Numbered from the whole stretch's first letter, positions 1 through 63,967 are shown. The stretch is 63,967 nucleotides of DNA, filler included, from Stramenopiles sp. TOSAG23-2 (GCA_900128395.1; 4 parts of 4 records of this genome joined end to end with filler, not necessarily neighbours in it); one strand, 5' to 3'. Translations and numbers: made by a program. The notes: generated by a model not told the origin, from the sequence alone.

Positions 1-2
1 CC

Positions 3-2831
3 AATGAGGATCAACAAAACAATGGTGGTAGACCACTAAATAATCCAGTATCATTATGGAACACTGTTCATACCGAGCAATCAAAAGCATACACAACACG
101 ACAAAGGCAAAAAGCTAATGCTACATCAGGCCAAAAAGGTAAAGTTGTACCAGTTGATAACAAAGTTGATATTTCTAACGTTAATTGTATTTCGAAATGG
201 GGGAATCCACGTACCGTATTGCGCCGTGTTCTTCAATCAAATGAATTTATCCAGCGTGTGAAAGAGGTCAAAAACAACTTTCGTCAAGAAAAGGAAATGG
301 ATAAATGGTGTCATCAAAACGATACATTGTGTACCCACAAAAAAGTACTTGAAACGTGCACGCATGATGTTGACCAGTTCCTCGAAGAAGCAAAGGTATA
401 CAACAAGAATGAAGGAAAAGCCAAAAAAGAAACAGAATACCTCCAATGGTCCCGAAACTATCATGCATTTGAAAATCAATCATCCGCAGATATACGTAAA
501 ATTTTTGTGCGCTACAAAAGAATGATCTCAAAGTTAGAAGCTGCGCGAACAAACATACTAGGTAAAATTAGAGATGTTCTTCTTAAGTGTACGAAAAGAA
601 TGAAAATGTGGACATTACAAGGTAAGGTTGGTGATGTTCAAACACTAGGGAAGGTTGGAGATGTTTCTTCTAAGCGTACGAACAATTGGCAAAACAGGAA
701 AACATCTCGTATGTCTTGCTTTTTGCTTAGATTGTTCTTCCTTCTTTCAAGTCTAATGAGTGTGATTGCTGCAGCATCATCAAACACTGGTTGTGCCGAT
801 CAAACTTGTGCCAATCTGACGTGTGAATCCGCGACGAAAACTGGGAGTGTGGAAAATGGAAAGTTATTCTGTAACATGGATATCGATGGAGGAAATTGGA
901 TGTTGGTTATGGTGAATGGAGGAGATAAACAACACAAACCGACACTAAGGCACGGGAAGAACCCGGCAGGGTACAGCACTTGGTATTCTTCTTCTTCTAC
1001 AGAAACGGTGCCAAAATCAATGGGTGCTTACAAAATGAGTGAGCAAATGGTTAATGATTACGGAGTTATTGAAGTTTTGGCTTATATTGCTTCCGGTAAA
1101 AACGAGGGGAAATATGTCATAATTAAAAGATCATCTAGGAAACCCATTGATAGTGCGATGTTATATGCAGTTGCAGGTAAACCACCGTCTGGAGATACTT
1201 GGAGTTTTGTGCGAGAGGATGGCACATCACTTGTTGCGAAGGGGAGGGGGTATGGTATGAAATACCCAAGAGGCCATGGCCCATTTATGCATGATGACTT
1301 CGGCAATGCATACGGCTGGATGTGGACTGATTGGGGGGGAATCGATGATTTACGGAAAGGTTCAATGCCGTATAGTCCCACAAGCGATACCTCTGTAGTG
1401 TGGTGGTGGTTTGTCAGACGTCTCGGTAAAGGTCAAGAGACACCTGCTACATCTGTTATGAAACCATCATTAAAATGCATATTCTCAATGGGGGAGAAGA
1501 AAATGGATATCTCAATCAATAATGAAAATTCTTATCCGCTGTCGGTGTTTTTTGGAAATGAAAATGGCAACGAAAATTGTGCGATGGAAGTTGCAAGTAA
1601 ATCAAGTGGTTCAATGGTAACGTCTGCAGAAGATTGTCCTGCTTTAGTAAACGTAGTAAAAGAAGAAATTTCAGAACTGAAGGGTTTATTGACGGTCGAG
1701 AAACCACTGGAATTTGAGCGTTTTCCAATGACATGTGTATTCAACACAAGTTTTACGCAACGGTCAGACGCACCAGATGTAGCAAAACCCGAGGAAGTAA
1801 AGCCTGGTATTGTTGGAAAAGGCGAGAAACTTACAATCTCTATATATTTTGCAGATTCGGCAGGAGAAAAAATAGCAAATGATGATAAAATTATGGATGG
1901 TGACAAAATAAAGCTTTGTATTCAAGCTAAGAGTGATAAACCACAAGAATACGATTTGGACTTAAACAGGTTAATAACGCCAATCCTCGAATCGGTCAAA
2001 TTTGTGCCAGAAAAGCATTTGCGTGAATATTTACAGCCAGAATTCATAATAAAAAATCAGTATTTTGTAAAAAGTGCATATTTTATTGAGGATAGTAAAG
2101 AAAATGAAAAATGCATTTCGGGTATCATTGCAAAATTTGGATTTGATTATGCGGAGGTTAGCGGATACCTGTGTTTTCAAAATACAAATTGTGGAAAAAA
2201 TTTTGCAACCAATGCGTATAGAAGAAACCTGATGGCAACAAAAGCAAAAAATGCAACAAATTCTTCCAACCAAATATCCGTCAATATTGACTTGCAATAT
2301 CCATCGGTGATGCAACAGCCAAGCCCTTGTGCGGGAAAAAAACAATGTGCAAGCAAAGCTTTACCGATTTTTGCAGCAATCGTTTTGTTTGTCATTGTGG
2401 TTGTCATATGGCATAAAAGCTCGACATGTTACTGTTGCTCCCACATTTTTTCAACATCATCGCCCATTCACGACAATTCTGATGAAAGAAGAATAAATAT
2501 TGAAATGAGGGAACATAATGAGAATGATGAAAATAAAAATGAAAATGATCAAGATGATAACGTTGCACCACGAATGTTGATAGCCAAAGACATTGGCAAA
2601 CACTGTGAAAATAGTAGACGTTTGCTAAATTTCTCGCTACGAAATGCTGAATCTCTTGAAAAAATGGAATCGTTGGTAAATTTAGCAATAAAAAACTTGA
2701 AGCTTGCGAAAGATTTGATAGAGAAAAGTAATAAGAAAAAAGGAAAAGAATTGTTTAAAGAAGAAGAAAGGAAAATAACAGAAAAAAAAAAACGATCTTT
2801 TGAAAATTATGGAGGGAGTTATAAGTATTAA
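3..2831 (+). CDS. 5'-partial membrane protein: internal signal/TM segment, fibrinogen-C-like motif, ZP-module-like region, TM helix; probably continues via frameshift into 2800..3618
   Basis: Frame is open from nt 3, upstream of the listed 219 start. Hydrophobic MSCFLLRLFFLLSSLMSVIAAASS at 711; LFCNMDIDGGNWMLV matches the fibrinogen-related VYCDMxxDGGGWTL motif; 4-Cys ZP-N-like spacing; TM ALPIFAAIVLFVIVVVIW. Family calls are by eye. Confidence 0.6.
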   Translation, partial: NEDQQNNGGRPLNNPVSLWNTVHTEQSKAYTTRQRQKANATSGQKGKVVPVDNKVDISNVNCISKWGNPRTVLRRVLQSNEFIQRVKEVKNNFRQEKEMDKWCHQNDTLCTHKKVLETCTHDVDQFLEEAKVYNKNEGKAKKETEYLQWSRNYHAFENQSSADIRKIFVRYKRMISKLEAARTNILGKIRDVLLKCTKRMKMWTLQGKVGDVQTLGKVGDVSSKRTNNWQNRKTSRMSCFLLRLFFLLSSLMSVIAAASSNTGCADQTCANLTCESATKTGSVENGKLFCNMDIDGGNWMLVMVNGGDKQHKPTLRHGKNPAGYSTWYSSSSTETVPKSMGAYKMSEQMVNDYGVIEVLAYIASGKNEGKYVIIKRSSRKPIDSAMLYAVAGKPPSGDTWSFVREDGTSLVAKGRGYGMKYPRGHGPFMHDDFGNAYGWMWTDWGGIDDLRKGSMPYSPTSDTSVVWWWFVRRLGKGQETPATSVMKPSLKCIFSMGEKKMDISINNENSYPLSVFFGNENGNENCAMEVASKSSGSMVTSAEDCPALVNVVKEEISELKGLLTVEKPLEFERFPMTCVFNTSFTQRSDAPDVAKPEEVKPGIVGKGEKLTISIYFADSAGEKIANDDKIMDGDKIKLCIQAKSDKPQEYDLDLNRLITPILESVKFVPEKHLREYLQPEFIIKNQYFVKSAYFIEDSKENEKCISGIIAKFGFDYAEVSGYLCFQNTNCGKNFATNAYRRNLMATKAKNATNSSNQISVNIDLQYPSVMQQPSPCAGKKQCASKALPIFAAIVLFVIVVVIWHKSSTCYCCSHIFSTSSPIHDNSDERRINIEMREHNENDENKNENDQDDNVAPRMLIAKDIGKHCENSRRLLNFSLRNAESLEKMESLVNLAIKNLKLAKDLIEKSNKKKGKELFKEEERKITEKKKRSFENYGGSYKY

Positions 2832-3618
2832 AAGGAACACGGACTCAATCGCTGAGATGTATGAAAAGATGAATGTAATTGAAAAATTTCTTGAGGAGGA
2901 TAGCATGGAAAGCAAAACGGACCGTAAAATGCTGGCAGCAAAACTGCTGAAAGAAATGAAAGATATTATTACGAAAGAAATTCAATATTTAATGAAAAGC
3001 TTGAGAGATCATAGTAATGCACAAGACCAGGCGTCTATGACGGCATTAAAACGTCTTCAATTCTCGTTGGATACTAATAATAATATGGAATTGAACAAGT
3101 ACGATACACTTTCGCATGAGGAAATGTTACGAGAATATCAAAAAATTAGTGACGTGTATCAGCAACAAGCAGAAATTTATAAAAGAACAAAAGAGGAAGA
3201 GATATCTTTTTATAAAGCTCGTTTAGCTGGCAGAATCGAAGCCAAAAAAAAAAAAGTCTCTACTCCTAATAACAATAAATCTGCATACATTGTTGTTGAT
3301 ACTTATGCAAAGCGACTTTCTCTAATAGAGGAATGCCAAAATGAATTCAATGACTTAAATGTCATGTACAAACTTTACCACGAAAGTGAAGCAAAGAGCG
3401 GCGACTCGCTTAGAAGATCAGAGGCATCCACATTAAAAAATGGATATGGTCACATTATATGTGAATTGGAGGGCTTGCAAGAGAAAGTTGATGCCGTTCT
3501 TGTTGGCGATTTGCAAGACACGCATCAGCGGGAGGTAGTTGGAGGCATGCGAAGAAGATTGACTAAGGAAATTGAAGCATTGGAAAAATTGTGCTGGAAC
3601 AAGCTCAAGATGCTTTGA
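2800..3618 (+). CDS. Coiled-coil region with C-terminal BAG-like helical motif; likely +1 frameshifted C-terminus of the upstream ORF
   Basis: Overlaps the upstream ORF. Removing one A from A11 (2782-2792) gives a continuous EKKNDLLKIMEG. LQEKVDAV..GDL...MRRRLTKEIEAL resembles a BAG-domain end. Confidence 0.5.
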   Translation: MKIMEGVISIKRNTDSIAEMYEKMNVIEKFLEEDSMESKTDRKMLAAKLLKEMKDIITKEIQYLMKSLRDHSNAQDQASMTALKRLQFSLDTNNNMELNKYDTLSHEEMLREYQKISDVYQQQAEIYKRTKEEEISFYKARLAGRIEAKKKKVSTPNNNKSAYIVVDTYAKRLSLIEECQNEFNDLNVMYKLYHESEAKSGDSLRRSEASTLKNGYGHIICELEGLQEKVDAVLVGDLQDTHQREVVGGMRRRLTKEIEALEKLCWNKLKML

Positions 3619-3652
3619 AGAAGATGTTTAAGGTATCGAAAATATATCTTAA

Positions 3653-4235
3653 ATGCATTCCGTTTCGCTAGCAATGGTGATTAAAAATCTAATAGCTATA
3701 CAAGAGCTAAAAAACGATGACTTGTCAAACCTTGAAATTTGGAAGGCGGGAGGCAAAGGACTTGTATTAGACATGAAAGGAGCAAAAGATATTACAGTAA
3801 AAACAATTGATGTGAAATCAAAACAATTCATTATAAAATTCCGGCGTAAATGTGGCATCGATGATAAAAAGTTGAAAATTATGGTTGATAGCGTCAATTC
3901 AATTAATTTTTTACTTCCATTGCTGATACTAGCAAAGAATAAATTTGTAATAGAACCCATTGGGACCCATTCCTGATATAATTGTTCTTCCAGTACCTAT
4001 AAATCCAGTAGGCAACATTGATAAGACAATAGACTATAAAGTTGCTGAAGAATACAGAATTATGTTGACAGATTTGTTCAAAATAAGCATACAACCATTC
4101 ACCAAGGCAGTTCCCAAAGTATTGATGTATCACTTTTTAGAAAATTTAAAATTACTTTTTCGGACATCTTTTGAAAAAGATTGTTTATTAATGATGGATA
4201 ATTTGTTGGGGGGTTATTGGCCATTTGGTTACTGA
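3653..4235 (+). pseudogene. Hypothetical coding region split into two overlapping ORFs (3653..3976, 3960..4235)
   Basis: Two same-strand protein-like ORFs overlap in the +1 frame around an ACCCATT direct repeat. No family recognised. Confidence 0.3.
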
Positions 4236-4524
4236 GAGGTGAATGATTTTGCAGAGAAGCAACTAGCAATATTGAAAGAATGTTTTTACGTGATTGAGAG
4301 GAAAATGTAAAAATGTAAAACAAAAGCCACAAGAGGTTCTTATAAGTTATAAGCTTATAAGCTACAATTAGAAACCCCATACTGGCAGAAATGCACAAAT
4401 CGTTTTAGAATTTTAAATATTAAATGAAGGTACAACAAGGAGAGGTACGAAAGTACGAAAGTCGTAAATTATAAAAATTTACTAAAAATTATAACAGTAA
4501 TTTTATACATGTGTGATGCCAAGG

Positions 4525-4609
4525 TGGTGTGTGTAGATCCTCTCTGGTGTGTGTGTGCAGGATTTTCTCTGGTGTGTGTGTGCCAGATCCTCTCTGGTGT
4601 GTGTGTGCG
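4525..4609. repeat. 25-nt minisatellite, about 3 copies (TCTCTGGTGTGTGTGTGC core)
   Basis: Units start at 4541, 4566 and 4591, with a partial unit upstream. Confidence 0.85.
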
Positions 4610-4921
4610 TTTTGTGTGTGTACTGTACATATTCGTTTTTATGTGTATATTTGCAATTCTTTAACAAAGTTTCTCTCTCCCAGCTCTCGGTCTCCTCTTT
4701 TTATACTTTTTTTTGGTCATTTTTTTGCCTGTTGCACTGTTGTTGTGTGCTTGTTGTTGGTTGAAGAGTTGAAGAATTATAAGAATAAACATATATATAT
4801 ATATATAAACAATATATAATATATAGACACACCAAGAAAACTAAAAAGAAATATAAAACGTATACAACAAAACTAAATATCTCACAACAACAATCGTTGA
4901 AACACCAACAACAACAACAAT

Positions 4922-5698
4922 ATGAGACGACGTGGGATCGGTCTTGGACGGACCGGTATCATTGGTGGTAGTAAAAATAAACGTAAACCATTACAAGATA
5001 GATATGAAGCATTAGGTAAGAAAATGGAAGATAAACATATAAGTCATATACAAGAACAAATGACATTGTTTAAAACAAAATTAGAAGAATTTGCAAATAA
5101 ACATAAACGTACGATACGGGAAGATCCAGTCTTTCGTAGACAGTTTCAACAAATGTGTTCTAAAATTGGTGTCGACCCTTTGGCATCAAATAAAGGGGTA
5201 TGGGCAAAACTTGGTGTTAGTCAATTTTATACGGAGTTAAGTGTACAAATTGTTGATGTTTGTTTAAGTACTCGTGGATTAAATGGTGGTTTAATAGATA
5301 TGAAAGATTTAATCAATTGTATAAAAATTATGAAAGGTACAAATGCTGTTGATCTATCCGATGATGATATAGAACGTGCTGTGAATAAATTAATCGTATT
5401 AAAAGGTGGCTTTAAAATCATAACAAGTGGAAATCAAAAATTAATTGTATCCGTACCAGTTGAATTAAAACAAGATCATTCAGAAATATTGAAATTAGTA
5501 AATGAAAATAATGGTTATGTCAATCCAAAATTAATTGTAAATAAATTAAATTGGAATATGCTTCGTACTATGAAAGCATTGGAAGATTTACAACGTGAAG
5601 GTATGTGTTGGATCGATAAACCAAATGGCAATGAAACCAAACAGGAAGATGTGAATTATTATATACCAAGCATTGCATTGTCGAAGGAGGAAGTTTGA
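4922..5698 (+). CDS. SNF8: ESCRT-II subunit SNF8/VPS22
   Basis: FKTKLEEFA.KH...I..DPVFRRQFQQMCSKIGVDPLAS.KG.W...G...FY.EL.VQI and C-terminal EG..WID..YY; 258 aa is the typical length. Confidence 0.95.
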   Translation: MRRRGIGLGRTGIIGGSKNKRKPLQDRYEALGKKMEDKHISHIQEQMTLFKTKLEEFANKHKRTIREDPVFRRQFQQMCSKIGVDPLASNKGVWAKLGVSQFYTELSVQIVDVCLSTRGLNGGLIDMKDLINCIKIMKGTNAVDLSDDDIERAVNKLIVLKGGFKIITSGNQKLIVSVPVELKQDHSEILKLVNENNGYVNPKLIVNKLNWNMLRTMKALEDLQREGMCWIDKPNGNETKQEDVNYYIPSIALSKEEV

Positions 5699-5931
5699 AA
5701 TTTGTTGACAGAGGGACGAGGGGAGAGATTAAAACTATTTTTTTATCAATACCTTTACTATAAAAATCATTTTTTACAAATTACATTCAAAATTTAAAAC
5801 ACTATTTAAATTTAGTTTCGCATTTTACCTCTCACCATCCCAGTCCATTTTACATTTTACACACACACAAACCGACCCACCACACGACAAAAAATCTCGC
5901 ACATTTCTCTCAAATCTTGGTGTGTGCAGAA

Positions 5932-6432
5932 TCACGGAGAAGCGACAACTACCAATGATTGTTCCTCATCCTCATCTTGTAACAATTTCATCTTATTATA
6001 AACATGATCCAATCGCTTCACAATCGTATCAACTAATGGTATTCGTTCTTCTATTGTTATTAAATTATTATTATTATTATTATCATCATCACACACATCG
6101 CTATCCTCCTCATTCTCATCATCATTACGACGACTACCCCACATTAAATCACTATCATATAATTGACCATCTTCTATATCATGATCTTCATGACTTAATT
6201 GATTACGCATATACATTGGTGTTGGATTTGTATAATAATATTTAATAGCTCTTTGTTTAAAACGCTTTGAACGATTATGCAATGGATCTGTTTGACATGA
6301 TAAATATGGCGTTGTTAATTCTGGTAAAAATGTTTCTAATTTATAAAAACTTGTTTTCGAATGTTTTATTAATTTAAATTCTGTTTGTGTTGGAAACCAG
6401 CTTTTTCTTTCTTTACCTGAACAACTGTGCTT
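5932..6432 (-). CDS. Hypothetical acidic C-terminal coding segment with no clear start; overlaps 6369..7640 in another frame
   Basis: The frame of listed ORF 5932..6282 stays open up to 6432 (FPTQTEFKLIKHSK...). No family recognised. Confidence 0.4.
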   Translation of the reverse strand, partial: KHSCSGKERKSWFPTQTEFKLIKHSKTSFYKLETFLPELTTPYLSCQTDPLHNRSKRFKQRAIKYYYTNPTPMYMRNQLSHEDHDIEDGQLYDSDLMWGSRRNDDENEEDSDVCDDDNNNNNNLITIEERIPLVDTIVKRLDHVYNKMKLLQDEDEEQSLVVVASP

Positions 6433-7640
6433 TTAACAGAATCAGCATTTTCATTGATTGCCTCTATATCAGCTTCAGCATCAACAGTTGGATCCGCTGC
6501 AATTGCTTGTGCAACAGCATTCTTTTCCGCCTGTTCCTTTATTTTGTCTTCATCTAATTCAGATACAATTGCTTTTACAGCTGCATTAGTAAATTGTTTC
6601 CATTGAAAACCATTCAACTCATACGTTCTTTGGTACAATGTTAAATTCCCATCGTATGTAGACAAAAATCCTCCTTCTCCCTGATAAAGCTTACCCACTT
6701 GATTTTTTTCAAACGGTTGAACAATATCAGCAAGCACACTATCGCCTTTGATTATTATACTTTCTCCTCCTTCATTGCCATCTTGAATTTTGCCGTTGCT
6801 TACGCCATCTACTTGTAACATTGAATTTTTAAATACTTCCCATGTTTTCTTTCCTGTTAAAAATTCCTGTAATTTAGTTGGCCGTGTATCTTTCAAGTTC
6901 AATCTTAAATTCATCCCAACCCCTCCGTTTTTGCTTCTTACCCTTGTTTGTTCAAAACGAAATGGTACATTAGACATTACAATTGCACTTCTTTGTAATT
7001 CTATATTGTTCAACACATTTTGCTCGTCATCCTTATCGCAAAATTCTGGCATTAAATCGCCAAATGCAAAAGTTGGGGGGACTGTTAGTACATTATCTGG
7101 ATTTGGCGCAATTTTCAATCCAACACCAAACCCATATCGCCCATTAGACTTTTGACTAATCTCGCATTTCATATTAATATTAAATAGTTCTTGATCCACA
7201 GGCAAAAAGTTGCTCAGTTGTGCTTCCAAGGACATAGATCTTGGTTGTGTTAAATGAACAACCATATTAATTCCGTCCATTCCAACTGTAGAGAAACTGC
7301 GCAAATCTTCTGGGATCAACGAAGTATCTTCAAGATTGTCAGCAGCATATTTTCCAACAAATTTTGTAACAACATCTTTTAATGTTAACAATGATGTATC
7401 TGCATCTCCTAATTCAAATAAACTGCGTCTTTTAATGTTTGCTAATAACTTTAAATCAGTTCCTTCGCCATATTTAAATAGCAATGCGGCATTTAAATTT
7501 ACTCCCCCTGACATTACTATAGTGCCATTAACCGTACCGCTAACATCGAATACACTATTTTGTCTTGTTACACTCATCGATGCTCCAACATCCTTTAATT
7601 CAAAACCAATAGCACCAAAGTTGACTTTGCAATCAAACAT
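6369..7640 (-). CDS. Hypothetical protein, beta-strand-rich N-terminal half; possibly a fragment of a larger gene
   Basis: 423-codon ORF with protein-like composition. No family recognised. Confidence 0.6.
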   Translation of the reverse strand: MFDCKVNFGAIGFELKDVGASMSVTRQNSVFDVSGTVNGTIVMSGGVNLNAALLFKYGEGTDLKLLANIKRRSLFELGDADTSLLTLKDVVTKFVGKYAADNLEDTSLIPEDLRSFSTVGMDGINMVVHLTQPRSMSLEAQLSNFLPVDQELFNINMKCEISQKSNGRYGFGVGLKIAPNPDNVLTVPPTFAFGDLMPEFCDKDDEQNVLNNIELQRSAIVMSNVPFRFEQTRVRSKNGGVGMNLRLNLKDTRPTKLQEFLTGKKTWEVFKNSMLQVDGVSNGKIQDGNEGGESIIIKGDSVLADIVQPFEKNQVGKLYQGEGGFLSTYDGNLTLYQRTYELNGFQWKQFTNAAVKAIVSELDEDKIKEQAEKNAVAQAIAADPTVDAEADIEAINENADSVKSTVVQVKKEKAGFQHKQNLN

Positions 7641-8000
7641 GTATTTTGTGTAGACCTTTTCACTAAAATGTTACTTAAATATATTGAAATATCGTATCGT
7701 TGTATCTTCTCTCTCTGTCTCTTTTTATTTGTATACGTATATGTGTACGTATGTATATATGTATATGTGTTCTGTACAATTTAATATATGTATATACATA
7801 TATATTGTCATTTGTCAATTTAATTTCGAAAAAAGGTTGGTTGGCACGTGTGGTGTGTGTGGTGTGCGCGCTAAAGATTCATTATTCATCATACTATTCT
7901 GATGCTATTAGAAAAAAGATATTTACCCAAAAAAGATTTGGTGTTTTTAATGGTATGTGTATACTACTCGATATTTAATAATCGAATGGCAGACCTTGTA

Positions 8001-8317
8001 AAGAAGACGGCTGAAACTCTCGTGCTCTCCTAAATCCTAAAAACAGGCGGGTTCTAATTAGTACATATTTAGTATACTATAAATATTTGATAGGTAGATC
8101 TAGGGAGATAATAAATTCATAAAATCCAAAAATGACCAATGTTAAATTAAAATAAGACGGATGAAACTCTCCTAAAAACAGGCGTGGTCTAATTAGTACA
8201 GATTTAGTATACNNNNNNNNNNNNNNNNNNNNNNNNNNNNNNNNNNNNNNNNNNNNNNNNNNNNNNNNNNNNNNAATTAGTACAGATTTAGAATACCATA
8301 AATATATATTTGATAGG
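8001..8317. repeat. Imperfect direct repeat (about 150-nt period, 3 partial copies) spanning an assembly gap
   Basis: AAGACGG.TGAAACTCTC...TAAAAACAGGCG...CTAATTAGTACA.ATTTAG.ATAC occurs at about 8004 and 8154, and partially at 8275. Confidence 0.75.
8213..8274. other. Scaffold gap (62 N)
   Basis: Run of N without the linker core. Confidence 0.99.
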
Positions 8318-8683
8318 ATAATATAAACAATCGGATATTCTAGATACTTTCATCCAATTAAATTTACAAGGTTTTTGCCTTTTTTGGCAGATGAAAATAA
8401 CCTTAAATATATAGTAGGTGAATAGCATTATGTCATTTAGGCCGTAATAGCTAATAGCACTCCGTCTATTTTTTTATTACAGCTACAACAAAAACACGGC
8501 GGAAGAAACTCAACAACAACAACTAACAACTATAACACACATCACACATGTATATATATTTATTATTAATATTATTAATATTTTATATATATCATGTAAA
8601 AGTAAGAAGTAAGAAAGAAGGAAAGACAAAGAGGTATATAACTATAACTACACCCACATATATATATGTATAGAGAGAAGAAG

Positions 8684-10979
8684 ATGTCTACAAAGGCACC
8701 ACCACCACAATTTTCATCATCATCTTCTTCTACTACTACTTCGCGGATGATGAATCCAACCATAACCACTACAAATAATAATAATAATAATGTACAACCA
8801 TTGGAGAATAATAATAATAATAATTATCAAAAATATATCGATAAGGCTAAAACAAGGTGGTTAACAACGGATGAGGTTTATGATATATTGTGTAATTATG
8901 AAAACATGCCTATTCGACTTTCAAGCCAAGCTCCTTTGAATCCGGTGCCAGGGCAATTGTATTTATTCAACAGACAGAATGTCAAATTGTATAAAAAAGA
9001 TAGAGTAGATTATATTATGCGTAAAGATCAACCTTCAAGTGTGAAAGAAGAATTTTCTGCTTTAAAAATCAAAGGTGTAAAGAAATTAAGTGTTTCCTAT
9101 GCTAGATCAAAAGTTATTATTGATGTAGTAAACAATTTATGCCGACGTTGCTATAAACGTATTGATTTTAAAGATGTTACCCCGATAACATTAGTACAAT
9201 ATTTTATCAACCCAATTAAAAAACGTAGAGCAAATACAAATAGTAAAAAATATAATAAAAGTAAATCTGGCAAAAATAAAAAGAAAACAACTACTAAAAA
9301 ATCAACAACGTCTTCCTTCAATAAAAATAGTAAAGGTGAAAAGAAAAGAAGTATGGGGACGAAGAAAGTCAATCATCAAAAAGATTTGACAATAGGAGGA
9401 GGAAGAGGTGGTGGCATGTTTGATTTAGATAATGACTATGCTAATAATAATTATAATCAATTTAGTTTCAGTAATATTCAGAATTTCGGCATTGATCCTA
9501 ATAGTAACAATACAATAGAAGAATTAGATATGAAATGGGATGTAAGTGATTTTTCATTTGCAGATGATGAAGGTAATGATAATACTAATAATATCTTGAG
9601 CCATAGTAATAATAGTGATAATAATCCATTATATTATGATATTGTTGATTATAGTCCGGAAGAATTTCATACTAATAATAATAATTCAAATTTGAAAAAA
9701 CTACATAAATTAATAATTGTTACACGATTAGCAGAAGGTAGTGATGAACCAGTTGATTTATTTATGCAAGATTCTGATCATTTATATGTAGCAATAGAAT
9801 ATGGGTCAAAAATGGACGTACAAGTTGATTTATTTCCATTACAAGTATTATCAGTTGATACATATAAAATTTATATTGAAAACAAAAAAATGGAATTATA
9901 CATTAAATCGAACCCTGATGTCGTCATTGAAAATAATAACATACTTACCGGTGAATTCAATTGGGCTTTAATTCGTAAGCAAAATATAAAAGATAATTTT
10001 GGAAATAAAACAAATCAAATAGAAAATATACAATGCTCTGATAAATTTGTTTTGAAAATTCAATATAAAGATGAAAAGAATATCATAGTCAATAATAACA
10101 ATAACAACAGTCGTAGTTGTCGTCCCAATAGTAATCAAACCAGTGTCGTAGATAATAATATTATACATAAGAAGAAACGATCACGAGAAGACCGTAATAC
10201 TACTAATACTAGTAGTACCACGATGAATGATGGCGGATGGAAATCATCCAATATGGATATTGTAGATAATGATGATAATAATAATAATAATACTTTTTCA
10301 TCTTCTAGACAATTTAAAGTTCGTATGATTGAAACAATAAATCGATTAGCTTCTGGTAATACTAAAACTGTTGGTAATACTAGCAGTACCGGGGATGTTG
10401 GAAGAGAATCGTTGGAAGATATGGATGATGAACAATTACATCGTATGTCGGAAAATATGGTCATGCAAGTAGTCACTCAGCTATCTGATGTGGCAGATAA
10501 ATCGATAGATGGGCAGTTACGTCAAGATTTATTAGCGATTGATGAGAATGGTTACAATTTATTACATATGCTTTGTATTAATGCTTCTTCAAGTTCCATT
10601 CCTATTATTTTAAACGCAATATCGAAAGATGGACAAAATGCCGTATTAACTGCTGTAAATACACCAACAAGAAATGGAATGCGCCCGTTGCACTTAGCAG
10701 CAATGAATGGTTCCATAGAATGTGTAAATCAACTTTTATATGCAGGTGCAATTTTAAACGTTCACGATCAAAATGGATTAAATGCTTATGATATTGCATT
10801 AAGAAGTGGTCATGTAGAATTAGCGAAAATGTTAAAGCAGAGGCAAACGCAGCAAGAAGAAGAAAATCCAATGATTGCGCGTTATATACAAAGTTTAGAT
10901 TCTCCACCGGCATCTTATAAAGAAAAAAATAATCAAAAATCCCAACCAATATATATCCCTTCAAATAATAATAATAGTT

Positions 10980-11022
<43 letters not shown>

Positions 11023-11932
11023 CTTAGTTCCTGGTAGTATAAATTATAATGCAGTGAAAACTACTGGACAATCTTCACCACGTTCGCCACCACGATCTTT
11101 TGGTGAAGAAAATAAAGCATTCCTGGCTGATGCATTGCAAAATTTAAGCTTGCAAGATAAATGTGCGTTAAAAATTGGTCTTGAATCACTGGAAGGTGCT
11201 GGCGCGAATAGTGAATTAAATACGACTACTACCACTACAACTGTAAATAATACTACGGATATATATCATGCAAACAATAATACAAATAGTTTTTTTATTG
11301 GTCATGGTGGTAATGGAATTGCAGGGACAATGCAACAACACCACCATACTATGAGTAGTAACAATGAAAGCAGTTGTACCGAAGATGAATTATTTAGCGA
11401 TGTAGCGTCTGTTTTATCAGAAGCTGATATTGCATCGGTTATATCTAATGAATCGGAACAACTAGATATTGTTATCTCAGCAATGAATAGCGATGAAAAA
11501 GAAATTGTTGATGAGGAAGTTGTTAAAATACAAAAAAATGTAAAACGTTGGCTCATGCAGAAAAATTTTGAAACAATACGATCAGCAGCAAAGAAACTTT
11601 CATCTACACGCCATGCAATTTTAACACGTAGGCAATTTGTTAGAAAGAAAAAAGCTGCTACGGCACTTCAAGCTGCAGCTCGTGGTTTAAGAGATCGACG
11701 TGAGTTTGAACAAATACGACAGAAAGCAAGTGCAACATTAGTTATTAATAAACATGTGCGAGAATGGTTAAAACGGAAAAAAGATGAAACACGATTAGAA
11801 ACGGTAGATGAGATTGATGATAGTAGTTCAGTCGATAATAATGTTGAAAATCGACCAAATCATTTAATGCCAGAAGAAATGATGATGATGGAAGAAGATG
11901 GAGAGGAGAATGATGGTATTGATGAGTTGTAA
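8684..11932 (+). CDS. CAMTA-like calmodulin-binding transcription activator (CG-1, TIG-like, ankyrin, IQ)
   Basis: CG-1: KAKTRWLTTDEVYDIL...P.PGQLYLFNR...KKD...VKE...LKI.G; TIG start IVDYSPE; ankyrin GMRPLHLAAMNG; IQ-like IQKNVKRW and LQAAARG. Start at 8684 or 8666. Confidence 0.85.
10982..11023 (+). repeat. (AAC)14 coding microsatellite (poly-Asn)
   Basis: Seen directly. Similar AAC/AAT and (TA)n tracts occur throughout the window. Confidence 0.9.
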
Positions 11933-12172
11933 AATGATTTTTTAAAAAAATACTACACACTTGATTTATCATACTCTTTTTACCTTTTAAATATGTGGAT
12001 ATATGATGCGAGCATCGTACGTTTTTTCGTACGATATGTCATGTACGTAATATTTTTCTTTTCTTCGGTCTACTTCCCCACATATAATATTCTTCCAGTC
12101 CTTATTTTTTCTCTAGTGTCTACCCTGCTGCTTATTATTTTACTCTTGTGTTTGTTCGTTTTTCACACACTT

Positions 12173-13216
12173 TTACTGTACCACACAACCACAAAATGCA
12201 CAAAATGCATCGTCAACAGCTTTGGAACCAGTACCACCGCCACTACTACCATCATCACCATCATCTCTTGTTTCAGCTTGTTTTTGTCGTCTTTTTTTTG
12301 TCAATTCGTTATCCCCTGTGCTATACTTTTTAATTTCATTTAAACGTTGCACACAATTATCTATGTATTCTTCAATTGTCCAATGTGCTCCTGCATGGCC
12401 CTCTTCATTTTGAACATGATTTAATTTAATACTTGCTTTATTTATTCTTGTAATTGCTTTACTATCTGTTTTTACAGTTTCAATTAAATGTTTTACTTGT
12501 CTTTGATAATGTGCCCAACTTCTATCAATATCTTCCTTACTATTTGCAGCGTCTGTTTTATTGGCAAGGAAAAAAATTGGATTGCTAGTCAAGAATGGAT
12601 TATTTGGCTCATCACGTATAAATCGCGCGATCGTAATCGCTTTATCGAATGAACGGACCTCATTTGCATCAAACACTATAATAAATGCATGTGGTAATAC
12701 ACAATCATGTAATCTATTTTGTTTATCTGAAAAACGATTCACAAGTAAAGATGCTGTTTCGGAAGTATCATCGTTTGCACTTGTTGCATGATTATCAGGT
12801 TTCCGATTCGTCAATATTTTAACCTCTTCTGTATTTGGTGCGACATCTTTGTGTACTTCACCTGGCACGTCAATCATCTGCACCCCGTATCTATCTAAAA
12901 TTTTACCCTCTCCTTTTTTTTTTCGTTTCTTCCGCTTTTTCTTCTTTTTACGACTAGCAGTGTCTTCATCATCATTATCATTTTGAGTAACTCTTTCATC
13001 TGGATCTTCTTTTAATAAACTTATCATTCGTCTAGAAAAATCGCGACAAAAGAATTTCGGGCGTTGTGTATGTTTGTATACTGAAAACATATGGTTTGAA
13101 TTGTATAAAGTACATAATGATGTTTTACCGACTTCTGGTGAGCCTAATATACAAAATCGAAATACTTTAATTGGTTCAACTTTTTTCTTTTTTTTCGGAG
13201 CAGAAGTGCTAAACAT
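12173..13216 (-). CDS. Divergent Ras-superfamily small GTPase with CAAX box
   Basis: G1 GSPEVGKTS, G3 DVPGE, G4 NKTD, C-terminal CAFCGCVVQ. Confidence 0.85.
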   Translation of the reverse strand: MFSTSAPKKKKKVEPIKVFRFCILGSPEVGKTSLCTLYNSNHMFSVYKHTQRPKFFCRDFSRRMISLLKEDPDERVTQNDNDDEDTASRKKKKKRKKRKKKGEGKILDRYGVQMIDVPGEVHKDVAPNTEEVKILTNRKPDNHATSANDDTSETASLLVNRFSDKQNRLHDCVLPHAFIIVFDANEVRSFDKAITIARFIRDEPNNPFLTSNPIFFLANKTDAANSKEDIDRSWAHYQRQVKHLIETVKTDSKAITRINKASIKLNHVQNEEGHAGAHWTIEEYIDNCVQRLNEIKKYSTGDNELTKKRRQKQAETRDDGDDGSSGGGTGSKAVDDAFCAFCGCVVQ

Positions 13217-14083
13217 GATTATTTGCTACTATTAATAATTCTATATATATATATCAAAAGGGTGGAGTGGTATAGTCTTTTAACAATATAGGGTAGTAGA
13301 TATACTTGTTTGTGAGCGTTGTGGATTGTAGAAGATTATATACGAGATGCGTTTGTCAAAATGTTATATATTTTATGTATTACATATTATGGTGTTATGA
13401 AATGATTCGATTTGTAAAGTATGTGTGCAGTCGTGTAATAAGATATATATTAATATTATTATTATAATGTTGTATAGTAGTAGTATAGTATAAGTTGAAT
13501 GATGATGGGGCCCCCCAAATTTTCTATATGTGTTGATTAGCATGAAATACCATTACAATAAAAAGAAAACCATTATAAAAATAATATAAAAGGATTTATA
13601 TATATTAATGATTAAAATCTAAGTTATAATAATTTTACACTTCTCGTATTAAGTAATTATGTGCTCAATACTCAAGCGCAAGAATAAGATTCTATCCTAC
13701 TATAGTGAAGCTCTAATGCACCTCTGCAAACTAATACTCCACAAGCACGAGTAGGTTTCTATATCCTCTATTTTTATATATATTACATACTACACTCTTC
13801 TTTTGTGTGTTTCTTTTTATATATAAAAAAATCTTTATCTCGTATATATATTTTCATTATCTAATATATATACGCGTATCCAATCTTCACTATAGAATTA
13901 AAATATCACAAAAACCAAAATGATCTCCAAGTGTAATAAAATGTGAGAGCCAAATATGTGTGTAACTCTCCGTGTGTGTGTTTGTGAGTAAGGAAAAAAA
14001 CAACCAACACATCACGTCGTTGCAGCTACCATGTTATTGATTATATATTAATATTATTATATAAATATGATCCATCTCAACAT

Positions 14084-15060
14084 TTATAATTTTGTTACAC
14101 CTTCTTTTGTTACTTCATATTTTGCAGTACGCATTGTAACAAATTCTTCTGCAGCAGTTGGGTGTATACCAACAGTTAAATCCAATTGTTTTTTTGTACC
14201 TAGATAATAAGAAAAAGTTAAAATTGATGTTAGTATATGTGCATATGGTATATTGTGTAGAAAAATATATGTAAAAATACACTTACATCCACATTTAATT
14301 GCTGTGGCAAATCCTTGCATAATTTCACCTGCACCATCTCCAACCATATGTAAACCAACAACTCTATCTGTAGCAGTATCGACACAGATCTTCATGTAAT
14401 CTTTTCCACGATCAGCAATTGGAGTTTCAACTTGTCCAACATGATTTTTTAATGGCGTGTATCTTGAAGTATATACAGTCACTTTACCATATTTGTTCAC
14501 AGCTTCTGATTCTGTTAAACCTACTGTACCAACATTTGGATATGAAAAAACAGCTGTAGCGACACTTTCTAAATCTGGCAAACGTGGTTTTTTACCATAA
14601 AATGTATCAGCAAAACAATGGCCTTGTTCCAATGCAACAGGTGTCAATTTCGCAGCTGAGGTACAATCGCCAAGTGCATAAATACTATCACAACTAGTTT
14701 TTCCTTGTTCATCCGTAATAATTTCTCCTGTCTTTTCATCAATTTCTACTCCAGCTTTTTCAAGTCCTAAACCATCTAATTTTGGTTTACGTCCAGTAGC
14801 TGCTAAACATAAATCGACACCATCAAGTAACGCTGCTGTACCATTTGCACTATTTGATCCACTTGGTTGTAAATCAACACTATAATTTTCTTCACCAACT
14901 TTTTTAATTTCATTAATAGATACATTTGTATGTACATGAAATCCTTCTTTCACTAATTCCTCCGTTAAATGACGTCGGATATCTTTGTCAAAACCTCTTA
15001 AAACCTGTACATGATGTATGTGATATAATATAAATATAAGCGTTAGCGATGTTATAATTA

Positions 15061-15091
<31 letters not shown>

Positions 15092-15929
15092 ATGTCTGGT
15101 GGTAGGCAATGTGTGTGTGTGTGTGTGTTTACGCTAACGTCAGTGTGAAAGAAAGTGTTTATATCATAATATGTATTTATCATAAATGAGTACAAGTATA
15201 AAAGTGTCATCATTCGCTAGCTTTATATATGTAGATGTGTGGCATAGTTATAAGATGCAGATATCATATATGTATTAATACATCAGATATACTTACATGA
15301 TCTCTTCTAATGACAATATGTACTTCTGCACCATAGCCTTTAAATATTCCAGCAAATTCAACAGCAATATAACCACCACCCCAAACAACAACTTTTTTTG
15401 GTGCTTTTTTTAAAAAGAAACATTCATTTGATGTGATTAAATGCTCATTTCCACCTTTTGGAATTTTTGGTACATAAGGCCATCCACCAACAGATACTAA
15501 TATTTTTTCCGCCGTTCTTTTTGTTCCATCTGCTAATTGTACAGTATGTGCATCCACAACTTCTGCGCGTTGCTTGATTAAATCTGCACCTGCATTAACT
15601 GCCATGCGTTCATAAATGCCATTTAAACGTGTAATCTCTAAATTCTTGTTTTCAACTAAGGTTGGCCATGTTACAGTTGGTCTGTTTTTAGGATCAACAT
15701 TGTAACCAAAACCAACTTGATCTTTCCAATGGTGACCATGTAAAGAACCATATACAAATAATTTCTTAGGTACACATCCAACGTTTACACATGTACCTCC
15801 AAGGCCAACTGCCAAATCATCCGCAACGGCTACATTTGCACCATACCCACCTGCAATACGAGTAGCGCGTACACCACCACTGCCACATCCAATGACAAAT
15901 AAGTCATGATCATATTTTGTTGTTGCCAT
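14084..15929 (-). CDS. GSR: Glutathione reductase, 3 exons: 15929-15297, 15004-14287, 14199-14084
   Basis: FAD motif GCGSGG, redox GGTCVNVGCVPKK, GGGYIAVEFA, C-terminal GIHPTAAEEFVTMR. GTAAGT..AG introns 15296-15005 (292 nt) and 14286-14200 (87 nt) restore RRDH|VLRGFD and KCGC|TKKQLD. Confidence 0.93.
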
Positions 15930-16406
15930 TATTTTATTATTATTATTTTTATATCTTTGGTATATATAAATGTTGTAAAAAAAATATATAATATATATAT
16001 AAAAAAAAAGGCTTGTATAATTTTAATTATTATTTGATAAAACAAAAGACAAAAATATTGGTATAATTTTTCTATTTACTATTAGTGGTAATATTTATAC
16101 GTGTTTATAAATATATATATATATATATATATTCAATCGATGCACACACAGACAGACACACTGATGTAATTACATGTATCTATACATACATATCAGAATT
16201 TATATATGGAGCTTCATTGTTGCCATTCAGAAGAAGAACAACAATAACAATAATCTTCATTATTCATATTTTATATTCCGGAATAATAGTACATACATGA
16301 ACACAGCAGGTTCTACGACATAAGAATCATATATAACCTAACAAGTACAAATACCTAGCAAAAGCAACATTCTAATAATTATAATTTCATATATATATAT
16401 TTGTAA

Positions 16407-16506
16407 NNNNNNNNNNNNNNNNNNNNNNNNNNNNNNNNNNNNNNNNNNNNTTAATTAATTAANNNNNNNNNNNNNNNNNNNNNNNNNNNNNNNNNNNNNN
16501 NNNNNN
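16407..16506. other. Artificial contig linker N44-TTAATTAATTAA-N44
   Basis: Same 100-nt construct occurs three times; the core gives stops in all six frames. Confidence 0.98.
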
Positions 16507-17067
16507 ATAAATATGTAAATTGATATTTCAGGAATATAGATAAATGATTTCATTGTAAATTTATAGTAGAAAAAGGATAAGAAATATATTTTCATCATTT
16601 TTTATATATTTTCGGATATTTGCTATTTTTTACAAACATATGAAAAATAAAATTGGCATTTTAGAAAACGATATATATATATTTCCCATAGTGAATAGTG
16701 TTAATTTGTAAGTGTACAGTTTTGCCGACTATAAAATGAACAAATAAAATCACATAAAATATATATAGATAAATATACTTAGTAGTATATATGAAATAAA
16801 TATAATTTGCCCGCCACGTGCCCACCACCGGATTCTTGGCGGCTCGCTGCTCGCTGCTCTTCTGTGTGTTGTCTGTGTATCCTTTTTTCTGAATTGATTT
16901 GTTTTAACGCTTCTGTACATACCAGTCTACCTTCATAGATGATTAGTAGTCGTCTATATACACATTACAAAATAATACAAGACTAGACGTACAGTTGGAG
17001 CTGTAAGCGTCATACTATTTAAAAATAATTTGTTCTCCTATAGTATAGTATTTGGGCGAAATTTAAG

Positions 17068-19974
17068 ATGGGATGTATCCAAGATGCATTTGCTGATCAT
17101 TCTTTTGATTGGGTATATTTATTGGAGAAAAAAAGATGGGAGCCTCTGAGGAGATTATTTGAAATAAGAGCAGGGACTGCAAAGCAGCAACATAAGGAAT
17201 CGGGAGATTTGCCCATTCACGAAATGTTGAAGTATCCTGGCATCCCGTTTGATATTGTTCAATTATGTTTGAATTGTTATACGGGAGCAGCTCTAATAGA
17301 AAATAGTGTTGGCGAGTTGCCGTTTGTAATAGCTATACATAATAAATTGGAAGTTAAAAGGTTACAAATGATTATTGAAGCAAATCCAGCACAGGTCTGT
17401 AGCCAAAGATGCAAAGCAGTAAATGAACTGCCGCTACACATGTTGTTAAAACGCCAGAAACCAATTAATATGGTTTTGTTTGAGTTGATATTAAAAAGTT
17501 TTCGAGATGCAACAAAGCAGACAGATATTTCTGGGCTAATACCATTACAATTGGCGTGTAAAATGAATACGAATAAAAAAATTATTATTGCGCTTACCGA
17601 AGCTTATCCAGCAGGGGCTGCTGAGACCCTGCCTGGTTTTACAAGTCTCGTTCAATGGGCGTTTAAAACGATTAAAAATTTGCAAGATCAAATGGAAGTT
17701 ATTTCAGCATTAATACGTGCAGATCCAACTAGTGCTAGCTATGTTGATGAACAAAATAATTTACCGATTCATTATATATGCGAACGAGAAAATACGCCAC
17801 TTGATTTTATAAGAACCGTTTTTAGAGCATACCCAGGGTGCCTTTCAAAAAAAGACGAAGATGGAAATACCCCATTACATAGTGCGGTTGAGACATTAAG
17901 TGGTAATACAGTCGAGCAGGTGGTAAATATGTTTTTGGACGAGTCAACAAAATGTGCAGCAATCCAAGACGGAGACGGCAATATGGCATTACATAGCGCT
18001 TGTCAATGTCGTAAACCTTCATCAAAAGTAATTTTAAGATTGATACAAGCAAATCCAGAAGCATTAAAAAAACGTGTTAAAGCAAATTCAAAAGCATTAA
18101 CGTTTTTTAAAGCAGATCCAAAAGCATTAAAAAAAAGTGATAAAGAAGGAAATTTGCCACTTCATTCGGCACTGGAGCTTGGTGATGTAATTCAGCCTGA
18201 TGTAATTAAAGTAATGATTGATACGTATCCTGGTGCAGTAAAAATCAAGGATAATGACGATAATACGCCATTACACTCGGCAGTCGAAAATATGCGAAAG
18301 TTTGCCTCGGCAGTCGTTGATATGTTATTAAAAGCTGATCCTGGTAATTATGCCGTCAAACAAAGAGATACAGAAGGTAATTTAGCTATTCATTCGGCTT
18401 GTGAACACCCACGACCTACAAATGATGTAATATTAAAATTGATTGAGCATTATCCAGATGGTCTAAAGAAGAAAGATAAAGATGGCAACCTAGCGATTCA
18501 TTCAGCTTGTGAGAATAATGAACCGAATGATAAAGTAATATTGAAAATGATGGAACTATATCCAGGCAGTCTCAAAACGAAGGACAAAGATGGGAACCTT
18601 GCAATACATTCTTTGAGTGAAAACACTAAACAAATGGAAAATCGTGATAAAGTGATATTGACAATGATTGATTTATATCCAGATTCACTTCGTCAAAAAG
18701 ATAAAGATGGAAATACACCTTTGCATTCTTTCATTGAAAATCCATCACAAATAAATAATCGTGAGAAAGTGATTGGTGTTATGGTAAAAGAATATGAAGG
18801 TGCTCTTGCCGAGAAAGACAAAGATGGAAACCTACCGATACATAGCGCTTTGGCACAAGGTAAAAAAATATCAATTGAAGGCATAAAAGCATTACTTGTA
18901 TATCGAGAAAGTTTACTTGTTAAAAATGCTCGTGGAAATATTCCATTTCATCAAGCATTTAATATGGCAGGTAAAAAACTTGATGACAAAGCAAATGCAA
19001 TTTTAAATGCAAATCCTTCTGCTATGTTAATTTCTGATAGAAACTGTTATGGTAATTATTGTTATTTCTTACATTGGGCTATTGGGACTAAAAAAAAAGA
19101 TTTGCTTAGACTATGTTTAAAAGTGTGCCCAGATGCAGCAAATTGTATTGAAAGAAATCAAAAGACGGCTTTGCATATCATGCTAGATAGCGTGGATAAC
19201 ACATATACAGATGATGATATAAAGGCATTATTAGCATGTACAAAAGCAGAAACGTTGATTAAAAAAGATAAGAACGGTGACCCAGTATTTTTCAAAGCCT
19301 TTACACAAGCTAAAGATGTTTTGAACAACCGATCTAAATTGATTTTAGAAGCGAATCCAAGCGTACTACTTATACCAAGTCGAAATCATAGAAACAAGCT
19401 GCTGCTTGACTGGGCTATTACTACTGCTAATCTGAAGGTCATAATTGGAATATGTCGTATATATCCGGAGGCAGCTTTAAAAAACTTTGATTCCAATCAC
19501 ATGTTGCCAATCCATAAAATATGTTTAAACCGTGGCAATTTTGAAGTTTTAAAAGCTTTAGTTGAGGGTTGTCCTGATTTGTTAATAACTGGAGGTAAGC
19601 TTTATGTATCTCTATTCTGTCTATCTTAACCTTTTCCATTGACGCTACTAACATCTTTAAAAATCTATTTCATAAAAAAAGGTGGCAAAAGAAAGAAATC
19701 TGGGCTGCCTATCCACTTTGTTTGTCGAAATGAGAAAAGTACGCTTGATGTTTTCAAGTTAATTCTTGGTGCTAAATATGAAATGGCAAAGAAAATAGCT
19801 TCAGCATTTGATGGGGAAAAAAAGTTACCACTAAGACTTTGTTACGAGATGGGATTTTCAAAAGAAATTTTAGATTTAGTATCAAACGCAAATCCAAATG
19901 CACAAGAATTTATGTTTGGTAAGATGAGGGATAAATTTCCAACTGGCAATCCAATGAATAATAACCAAACTTGA
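17068..19974 (+). CDS. Ankyrin-repeat protein, 2 exons (17068-19594, 19682-19974)
   Basis: Many KDKDGN(T/L)PLHSA repeats. An 87-nt intron (GTAAGC..TACTAAC..AAG, 19595-19681) joins in frame to GGKRKKSGLPIHFVC. Confidence 0.88.
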
Positions 19975-20486
19975 GGGTAAAAATCGTACCTAATTTGGTC
20001 CGTATTTTTTTTTTTATTTATATTAAATATATATCTATGATATAAATAGTTCGTATGGCATATATGATATTTATATTACTGGTATAATTAAAATTTAGTT
20101 CGTAGTTCGTATTAATGAGATACGAGTACGAGTATAATATTTTAAAATACAATTTAATTTATATGTGTGATCAGAGAGAAGAATCGAAGAATGCGAAGAA
20201 GGCTGTGGAAGGCTTCATGCTGTGGACCTTGTAAATGTTTGCCCCACAACAATGTTAGAAATTATTTATTATTAGAATTATGGTGCTATGGTTTGGGCTG
20301 CTGTGCTGCTGTGCTGTGTCCAACGAAGAACACACCACGAAAAAAAAACAACAAAAAAACCAAAAAGAAAAGATCTATTAAAATACTATAAAATACTATT
20401 TAATAACATTACTGTATATAGAATATATGCATATCTTTTATACTAATAACATAAATAAGACAATATAATACCAAAAGAAAAGAAAC

Positions 20487-20642
20487 ATGCCAATTGTTAC
20501 ATCTGGTTCAAATTTAACCTTAGTTGGGGCATTATTTGGTGGACGAACAGAGCGTTGCCAGTGGATGCTTGAAGAATTAAATGTTGATTATCAACATGAC
20601 CCAATGCAAGTATTGAAAGGTGTTCCTTCCACCATGGCCTAG
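20487..20642 (+). pseudogene. Truncated glutathione S-transferase N-terminal fragment (51 aa)
   Basis: My translation MPIVTSGSNLTLVGALFGGRTERCQWMLEELNVDYQHDPMQVLKGVPSTMA* fits the GST-N pattern R..R..W.LEEL...Y......G. No continuation found. Confidence 0.6.
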
Positions 20643-21109
20643 GGTTTTCTGTCAATTACTATGGACACAGCATTAATAATATCATCAAGCATATACCATG
20701 GACAAAACTCATTCAATTTAAGGTGTCATCACTTTTAAGGGAAAAGGGAAAAGAGAAATAGTGGAGACCTTTTTTGCTTGAGTAGATGTGAGCCTCTCAT
20801 TTTGCCTTGTTTTTTATTAATCTTTTTTTTTTTTCGCTAAACATCATCATAAAAAATAAGTTGATCTCCTATAGTAATTACTATGGACATACCATTGCAT
20901 TTACAACAAATTGTATTAATTGTTGTTGGATGAAACCAAAAAGATAGGGGAGAGAGATAATATAATAAATAGTTTGGATCATGTCGATGTATTTAGAAAT
21001 AGAACCAGCTACAGATTTTTTTTATATATATTTGATTAGTATCTGTATTATTACTACACCAAAGGAGAGAGAGAGAGAAACAGGAAGAGAACGTATTACA
21101 ACGACAAAA

Positions 21110-21337
21110 ACAACAACAATGAAATTGAAATTTTTATTATTTTTATTATTTGCATTATTACTTGCAACATCATTTATTAACCACGTTCATGGTCAAGATG
21201 ATGAGGATGAAGACGATGAGGATACAACAACAATGAAATTGAAATTTTTATTATTTTTATTATTTGCATTATTACTTGCAACATCATTTATTAACCACGT
21301 TCATGGTCAAGATGATGAGGATGAAGACGATGAGGAT
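21110..21337. repeat. Exact tandem duplication, 114-nt period, in frame
   Basis: ACAACAACAATGAAATTG...GATGAGGAT occurs twice; ATGs at 21119 and 21233. Confidence 0.95.
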
Positions 21338-22060
21338 ACTTATGATGACGCAGCTGCTGAAACTGCTGAAGAAGCCGAGGAGGAGGAAGACAACGACAAC
21401 ATGTACGAGCCTGATGCTGGACAAGGAAGCGCTCATCCATTGACCGATATGCCAGAATCCTCCCCAGATGTTCTTACTGCATATGTATTCCCAAAACGAT
21501 CTATCTCGGACGGATTACCAGTTGGTGAAGAAACAAAAGTTGTTGTTGGTATTATTAATAATGGCGAACATAGTGTTAACGTTACACGTGCTATGGGAAG
21601 TATCAACTCACCATTTCAATTTAGTTTCCACGTTCAAAATTTCACCATGCGCGGATACCAACCACAAGTGGAAGTACCACCAGGTGAAGAACGTAACATC
21701 GAATTTGCATTTACACCAAGAGATGATATCGAAGCAGTTGACTTTACTGTATGTTTAACAGTATTTTATGAAGACGATGAAGAAACTTTCAGCACACAAT
21801 TCTTTAATAGTACTGTTAAATTTTATGAACCAAACAAAGGTATGGACGCACAATCCGTATTGTCAATGTTCCTTCTTCTAGGATTTGTTGGTGCTGTTGG
21901 ATATTTTGTATCAGGATCACTAATGGGCAAGAGAAAAGGTGTTTATTCCAGTTCCTCCGGTGCAGGTAATGATGAAGAGTGGGTGAATACAGATTTTGTG
22001 GAATCCAAAAGTAGTGGTAGAAGAGGAAGTCCAAAAAAAAATAAAAGAAAATCAAATTAA
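21119..22060 (+). CDS. SSR1: Translocon-associated protein alpha (TRAP-alpha) with duplicated signal peptide
   Basis: Signal peptide, acidic tract, GSINSP..F...VQNFT, TQFFNSTV.F.E, single TM, DEEW basic tail. ATG at 21119 or 21233. Confidence 0.9.
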   Translation: MKLKFLLFLLFALLLATSFINHVHGQDDEDEDDEDTTTMKLKFLLFLLFALLLATSFINHVHGQDDEDEDDEDTYDDAAAETAEEAEEEEDNDNMYEPDAGQGSAHPLTDMPESSPDVLTAYVFPKRSISDGLPVGEETKVVVGIINNGEHSVNVTRAMGSINSPFQFSFHVQNFTMRGYQPQVEVPPGEERNIEFAFTPRDDIEAVDFTVCLTVFYEDDEETFSTQFFNSTVKFYEPNKGMDAQSVLSMFLLLGFVGAVGYFVSGSLMGKRKGVYSSSSGAGNDEEWVNTDFVESKSSGRRGSPKKNKRKSN

Positions 22061-22250
22061 AAGAAAAACAAAAATCATATGGTAAAACAGAATGAAAAAA
22101 CAAAAACGCAAAATATAATAACAAGAAAAAAAGTGGTAGAAGAGGAAGTCCAAAAAAAAATAAAAGAAAATCAAATTAAAAGAAAAACAAAAATCATATG
22201 GTAAAACAGAATGAAAAAACAAAAACGCAAAATATAATAACAAGAAAAAA
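22013..22250. repeat. Tandem duplication, 119-nt period (TRAP-alpha stop and 3' UTR)
   Basis: AGTGGTAGAAGAGGAAGTCC... at 22013 and 22132. Confidence 0.95.
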
Positions 22251-22606
22251 GAATGTGCAATATGAGGCATGATGTAAGCAAAGTGTTTTTTAAAAAAAAT
22301 ATTTTTAAATTTTATTTTTCGTATTTTTTTAATATTTTACTAAAAATTTTAAATATGTACATGTTATCATATCAATATCATAACACAAATTATTTTTTAT
22401 TTTATTTTAATTTTTATAAAAACACAAGCTATCATATCAGAGAGTAAAAACTGTGCTACTAAATTTAACCCCCCTTTTCAAATTTTTTGTTATCAATCTC
22501 CTTCATATATACTTGGTATTATTGTAATATATTATGCCCATGTATCTTTTGTGTGTGTGTATTTTATTTTTTACATTTTTGTTTCATTTGCTATTCGTAA
22601 CAACAT

Positions 22607-24748
22607 TTATGTAAATCGCCTTGCAGATTTCTGAGCATTTCTTTTAATTAAATTTTGTTGTCTTGCAACATTTTGTGGATTGTACACTACAGAACTATGC
22701 ATATATTCTACATCTTTGTCAGTTGGTTCCCATTTATGTAAATATTCGCGTCTACCTCTATAAGTTTTTAAATGATATATAGGATCAGGCTTTTCAGCAT
22801 CAGATGGAGCTAAATCTTTGTCAGTTGGTTCCCATTTATGTAAATATTCGCGTCTACCTCTATAAGTTTTTAAATGATATATAGGATCAGGCTTTTCAGC
22901 ATCAGATGGAGCTAATGCACCGTTTGGAGCGAATATAGTGACTTTAGAAGCACTACCACCTGAATTATGCCCTTGTTGATTACGACCCCATGAAACATCA
23001 TTCGTATTAGAATGTTTACCCATCGCATTTTGTATTGCATTGGAATTTGTTGAAAGCGCATCTCCACCAATTACATCTCTACGTGCATTAACATCACGCA
23101 ATGCATATAATGCGCGAACCATTTCTTCCATTTCTATAGAACCACCGCCATCACGATCAAAAAAGTGAAAGATCATATCAATATCTTGCTTCGTTATATC
23201 TATTTCTTCATTTTTCTCTGCAAATTTACCTAATAATTGACCAAATTCTTCTCTATCTAATTCACCGTCGCCATTAACATCAAATCGTTTAAATGCATGC
23301 ATTATACGACCCATATTTTGCTTTAATACTCTCACTAATTTTGGTGCCAAATCAACAGCTGCAACATGGAATTTATTTTTTCCATGCATCATTTTCACTT
23401 CATTGCCTAAACGTGCTTCTGTATCTTCTTTGATTTTATCTTTATATACCCGTTCAAATTGCAAAAACGTTTTATCCCATTCTTTGTATTGTGGATCTTG
23501 TAATCTATTTACTAACTCATCGTACCTAATACGACCTTCCTCATCTGTTGCAAATTCAGTATGCATTAATACTTGTATTTCAGCTTTTGTTAACGGCAGG
23601 CTTAACATGGATAATATACTCCTCAATTCATCAGCATCTATGTAACCATCATTATCCACATCATATTGCTTTAATAGACCATATAAATGTGAATTTTTTG
23701 CCATCATAAATTTTTTCCGTAAAAATGTAATTGCTTGTGATAATTTAGTTGCACTGACGTCATCCTCATTGCGTTTAAATTTATCTGACTCACTACTAAC
23801 ATCGCTGAAATTCATTGTATTTTGTCCTACTAACATACCACCTTCGCCTAAAACATGCCCATGCCCCTCTTGTAATCTAACAGCTTCTAAAAATTCTCTA
23901 GAACTAACTTCACCAGAATCATCACGATCAAAAAATAAAAAAATGGCATCCATTTCTTCATCTTTTAAATGTACATTTAGCATTCCAAGCGCTCTGCTAA
24001 TTTCATCACGACTTAATGTACCACTACCATCTTCATCCCAAGATTGAAAGACGCGTGCTAATGATGGATGTGCCGCCATCCGTTCTTTTAACATCTTCAA
24101 TGCTGATTCCACTCTATTTTTCCATAAATCGCGTTGTGCATGTCTTCGAATAGTTGATATACGGTTACCATTTGCATCATCCAGGCCTGTAGGTGTATTT
24201 CCACCAGAAACTAAATCTTTGTATGTCATACCATCTAATCCTTTAATAGAACGATGATTTTTATTAGGTGAACTATGTCCACCACCAGGTCTTTTTCCTT
24301 TCGTTGGACTTTGTGAATGTGGACTGGTTGGGCTATGTATTGTTAGCAATAAACTCCCAACTTCTCGAGGTCGTAAATAGGAACCACGATCATCATGTGC
24401 TGGGTTGGGAGCTTTAATACCATACGCCCATCTAACTCCTGCACGGCCGTTTGGTGCAGGTTGTATAGGAGGTTGCTGTTGCCAAGATTGTATGGCTGGG
24501 ATTTTCACTTGTGTTGCATCTGTATTGCGTGTTGGTGGTGCTAATAAACGGACATTACTACAACCCAATGCTTTCCTACGATGCCGTACACCAATACCAT
24601 GGTCTAACTTATCATAATTTTGTCTACCACGTGCTTGATTTGCTCCTGCTTGTCTTGGTGAACGATTTGGTGTAAAGCGCGATTCTTTAATAGGTACATC
24701 CATTGGTACACCACCAAAACCCGTTGGTCCTCCAGGTCTTCGTGGCAT
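22607..24748 (-). CDS. Multi-EF-hand calcium-binding protein
   Basis: EF loops DEDGSGTLSRDE, DRDDSGEVSSRE, DVDNDGYIDADE, DVNGDGELDREE, DRDGGGSIEMEE. Confidence 0.9.
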   Translation of the reverse strand: MPRRPGGPTGFGGVPMDVPIKESRFTPNRSPRQAGANQARGRQNYDKLDHGIGVRHRRKALGCSNVRLLAPPTRNTDATQVKIPAIQSWQQQPPIQPAPNGRAGVRWAYGIKAPNPAHDDRGSYLRPREVGSLLLTIHSPTSPHSQSPTKGKRPGGGHSSPNKNHRSIKGLDGMTYKDLVSGGNTPTGLDDANGNRISTIRRHAQRDLWKNRVESALKMLKERMAAHPSLARVFQSWDEDGSGTLSRDEISRALGMLNVHLKDEEMDAIFLFFDRDDSGEVSSREFLEAVRLQEGHGHVLGEGGMLVGQNTMNFSDVSSESDKFKRNEDDVSATKLSQAITFLRKKFMMAKNSHLYGLLKQYDVDNDGYIDADELRSILSMLSLPLTKAEIQVLMHTEFATDEEGRIRYDELVNRLQDPQYKEWDKTFLQFERVYKDKIKEDTEARLGNEVKMMHGKNKFHVAAVDLAPKLVRVLKQNMGRIMHAFKRFDVNGDGELDREEFGQLLGKFAEKNEEIDITKQDIDMIFHFFDRDGGGSIEMEEMVRALYALRDVNARRDVIGGDALSTNSNAIQNAMGKHSNTNDVSWGRNQQGHNSGGSASKVTIFAPNGALAPSDAEKPDPIYHLKTYRGRREYLHKWEPTDKDLAPSDAEKPDPIYHLKTYRGRREYLHKWEPTDKDVEYMHSSVVYNPQNVARQQNLIKRNAQKSARRFT
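22712..22915. repeat. Exact tandem duplication, 102-nt period, in frame (34 aa)
   Basis: ATCTTTGTCAGTTGG... at 22712 and 22814. Confidence 0.95.
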
Positions 24749-26204
24749 TTTTTATAGATTAAATATAACGTTATAATTGAAATATTTATATGTTTTATAC
24801 AAAGGTATGATGTATGATGTATGTGTATTGTATTCTATTACAGTCTTTGTTTTTACTTTTATTGAAAAAAAAAGGTGTATTAATAATAATAACAACACAA
24901 CAAGTAACCGATCTTATTATTATTATAAACTCATCATCATAATATCGGAGGAAAAAAATAAGGAGAAAGAAGAAAGGAGAGAAGCTTCAGCCAAAATTAT
25001 ACTTGATAGTATAATGTTTTCAGTGGATAGATATATTTTGCGAACTCTAAACTTAAACTAAAACTCTATAAATTATGAACTTCCTTTACTCCTACCACAA
25101 CACCACAACACTATAATACCACCGATACAACTAGCTAACACAAAAAAAAGGCTGTGTGATGATGTTATTTGTTATCCTGCTGGTTTTAGTTCATGATTTT
25201 CTGATATTTTCATCTATCTCTATTATTACTTAGACTTTAAGGTATTATAGACCCATCTAATAAAACTGGCCACACATTATATACCCGACCAATCGTGTAT
25301 ACTCAAAAAGGTCGAATCTTCGCATAAAAACCTTATATATTTAGTTGTTTGTGTTGTAAAAATAACAAAGAGAATAACTATACACACTATTGACGCGCAG
25401 GGAGTAGCTCTAAGAGAGGCTCACAACAGCACAACAACAGTGTATTAAGTTTATGTATTACCACCTGGTGGTAAGGCTAATAGTTGAAAGAATAGCACAG
25501 GATGGATAGGCAGATTAGGATAGGAAAGAATCTTCCAAACCAGCAAAAACTGGCAAACCAGCAAACCAAAAACCATTGTGAGCTTTTCGGCTGCTTCTCT
25601 GTTCGCCCGGATCTTTGATGCATGAGCGAAGGCAAAAAGGCACGAGAATGACAACCCACATACTGTGTAGTGTTAATAAATTTTTAATTCTACATTAACC
25701 ATTCGTCATCAAGAATGGCCGGCTACATCATTAAGATTTGGCAAAATGCTGCTGAAAATGACTGTCCTATCAAACATATATTTATACTTACTAGTATAAT
25801 AAATATTACACCAGCAAACCATTTTTTGAAGATCTTCTTCACCAATAACGTAAAATATATATATTATATCTATTAGAAAGAGTTTAGATAAGCCATGTGT
25901 GGGGGTGGTAAAGGAGGAAATCATTTTCAATTGTATAATCTGCCAAACCTTCCTTTACGTCTACATTGCGTGCGTGTGTGTGTGTGTATTTACCGTATAT
26001 ACATAAAAGTTACATCTATATTTATTGTTATCAAACTAGTTTTATCGTTGGATAAAGAAATATATAGCATTTATTTAATTGGAGCAACTCGATAATAATA
26101 CCCAAACACATATATCTATCTATATATAAGAAATATAGATATAATACATAATCAATAATAGTAATAGGTTTAATAATAAGAACAACTCTAAATAGCAATA
26201 AAGT

Positions 26205-27260
26205 ATGTTTTTTTTACAAAAAATGTTCGCATTGCGCTACGTCGAGGATTTAAGAACATTAGGTTTTTGTCTGATATTTTTTGGCGTTTGTAGTTTACAA
26301 TTTGCATATGATTTTAATAGTAATATGTTGGAGCGATTTGGTATGTTTGTAGTGACTGTGTTCTTTGCCTTTTTAGGTGCAGTGACATGCCATAACGCTA
26401 TCCATGTTCCTATTAGTAGTTCAAAATCAGTGAACAATGCATTTCAAATTGTGATTTCATTGTGGTTTGGTTACACGGCATCTGCATATGTCCCAGGCCA
26501 TAATTTAAGCCATCATAGGAACTTGCAAACACCACGTGATATTATGTCGACATATAAAATGAAATTTAAATCAAATTTTTTAAATGGAGTTTTATTTGCA
26601 CCAACTATCATGTTGGCAACTGGGAAGAACGATGGTGCATATTTCGCAGCACAACGCAAGATGGGCCGGCCTATCTATAAGCAAGCACAAATTGAATTGG
26701 CTTCATGGGTAGTCTTTCAATTAGCACTTGCATCGATCGATCCATATAAATGGATGTTTGTATTTTTCGTTCCACAATTATTTGGTAAATACATGATTAT
26801 TTCATTAAATACCTTGCAACATGATGGATGTGATGAAAATTCTAAATATAATCATTCACGTAATTTTGTGGATCCATGGTTAAATTATTTCTGTTTTAAC
26901 AATGGATACCATGGCATTCATCACATGTACCCAGGGCGCCATTGGGCATTAACGAAAGTTGAGCATGATGAAAAAGTGAAACCAAATATTCATCCAAATT
27001 TGGACCATCCATCTATCTTTGAATATATGTTTGATCGATATATTTACCCTGCTCAACGTACAACTTACGATGGGAAAATTTATAATATTCCAAACAGAGG
27101 GGAAGATGAACCATGGTTTTATGCAACTACGGAAAGTTATTCAGATCGTGCATCGCAAAGTTATACATTAATGCAAGAGACAGGAAGAAATAGTATTAAA
27201 CGAAAAGGCGAGACAAAAGGTAATGAAAACATTGGTGTTGTTCATGTTATTACCAATTAG
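26205..27260 (+). CDS. Membrane di-iron fatty-acid/sphingolipid desaturase (no cytochrome b5 domain)
   Basis: His boxes HNAIH, HNLSHH and NNGYHGIHH plus several TM helices. Confidence 0.9.
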   Translation: MFFLQKMFALRYVEDLRTLGFCLIFFGVCSLQFAYDFNSNMLERFGMFVVTVFFAFLGAVTCHNAIHVPISSSKSVNNAFQIVISLWFGYTASAYVPGHNLSHHRNLQTPRDIMSTYKMKFKSNFLNGVLFAPTIMLATGKNDGAYFAAQRKMGRPIYKQAQIELASWVVFQLALASIDPYKWMFVFFVPQLFGKYMIISLNTLQHDGCDENSKYNHSRNFVDPWLNYFCFNNGYHGIHHMYPGRHWALTKVEHDEKVKPNIHPNLDHPSIFEYMFDRYIYPAQRTTYDGKIYNIPNRGEDEPWFYATTESYSDRASQSYTLMQETGRNSIKRKGETKGNENIGVVHVITN

Positions 27261-28647
27261 TATTGGTTGGATCTGGGGAACAGGATATTGCTTATACTGT
27301 GAATGTTATCGTATGTACTTACCAGTACCTTCTGTTATTGTATATATCATATTTCAATTGTGGATGTGGGATACGGAAGAAGTCAACACAAAAAAATATA
27401 TTGTCTTCCATGACAAAGCTTTAGAAGCAAAATATGGCAACAGACGTTATCCAATGTCAGAGCTTGTGGATGACTTTATTAATTCAAAAGTTAGTTTCAA
27501 TAAGAAAGTGGAGAAAGGCGATTGTTGGAAAATATTGCAATTCCACCGACAACACTTTGTTTCCTACAAAGTTGGATTCAGACAAATCAAATGGTTATTA
27601 TCCCAGTTTATTCCACCATTTTTACAATTTAATGGCCTTGGATATGGAAATAGTAGTGTCAAAGACAAGAAACATACGAAAAAAGAAATTGCTGAACATT
27701 ACGACCGGGGCAATGATTTCTTCAATGCATTCATGGGACCAACGATGGTATACACCAGTGGTGTATTCCATGGGTTGCATCAAACTTTGGAACAAGCACA
27801 ATTTAACAAAATGCAACTTATCTGTGAAAAGTTACAATTAAAAGAAAACGAGACCTTTTTAGACATTGGATGTGGTTGGGGTACATTAACACGCCATGCA
27901 GTGAAAGAATTTGGCGCAGTTGGTACTGGCGTTACTTTAAGTGTTGAAGGTAAAAAATGGTGTGACATGAAAAACGACGAAGAAAATGTGGAGACTGAAA
28001 TTTTATGCCGTGATTACAGAGACATCCCGAAAGATCGTAGATTTAACAAAATTAGTTCCATTGAGATGGCAGAACATGTTGGTTTGGCCAATTTCGTTGA
28101 TCCGTATTTAAGTGGTGTATATCGTTTATTGGAAGATGATGGTATCTTTTTAATGCAAGTTGCTGGACTTCGTCAAGGATCAAACTGGGAAGACGTCGCA
28201 TGGGGATTGTTCATGAGTCGTTACATTTTCCCTGGTGCAGATGCAAGCACACCATTGAATTGGTACATCAGGCAATTGGAAGTTTCAGGATTTGAAGTTC
28301 ATAGTGTTGAAACCATTGGTCGCCATTACTCACATACATTACATAAATGGTATGACAATTGGATGTCCAACAAAAAGAAAATTATGAAGAACCCAAAATA
28401 TGGTGAAGGTTTATTTCGTTTATGGGAAATCTTTTTGGCATGGTCTGTAATCGCCGCTGGACAAGGTAGTGCAACATGTTATCAAATCGCTTGTCACAAA
28501 AACAAATACGATTTTCCACGTGACAGGTGGTGTGAATCTGATACGGTTTCCGACAATGCACCAACTGGCGTAGGTATTAGTAAAAAAAGGTCTAAAACAC
28601 CTGCAAAGAAATCTAAACGTTCTAAAACACCAAAGAAAAAACGTTAA
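27223..28647 (+). CDS. Sphingolipid C9-methyltransferase-like SAM-dependent enzyme (CFA synthase family)
   Basis: HYDRGNDFF..F.GPTMVYTSG, LDIGCGWG, EMAEHVG, QVAGLR...WED..WGLFM..YIFPGADASTPL.W and an N-terminal TM pair, as in fungal C9-methyltransferases. Confidence 0.88.
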   Translation: MKTLVLFMLLPISIGWIWGTGYCLYCECYRMYLPVPSVIVYIIFQLWMWDTEEVNTKKYIVFHDKALEAKYGNRRYPMSELVDDFINSKVSFNKKVEKGDCWKILQFHRQHFVSYKVGFRQIKWLLSQFIPPFLQFNGLGYGNSSVKDKKHTKKEIAEHYDRGNDFFNAFMGPTMVYTSGVFHGLHQTLEQAQFNKMQLICEKLQLKENETFLDIGCGWGTLTRHAVKEFGAVGTGVTLSVEGKKWCDMKNDEENVETEILCRDYRDIPKDRRFNKISSIEMAEHVGLANFVDPYLSGVYRLLEDDGIFLMQVAGLRQGSNWEDVAWGLFMSRYIFPGADASTPLNWYIRQLEVSGFEVHSVETIGRHYSHTLHKWYDNWMSNKKKIMKNPKYGEGLFRLWEIFLAWSVIAAGQGSATCYQIACHKNKYDFPRDRWCESDTVSDNAPTGVGISKKRSKTPAKKSKRSKTPKKKR

Positions 28648-28771
28648 GCCAAGGGAACAAGGAAGCAAAAGAATCAAATCGTATATAAAGAAATTTAAGA
28701 AGAGATAAGGGAGAAATAGAGTATGGATGAATCACTATACACGCGTGTATGTATGTAAACAGATAATAAAG

Positions 28772-28986
28772 AGTACGCGTAGTTATTTCTATGTTTTTGT
28801 AGATTTTTGTAAAAGATAAAAAAAAAAGTGCATTAGGAAAAATGAGATGAGAAAAAACATTTTGAAAAAAGAAAATTTAGTACGCGTAGTTATTTCTATG
28901 TTTTTGTAGATTTTTGTAAAAGATAAAAAAAAAAGTGCATTAGGAAAAATGAGATGAGAAAAAACATTTTGAAAAAAGAAAATTTA
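28772..28986. repeat. Tandem duplication, 107-nt period
   Basis: AGTACGCGTAGTTATTTC... at 28772 and 28879. Confidence 0.95.
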
Positions 28987-29749
28987 AGATTTTAATAAAA
29001 AATACGAAGTAAAAAAAAAGAAAAGAAGAAAAAAGGAAAAGAGAGCGAGAGAGAAGAGGTGTGAAATTATGAACACACAGCCAGAACTTATAAAATAAAA
29101 GATATATATATAATTCTTTCGTATATATATATATTGAATAAGAGTCCCACCAAGATCGTCTTTACGAAACACGTACGCGTATATATATTTTATCCTAAAT
29201 GCATATCATACCATCACACACATTTTTTTAAATAACATCATCACGCTTCTTATTACTGACCAGTATTGGTAGGTTCACTTGGAAGGAGGAGATCTTTTGA
29301 TTGTTTCGCACTTTTCTCTTGTTTCAATGGCGTTGGATGACCCCCATTCAATACATAGACGACTATTAAATCAAGACATTTTGATAAAAATACCACGACA
29401 CTACCGTGCTTATTAACAAAATGTTGCCGCGCTAATAACAACAAGCAGGCAGGTAACTTCATGTTCTCCATTTATATTTATAATTTTTCATCTATATATA
29501 TATGCATTTTTGACGGGATTGCATTTTGAAGACTTAAATGGTTCATCTGTACTTGTTAGTATACATATATATATATAGGAAAATTTTTCCAAAGCCTAGA
29601 AATTAAGAATAAATGGAATATATATAAGAATATATATATACTATTTGAATAAAAATGAAATATCAAAGACATCTAGTAACGAAGACAAACGAATTCAAAA
29701 AAAAGAAGATCAAAAAATAATAATAGCGGTAGCGGTGCTTGTTTAAACG

Positions 29750-30049
29750 ATGAGTGGATTAAAGTACATTAAAAAGGTGGCGGTATATTTCAACCCGTTG
29801 GATCCAAGGACGACAGGCATTAGGGAATTTTTTAGTCGAGTAAATACGACAAAGAATTTATTAACAAATCCAAAAGTGGAAACTGAATGTAATATATTTG
29901 ATGAGGATGCACCACCAAAATTACAAGTTGATTTTATGGATGGGGATAAACATATTGTAGAAGATGCATCAAATATGATAGTAGAAGATATACTTGATCC
30001 AATTAATGCGAAATCAAAATCATTGTCTTTGAATGAGATGAATGGATAG
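29750..30049 (+). CDS. MRPL53: Mitochondrial ribosomal protein mL53-like
   Basis: 99 aa; KYIKKV.V.FNP.D....REF..R....P.LQVDF.DG pattern. Confidence 0.75.
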   Translation: MSGLKYIKKVAVYFNPLDPRTTGIREFFSRVNTTKNLLTNPKVETECNIFDEDAPPKLQVDFMDGDKHIVEDASNMIVEDILDPINAKSKSLSLNEMNG

Positions 30050-30213
30050 CACTATATATTGGAATTTGCATATATATTACGTATGATTTTTAAAGTAAAA
30101 TTTAAAATGGTATTTTTGTGTGTAAAAAACATTATATTTAATATTTTAAAGATAATATATTATTACACCACACACACACACACACATTTATTGATGTAAC
30201 ATCTCCCCTGCCG

Positions 30214-30507
30214 CACTACTACGACACCACAATAACATAATTATTTATATTTCCAAGATGTACTTTTACGTTTTTTCCTACTTGATGTACGAATTGAAGG
30301 ACTACTCATGGTACGATCATCATCGTCCTCGTCCTCATATATACTATCATAACTAGATGACACTACTACGACACCACAATAACATAATTATTTATATTTC
30401 CAAGATGTACTTTTACGTTTTTTCCTACTTGATGTACGAATTGAAGGACTACTCATGGTACGATCATCATCGTCCTCGTCCTCATATATACTATCATAAC
30501 TAGATGA
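30214..30507. repeat. Tandem duplication, 147-nt period (sirtuin stop region)
   Basis: CACTACTACGACACCAC... at 30214 and 30361. Confidence 0.95.
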
Positions 30508-31748
30508 TCGTTTGCTTTTTTTCAATGGAAACAATAATTCATTATTATTATTAGTCAATATTGTACTATTAATACGTCGTAATGAAGTACGTTTTGCAGT
30601 TGCTACTTTATATAATAATTCTAATGTTTGATCACATGAACCTAATATATGATATATTGGGAATCGTTCTTTTCCCATAACATTGTATTGTTGTAAACAT
30701 AATTTTTCATCTGTAACAATATTAAAGTTAAATATAGGAATTCTCCTTCGACGAGCTTCTAATACAGCATTAGTTGTAATTCCAACAGAATTGGATGTAC
30801 CAACAAAAACTAATGCTTTACATTCTTCCATCCAATTTTCTACTTTTTCATATTGATAAAATGGATGACTTTCATAATCTTCATCAAAAAACAGACTTTG
30901 TGGCAATAATGGAGAACTACATTCTGAACACTTTGGTGCTGATTTTAATACAAATGTTTTACATATTGATAAAATGGATGACTTTCATAATCTTCATCAA
31001 AAAACAGACTTTGTGGCAATAATGGAGAACTACATTCTGAACACTTTGGTGCTGATTTTAATACAAATGTTTTATTTTTATCAATTGTTGTTGTTGTTGT
31101 TGTTGTTGTTCCATTCGTATTATTATTATCATGATCAAAATCTAATTTAATATTTTTCAACGTTGTCTCATGTGCTAAACAATCTTCATTAATACATTTA
31201 TAATATGTCAAATGCCCATGAACTTCTACAATGCGTTCTCGTTCTATTGCGCCATCACCTTTTAAATGCAAACCGTCTATATTTTGCGTGACGACACGAA
31301 CAGATGAAAATGTTTTACATATGTTTGCAATATTTATATGGCCTTTATTTGGTTGAGCTTCTAAATATTCTTTTTTATGATGTGTTTGTAACCAAAATGT
31401 ATTATACCATATTAATGGATCTTTCAAAAATTGTTGTCTAGTTCCCCATTTATATACAAATCGACTCCATGTCGCGTTGTTCATACTATTATTTTCCTGA
31501 GCTGTTGCTGATGTTGTTGTTGCCGTGGATGAAGAGGAATTGGATCGATAGGTTGGTATACCAGATGATTTAGATAAACCAGCACCAGTGATGAATAATA
31601 CTTTATCATTCATTTGACTGTTACTTTTCCCAGAGGATTTACATGTTGTTATTAGTGAATTTGGGGAAAACGATGGTGATTGTTCATCGTCATCACTGGT
31701 TGTTCTATTATGCCTTAACAACGATGCTAATGCTTCTATGCCTTCCAT
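30388..31748 (-). CDS. Sir2-family NAD-dependent deacylase, interrupted by a 113-nt duplication
   Basis: ITGAGLS.SSGIPTYR, TQNIDGLH, EVHG, Zn Cys pairs, PQSLFFDE, FVGTS. Deleting one copy of the duplication joins ORFs 30945..31748 and 30388..30906. Confidence 0.88.
30849..31074. repeat. Tandem duplication, 113-nt period, frame-breaking
   Basis: CATATTGATAAAATGGATG... at 30849 and 30962. Confidence 0.95.
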
Positions 31749-32414
31749 CGTTTCTCTGCAGACACTTTATCGTTTACGTTGTTCAAATTGTATCTCTTCA
31801 AACCATTTAACATGAAATCTGTATAAATCTATATGTACACCTGTATTTATAAAATAACTACTAAAAAAAACACTGTGATTGTTTGATTGATGATTATTTT
31901 ACGACAAAATCCAATAGTAATACGTTTTAAATTTTATTAATTTGTTAATTTCTGAAGAGGAGTGTGAAATCTTGTCATTTTCAACAATTTGTTAAAATAG
32001 TATTTTCCCATTGTCCTTAGTTATAAATTCTTGTTTTTTTCACGATGATACACAAGGGTGTAAATTCCTATTGTCCTTAGTTATAAATTTTATTAAGAAG
32101 TAGTTGCGTGGGATGATGCACTAAAATTAACACACAGGAGGACTATATATGGCATCCCACGGGCTTTAATATATTTATTATAAAATTAATAATATTATTA
32201 ATATTCATTAGACAGTGGTACTAGACGACAGTGATACAGTAAGATATACAAGAGAGGATAGAAAGAAGAGATAGACAGATAGTCCGTCTAGATACAAAAC
32301 AACAAAAAAAGGAGAAACAGTACATACACAAAACTAAAAAAAGGTTTTATATACTCAATACAATATATCACTTATTTATATATATATTTATTTAATCAAA
32401 CAAACAGTGAAATA

Positions 32415-32886
32415 ATGGCATCGTTAGTTACTGATGATAATAATAATACAACAACACCAGCAACGAGAAGAAGAACAACAGCGGCAACTGAAGAATCTGA
32501 GCAAATGACCGATAATGAAATTCAACATTTTGAAGATTTACCTGGTATATTACAAATATGTATTGGTACTTCTACAAAACCAGGTCTCATAGCATATTTT
32601 GATGATGATATACTTGCAATGATAAATATGTTTGCGAAAACATGTAAAAAATTTCTTGAATATGATCCCTTGCGTTCTTATTATTTTAGAGTTGTATTAG
32701 CAAAGAAATATGGAGTCAATTTTGATGACAGTAGAGTAATTTTGGATAGAAAGAACATTCGCGATGAAGATTTACAAAATATAGGTGAAGCATTGAAAGC
32801 AAACAATACATTGACATACTTGGACCTAGATGATAACAATATTATTGATGTACAAAGTATTGGTGAATTGTTAAAAACAAACAATA
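32415..32886 (+). CDS. RI-like leucine-rich repeat protein, 3'-truncated at contig end
   Basis: IGEALKANNTLTYLDLDDNNI repeats run into the linker. Confidence 0.8.
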
Positions 32887-32986
32887 NNNNNNNNNNNNNN
32901 NNNNNNNNNNNNNNNNNNNNNNNNNNNNNNTTAATTAATTAANNNNNNNNNNNNNNNNNNNNNNNNNNNNNNNNNNNNNNNNNNNN
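32887..32986. other. Artificial contig linker
   Basis: N44-TTAATTAATTAA-N44. Confidence 0.98.
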
Positions 32987-33423
32987 AAGAGGATGAAATT
33001 GTTAAAATGACGATGTAATTTTTACATGTATTTTGTGTTTTAAAAAATGGATATTTTTATAATTTAATGATTTCTATGAATTTTATACTTTATTTTAGTC
33101 ATTTCTGTAAATTAATAATTTATTTAAGTACAAATTTTAATGTAAAAATTTGATGCCAGAAATTCTGCTATCCCTAATTTCTGAAAACAAGAAATGTCAA
33201 AATTATTTTGCCAATTGATAGGAAAAATGGTATACTAGTGGAGCCTAAGTTTAAAATGGTATTTTCACTGTTTTTCCTTTGTTTTCATGTAATGAAATGA
33301 AAAATCCACCATCATAACAATGAAATATAAGAATTTAGGTTGAAAATGTTAAAAATGATGAAATATGATGAAAAATATGCGCAATCCTATATTGTTACTG
33401 TATTTTAGTGAATCTGAATAATT

Positions 33424-35364
33424 TTACCAACTTCCCGAACTTCCTCCACCTTTGCCACTCCACGAGCTTCCAGAGCTGCTCCCACTACTACTACCACTGC
33501 TATTTTTGGAGGATTTCTTTATCGAATCCCACCAACTATCACTTTTACTATTAGTTTGCTTACTTGAGTCACCTACAACAGACCTTTTCACTTCACTCTT
33601 TTGAACATCAAGGTACCATGTCGACGATGGATCTCGACCTCGTAAAATAGCTGGAACGGTTGTAGTGACAGCAGCTGTTGAACTGGAAGTTGTTGATGTA
33701 GATGCGTTACTATTGCTGTTAATATTGTTTACAGCATTTGCCACGTAAATGTTATTTATCGTAGTATTTCTTGCTCTATCACGATTATAAGTATCGTAAG
33801 TACTTCCTCTTCCATTTCCATAAGATATTTCATTCCAAAAATCATTTACATCATTATATGCATAGTTGTTTCGGTATCGGCGTCGCATACGAGCATATCG
33901 ATGGTGACGATTTCTCCCATATAAAACTGATCCCCATGCCCAAGATGTTAATATTGCTATACGCACACCATACCTGATTCCACGTGGATATACACTATTA
34001 ACTCTCCATCGGTTATGGTATTGAATATCAGCAGTTTCCCCATCCATGCTTACACGAAGGATGGTCGCTGGTAAATGCTCCGTGATTCCCAATATGGAGT
34101 GTCGAGAGGTACGAACGTATACTCGATCACCAAATCTATATGCACCATGTCTATCGTTGCCTTCGTTTTCTGCTTCGTTGCCTCCAACGGCTTCCACACC
34201 CGGTGCTGTTGGCATTGGTAAACCATCAAGCTCTGGAACGTTTCCAGTCAAAATATTTGCTCTACATAATGGACATGTTGAACGATTTTGTATCCAACGA
34301 TCAATACATGATGTGTGGAAAGAATGTCCACATGCAAGGGTACGAACACGATTAACACGATTTACTTGCTCCTCATTCTCCTTCTTTTCCCTTTCAACGC
34401 GATAGCTTCTGAAGCAATAAGCAAATGCAAGTACGGATACAATTTTATTCCTTTTTCCTGCTTTCCAAAAATTGTAATAAACAAGAACGCCAGCAGTACA
34501 TATGTTCAAAATAGTTGGATACCAACGTTTAAGACTAATTAAATCACTTAGATACCACCTACGTTCATACCCAGTTAAATTTTCCATATCAACATCAAAC
34601 ATTGAAGGTCCATTCGTTGATTCTAGACATATACCGCAAATATCATCATCTTCACGATTATCATCTTCACCCTCATTACCATCATATAGCTGACTACTAG
34701 CTTCATTGCTTTGCTCATTTTCAAGACCTCTAGTAGTTTCATATTTACAATTTGCAATGACATTGTGCTTCAATATAGAATACGAGAAAAAGATTAACAA
34801 TGGAGAGATAAACACACCCCTCCAACGTCCTAACCAGGATGTAAAAATTTCATAATTTTTGTTATATTCCATCAATCGTTCAATCTCTTGAAGGCCAACC
34901 GTTGCAGCTTCCATATACTTTTCCTTCTTCAAATACGGACCCATTTTATTAATGACACTATCTCCTTGAGAATCCGTTATTAACCGTTTACCACCCGTAT
35001 GTACTCGTAGTAGGCGATCTTTCAGCGCAATGATTAGCAGAACAGCCCCTTCCGGCTCTATTTCCTGTCGATTTCGTTTGGCTAATAATACATTATTACT
35101 AAATGCTTTTAATAAGTTTTGTTTCATCTTTTTAGACCCGGTAGCAATGGGCGCTACTTGGGATATAGAATTCAAGAACATTAAATTCAAATAATTACTC
35201 TCTTTCAACATATCTTTCGCTCTTTTGAAAAGTCTGTTATATTTATTTCCTTCTCTAGCAGCATAGTATTTTTCAGCATAACTAAATATATTACTATTTT
35301 GCATTAAGTTAATTGCTGCTTCAACTGGCGTTATTAAAGATGTTTTTTTATTAAACAACGACAT
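33424..35364 (-). CDS. TPM-domain membrane protein with split RING-H2 finger and Gly/Ser tail ending SGSW
   Basis: [22 protein letters not shown]...ITD.....VI..M.PYLK...Y; RING: CGIC...[15 protein letters not shown]....TCPLCR; tail GGGSSGSW. Confidence 0.75.
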
Positions 35365-36101
35365 ATTGGTATATTTATATGAATATAGTTATATATATTG
35401 TTACATATACTAAGCAAGAAAGAAGACACTGTTTAATATACAAAAAAACTACCGCAATAGTATATATACAATCTATACAATTACTAATATATATATCTAT
35501 ATCTATGTCCACCATCTATCATCAATAAATAAAATACATCTTTTTAGTTTAAAGATTGGATTGGTAAAAGCCAGAAAGGATATTGAGAGCGTAAAAGCTC
35601 ACACAATGGCCCAACTATACGACGAAGTTCCCACCAATGTGCCAATGTTATTACCCTGCCGGGCCTGGAATATCAGGTCCCTTAATAATCTTACGACTAA
35701 TGTATGAATGGTATCACCATGTACCATCGTATTTCTTATTAACTAGTATACTATATAGTCGTCTATTTCCTTAAAGAGCTAAATATTTGCGAAAGTATAT
35801 TGCGAATACGCGAATACGCGAATACCAGTGGAATACCACAGGGAATATTGGCCAGCCGCCAGGAACAACCAGGAATACATCTCTCTTTTCTTAGAACCAC
35901 AAGTTAAATATAAAGTTACTGTATGTAGGTACAAAAGTCTTCATTGTAGATATCTTACCTCGTCGTCGTCGTATATACATCATCAGGGGTCAATACAAAC
36001 AACCAAAAGAAAAGTAGTAGAACATATATATATATATATATATACAACACATTATTCGTATTGTTTTGTTTTTTTATTGATTCTATTGTTTAAAAAAAAA
36101 T

Positions 36102-37889
36102 ATGTTTAGAATACCTAGCTTTGGTGGTGGTGGTGGTAATGCTGGAAATAATGGTATACCAAATATACCAATACCTCCTCCAAATATTCCAAATAACAAT
36201 AACAACAACAACAACAACAACAACAACAACGATAACAACAATAAAAAAAAGGATGATGATGATAAGAAATTTCAAGGGTTTGATCCACGTGGATTTGAAC
36301 GCGCTGCTGAAGCGTCAAAAGAGTTGAATAAATCAAAATATGTAAAGGAGGCAATCGAAATGGCAAAAGATTCAGAAAAAACCAAACAAATGGAATATCA
36401 AGCTATTATTGCAGAACGTAATGCACAGGCAAAGCAGCTTGAATTAAAAAGGCAACAAGTTATGGAGGAAGAACGGCGTAAAACAATCGAGCAAGAAGCC
36501 TACTTGCAAGAAAAGCAAGCAAGATACCAAGACAAATTACAACGCGACAGAATGAAGGAAGAACTTGCTGCGAAAAGAAGCATGCAAAATGATCTGGTTA
36601 GAAAACAAGAGGAAGCGACGAAACGTATGGAAGCTGAAAAAAGAGCTACGTTGGAAAAAGAATTAAGTGCAAGAAGACAAGCAGAAATAGATCGAGTACG
36701 TGCAGAGACAAAAGGTAAAATTGAACATGAACGTGCAAATCATCATCTGCATTTGGAAAAATTGCATGCAGAAGCGGAGGAGAATCGTACTACTGTGTTA
36801 GAAGCAACTAAAATTGCAGCTCAAGCAATTGGGGATGGATTGACAAATTATCTTAATGACAAAGAGAAAATTACACGGACTGTTATTGGTTTAAGTTGTC
36901 TGGCGTTGGGTGTATATACAGCAAAAGCCGGAACTACTGTAGTCGGTAACTACATCGGAGCTAGGCTAGGAAAGCCATCATTAGTTCGCGATACTTCCAA
37001 ACGTACATTGTTAGATTTTGTAAAGCACCCATTCAAAACAACGAAAGAAGTATTGTTCAAAAATAAAGTTGGAGATGCATTAGATGGTGTTATTTTAGAT
37101 AAAACATTGGAATCAAGATTAAAAACTGTATCAACCTCTACTCAAAACACGAAGGTAAATGGTGCACCATATCGTAATTTATTATTATATGGGCATCCAG
37201 GTACAGGTAAAACCATGTTTGCGAAAAATTTAGCACAGCATAGTAATTTAGACTATGCAATCATGACTGGTGGGGATGTAGCACCATTAGGTAGGGAAGG
37301 TGTAACAGAAATGCATAAAATATTCGATTGGGCGCAAACATCCAAGAAAGGCTTATTACTTTTTGTAGATGAGGCAGATGCATTTTTACGAAAACGTACT
37401 GGTGCTGATGGAGAAATTTCAGAAGATATGCGAAATGCATTAAATGCATTTTTATATCGTACGGGGGAAGCTTCAACTAATTTCATGGTAGTATTTGCTA
37501 GTAATCAACCAGAACAATTAGATTGGGCTGTACAAGATCGTGTAGATGAAATCGTAGAATTTACATTACCAGGTCTTGATGAAAGAGTTGCATTGGTAAA
37601 GCAATATTTTGATATGTATGTAAAAAATCCACAACCAGCAAACCAAAGCATGTTTGGTGGTAGTAATGCTAAAAAAATTGAGATAACTGGTGATTTTGAT
37701 GTTGAAGATAAGTTAACAGAATATGCAAAAAAGTTAGAGAATTTTTCAGGCCGTGAAATTTCAAAGTTAGGTATAGCATGGCAAGCATCTGCATATGGTT
37801 CGCATAAAGGTGAATTAACAGAGGAGATGATGGATGTTGTGTTTGAAATTGCATTGGCACAACATACACAAAAGATTGATTGGAGGTAA
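36102..37889 (+). CDS. ATAD3: Mitochondrial AAA ATPase ATAD3
   Basis: FDPRGFERAA, coiled coil, LGKPSLVRDTS, Walker A GHPGTGKT, MTGGDVAPLG, Walker B LFVDEADAFL. Confidence 0.95.
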   Translation: MFRIPSFGGGGGNAGNNGIPNIPIPPPNIPNNNNNNNNNNNNNDNNNKKKDDDDKKFQGFDPRGFERAAEASKELNKSKYVKEAIEMAKDSEKTKQMEYQAIIAERNAQAKQLELKRQQVMEEERRKTIEQEAYLQEKQARYQDKLQRDRMKEELAAKRSMQNDLVRKQEEATKRMEAEKRATLEKELSARRQAEIDRVRAETKGKIEHERANHHLHLEKLHAEAEENRTTVLEATKIAAQAIGDGLTNYLNDKEKITRTVIGLSCLALGVYTAKAGTTVVGNYIGARLGKPSLVRDTSKRTLLDFVKHPFKTTKEVLFKNKVGDALDGVILDKTLESRLKTVSTSTQNTKVNGAPYRNLLLYGHPGTGKTMFAKNLAQHSNLDYAIMTGGDVAPLGREGVTEMHKIFDWAQTSKKGLLLFVDEADAFLRKRTGADGEISEDMRNALNAFLYRTGEASTNFMVVFASNQPEQLDWAVQDRVDEIVEFTLPGLDERVALVKQYFDMYVKNPQPANQSMFGGSNAKKIEITGDFDVEDKLTEYAKKLENFSGREISKLGIAWQASAYGSHKGELTEEMMDVVFEIALAQHTQKIDWR

Positions 37890-38091
37890 AAAGAAAAATT
37901 AAATGAAAATATTACGAGTTCGTATGAAGAGTAGGAATTATCATGAGTAAATTAAAACAAAATAAATTATGCGTAAATTAATATATTTTAAAATTTTTAA
38001 AATATATGATATTATGATATGATACATGTATGTACATCAAACGAAAAGTATAAAATACGTTCTCTCCAAAAGAATACACAGCATCACACTC

Positions 38092-39027
38092 TCATACTTC
38101 CATTGGCGTACTTTTTATTGTTTTGCCTTTCATCAAAATTGGACTAGCACTTCCTAATTGCGATAATTTTTTATCTAATAATTCAAGTGCCTTTGCACGT
38201 CTACGTTCAGCTACTTGATGGGATGTCGCCGGTGCACTTAAAAAATTATTCCCAGAATATCCACTTGCTCTACTGCTAGATTTTCTACAGACGGTAAAAT
38301 ACAATGCATGAGCAAACTCCCCAATAAATCTTGCCAACAAATGTGTTGGTGGAGGAAATAAATCTTCAAACTTAAATTCAATTTTAGGACATGCATTATT
38401 GTTGCCATCACCAAGATGATTCCCTAATCTCCACCTTTTTAAATACAAAAATGATCCGAAAAAGGAAAAATAAATGAACGGTAACTCTACCATCATAATA
38501 CCTCGCAAAATTGTTGCTATTACAACACTTGTAAGAGGTAAATAACGTAATTTAAGCTCTGATAAATATGGGATGGAACTTTCTGGAAACAATTGAACAA
38601 TTCCCATGATAAGCGCAACAATCAAACCCCATGTTCCATGCATGCTACTATACAAATAGCCTTCATTTTCAAAACAAATATAAAATATTATATGATATAC
38701 AAACGTACAACCACCAGCATACAATTGTATAGTAAATAAAAACACTGCTAACTGTTTTGTATTCCATGTTACTTCTAAATGACTTCCAAGCAAATAAAAT
38801 GTTGCTACACTAAATACCATGGATACAAAATTTGTTTCTAAAAAACTGCTAGTTACAAGATTCCATACGTTTAAATGTCTAAAAGTATTTGCTGCGATAA
38901 GGGAAAAATAATTTTCACACGGAACACCTATTGCATTTAAAAAAAATAATAATATTATTATAAAAGTAATACTAGCTACTAATGGAACTTTTTTAAAATC
39001 TTTTTGCAGTCGTAACTCTAGTAACAT
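38092..39027 (-). CDS. TMEM115-like rhomboid-superfamily membrane protein
   Basis: WNLVTSSFLE, LEVTW, F.FEDLFP and C-terminal AERRRAKALELLD. Confidence 0.8.
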   Translation of the reverse strand: MLLELRLQKDFKKVPLVASITFIIILLFFLNAIGVPCENYFSLIAANTFRHLNVWNLVTSSFLETNFVSMVFSVATFYLLGSHLEVTWNTKQLAVFLFTIQLYAGGCTFVYHIIFYICFENEGYLYSSMHGTWGLIVALIMGIVQLFPESSIPYLSELKLRYLPLTSVVIATILRGIMMVELPFIYFSFFGSFLYLKRWRLGNHLGDGNNNACPKIEFKFEDLFPPPTHLLARFIGEFAHALYFTVCRKSSSRASGYSGNNFLSAPATSHQVAERRRAKALELLDKKLSQLGSASPILMKGKTIKSTPMEV

Positions 39028-39425
39028 GTTTTTTTTGCAATATTTACTAAATATGCAATTCGTTTATTTTGGCAAAATGATGTATTACAATAATATCCAG
39101 CTACAGCTACAAAAAAATATATGAAGAAACAATTTTGATTGTGGATAAAATGGACCTGAATCGACAAGTTTATGTATCAGTTTTTATCTAATTAATCTTT
39201 ATTTAAAAATAAATATTCAAAAAAAATAAAATTATTATTGTTGCTATTATTATACAGGTAATAATCTAAATCATCATCAGGTTAAGGTGGTTGTGCGTTC
39301 TCCACCTTAAAAACAGTCTGAACCCCTTAAATGGACCATTATTTATGATTAAATATATATAATTAATATATACTACGTAAACACTAGAAATAATGAATAG
39401 CACAATACTATAATATAGAAGCAAT

Positions 39426-41930
39426 TCAGTTTACACTACATACACTAATACGTTTGCGACTGAAATCAATCGATAAAATCTCAACTTCGAGAACATAACC
39501 AACACCAACATTTTTTTTATCCTCCTTTGACATTTTAGAATTATGCAATAATGCACTTATTCCAATCCCAATATCAACAAAAGCTCCAAATGGCGCAACA
39601 TTTTGTACGGTGCCACTTATTGTTGACTTTACTTTCAAACTTTCAATTGTTTTTGGACCTTGTCGTAATTGTTGTTGTCGCACGTTTTCCCTTGGATCAT
39701 AATTTGGTTTTTCTAATGTTTTCAATATTTGAATACATGTTTCTTTATCAACATGCTGCGGCAACCTATTCAGAATATTTGCAATACCATGGTTTGATGA
39801 TAAAATGGATTTAATTTTCTTCTTCTTTTTTTTCTCATCATTACTTGTTGATCGAAGGATGTCGACACCAATCAATTTACATAAATTTTCAGTTAATTTA
39901 TAACTTTCAGGATGAATATTTGTTGCATCTAGATAGTTATTGCCATCAAAAATTTTCAAAAATCCAATGCATTGTTCATATGTCTTGGGTCCTACCCCAC
40001 TGACATTTAGAAGATCAGTTCGTGATTTGAATTTTTGATTTTTACGTACATATTCGAAAATGGCACTTGCAGTTTTACGATTTAAACCTGCAATACGTCG
40101 CAGCAAAGATACACTTGCATTATTTACATCGACACCAATGTCAGATACAACTATGCTGACTACTTGATCTAAATGTTTTTCTAAATCTTTTGGCGATAAA
40201 TCATGCTGGTACATACCTACTCCTAATGATTGTGGTGGAACTTTCACAAGTTCACTCAAAGGGTTTTGAACACGTCTAGCTAGTGCAATTGAACCAATTG
40301 CTAATGGATCTAGCTTACCAAATTCATTTTGTGCTTCCTTGGATGTTGAATATACACTAGCACCAGCTTCATTTACTATAACATATGATAAATCATTGTG
40401 ACGATTTAATATATTTGCAGACAACCATTGTTCAACTTCTCTTGATGCTGTACCATTTCCTAGCGCTATTAATGTTATTTGATGTTTTTTAATTAATTGC
40501 AGAACAATTCGCTCGCTGTTATCATTACTACTACTATTTCCAGAAGATGAAGAGGATGTACTATTATTATTATTATTAAAACGTTGCTTTTTTTTTTCAT
40601 TGTTACCATAATTATTATTATTTCTACTTCGTTGTTGAAACCTTGGCCATATTGTTGTTGTATCTAATACAACTCCTTGTTTATTTACCACTGCACATTT
40701 ACATCCAGCACGATATCCCGGATCAATGCCTAACACGGTATGTCCATAATACGGCTTTGTCATTAATAAATTTTTCACATTATTTGCAAAACATCTAATT
40801 GCATCTTTATGAGCATTATCACGCATTTCTTTACGCACTTCTCGGATCAAACTTGGCCTTAACAAACGCTTCCATGCATCTTCACAGGCAGCATCTATAA
40901 TTTTTTCACGTATGTAACATTTATTATTTTTAAAATGATTTTGATATGGACATCTTGCAAGATTACGCATTTGACTGACAAGGTACCGAATCATTTTATT
41001 TTTCCTTTCAGTAATATTTAATTTCTTTCTATTGTCATTTTTACCTTTATTCTTGGACCCAACACCACCACTACCACCTTCAAAATGTATTGTTAACGAC
41101 AATATTTTTTCTTTCACACCTCGCTCAATTGCTAATATTTGATGATGTTTTACATATTTGAACAAACATTTCCAATTATCATAATTATCATATACACCTA
41201 GTTTTTTTTTGGAATCATTACCCCCGCCACGTTTTCGTTTATTACCACTCTTGAAAGCGTTATTACTTGACGATTTCGATGATTCTTTTTTCAATGATAC
41301 ATGAAATTGTCCTTGTCGATTTACAAAAGCTCTTAATTCTTTTCGAATATTTGACATTTCATTAAATTGTCCTGCTATTATATGTGCTATCATTTCATGT
41401 ATTTTATCACGTTTTAATGATAAACGTAATTTCTTAATTAAGTTATTTATATACATATCATCACATTCTTGGTGGAAACATTTCATAGCTAATGGTTTCA
41501 AGCCTAGTTTAGTTGCCTCTTCGGCCTTTGTACAACGTGTAGTTCGAAATGGCAACCATAAATCATCCAATGCTTGAATTGTCCATGCATCCAAAATATC
41601 CTTTTTCAATTGTGGTGTTAATATTTTATTTCTGGAAGACGAAGATGCGGAATATTTATTATTAGTCGATGATGATGCTTGATTACTACCTTCATCCCTA
41701 CGCTTCAATTCTTCTATCATTTTATGTTTACGGTCTTGTACTCGTTCATAAAGCTCATACGATTCGTACCATATTGTCAACAAATTAGCATCCGCATTAT
41801 TGGTTAATGCACGTCTGTAACGTGCTATAAATGGTATTGTTGCTTTTTCTTGATACAATTTAAAAGTATTTAATATATACCTTCGTTGACCAAGATTTTC
41901 TTTGTAATGAAATTGAATGAAAGATTGCAT
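39426..41930 (-). CDS. Tex-like S1 RNA-binding protein (SRBD1-like)
   Basis: TIPFIARYR, GIDPGYRAGCK, IALGNGTASRE, VNEAGASVYS, LGVGMYQHD, HhH motifs, C-terminal S1. First ATG at 41930; the 5' end is obscured by a duplication. Confidence 0.92.
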   Translation of the reverse strand: MQSFIQFHYKENLGQRRYILNTFKLYQEKATIPFIARYRRALTNNADANLLTIWYESYELYERVQDRKHKMIEELKRRDEGSNQASSSTNNKYSASSSSRNKILTPQLKKDILDAWTIQALDDLWLPFRTTRCTKAEEATKLGLKPLAMKCFHQECDDMYINNLIKKLRLSLKRDKIHEMIAHIIAGQFNEMSNIRKELRAFVNRQGQFHVSLKKESSKSSSNNAFKSGNKRKRGGGNDSKKKLGVYDNYDNWKCLFKYVKHHQILAIERGVKEKILSLTIHFEGGSGGVGSKNKGKNDNRKKLNITERKNKMIRYLVSQMRNLARCPYQNHFKNNKCYIREKIIDAACEDAWKRLLRPSLIREVRKEMRDNAHKDAIRCFANNVKNLLMTKPYYGHTVLGIDPGYRAGCKCAVVNKQGVVLDTTTIWPRFQQRSRNNNNYGNNEKKKQRFNNNNNSTSSSSSGNSSSNDNSERIVLQLIKKHQITLIALGNGTASREVEQWLSANILNRHNDLSYVIVNEAGASVYSTSKEAQNEFGKLDPLAIGSIALARRVQNPLSELVKVPPQSLGVGMYQHDLSPKDLEKHLDQVVSIVVSDIGVDVNNASVSLLRRIAGLNRKTASAIFEYVRKNQKFKSRTDLLNVSGVGPKTYEQCIGFLKIFDGNNYLDATNIHPESYKLTENLCKLIGVDILRSTSNDEKKKKKKIKSILSSNHGIANILNRLPQHVDKETCIQILKTLEKPNYDPRENVRQQQLRQGPKTIESLKVKSTISGTVQNVAPFGAFVDIGIGISALLHNSKMSKEDKKNVGVGYVLEVEILSIDFSRKRISVCSVN

Positions 41931-41951
41931 TATCGTGTTAAAACTGTGGAG

Positions 41952-42195
41952 ATAACTATTTCGTCTAACTATATGTATCAATTTGTTTTTTTCATTTAGT
42001 GAACGACAATTATAATAATACTATAATTGATGTTGGATTATTATTACATGTATTATTATTTTTTATTTATTAATAACTATTTCGTCTAACTATATGTATC
42101 AATTTGTTTTTTTCATTTAGTGAACGATAATTATAATAATACTATAATTGATGTTGGATTATTATTATTACCTGTATTATTATTTATTTATTTTT
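41952..42195. repeat. Imperfect tandem duplication, 121-nt period
   Basis: ATAACTATTTCGTCTAAC... at 41952 and 42073; copies differ in the 3' part. Confidence 0.9.
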
Positions 42196-42504
42196 TTTAT
42201 TATTATGATGATAATGAAGAGGAGGAGGAGAAGGAGATTGAAAATATCGAGGAGGAGAAAGAGTGTAATACCTGTAAAGAGAGTAAAGAATTTGTGTACA
42301 TCATATTACACATTTACACCCATAAATGTCAATATATGTTTAATTGTTTTTGTTATATACATACAAGCTTTTATATATATATTATAGTACTTTCGCTTTT
42401 CTAAAATATAATATTATATATACACGTATCTCTCTTGTAAAATTTTTAAAAATGTGTCCTGTGGTAATACTTTTGCAACAAAACTCTTCTTGATATATAC
42501 ATAC

Positions 42505-43014
42505 TTATTCTGGTACTTCCAATAGACTTTCCACACGTTTATGTGTAAACGTTGGCAATGAATTCATGACTGAATTTGAAATAGGACGACCCCAATGCTC
42601 CCCATATGCAAAATACGTTGAATAGTATGCAAAGACAGCACCGATTGTGACGGAAAAAGACGTAGAGAAACCAATAGCCGTCCCCTCAACAACATATAAC
42701 GAACCGTAAGTCTCTAAAATTAAAATTGCAGCTACACCAACAGGCGCTAGCAACGATATTATACCACAGATAAGTAAAGCAAAGGAAATAGATAAAAGAT
42801 GAAGAGACGCAATATTACAAGATAGTTTCCTGCATGTCAACACATTCCAGAACCTGTAAATTAGTCGAAATAAAACAACTACAGATGCAACCAGGAGGAT
42901 GCTTAACCAGTTCTCTATTATCAGGTCGTGACGACGATAACCTTCCGTAATTTCTCTCTGCTCAATGCCAGGTGCATCAAGGTTTTCAAAAAATTCTTGA
43001 AAAGAACTTGACAT
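42505..43014 (-). CDS. Hypothetical multi-pass membrane protein
   Basis: 169-aa ORF with 3-4 hydrophobic segments; GC is higher than in the flanks. Confidence 0.6.
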   Translation of the reverse strand: MSSSFQEFFENLDAPGIEQREITEGYRRHDLIIENWLSILLVASVVVLFRLIYRFWNVLTCRKLSCNIASLHLLSISFALLICGIISLLAPVGVAAILILETYGSLYVVEGTAIGFSTSFSVTIGAVFAYYSTYFAYGEHWGRPISNSVMNSLPTFTHKRVESLLEVPE

Positions 43015-43492
43015 ATTTAAAAAAAAAGTAGTTTGACGTTCGTAATAAAATTATTTATTTTATGCGCTTATATACATAAAGGATATTCTTATCTATCAGC
43101 GTATATGCATATGTATATGTCTATATGAAATAAATAAAATGATGATTTTAGTGTGTTTACTATAATGTCTTCCAGCAGCCTTTTTTTTAAAAATATTCTC
43201 CTGTATAAAATAAATAAAAATGATGATGTGCCAACTGACTGCTGGGCTGGCCAACGATCGCACGATCGGACCTAAAAAAAAAAACACTGTCGTCTCGTCG
43301 TCTCAAAAATCCAATTGTTAATAGTTGTATAATATTCCCTGTACTGTGTTGTGCTATTATTATTATAATACCCACTAATTATTTATTTATTATTTTTTTG
43401 AAAAAAATGAATAGTGCAATAAATTTGAAATAATAAATAATTTCGAAATAATTATTATTATTAGCAGAACACTTATTAGCATATAATATCAG

Positions 43493-43668
43493 TATGATGT
43501 ACGATATAAAGAGATATATGTACACAGATATATCTATATCCACATACATACGCATATATATATATATAATATAATATAAATTATGATGTACGATATAAAG
43601 AGATATATGTACACAGATATATCTATATCCACATACACACGCATATATATATATAATATAATACAATA
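43493..43668. repeat. Near-exact tandem duplication, 89-nt period
   Basis: TATGATGTACGATATAAAGAG... at 43493 and 43582. Confidence 0.9.
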
Positions 43669-43695
43669 TACAATATAATTGATTGGAAAATTAGC

Positions 43696-44697
43696 ATGCC
43701 GCCTAAAAAGAAACCAAAGACATCTGGAAATAATGAGCAAAAAGTGACGGATAGTAATGATGATGCATCAACAATGGCACCTCCAGCATTGGAATTTAAA
43801 GAAGGACAGCTTACGAAAGAAACCTTATTGTCATATGTCAGATGCGTAGCTAGGGATCCTGCTTGCATAACGTTTCCAGCATACAATTATCCAAAGCACA
43901 AATCAATGGTTTTGAAAGTTTTAATGTCAATGTATACAGGACCAGAAATTGGTAAAAAAAAGCGTAAATTATATGACAATAGAAAACGTCCATGTTCACC
44001 TAGTTTATTTAGAGAAGGATCAGCTTTTAGTTTTGACCATAGTAGCACTGGAGGAAACTCCCCAGCTCGTTTCAGCGAGAGAGGTCGACGAAAGGAGGAA
44101 AGAGCTGGCCCAACAAGACGGTTAGAAGAATATTTAGCGTTCGTTGGTAACACATACTACTCAAAGCCAAAGCCACTGAATAATACAAATGAATCTGGAT
44201 CTTCATCAAATAACAACTCTACTTCATACTCTATGGCAAATTCTAATATCACTGTTGCATCTATTGGTGACTTGTTTCCTATGCCAGAGGAGCAGCATCC
44301 GAATGATGATGGGGAAGAAGAAGGAGAAGGAGATGGTGATGATGATAAACAAGAAGCTGATGACAATAGTAGTAGCAGTAGTAGTAGCAGCAATAATAAA
44401 AATAATAAAAAAAGAAGTTTGGCACCAGGTAGAAATGAAATTGCGGGTCTAACATTACAACGGCAAACTACATTAGGAATATTAAAAAATCCAGCAAGGC
44501 CACGTCACGTGTTAGATGAATGGGCACCAAAACAAGTAGCATTATTTGAATCTTCTATTTGTATTTATGGGAAAAATTTTTACGCAATACAAAAAGTTAT
44601 TGAAACTAAAACATTAAAACAGGTTATTGAATTTTATTACATTTGGAAAAAAAGTTCACATTATACAATTTGGAAGAGACATTTCGCTGATAATTAA
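43696..44697 (+). CDS. SANT/Myb-domain protein (MIER/MTA/RERE-type SANT at C-terminus)
   Basis: WAPKQVALFE..ICIYGKNFYAIQKVI.TKT.KQVIEFYYIWKK. Confidence 0.85.
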   Translation: MPPKKKPKTSGNNEQKVTDSNDDASTMAPPALEFKEGQLTKETLLSYVRCVARDPACITFPAYNYPKHKSMVLKVLMSMYTGPEIGKKKRKLYDNRKRPCSPSLFREGSAFSFDHSSTGGNSPARFSERGRRKEERAGPTRRLEEYLAFVGNTYYSKPKPLNNTNESGSSSNNNSTSYSMANSNITVASIGDLFPMPEEQHPNDDGEEEGEGDGDDDKQEADDNSSSSSSSSNNKNNKKRSLAPGRNEIAGLTLQRQTTLGILKNPARPRHVLDEWAPKQVALFESSICIYGKNFYAIQKVIETKTLKQVIEFYYIWKKSSHYTIWKRHFADN

Positions 44698-44993
44698 AAA
44701 AAAACAATAAATATTTTCCATATCATATATATGTATATTTCATACACGTGTTCGTATCCTCAGTGTATATTTTAATACCTGATAAAATATTACTTCGTAA
44801 TATAAAATGTGTACGCTTCGTACGAGTATAATTTACGATCCTCGTATCAAATTAAAATGAAAAATGAAAAAATGGTTATCTCGTATATCGAATAAGAGAA
44901 TTTTTTATATTTATATATAATAAAAGTAAGTCTAGAAAAAAAATTACGAAGAGAGTATCATATAACCTATCATATATATATATGATACACTTC

Positions 44994-47408
44994 TCACTCT
45001 TCATTCTCCAGGACATAGTCTAGAATAATTCGCATCGTTTTATCAACATTTGGTAAATCATATTTTTGATTCATTTTTAAAATCCATTGATAATTGTAAT
45101 CTGACAGTCTTAAAAGTATTCGAGTTTTCTTCTTTTTTCTTCCTTTACCACGCGGTACAGTAAATATTGTGTCTTGTACGGATGCATTATTTTTAATATC
45201 AACAAATATTAATTGGAATAAATCATCAATAATTTCATGTTCTGTCATATTTCCACCACCTCTCTTTTTACTTTCAATCCAATCTAGATTTGCTTGATCA
45301 ATAACAAATAAATGTTCAAAAATATTATCATTACTATTGTCACCGTCTATCACATTCACTCCAGTCTCTATGGTATTCTCTTTCCGTATAATTTTTACAC
45401 TATTATTCACAATAAATGATATATGTATCATAGCATCGAATATTGAAGGCAATATTTGTCGTACACTATGTGGACTACCTGGTAAATTAATGATAAATGT
45501 TTTACCACGAGTACCAGCAACTTGCCTTGATAAGATAGCAGTTGGTACATATTGCAAAGATATTTGACGCATACGCTCCCCAAACCCAGGAAATAAGCGC
45601 CCACAAACGTTCATCGTCGCATCTGGTGTTAAATCCCTTTCAGCTGGCCCTGTACCACCTGTTGTTATGATTATATTACATTTAACCCTATCTGATAGAT
45701 CACAAATAGTACTTTCAATGGTTCTTTGCTCATCTGGTATGATTCTATATTCTGATTCCCATAATGATTTTATATTGTCATTGATGCAACGGAGTACTTC
45801 CGGGCCGCCTTGATCGGGGTATATACCTTTACTAGCACGATCACTAACTGTTATCACTCCTATACGCACCGTGGATGAATTTTCTATGTTAATACCACCA
45901 TATCTTGGTGGAGGTGTATCATCAATGACTAGATTTGTTTTTTTTACACCACAACATGCACATACAGGAATATCATCATCTTCCTCACTCTTCGTCTTTT
46001 CATCATCATTTCCGATAGATAAATTAACATCTTTACTACTAGTTTCAACTTTACTCGTTAACTTTGCATCTAAATGTGGCGTTACATGTATTGGTGGTGG
46101 TATTGGATTTGATCCTATTAATAATGCAGGGACAACATCACCAGGATTCAATGTAGTATTTCCTTTTGGTAAACACAACAAGGCGGAGGATGACCTCATG
46201 CTTAATAATCGGGAGCTACGTTGTATTCCAGTGCTATCAGCTATAAACTCACCGCTAGTACCAACCGTGTCTCTCCAAGTTAACATACTACGATGATACT
46301 CTGGTCGCACTGGATCTAATTTTAATGGCATATTGATTCTTGTATTGATTCGTGGGTGATGACATTTATTTATAGGTATACCACTCAAAGCCTTGATAGC
46401 AGGATCAACTAATAAATGATACGTTACAAGGGATGATACAGGATTTCCGGGCAAGCCAAAAAATAATTTTTCACGTCCATTTTTATTTATACTTGCGAAT
46501 GTAGTTGGTTTCCCTGGTTTCATACACATACGCCCAAAATGTACCGTTCCTAATTCTTCCAACAAGTCTTTAATTAAATCTAATGAGCCCATACTGACAC
46601 CACCACTCGTTATAACGACATCGCTTTTCTCAATAGCATTTTCCAACATTTTTTTCAAATCAACATTTTTATCTTGAACTATACCTAAATTTAATATATT
46701 TGCCCCTGATTTCTTTGCTGCAGCTAATAACATAAATCGATTTGAATCACGTATCTTACCATTTGTTAATTCTCGTTCCCATGGCTCTAATAATTCATCA
46801 CCGGTGGAAATGATACCAACAGTCGGTATTTTATATACTCTCACGGAAGTCGCCCCTACAGTTGCTAATAATCCAATTTCTGCGGAAGACAAAATCGTAT
46901 TTTTTTCAACAACAATTTGCCCACTCTGTACATCAGAACCTATCGGTCTAATCCATTTACCAGATTTCACTGCAACATTAATTTTCACTTTATTTAGATT
47001 GTTATCCACATTTTCAGTATCCTCGATACGTATCACGGCATCGGCAGATGGTGGCACTGGTGCACCAGTAGTAATATACGAGACTTGACCTGGTTTAATA
47101 TCGTATTGATTATTACTAGTATCTTTCGGGACATCTACTCCAGCTGTGATTGAAGCAATAACATCATATGTGCCAATTCCATCACTAGCTATAACAGCAT
47201 AACCATCCATAATAGATGCACGGAATGGAGGCAATGGCTCTTTTGCGGTTGCATCTTCTGCTATGATTCGATCTAAAAATGTTTCGATTCCATCCTGTTC
47301 CATACTTATAGTTTCAATGCCAATTGGTTCTTTTGTTTTTGACAATACAATTCCTAATGCATCATCTACTGGTATCATTGGATACTTTGATGTTGTAGGG
47401 CGTGACAT
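44994..47408 (-). CDS. Molybdenum cofactor synthesis protein, MoeA(E)-MogA(G) fusion (Cnx1/gephyrin family) with extra C-terminal domain
   Basis: E domain: PPFRASIMDGYA, STGDEL, SGGVSMG, KPGKP, LPGNPVS; G domain: ITVSDRAS, TTGGTGPAERDLTPDAT, INLPGSP. Confidence 0.93.
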   Translation of the reverse strand: MSRPTTSKYPMIPVDDALGIVLSKTKEPIGIETISMEQDGIETFLDRIIAEDATAKEPLPPFRASIMDGYAVIASDGIGTYDVIASITAGVDVPKDTSNNQYDIKPGQVSYITTGAPVPPSADAVIRIEDTENVDNNLNKVKINVAVKSGKWIRPIGSDVQSGQIVVEKNTILSSAEIGLLATVGATSVRVYKIPTVGIISTGDELLEPWERELTNGKIRDSNRFMLLAAAKKSGANILNLGIVQDKNVDLKKMLENAIEKSDVVITSGGVSMGSLDLIKDLLEELGTVHFGRMCMKPGKPTTFASINKNGREKLFFGLPGNPVSSLVTYHLLVDPAIKALSGIPINKCHHPRINTRINMPLKLDPVRPEYHRSMLTWRDTVGTSGEFIADSTGIQRSSRLLSMRSSSALLCLPKGNTTLNPGDVVPALLIGSNPIPPPIHVTPHLDAKLTSKVETSSKDVNLSIGNDDEKTKSEEDDDIPVCACCGVKKTNLVIDDTPPPRYGGINIENSSTVRIGVITVSDRASKGIYPDQGGPEVLRCINDNIKSLWESEYRIIPDEQRTIESTICDLSDRVKCNIIITTGGTGPAERDLTPDATMNVCGRLFPGFGERMRQISLQYVPTAILSRQVAGTRGKTFIINLPGSPHSVRQILPSIFDAMIHISFIVNNSVKIIRKENTIETGVNVIDGDNSNDNIFEHLFVIDQANLDWIESKKRGGGNMTEHEIIDDLFQLIFVDIKNNASVQDTIFTVPRGKGRKKKKTRILLRLSDYNYQWILKMNQKYDLPNVDKTMRIILDYVLENEE

Positions 47409-47723
47409 GTTCTTTTATTATGTTTTAAAGTATATATAATATGTATTATAAAATTATCCTTGATGTTACACTTTATTGTTATATAATTCTTTTATACATA
47501 TGTTTAATTACTAATTGTTATCAAAAAGAAGCATGTATTTGTTTCTTATTATTACATTTATATATAGATGATGGTAGCTAGCTCTATAATTTAATATTTT
47601 TTTATTGTAGTAATATATTCTGTATTATATTTATAGTATTATTGGAGGACGGATGAAAAAGAAGAAGAAGATGTCAATATATATTTACATTTTACAAACA
47701 CACACACACACACCAATTGTCTT

Positions 47724-48608
47724 CTATTGCTCTCCAACTTCTTTCAATTTATTTGTAATTTCTTTTTTCAGATCATCACATACATGCAACCATACATCTT
47801 TCCCTTTACTTTCATGTTTTGTTTTAATTACATCTCGTGCTGCATCAAAATCTTTCCCTGATACACCAAATTGTATCATTGATTTACGTAAATTTAATAA
47901 TTTTTCTAGTGGAGAAACAATTTTACCTTTTGTACTACCTGTACCAGAACTTTGTGGTGCTTTTGGATTACTATTGCCACCACCATCGATTCTTTGTGGT
48001 GCATAATCATTCGATTCAGCTCGCATATCACTACCACCTAAAAATTTTTTAACTTGCTTTACACTTGAATGTCTTCCTACCTTACAGCCTTTGATTGCTT
48101 GAAAAGATTCCCAATCATATCCTTTTGTATGTGGACAACAACTCCACCATTTATTAGTTTCATGAAAAACTGGTGGTGATTCATGATATACACATGCAGT
48201 ATCATGGTTTTTAGCAGGATCGAATTTTTTTTGGCAGCCAAAGCGTTTGCATGTAACCAAGTTTGATTCCTCAGCCTTTTCTTTTTTTAATTTCTCTTTC
48301 TTAAGTTCTTCAACTTCTTCTACTGTTTTAGCTTTGCCAGCTTTTAAATATAAGTCAGCACCGTCGGGTATACAATCAATAACATTTGCGTTTGATAATA
48401 ACTCTTTCCCATCTTGTAGTGTCAAGTGAAATTCATCTTTATTTAGTGGCTCAACTGCTTTATCATCACCTTTTGCATGTTTTGAATTGTACTGTTCAAC
48501 AATACAACCACTTAAATTAGATACAGGTCCTGTTTTCCATTTTTTTGGTAATTTCACTTTAATAGTAAATTTTGGTTTTTGCTCTTCATAATGTAAATAT
48601 ACTTTCAT
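47724..48608 (-). CDS. Single-CHORD-domain protein
   Basis: CKRFGC.KKFD..N....C.YH..PPVFHE..K.WSCC...F..I.GC..G.H. Confidence 0.85.
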   Translation of the reverse strand: MKVYLHYEEQKPKFTIKVKLPKKWKTGPVSNLSGCIVEQYNSKHAKGDDKAVEPLNKDEFHLTLQDGKELLSNANVIDCIPDGADLYLKAGKAKTVEEVEELKKEKLKKEKAEESNLVTCKRFGCQKKFDPAKNHDTACVYHESPPVFHETNKWWSCCPHTKGYDWESFQAIKGCKVGRHSSVKQVKKFLGGSDMRAESNDYAPQRIDGGGNSNPKAPQSSGTGSTKGKIVSPLEKLLNLRKSMIQFGVSGKDFDAARDVIKTKHESKGKDVWLHVCDDLKKEITNKLKEVGEQ

Positions 48609-49346
48609 CTTACTATTGTTATATATATTTATATTATGATTATTAAATTATTATAATTATTATATATATTTGATAAATTCTAACTTAACAATTATAATAT
48701 AGTATGAATATTATCTATTTTATTTAGTTCTACTGTGTTTTATCTACGATACTATCGTTTTAATATTTTTCTTTACACTAAAAACATATGTAATGTTGAT
48801 CATTCATTTGATCTGTAAATCTATATTTCTATATTCATTATTAATTATACATATATATATATTATATCTATTATTCTAGAAGTACCACCAGTGGTAATAC
48901 TGTAAAAAATATGATGATGATGTATTTTTTGAAATTATAATATGGTGAAGTTAAAAGAAAAGTCTAGGACCTAGATTATAGGATTTGTATATAAAAGTTT
49001 ATACTTAATATTATTTTAAAATTACCTATTAATATAAGCCAGTGAATTTTTTACATTTTTTTGTTTTCAAAATGTTGCAAATGTCGGGCCATGATTGAAA
49101 TGTGCGGAAAAAATATAAGCATATTACAGTGTATGATACAACAGTATGATAAAAGAAATAATACTTTTTTGTTCATATTACACGATAATATACGTATCTT
49201 GTTGATGTATATCATACATGTGTGGTTAATTATTTTTGATGATGGTATATTATATAATATATATATATATATATATATTATATTCGTACGGAGTACATAT
49301 AGATATACGAGTGTATATATCTTTATTAATAAATACATACGGGCTT

Positions 49347-49446
49347 NNNNNNNNNNNNNNNNNNNNNNNNNNNNNNNNNNNNNNNNNNNNTTAATTAATT
49401 AANNNNNNNNNNNNNNNNNNNNNNNNNNNNNNNNNNNNNNNNNNNN
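49347..49446. other. Artificial contig linker
   Basis: N44-TTAATTAATTAA-N44. Confidence 0.98.
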
Positions 49447-49448
49447 GA

Positions 49449-50552
49449 CAATTTTCCAATTCGAACCATGTTAGGGAAATGTATAGAAATCATGAAGTTG
49501 TATTAAAATACAAAGTGAAAGCATATAACTTAATACGTAAAGGTGCTATCGGAAATTCATTTGCATTAATAAATAGCCGTGTTAATATTAAAGATTCCTA
49601 CATTGGTATTACCAAAGATGAAACAGCAAATGCATTGATAACATTTATTCAAGCATGTGATTATTTCTTATGGGAAGAATGTGGTTATAATTCATGGAAA
49701 TTTGGACCGTGCACGGAATTATTGACATATCATCCATTTATCCATATTGTCACCTCCCCAAGCCCTGAAGTTACCATAGGAACGCGTTTTAAAGCATTGA
49801 AATGTTTTATAAAGACAATTGTTAATAATATTTTTAGAAAGCGATTTATGTGGACATCTTTTTTAAGCGGTGCGTTTTCGAGAGGGGCGATTGCAACAAT
49901 TACCCGAACTTTTTTCGGTTTATCGATGCCAATTGCATTATCAAATTTATTTACATTGCTTGTATCAATAGTAAATCCGTATAAACCATCTATTCGTAAG
50001 TTAGCAGGTGTTGCAAGTCGAAATCGTGGTATTAGTGAATCGATTCGCATGACGACGAAGCGTTCGATGAACAGAATGTTTAAATTTGTATGGAAACCAT
50101 TAGGCAATACTAATTTAATTAATTATAGTCTACGAACGATTAATTTTCAAAGTGTTTTACGATATGGTGATGGTGCAATATTGTTGTTGTTAATACAAAT
50201 GGTATGGAAAATGATGATATCGTCTTTGCCATTAGTCTTTGCTGCAAGTTGCGAAGAGCTTGTAGCAAGTACATGCCGTTTAATATGGCATAAAGAGGCA
50301 TCGTTTAAATATTATAATCTTTGGTATATGTTACTGTTAACTCGCATATCATTGCCTGATAACGTATTGAATACATTGCGTTTCAAACGAAGAAATAAGA
50401 TAGTATTGACACATTATTTGGATTTCATGTTATCGTCCATCTGCTACAGAATACTAAATCAGTTTATACCTACACATGTATTGTCCATGGCACCATTATA
50501 TGTTTACATTTTGCCTGTGCTTGGATTATTAGGTATTGCAAATGTATATTGA
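49449..50552 (+). CDS. Hypothetical membrane protein, 5'-partial
   Basis: Frame is open from the contig start; several hydrophobic segments. Confidence 0.6.
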   Translation, partial: QFSNSNHVREMYRNHEVVLKYKVKAYNLIRKGAIGNSFALINSRVNIKDSYIGITKDETANALITFIQACDYFLWEECGYNSWKFGPCTELLTYHPFIHIVTSPSPEVTIGTRFKALKCFIKTIVNNIFRKRFMWTSFLSGAFSRGAIATITRTFFGLSMPIALSNLFTLLVSIVNPYKPSIRKLAGVASRNRGISESIRMTTKRSMNRMFKFVWKPLGNTNLINYSLRTINFQSVLRYGDGAILLLLIQMVWKMMISSLPLVFAASCEELVASTCRLIWHKEASFKYYNLWYMLLLTRISLPDNVLNTLRFKRRNKIVLTHYLDFMLSSICYRILNQFIPTHVLSMAPLYVYILPVLGLLGIANVY

Positions 50553-50890
50553 AAAAATAAAGTGTGTACATGTTTGTTTGCACATATATATATATATATG
50601 GAGAGGATTTTGAGGTTCGAAAGATGTAAATACCACACGTGGTATTTGCGGTCGTGTAAAACTTCTACGAGTCGTAGTATTAACAAGTTTAACAAGGAGT
50701 CGTGTGTAAATAAATCACAAAATATTAATATGTTATATATATATATCACATCTCTAGAGTATTTTTATGATAAAATATATGCATAATACTCGTATTCGTA
50801 CAAAGTATATAATATCTATTTTATCATACGAGCGTACGTATTTAGTTTTACTAAAATATTTTTTATAAAAATACATTTTTTTAAACATCA

Positions 50891-51919
50891 CTATCTTGAC
50901 ACAACTGTTGCTTCTTGGGGCGGCGGAATTGGCATTTTTCTAATCTCTGGACTTGCATCATACGTAGGAAAAGGCCATGAATTCGGTGCATCGTTCCAAT
51001 ATGGTCTACTGGCTTTGTTACCATCGACAATTGGAGATGGGAAGCCAAATTTATTCGATGGTGGTGTAACACCAGGAAAATATTTTTTTGCATAAACAGA
51101 ATGAGGAGTTTGAGTATAAACACTATCATGACCTGAAAAACCAATATTATGATTCACGATTGGAAAAGGAACTTGTACAGGGATTGGGTTTGACAATTGG
51201 TGGGCCATTGAATCGCCTAAATGAAATGGTTTATTTGACTGCAATTCATTTGCATGTGGATAATTGTGCGGTATGAAACCAAACATTGGATGGAAAGGAT
51301 CAATACTACGTGACCGCATACCTCGTGGTAAATATGCAGCACTTAGTTCTCCAACATTTTCTTCAATTGGCCTCCACTTGCCGTGAAACCAACGATAATG
51401 TTTTAAACTAGAATTGAATGCACCACCATCCGGATCCGTTGGGTTATAATACAATGGTTCTAATTGCAGACCAGGAGATTTCTTCTCTCCCCAACTCTTA
51501 CCATATGGTGGACGATTATATGCGTCACTACTAATACCTATGTTATTTTCTTTATAGTTTGTATAACCTGAGTCAAGTGCATTTGGGTTTAAATCTAAAT
51601 AATGTTTTGATAAATACCCAGCATTTAATAAATTATGTGTACGTACAGAATCTTTCGGTGTTAAATTTTGAACATGTTCTGGCGTAGGTGTTGGAAATTT
51701 ACTTTCTCCATCGCTATATGTTGTTTTTGGTGGTATTACAGTTGTAATAGGCATCACTTTTCTTCTCATATTAGAGGCAATAACACCTTGTTTCCTATTA
51801 TTTGATAAATATTGTTTTAATTTTGCATATTGTTCTATCTTTGCACCATCAATTGTACGTACAGAAAGAATACACAAACATATGAATGTTACAAACGCAA
51901 TGTTCATTGTATTGTACAT
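50891..51919 (-). CDS. Hypothetical secreted Pro-rich protein
   Basis: Signal-like IAFVTFICLCILSV; Pro/Tyr-rich body. Confidence 0.7.
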   Translation of the reverse strand: MYNTMNIAFVTFICLCILSVRTIDGAKIEQYAKLKQYLSNNRKQGVIASNMRRKVMPITTVIPPKTTYSDGESKFPTPTPEHVQNLTPKDSVRTHNLLNAGYLSKHYLDLNPNALDSGYTNYKENNIGISSDAYNRPPYGKSWGEKKSPGLQLEPLYYNPTDPDGGAFNSSLKHYRWFHGKWRPIEENVGELSAAYLPRGMRSRSIDPFHPMFGFIPHNYPHANELQSNKPFHLGDSMAHQLSNPIPVQVPFPIVNHNIGFSGHDSVYTQTPHSVYAKKYFPGVTPPSNKFGFPSPIVDGNKASRPYWNDAPNSWPFPTYDASPEIRKMPIPPPQEATVVSR

Positions 51920-52560
51920 GGTTTCGTGTTATATATATATATCTGAACTAACTACACATATATATTATATGTGAGATGATGATGTCTATCTGTCTTCACA
52001 CAAATATTTGATACATGCACATCGATCCTCAACACAATTTAATCAATCAATTCATCTTTCGGTCCCCACTTTTTCATCACAACAATAGGCCTCACAGAGA
52101 AGAAGAATGTTCGGAGGTTCATTTCAATTTTATAATAGGTGCTTTTTGTTATAGTAGTATACTCAATTCGTCTAATAGTTGTAGCTTTTTTCCTTTTTGC
52201 CCTGTCTCTGTGCTCTGTGCCTCGTAGGTTTTATATTACTGAAATAGCATATAATTATTATTATAGTACGAAGGCAGGCCCTAAGGCAGGGAATAGCATT
52301 GAGGCGCTTATAGTTTTGCACTTTTTAAGTTTTTGCAGTTTCATCATCAATCCAGAATCCAGGCAATCTTAATCTCGGCGGCATTCTTTCTGAGGGAACA
52401 ACGTCCACACACATAAAAAATATAGAAAGATAGACAGATATAGATACAAGGAGAAGTGTGTTTAGATTATACAATAATAAACGATTACAATAAAAAAATT
52501 ATTCTATCTCATTCATACAATAAAAGAAAAAAACAATCATAAACGCATACAAAAACAAAA

Positions 52561-54252
52561 ATGAATAAAGTATACGATTCGGATGGATATTATTCTGACT
52601 CCGATTCAGATGATGAACAATCAGAAATTGATAAGTTATTAATATTACGTGCTGAAGAATTAGCAATAGCAAAGTCATTAGGTTTTGGTTTCCAAATATT
52701 AGAAACGAGTGCACATATGCAATTTAATACTAGCCAAAAAGCTAGTATTGCAATGACTGCTATCTCTAATCCTATGCAATTCAAAACAGTGCGTGATAAA
52801 GTAGAACGTATACAAAAGTTTACAAGACGTGTACGTTCAAAAGTTACAAAAGCTACTAGTGATGTAGTCGCTGCTGCTAAAGATACATATGAAGGTTATA
52901 AAGTTCAAGACAATGGCAAAGGTGTACGAACTATTACAAAAATCGATCAATTGGAAAAAGAATTAGCAGAACTTAAAGCGATGATGAAAATGATGGCTAA
53001 TAATAACAATAACAACAGCAACAGCAATGATAATAACAATAATGATAATAAAATTTACAAAACACCAGGAATAGAGCAATCTCAACGAACTACACGAAAA
53101 TTTACTACTATTGCTACTACAAGTAGTAGTAATAATAATGATGGCAATAATAATCAAAAAGCTTCACCTACAGGTGTTCATCCAGTAGCAGCAATTTTAA
53201 AATTATCAAAACAAAGTAATTTGAAAAAAGTTTCAGGCACACGTTCACCAGGTGGTACTCCATTTATTGCTTTGAAAAATAAACATAAAAGCAAAAAACA
53301 TTCACGCAATGCATCGTTTAATGAATCGATGTTATCAAAAGCATTGCATCGAAAATTTAAAAATACACATGATACTAGCAGCGATGAAGATGAAAGTGAC
53401 AATAACTTTACCTCATCAAGCGAATCAGAAGATGAAGAATCATCGGATGAAAGCGATTCTGATAGCAGTAAAAGTAGTAGTGAGTCGGAAGCAGAGACAG
53501 AGGATCAAGGAGATTCATCTTCCTCCGATGATGACGAAGATAGTGAAAACGAGGATAACAACAACGAAGATGTTAATTCAAAGAAAGGAACTCGTACTAA
53601 TACTTTAAAAATTGAATCTTCACCACGTGTTTTTAACGTTCGACGTGTTTCATATGGTGTAGGGCAAATTCCAACACCAAGACGTAATGCAAACAATACT
53701 AAAATTTCCAGGGATACTGTACCGGAAAGTGTTTTAAAATCAACAGCACGTGTAAATTTGTTATCTAGTATCAAATCGTTCAAAAAAAATGCTAGTAACA
53801 AAAATAATAATAAGAAGAGCATCAACAAGAAGCAAGTTAAAGTAGTAGTAGGAAAGGAAAAAGGTTTGGTAAAAAAAAAAGAATCAGATAATAATATTTC
53901 GACAATGCCACAAAGAAAACCATTGAATTTTTTAAGTGAAATTAAAAACTTTAAGAATGTTCAAAAGAAGAAGAAGAAAAAAGTTACAGTTTTTGCAAAA
54001 AAAAAGATTAAAACATTATTACCACCAAAAAAAAAAGAGTTATCTTTAGCCGATTCCATTTTATTAAGAAGGAAACAAATGAAAAATAAAAGTAAAAAAA
54101 ATAATGAAAATAAAGGTTTAAATAGTAATAATAAGAATAGTAAAACAAAAGATGCAGCTATCCATAATAAAGGTGGTAATTTATTTGGTGTAAAATTACG
54201 TAAAGTTAGCAAGAAAAATATTACTGCTAATAATAAAGAAGCAATTGTTTAA
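52561..54252 (+). CDS. Low-complexity protein with PRR11/MTFR1-like motifs and WH2-like motifs
   Basis: IDQLEKELAELK coil, LKKV..RSPGGTP, KALHRKF; LLSSIKSF, FLSEIKNF, FGVKLRKV. Family call is from motif recall. Confidence 0.6.
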   Translation: MNKVYDSDGYYSDSDSDDEQSEIDKLLILRAEELAIAKSLGFGFQILETSAHMQFNTSQKASIAMTAISNPMQFKTVRDKVERIQKFTRRVRSKVTKATSDVVAAAKDTYEGYKVQDNGKGVRTITKIDQLEKELAELKAMMKMMANNNNNNSNSNDNNNNDNKIYKTPGIEQSQRTTRKFTTIATTSSSNNNDGNNNQKASPTGVHPVAAILKLSKQSNLKKVSGTRSPGGTPFIALKNKHKSKKHSRNASFNESMLSKALHRKFKNTHDTSSDEDESDNNFTSSSESEDEESSDESDSDSSKSSSESEAETEDQGDSSSSDDDEDSENEDNNNEDVNSKKGTRTNTLKIESSPRVFNVRRVSYGVGQIPTPRRNANNTKISRDTVPESVLKSTARVNLLSSIKSFKKNASNKNNNKKSINKKQVKVVVGKEKGLVKKKESDNNISTMPQRKPLNFLSEIKNFKNVQKKKKKKVTVFAKKKIKTLLPPKKKELSLADSILLRRKQMKNKSKKNNENKGLNSNNKNSKTKDAAIHNKGGNLFGVKLRKVSKKNITANNKEAIV

Positions 54253-54562
54253 AAATATTAATATCATATTTATGGAGAGATCATGTATAAAATTATTATA
54301 TATTTATAAAGAAAGAGAGAAAATAGAGACGGGGATGAAGACAAAAATATATGCATAAAAGCGGCGCAATATGAAGCAATGCAAAGCAAAAATAAATGCG
54401 AGAATGTAAATGTGCGCATCTTTTAACTTTTCGTGTGTGTGTACAAAAAAAGCTTGTAGCTTTTTTAGAAAAGAGATGAGGAGCGAGATATTTAAAAAGA
54501 TATTTTATGAGAAATTATATTCGTATTAGCAAGTCAGATTACAAAATACTAAAACGCCACCC

Positions 54563-55387
54563 TTAAATAATGTAATTTAATGCAGTATTGACGGCAAACA
54601 TAATATTTTTTCTCCATTCATCAGTTTGTGAATATCTAGGAAATGGAAAAATGACAGAATCATTTCTCCATTGATAATTATTATTGCCATTTTCCCATGC
54701 AAATCCAGTAAAAAATTGTCCAATTGCATCTGGGCATGTACCATTTCTTTGTTCTGGATTATATGTTTTATTTACAAAACAATTTGCAGCAACTTTTTTA
54801 CATAAATTCATTGTTAATGGTATAGCATTGTCATATGCAATCGTAAATTTTTCCAAACTACGGCCAGCATTGGACATAGCCTGATTTAATAATGGTTTTA
54901 ATCTTGGCCAAATTTGTGCCAAATATGCAAATGCCCAACATTTTCGACCTAACGTCGCTGGGCTCTCTATCCTTGCACCTGGTTTACGTGGCATGTCATA
55001 ATATTGCACTTGAAATACATACCATGTATACCACCATTGATTTATACTTGTATTAGTTGTATCAAGATATTCTATTGCATTTTTCGCAATTGTGGTATTT
55101 AAACATGTATTTGGTGATGCTAATGTATTTAATAAATTATTCATATATATAACTTGATTTGGCCAATCACCTTGTGCATCGTATTCTTTACAATCTACAC
55201 CGGGTGGTGGTGCAATGGAGCATCGCATTATATTGTTTTGTTTATATAGATATTCATCAGATGCTTGGCAATCATCATCATTTGTTACTAATATAATATT
55301 CTTTTTTGTTGCATGACTATTATTTACTACATTTATTATTATTATTATTATAAGCAATAATATTCTAATTATTATTTTCATTTTCAA
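54563..55387 (-). CDS. Hypothetical secreted Cys-containing protein
   Basis: Signal peptide, 8 Cys, Trp/Tyr-rich. Confidence 0.75.
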   Translation of the reverse strand: MKMKIIIRILLLIIIIIINVVNNSHATKKNIILVTNDDDCQASDEYLYKQNNIMRCSIAPPPGVDCKEYDAQGDWPNQVIYMNNLLNTLASPNTCLNTTIAKNAIEYLDTTNTSINQWWYTWYVFQVQYYDMPRKPGARIESPATLGRKCWAFAYLAQIWPRLKPLLNQAMSNAGRSLEKFTIAYDNAIPLTMNLCKKVAANCFVNKTYNPEQRNGTCPDAIGQFFTGFAWENGNNNYQWRNDSVIFPFPRYSQTDEWRKNIMFAVNTALNYII

Positions 55388-55783
55388 TATATATATATAT
55401 ATATAATGGTGTACTACTAAATATGTTTGTTTTTATAAAGAAATATTCACATAAAACAATATTAACATATGTATGATCTTCTTCCCGTTAATAATTATTC
55501 TTTGTTTCTTTTTATTGTTATTTGTTTTGTTAACCATCTTTCTATTCTATCATCATCATATATTATTTTATATATAATTGTAAGTTAAAGTTCTCAACAT
55601 AAATTCAAAAAAAAATCGTTATTTATAATAATATTTTTATTATTAATACAACAAAACTATAAAAACTAATAATAATAATTTTAATAATATCGCATTTGCA
55701 ACAAATATCATACATATACAAATACGAATCGATTACTTATATCGTAGCACATACACTATTGTGCATTGTGATAGAAACAAATT

Positions 55784-56833
55784 ATGTCACGTGTTCATTT
55801 GGTTGGTGCAATAATAGCTGCTGGCGTTGCAGGGTATTACATTGGTAGAAAAATAAATATTGTTAAGCAACGACAGAAAGGGATAATTAATAATAATTCA
55901 AAAGATGATGAAAGTGTTGAGGATACAGACACACACTCCCTTGTCCAATCTTATTACGCAAACGCTGCAAATGGTAGTGGAAGTAGCTGCTGTGGTAGCA
56001 ATAATAGCGCCCCTGTAAACGCAGAAAGATCCGAAAAGATGGGCTACACCACATCAGAACTTGAACTAGTGAAGGAAGCAAATTTAGGTGTAGGCTGTGG
56101 CTCTCCAATAACGTTTGCGAATATACGAAAGAATGAAACAGTAGTTGACTTAGGTAGTGGTTTAGGTATTGATTGTTTACTAGCTGCGGAGCATGTTGGT
56201 CGGGGTGGCAATGTCATTGGTGTAGACATGACAAGGGAAATGATTGATAAAGCGCGCAAGATAATCAAAAAGAAGAAAATCAAAAATATTGAATACAGGC
56301 TTGGTGAAATAGAACATTTGCCTCTTGCCAATAATTCAGTCGATTGTGTTATTTCAAATTGTGTTATTAACTTAAGTCCAGAAAAAGAAAAAGTTTATAA
56401 AGATATACTTCGTGTTTTAAAACCTGGATCTGGTAGAATTGCAATTTCTGATGTTGTAAAATTTTTGCCAGATGATTTGCCACAACACTTAAAAACAGAT
56501 CAAGCGCTTGCATGCTGAGTCACCGGCGCACTTAGTGCGCAAGAAACTAAGACAATGTTAGAAGACATTGGATTTGTGAATATTAACATGGACATTAAGC
56601 GTGAATCCGCGTCGTATATTAAAGATTGGTTACCTGGATCAAATGCTGAAGACTATGTTGTATCAGCAAATATATCTGCTTTTAAACCATTCCCGATAAT
56701 GGAAAGCACATCACAGAAACAACCACGGCAAATTGAACGACTAAATTTCAAAATTCAACCTGTAACTACTAACGCATCATCCAAAGACTCATGCTGTAAG
56801 GTTCAAAAGAATGGAGAGAAAAACAACAAGTGA
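55784..56833 (+). CDS. Arsenite S-adenosylmethionine methyltransferase (ArsM/AS3MT family) with in-frame UGA at 56516-56518, probably selenocysteine
   Basis: SCCGS, NLGVGCGSP, VDLGSGLGID, GEIEHLP, ISNCVINLSPEK, then ALAC-UGA-VTGAL...GF...I.DW.PG..AEDYVVSA.I.A.KP in the same frame (56555-55784 is divisible by 3). Confidence 0.9.
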
Positions 56834-56928
56834 TAAATGATGTAAATATATGATATAATCATATAATCGCATCATCACATCGATGAGAGATGATTATGTG
56901 TCGATGTGTCTCCTATATGATGATGGGC

Positions 56929-56964
<36 letters not shown>

Positions 56965-57688
56965 TATTTGCATTTTTGTATATACTTCACAATTTTTGTT
57001 ATGTGATTGGTGCATATATATTTTGACATGTTGGATCATACATTTTTTTACTGCATGTATATATAAAACACGCTTTTGATAAATGTACACAATGATAGGA
57101 CGTTACTGAAAAATAAACAAAATTAATATTTTTTATGATATATATATGAGAAATTTGAAAGAATAATTATATATATATATACATGTACATGTATATATAT
57201 AAAAATAGAAAATATAACAGTAGCATTTTATTGTCCTTGAGTGAATCCACAATATTGAAAAAGAAAATGAATTATCAATGTATAACTGATACGAAGTATA
57301 TAAGCTTTATACATACACAAGAGAGAGAGAGCTAGAGAGAGATATACAAGTATTGATTTTTTTATGTATAAACACCTCTCGGTAAAAATGGATTTATTTT
57401 GAAATTCTGGGCACAACAATATGCCATTTCAACTACCATTTTTCCATTTTTTATTCCGTATTTCCATTTTTACTAATACAATAAATATGTTATTGATATT
57501 GTATTTTGATATTAAATTTATATTAAAATTCCATAACATTATATTGTAATAAAGATAGAGCACAGGTTTATATAAATAAATAAATAGATACACTCATGTA
57601 GATATAGATATAGAATAATATATAATATATTCTATAGAAGATAAAATAATATTGCTTCAGCAGATTATAATAGTACCGTAGACAAGAG

Positions 57689-58216
57689 ATGAAAATAAGA
57701 ATCATGTTGTTGCGCACCACGTTTTTAATAATAATATTATGTTATTTAAGTAGTGTAAATGCGATGAATCCACAACGATTTGGCCATTGTTCGGCTTTAG
57801 CAGGTGATACACTTTATGTATATGGTGGTTTAAGTTACCAGATTTCAAAGGATGTGCATACTGCAGGTAGTATTATGACTAATTTTCAAAAGTTTGATCT
57901 AAAAACTAAAGTATGGAGTACAGTAGACAAAGCTAGTGATCAAGAGCCCCGTGCTAGAGCATTTCATACATGTCACTATAATGCAAGTGAAATTATTTTA
58001 TTTGGGGGTACTGAACAGGCTGGCAAGTTACAACGAGAAAGCCTTCTGCATTCATGTGGTTTAAATGATGTTTGGTCTTTTAATACAGATACAAAAATTT
58101 GGACAGAATTAAAATCCCATGCAGGTAATTGTGAAAATTCATCTCTACGTGGTGTATCATTGAGTATTGGAAGTATTCTTGGGATAATAAGTTTTGTTTG
58201 TATGTTGATGATTTAA
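57689..58216 (+). CDS. Short Kelch-repeat protein with signal peptide and C-terminal hydrophobic anchor
   Basis: RFGHCS...LYVYGG...FD....W; PRARAFHT...ILFGG...LNDVWSF...W. Confidence 0.8.
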   Translation: MKIRIMLLRTTFLIIILCYLSSVNAMNPQRFGHCSALAGDTLYVYGGLSYQISKDVHTAGSIMTNFQKFDLKTKVWSTVDKASDQEPRARAFHTCHYNASEIILFGGTEQAGKLQRESLLHSCGLNDVWSFNTDTKIWTELKSHAGNCENSSLRGVSLSIGSILGIISFVCMLMI

Positions 58217-58443
58217 AAAAAGAGAGGAGGTTTTAAAATAAAATGTCAATACTTCGTATTCTTTTTTTTTATAATCTTGTTTACATCGTGTTTACACACA
58301 CAAACACCACGACCACAATTACACATGTATATTTTGCTCTTTTACTATCTGCAGTTCTACATATGTATATATATATATATATATATAATACTCCAAAATA
58401 ATGATATTGGTCTGTGTATATGTGCGTGATACTTTTAATTTTT

Positions 58444-58881
58444 TTAATTTTTTTCATCGGTCGGTATAGTGGTTGTTGTTGTTGTTGTTGTTGTTGTCGT
58501 CACATTATTGTTATTATTATCACTATTAATATTATTATCATCATCTACAATTTCCCCTTCTTCAATTTCATCTTCCTGCTCTAATTTCTCTAATAATTCT
58601 TTTCTTAATTTATTTATTTTAATATCAATCGATTCTTTTGTTAAGATACCAGCATCTTCCATTTTAATCCTTTCTTCACATAATTTAACTTCCACTTGGC
58701 GTTTTCTTCTATGTATGATTAACTCTGGGTCTAGTTTTCTTTGTTTTCTTAATACATCCGCTGGTGTTTGTTTCAATACACGTTTCCGTATCCACGACGG
58801 TTTCACATGGCTTTTATTTCGCTGTACATATCCACTCGTGCTCGTTCCACGGACCGTCTTCAATCCAATACCATTATACAT
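58444..58881 (-). CDS. CWC21: Spliceosomal protein CWC21 (cwf21 domain)
   Basis: MYNGIGL.T.RGT.TSGYVQRN and H.RKR.VEVK. Confidence 0.92.
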   Translation of the reverse strand: MYNGIGLKTVRGTSTSGYVQRNKSHVKPSWIRKRVLKQTPADVLRKQRKLDPELIIHRRKRQVEVKLCEERIKMEDAGILTKESIDIKINKLRKELLEKLEQEDEIEEGEIVDDDNNINSDNNNNNVTTTTTTTTTTTIPTDEKN

Positions 58882-59571
58882 CTCGTATTTTCGTTTTTCT
58901 CACTCGCCTTATATATATATATATATATTGAACTGTTCTATTATATGTGTACAATACACTGTTTCTATTTTCTCCGTGTATATTTATTAATTATTAGTGC
59001 TTATGTCACTTTCTTCTTTATTAATGGACGGGATACGGGAAGAAGAATCCCACCACTGTTGTCGTTCCTAAATTTACACCAGATGTACTTTAAAAATGGA
59101 AATTACAATATAATATTTTTATTCCAAAAAACAACAGAGGCGCTATTCTAGTACTAATACTTGTATACTGATGGGGGTGAAAATTGTCCAGGCTGGGCAG
59201 GCCAGATGGAAATTCCTGGAAATCTGGAAATCCTCCACAGAAAATAGGAAAACGAAGGAATAATTAAAACAATAAATAATAATATAATATATTAAAATCC
59301 AATTACATATGTAGATCAATACAAATCACAATAAAAAGAATGTTGATATATATGGTATTGATTTCAAATATACACAGAGAACATAAATGTGAAAAAAAAT
59401 TACTAGAACATTATCATTAACGATTTGATATACATCCCCTCTCCCTCCCCCCGTCGCCGTGTTGTTGTATTTATTTCTGATTTGTATAAGTGCATTTAAA
59501 ACCCCCATCTTTGATATACTTATTTTTATAGATAAAGAGATATTATTTGAAATATAGTATAATATATAAAT

Positions 59572-60090
59572 ATGTCAGAAGGTGGTACAGTAGCAATGCT
59601 TTTCTTGGTTGTATTTATTTTTGTTGTCTTTACTTTAATCTATTTTTGTTTAAGAAGGAAGAAAGATGCAGGGTATCGGCAAGTGTTAGAAGGGGATGAA
59701 TTAGATGAAGAAGAGTTAGCCTTTAAACGTTCATTGGAGGAACAAAATGCTGAATTTGGAGTTGATGATGAGTTAGAATTTGATGATAAAGAGTTAGAAC
59801 AATTAAGAATGTTGGATGAATATCGGGAAGATATTATGAAAGATGATGAAGAAGAAGGTATAGTAGGAAAAAGTGATGATGATGACAATAAAAAAAAACA
59901 GGTAGAAATGACCAAACTGGAAGAAGGAAATAGTAGCGACAACAAAAAGAAAGCAAATAAAAAAAATGATGGGCCTAATTTAAAAATCTCTTTACCAGAT
60001 ATTAGTAATAACTCATCCCCATCATTAATAAAAAGGCATTCACCTCGAATAACAAAAAAAACAATGCCTCCAGGAACAGCAGAAGTGTAA
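59572..60090 (+). CDS. Hypothetical single-pass membrane protein with acidic tail
   Basis: N-terminal TM followed by RRKK and a D/E-rich segment. Confidence 0.7.
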   Translation: MSEGGTVAMLFLVVFIFVVFTLIYFCLRRKKDAGYRQVLEGDELDEEELAFKRSLEEQNAEFGVDDELEFDDKELEQLRMLDEYREDIMKDDEEEGIVGKSDDDDNKKKQVEMTKLEEGNSSDNKKKANKKNDGPNLKISLPDISNNSSPSLIKRHSPRITKKTMPPGTAEV

Positions 60091-60250
60091 AACGTATTTC
60101 TCATATGTACGGATATACTCGTATGTAATATATAATATATATATATTATACTCGTAAAATACTATATAAACACACATATACACACATCACATTTTGTTAC
60201 TCTTTCATGATTAAGTGTGCGTCTCTCGATTTTTCTTTTTTTCTGTTTTC

Positions 60251-62653
60251 CTACTTTGCTCGATACCATGTTTTCTCTGTTTTAGCATCAACATTTAAAT
60301 CCACTCTTAATTTTTTTTGAAATGGATTTTCCATACAATATAGAACACGTTCCATTGCCTCTTCTGCAAATTCTTCTGGGCCTTCCATGATAACTTCATC
60401 ATGTATTTGTAATAATAATTCCCATCCTAATTGTTTTAATTTTTCATCTGTATGTAATTTTAACATTCCCATCATCATAACATCTGCTGCACTACCTTGA
60501 ATAGGCGTATTAATGGCTGCACGTTCTCCATGACTACGGATACCACTGTTTGATGATCGTAAATCTGGTAAACGGCGATAACGTCCCATCATCGTCCGTG
60601 TAAATCCTGTTTCCTTTGCTTTTTCTATTGTGCGTTTTTGCCATTGCAATACTTCAGGGCGATCATTGTACCATTTGTCAATTTCCGCTTGAGCTTCAAC
60701 TCGTGTTACATCCCAATCTTTTGCTAAACCAAATGCAGTTTTACCATATGCAATTGAAAAATTTAATACTTTCGCCCTACGTCGTTCTGAACTATAAACA
60801 TCTTTTAATAATGGTATATTTGCTTTATCACCTACCGCATCACCTTCCTCTAACAATACTTTACCAGCTTGTACAGCATGTTGAATATAATCATTCATTC
60901 CCAATGCTGTACGACTATGAAAATCACCACCAGATTCAAATGCTTCAATCATACTTTTACAATTTGTTATATGCGCCAATACACGCAATTCTAATTGACC
61001 ATAATCAGCAACAATGAATGAATTCCCAGGCTTTGCTTGAAATGCATCACGTATTTTATATTGATCTTTCTCCAACGCAGGTTGATTTTGCAAATTAGGC
61101 ATACGGGAGGATAAACGCCCGGTTTCAGTGTTTAAATTTAAGCTACAATGTATTCTACCATCATCATCCGCTAATTCTTGCAATGGTTTTATAAACGTAC
61201 CTATCATCGTATCAACTGCACTAATTTGTAATAAGCTTTCAATGGCTTTACATGCATCTTTTCCTTTTTGCCCACCACCGAAAAATTCATATGCAGCACC
61301 ATAGCTAGGATTGACGTCATCAGATGGATTATTACCAGCTAATTGCTTTAAAACTGCAGCACTTGTTGCTGGTATACCAGTCGCCGTATAATTTATTGCT
61401 GGCATTCCTAATCCTTTAATTTTCATTTGCCTGTATTTATTTGGTTTTTTCTTCCCTTCTTGTACTATACCTTCAATGTTTTCAACTTTAAACTCACGTT
61501 CTGCTGGAATAGGTTCACCGCTTTTTGGATTTTTATTTTTTCCACCTCCGAAAAAAAAAGTACATTTCTGTCCTGCACTCGCTAAATTCATCCTATCCGC
61601 CTCATCACAATATTGTTTGGCCCATTCCCTAAATGCATGTTCATATTTATCTCGATCTGTTTCTGCTTGTAATTGCAAGGATGGTAAATAGGTTTCACGT
61701 GCTACGTATATACCACGTCGTTCCATATCAGTTAACATTTCAGCAAATGGTACTAAATATCGTTTATAAAAATCTAACATATTTTGACCTTGCGCCCAAG
61801 TTGTATTTTCTAATTTATTTGACAATTTTGTATGCAATTTCCAAGTCGCAACTGCATCTAATGAGCTGTAATGCACAAATTTATCTCTCGTTTCTGGTAA
61901 ACGTTGTAACATTTCAATCGGTGGTATCGATATATTTTTACCCTCCGTACCATCTTTTTTAATATTTGGAACACCGAATAATTCTTTCATATTTGTTTTT
62001 TGAAAATCATCTGGCAATAAATCCATCGTTAAAGCTTCTAATGAATATTTCTGCCTAGAACTATCCCATAAACGTGCCATATGCATTGTATCACCACCTA
62101 AACCGTGTGTATCTATGCTATGATTATATAATACATGTCGATCAAAACTATAATTATGCCACACTTTGCGTATTTTCGCATCGGAGAAAAACTCCGAAAA
62201 TAAATGTAGCGTACCTTCACTTTCATCTAAATTATCAATCCATAATGTGCCACCAGGTCCACTACCAAAATCAACATCAGGACCACTATAAATAGTTGCA
62301 CAAGTCACTTGACCATTTCCAACAGGACCTTGTTTTGATAGATCAATATTACATACTTCCGTATCACATGCATGTATTTTTTCTTTGTTATTAAATAATA
62401 TTTCTAATGCTTTCATAGCTTCTTTTCTGGTGCGTATAGGTACCGGATTGACATTAACATTCTTGATAAAAGACGACGATGACGAGGAGGAATAATCACT
62501 GGATGAATCTGACGACGATAATTTTGTAGCAGCTGCAATATTACTATTATTTGTGAAATGACGACGTGGCATTATTTTTTTGGATAGATAATCGTACTGT
62601 TTAGCACGAACTATGTTTCTACATATTGTTGGTTGCTTTAAGAAAGAAATCAT
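60251..62653 (-). CDS. Organellar family-A DNA polymerase (POP type) with putative mitochondrial presequence
   Basis: Exo I HACDTEV, KVWHNYSFD, DTMHMARLWD; TETGRLSS..PNLQN; motif A ADYGQLELR; motif B RRRAKVLNFSIAYG; motif C LQIHDE. Confidence 0.93.
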   Translation of the reverse strand: MISFLKQPTICRNIVRAKQYDYLSKKIMPRRHFTNNSNIAAATKLSSSDSSSDYSSSSSSSFIKNVNVNPVPIRTRKEAMKALEILFNNKEKIHACDTEVCNIDLSKQGPVGNGQVTCATIYSGPDVDFGSGPGGTLWIDNLDESEGTLHLFSEFFSDAKIRKVWHNYSFDRHVLYNHSIDTHGLGGDTMHMARLWDSSRQKYSLEALTMDLLPDDFQKTNMKELFGVPNIKKDGTEGKNISIPPIEMLQRLPETRDKFVHYSSLDAVATWKLHTKLSNKLENTTWAQGQNMLDFYKRYLVPFAEMLTDMERRGIYVARETYLPSLQLQAETDRDKYEHAFREWAKQYCDEADRMNLASAGQKCTFFFGGGKNKNPKSGEPIPAEREFKVENIEGIVQEGKKKPNKYRQMKIKGLGMPAINYTATGIPATSAAVLKQLAGNNPSDDVNPSYGAAYEFFGGGQKGKDACKAIESLLQISAVDTMIGTFIKPLQELADDDGRIHCSLNLNTETGRLSSRMPNLQNQPALEKDQYKIRDAFQAKPGNSFIVADYGQLELRVLAHITNCKSMIEAFESGGDFHSRTALGMNDYIQHAVQAGKVLLEEGDAVGDKANIPLLKDVYSSERRRAKVLNFSIAYGKTAFGLAKDWDVTRVEAQAEIDKWYNDRPEVLQWQKRTIEKAKETGFTRTMMGRYRRLPDLRSSNSGIRSHGERAAINTPIQGSAADVMMMGMLKLHTDEKLKQLGWELLLQIHDEVIMEGPEEFAEEAMERVLYCMENPFQKKLRVDLNVDAKTEKTWYRAK

Positions 62654-62966
62654 GATATTAATAATGAATAAGCATGCATGAATATATCTATCTACAATAG
62701 TATCTATCTATCTGTTTATCTATCTTTTCCATCTCTCTTTTCTTACTTATAAATCATATTTTTTGCAATTATTAATAATAATAATAATACGTGTGTGTTT
62801 ACAAAATTTCGTACTTATTACAATACAACAAACTATCTCCTATCGATCTTCATCTAAGGAAAAGTTTATTTTTAAGGGGAGGCCGGAAGAGAGCCAGAGA
62901 GCATCACAATCTAAATCTAAATCTAAATCATTATTATAATAATTTATACGAATATATTACTCTCTC

Positions 62967-63729
62967 TTACTGTTTTTTTGGTCGTTTACGATGAACTTTG
63001 AAAAAAATTATAATAGCCCATTTCACACCATCCGTAATTGGCATTGCTTGATGCCATACGGCACGATCTAAGTAGCATAAATCACCAGCTTTCATTGGAT
63101 AAAAAAATTCCATAGTTTTACCTTTTTTACCACTTTGTACCATCCGATCCCATACTTTTACCTCTCCACCTTTACATGGAAAATCAGTTGGTAAACGTAA
63201 AATACATGAACCATCCAAATGTCTTCCATCAATATGTTTCTTCAATTGATTTTGACCCTCAATTGGTAAAATAACGTGTAACGAAAGAGTGCAATCGCTC
63301 TGCTTTGCAATATTTTAATTTCCTATCGGAATTATACCATATTTCAAATAATCTTGTACATTCATCTAACATTTCTCGACATATATTTAACATTTTTATA
63401 TCAGGCTCAACTTTATGTTTTCCAGATATATGCCCTGAATTATCTAACTCCATATAAGTTGATATTTTCCATCGTTGTCCTTTATATGTAACTAATTGTG
63501 GTTCAAATTCTTTCTTAATTTTTTCAAACGCTTTATTCAACATGTCTTCCGGCAATGCTTTTTTTGCTAAATCATGTTTCCATATACCTTGCCTTGGACG
63601 TACTATACCAACACGATATTTTGCACGACGTTTATATAAATATGTTATTAAACCAATGGATGATACAGTGAAACTAGCTAATTGCAATAAAATATTTGCA
63701 TTCGTGTTATTATTATTACCATCACTCAT
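62967..63729 (-). CDS. 2OG-Fe(II) oxygenase with N-terminal TM, split by a +1 frameshift near 63268-63271
   Basis: Removing one T gives HSFVTRYLPIEGQNQLKKHIDG...GGE...GD....WH.A.PITDGVKW (HxD...H triad), joining ORFs 63259..63729 and 62967..63245. Confidence 0.8.
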
Positions 63730-63967
63730 CTTGTACTATGTATATGTATAAATAACTTCTTATTATATGTCTTATTTTATAAATTTATTAAATACAATTT
63801 GAATCTTGCCTTGGCTTGATAATATCTTTCTCTTTATTCTATATATATATACTTGTACCACCTGCACATAAATTTGATAATTTTTTAATAAATTTAAATT
63901 TAAATAAAAAAAAAGAATAAATTATTAGAAAAAAATAAATTCAAAGATGATTTGATATTTGATTTTT

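Follow-up and report, generated by a model that had tools for sequence, protein, structure and literature searches.

A gene for an arsenite methyltransferase of the ArsM/AS3MT type, located on the plus strand at 55784..56833 of the 63,967-nt stretch of DNA analyzed here (the window), carries an in-frame UGA as codon 245, and we infer that this codon is very probably decoded as selenocysteine (Sec). This reading, put forward earlier from the sequence alone, is supported by the use of TGA as a stop elsewhere in the window, by transcription of the gene, by conservation of the stop among relatives, and by the agreement of the codon with the UxxG position published for the family; some doubt about it persists because a SECIS element went undetected. 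The coding sequence starts with the ATG at 55784, has 349 sense codons, one of which (codon 245) is the putative Sec codon, and ends in a TGA as codon 350. The in-frame TGA occupies 56516-18, directly after the TGC codon of Cys244 (56513-15), and is followed by GTC ACC GGC GCA CTT, encoding V-T-G-A-L. The frame is then open for 104 codons up to the second in-frame TGA at 56831-33, a length that would arise by chance about 2 times in 10,000 if stops occur at ~0.07-0.08 per codon, which is our own rough estimate for the local base composition. The sequence-only reading, in which an ORF stops at TGA 56516-56518 and continues in the same frame for 104 codons, is borne out by the sequence, and the frame and extent that it gave to the gene stand, with the adjustment that its end at 56836 takes in a TGA-TAA tandem stop, the coding sequence itself ending at 56833.

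The read-through product matched Pfam Methyltransf_31 (E = 2.7e-32) as well as Methyltransf_25/11, and a SAM-binding Rossmann-type methyltransferase domain is present, with the motif VVDLGSGLGID readable in the translation. Its best PDB matches, obtained with phmmer, were the arsenite methyltransferases 8xt7, 5evj, and 4kw7/4fr0 (1.8e-21 to 1.8e-18). When scored with the NCBIfam model NF008823 'arsenite methyltransferase' (= PRK11873), which has a curated cut-off of 263 bits, the read-through protein reached 275.4 bits, its alignment spanning positions 4-268 of the 272 in the profile, and the 244-residue ORF ending at the first TGA reached 236.5 bits, below the cut-off. The best explanation of these matches is a gene for a full-length, 349-residue, SAM-dependent arsenite methyltransferase of the ArsM/AS3MT type, with methylation of As(III) as its predicted activity. 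Compared with known forms, the protein corresponds to the short bacterial type (NF008823) extended by a putative N-terminal anchor and a 48-residue C-terminal tail. The N-terminal hydrophobic segment, VHLVGAIIAAGVAGYYI (55796..55846, + strand, read from the translation), is probably a membrane anchor or signal; hydrophobic N-termini of this kind are also found in three relatives (P0246, P0247, and P0258), whereas several others have a thioredoxin-like extension in place of the short hydrophobic segment seen here.

The window is eukaryotic and compact, with 30-37% GC and short introns, for example in a glutathione-reductase-like gene (14084-15929), and its other genes include ATAD3, a CAMTA-like CG-1 protein, EAP30, a gephyrin-like MoeA/MoCF protein, and a Tex/SRBD1-like protein. 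The neighboring ATAD3 is, among named matches, closest to oomycete proteins (54%), with other relatives at 83% and 65%, and in our reading the host is likely an uncultured marine protist, stramenopile-like but outside the diatoms. The GC3 of the ArsM gene (0.27) falls inside the host range of 0.19-0.33, and the gene is therefore taken to be resident. Searches of the window returned no tRNA genes and no Rfam families at gathering score. A scan of the window for TGA-joined frames, as would be expected of other selenoprotein genes, gave only the ArsM gene with coding-like halves; the glutathione-reductase-like gene was considered as a selenoprotein and rejected, since it ends in '...VTKL*', without a GCUG tail.

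Three conserved cysteines had been recognized from the sequence alone, with the fourth column of the family falling on the UGA, and this assignment is upheld by both the PDB matches and an alignment of 13 sequences (the query and 12 homologues). The first site is Cys69-Cys70 (SSCCGS; 55988..55993, + strand), where C70 is invariant in the 13 sequences, and Cys105 (GCGSP; 56096..56098, + strand) and Cys193 (SNCVINL; 56360..56362, + strand) are invariant in the alignments. The Cys244-Sec245 codons, TGC-TGA, follow at 56513..56518 (+ strand), with the TGA at the invariant As(III)-binding Cys column, so that U-V-T-G reads as UxxG. In the phmmer alignments 'alaCCvtGAL' (U shown as C) pairs with 'wgeCLgGAL' of 8xt7, and the same pairing holds for 5evj and 4kw7/4fr0. 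In the 13-sequence alignment the UGA column is an invariant Cys in the homologues, and residues 246-302 align throughout to all 12 of them (ES..FIRDW.PGS..EDYV.SA.I.A.KP). We take the Cys of this column to be C206 of hAS3MT and C224 of CmArsM. Over residues 51-268 the protein matches the sequences of the Cys-type ArsM/AS3MT enzymes 8xt7, 5evj, and 4kw7/4fr0 at the level of the fold, and each of the conserved Cys sites is represented; it differs from them in the predicted Sec in place of the last As-binding Cys. Sec245 would replace the Cys that binds As(III) together with Cys193 (and Cys105), and, adjoining Cys244, it would form a Cys-Sec pair.

Reassignment of TGA to a standard amino acid, or an assembly or sequencing error, would each explain an in-frame TGA without recoding, and each has the in-frame TGA itself, and nothing more, in its favor. 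Among 8472 codons of 12 confident ORFs there was no in-frame TGA, against 115 cysteine codons (97 TGT and 18 TGC) and 95 TGG, and TGA is the terminator of 9 of the 32 long ORFs in the window. The Tex-like, gephyrin-like, and EAP30 genes all end in TGA and have read-through tails that look non-coding; in the Tex-like and EAP30 genes, Pfam domains end at the TGA or no more than 25 residues from it. As for error, two metagenome contigs, L001 (another strain, 97% amino acid identity) and L022, keep both the internal TGA and the TGA-TAA end, and the 90% cluster of the 244-residue product has 36 members on 16 contigs. The TGA is also present in RNA contigs of two further studies: a contig from a polyA metatranscriptome (X16) covers 55744-56923 unbroken, with 11 differences, none of them at the TGA, and a contig from the second study (X19) is identical over 56453-56600, while two other runs of the four compared (X15 and X4) gave fragments only. 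The X16 contig (record 9) begins at 55744 straight after adapter letters, which gives the minimum extent of the 5' untranslated leader (55744..55783, + strand). The stretch occurs in both marine metagenomes and polyA metatranscriptomes, and the presence of the TGA in DNA and RNA of several data sets, on which the sequence-only reading depended, is confirmed. A code change and an assembly or sequencing error are both excluded.

The age of the stop was evaluated from strains and from more distant relatives. The three strains differ by ~1-3%. Downstream of the UGA, the other strain has four replacements (R273H, A276R, I305L, and E307K) and 3 silent changes, with 2 of the 4 replacements moving toward the family consensus; upstream of it, there are no replacements and 2 silent changes. 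Because the strains differ by only 1-3%, the open downstream frame alone cannot rule out a young nonsense allele. The 244-residue ORF was therefore used as a query against 1.84 billion cluster representatives (50% identity). Among the best 150 representatives, 43 end exactly at query residue 244, nearly all of them in '...ALAC', 98 are longer, and 9 are shorter. The 'AC' ending is invariant in 22 of 22 aligned relatives that stop before the column. Among the 119 other 90%-identity clusters listed, 39 end just before the Sec/Cys column (32 in 'ALAC'), 79 are full-length with Cys, and 1 ends in 'WCG'. The pairing of Cys with UGA that the sequence-only reading looked for among homologues is matched here by a pairing of Cys with a stop. 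Named relatives ending at this codon include Thalassiosira exigua, Cyclostephanos tholiformis, Thalassiosira sp., Detonula, Amphora coffeaeformis, and MMETSP transcripts. The relatives sharing the stop have 41-62% identity to the query and come from many separate clusters and several diatom genera, and from their protein sequences we infer that the stop is in each case a TGA with a continuing frame. Since the same codon is stopped across relatives at this distance, the stop appears to be ancestral and not a recent nonsense mutation. Among database proteins, a Sec codon is expected to leave this very pattern. In a language-model atlas, the ORF falls among clusters of 190-240-residue 'arsenite methyltransferase' proteins with members from Haptophyta and Chlorophyta.

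Searches of metagenome loci gave L001 and L022 as the only close relatives, with L003 and the remainder being bacterial Cys forms. In the best 80 prokaryotic genome-contig loci, TGA was found at the column in none, TGC or TGT in 76, and the motif was not found in 4; among viral contigs, the 4 substantial matches (of 6 loci) were all Cys forms. In a sample of a single bacterial class (301 genomes drawn, 300 scored), 6 of 23 ArsM loci have TGA at the column, each with a hairpin further downstream. The protein studied here resembles prokaryotic Sec-ArsM (NF008823/PRK11873), including these six Clostridia-class TGA loci, in passing the model and in having its putative Sec at the same column, followed by V-x-G-A, and differs from it in the preceding residues, with 'YCG-U' or 'YG[TS]-U' in the bacteria and 'LAC-U' here.

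A GC-rich hairpin, GCGCAC-UUA-GUGCGC, is located at 56526..56540 (+ strand) and is a candidate recoding stimulator similar to a selenocysteine redefinition element (SRE). It begins 8 nt downstream of the UGA, from which 7-8 nt of spacer separate it, has a 6-bp stem, and is the sole perfect 6-bp hairpin with at least 5 G-C pairs (loop 3-8) in the 63,967 nt. Of the seven codons that follow the UGA, five are rarely used (GTC, 0.11; ACC, 0.09; GGC, 0.11; CTT, 0.10; and GCG, 0.11 of their family), and GC content along the gene has its local peak at the hairpin. The same hairpin sequence is present in L001, a contig that is itself ~97% identical overall. A fold test on 51 nt at the hairpin was unremarkable, with z = -1.44 and 15 of 200 shuffles folding as well. 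An SRE is described as a stem-loop beside a UGA-Sec codon that damps termination (PMC8704476). The hairpin resembles the SREs of SELENON and SELENOT mRNAs, in the description given by that source, in being a coding-sequence stem-loop a few nt 3' of the (here putative) UGA-Sec, and differs from them in that its candidate stem is only 6 bp and the comparison is among near-identical strains only. By this likeness, a GC hairpin 8 nt downstream would help recoding of the UGA in the manner of an SRE.

The criteria for a bacterial SECIS are a hairpin after the UGA, a G-containing apical loop, and a set spacing, and eukaryotes cannot use this element. The hairpin at 56526-40 covers the codons (G-A-x-x-x) in which the SECIS of bacterial Sec-ArsM genes is located. 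It lies nearer to the UGA, however, and has a loop, UUA at +17-19, that lacks a G, whereas the loops in the bacterial hairpins hold a G and lie ~21-24 nt from the U of the UGA (AGUU or GGA at about +21-24 in loci L118-L120, L124, and L134). In comparison with six bacterial loci, the hairpin thus has neither the G-containing apical loop nor the bacterial spacing. We consider it unlikely that the mRNA lacks a canonical SECIS and that UGA-245 is recoded mainly through the GC hairpin, possibly a bacterial-type element that was kept and co-opted as an SRE, together with a highly degenerate, AUGA-rich K-turn region.

The 3' untranslated region (UTR) was delimited from sequence and RNA. Following the tandem stop TGA-TAA (56831..56836, + strand), which is conserved in L001 and L022, it contains a (TA)n microsatellite (56930..56963, + strand) whose length varies between strains, and a probable poly(A) signal, AATAAA (57112..57117, + strand). 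The X19 RNA contig extends to 57098, and the three strains are near-identical to about 57125 and variable beyond, so that the 3' UTR, put at about 56837-57130, probably ends near 57130. The tetranucleotide AUGA occurs 6 times in the first 90 nt of this region, compared with 0.63 expected.

Rfam SECIS families gave no match at the gathering threshold in the whole window. At E<=10, searches of 56400-57800, 56960-57140, 56500-56935, and 56838-56932, run with no eukaryotic positive control, gave no match either; these searches reached down to matches of about 10 bits on 95 nt. Strict pattern-and-fold scans found no SECIS in the 3' UTR, and in a helix-energy score the best 3' UTR candidate, at -8.8, was within the background (median -5.8, best -15.2). 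As a control, 35 of 40 planted idealized SECIS elements were recovered by the scan, which also reported candidates in 13 of 40 random AT-rich sequences of 300 nt. A relaxed scan gave one weak candidate, type-II-like, at 56850..56921 (+ strand), with an inner fold of -12.6 kcal/mol. It opens with AUGA (56850-53), which 11 nt separate from an AA left unpaired (56865-66); a long upper stem follows, and the 3' UGAU is located at 56918-21. This order of motifs is canonical, its energy of -12.6 kcal/mol was reached by 3 of 500 shuffles, and it ties for ranks 6-7 among 153 nested candidates (both strands of the window). In the other strain A56850>G converts AUGA to GUGA, a variant that is described as the norm among the SECIS elements of Ostreococcus, whose mini-stems are long as well (PMC2375036). 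Against this candidate are a 2x5 internal loop in helix II and a competing three-hairpin fold that is far more stable (-25.5 vs -12.6). The three strains are too alike to show any covariation at the hairpin or the 3' UTR structures, and generic fold z-scores were unremarkable (-1.44, -1.63, and +0.33). A degenerate type-II SECIS at 56850-56921 would recruit the Sec machinery.

The candidate SECIS also bears on the second UGA. For Sec to be inserted, the UGA must be some 50-100 nt or more away from the SECIS. Only 17 nt lie between the UGA of codon 350 and the candidate SECIS core, and a TAA comes directly after this UGA; because of the short distance we read codon 350 as the probable true stop, for which the UAA would serve as a back-up, and consider a C-terminal Sec less likely. 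Other structures were considered and rejected or not adopted. A GC-rich, SECIS-looking match at 43220-43270 is flanked by divergent genes and has no ORF upstream of it on the + strand; a coding-region 'SECIS' at 56601-56652 scores weakly (-4.3), and the changes in the other strain disrupt its base pairs; a hairpin of the form GUGA...UGAU at 57003-57095, though long, lacks an unpaired AA, and it has a z of +0.33 and two indels in L001; and the relaxed scan's top match (56830, -18.1) proved to be an artefact made of two local hairpins within a forced closing pair.

Two live rivals to Sec are to be weighed against these results, programmed read-through without Sec and plain termination. The former, which we consider quite improbable, proposes that the hairpin enables decoding of the UGA by a near-cognate tRNA (for Trp, Cys, or Arg), so that some full-length enzyme is made with no need for a SECIS. 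Such a role would suit a hairpin of rare codons that is unique in the window and lies at a spacing typical of recoding stimulators, and RNA structures adjacent to stop codons are described as stimulating read-through (PMC8704476); the failure to detect a canonical SECIS points the same way, although the weak candidate at 56850-56921 exists. Against it stands the history of the codon. Documented relatives are reported to have Sec at the same column (PMC2375036), and the stop is conserved across the clade, including Sec-using diatoms. One substitution (A>T or A>C) would be enough to turn the codon permanently into Cys, so the long retention of UGA favors Sec.

According to the latter, the UGA terminates translation to give a 244-residue, probably inactive methyltransferase, and the downstream frame is the undecayed remnant of a young pseudogene or nonsense allele. 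The closeness of the strains (~1-3% apart), among which the open downstream frame alone is no proof of selection, is compatible with this explanation, as are the greater number of replacement changes downstream than upstream of the UGA and the lack of an Rfam-endorsed SECIS. A recent lesion, however, cannot explain a stop at this same codon in relatives at 41-62% identity, several diatom genera among them. Nor would a remnant be expected from the 57 residues after the UGA that still align to bacterial ArsM, from a model (NF008823) passed only by the read-through protein, from the GC hairpin of rare codons immediately after the UGA, or from mRNA in the polyA RNA of two studies, and we consider termination very improbable. 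Decoding of UGA-245 as Sec is the reading that we prefer.

The sequence-only reading had assumed that Sec forms of this enzyme are known only sporadically, and this does not hold, since they are catalogued in bacteria (PMC13188914) and in Ostreococcus and Thalassiosira (PMC2375036). Lobanov et al. (2007; PMC2375036) described a methyltransferase selenoprotein, homologous to a bacterial selenoprotein, from O. tauri, O. lucimarinus, and T. pseudonana, and the same algal protein is listed as family MT in 'The algal selenoproteomes' (PMC7539508). In a 2026 review (PMC13188914), the entry 'Arsenite methyltransferase, NF008823, UxxG' is one of the prokaryotic selenoproteins given as experimentally verified, with Fomenko et al. 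(2007) as its source. The best explanation of the gene is that it is an orthologue of the diatom and prasinophyte 'methyltransferase' selenoprotein and of bacterial Sec-ArsM (UxxG). By its published description, the eukaryotic protein shares with ours a SAM-dependent methyltransferase identity, homology to a bacterial selenoprotein, and an occurrence in marine protists including stramenopiles (PMC2375036), and the nearest named relatives found here are diatom proteins ending at the same codon. The differences are that the host here appears not to be a diatom, and that the published proteins are reported as found by SECIS search (PMC2375036), whereas a canonical SECIS was not found here.

The Sec-ArsM family has thus been known since 2007 in bacteria, prasinophytes, and diatoms, and the gene studied here very likely joins it. 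The advance is modest and consists of the host lineage, an 'ACU' site shared across the clade, the large number of shortened database entries, and the puzzle of the hairpin and the SECIS. The Sec form of ArsM would be extended to a non-diatom, AT-rich, marine stramenopile-like protist. The UGA-adjacent hairpin and the missing canonical SECIS provide leads for research on recoding, and the clade-wide Cys-Sec ('ACU') site suggests a possible selenenylsulfide at the arsenic-binding position. It had also been predicted that standard gene callers would split the gene, and its public protein entries do end at the Sec codon; the gene and dozens of relative clusters, including annotated diatom proteins, are represented among public proteins only as products cut at this position. 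Counts of arsenic methylation and of selenoproteomes in marine plankton would therefore miss these enzymes or mis-size them.

Downstream of the UGA in the arsenite methyltransferase gene, four substitutions separating this strain from the other strain are clustered within 10 nt at 56601-56610. These give R273H, a silent change at S275 and, through two changes, A276R, so that residue 276 is the basic residue of the family consensus in the other strain and Ala here. The 3' UTR begins with a 90-nt stretch (56837-56926) that contains six copies of AUGA versus 0.63 expected by composition, including an AUGAUGA that resembles a box-C motif. Matches to C/D-box snoRNAs in this AUGA-rich region were weak: none came close to the gathering score, and most lay on the opposite strand.

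Elsewhere in the window, a GC-rich structured element (ATGATGATGTGCCAACTGACTGCTGGGCTGGCCAACGATCGCACGATCGGACC, 43208-43275, + strand) lies in a divergent intergenic region that is otherwise AT-rich, and the repeated motif AAATAAATAAAATGATGAT occurs at 43128 and 43208, ahead of the element. The element is SECIS-like by score, but no gene lies upstream of it on the + strand. On the same strand, a fatty-acid-desaturase ORF (26205-27260) and a cyclopropane/CMAS-type methyltransferase ORF (27223-28647) overlap in different frames; 26205-28647 may be a single gene with a short intron or frameshift, encoding a desaturase-methyltransferase fusion. There are also one N run of 62 (8213-8274) and six of 44. 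The run of 62 is a masked or unassembled stretch; the six of 44, paired with 12 nt between pair members, fall in 16407-16506, 32887-32986 and 49347-49446, the filler between records. An ORF ending at 32942, within this filler, is interrupted by one N run.

In a Clostridia-class sample, bacterial ArsM genes (L118-L120, L124, L131 and L134) carry TGA at the same Cys column, with hairpins downstream of the TGA. Three of these (L118-L120, "YCG-U") have a Cys at position -2 relative to Sec; L124, L131 and L134, which read "YG[TS]-U", lack it. The Cys of the eukaryotic clade is at -1 ("AC-U"). Since a Cys is close to Sec in L118-L120 and in the eukaryotic clade, a nearby resolving Cys may accompany some Sec forms of ArsM.

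Several truncated, Sec-type relatives have a thioredoxin-like domain N-terminal to the ArsM domain (P0395, P0408 and P0442, three for which PF00085 is the precomputed annotation), in contrast to the hydrophobic anchor at the N-terminus of the gene described here. In A3, an alignment of such truncated proteins, the N-termini of P0248, P0254, P0260, P0261, P0263, P0276, P0278, P0289 and P0291 also show a thioredoxin-like domain. The N-terminal domain suggests a thioredoxin-ArsM fusion in Sec-type relatives, in which the reductant would be supplied in cis.
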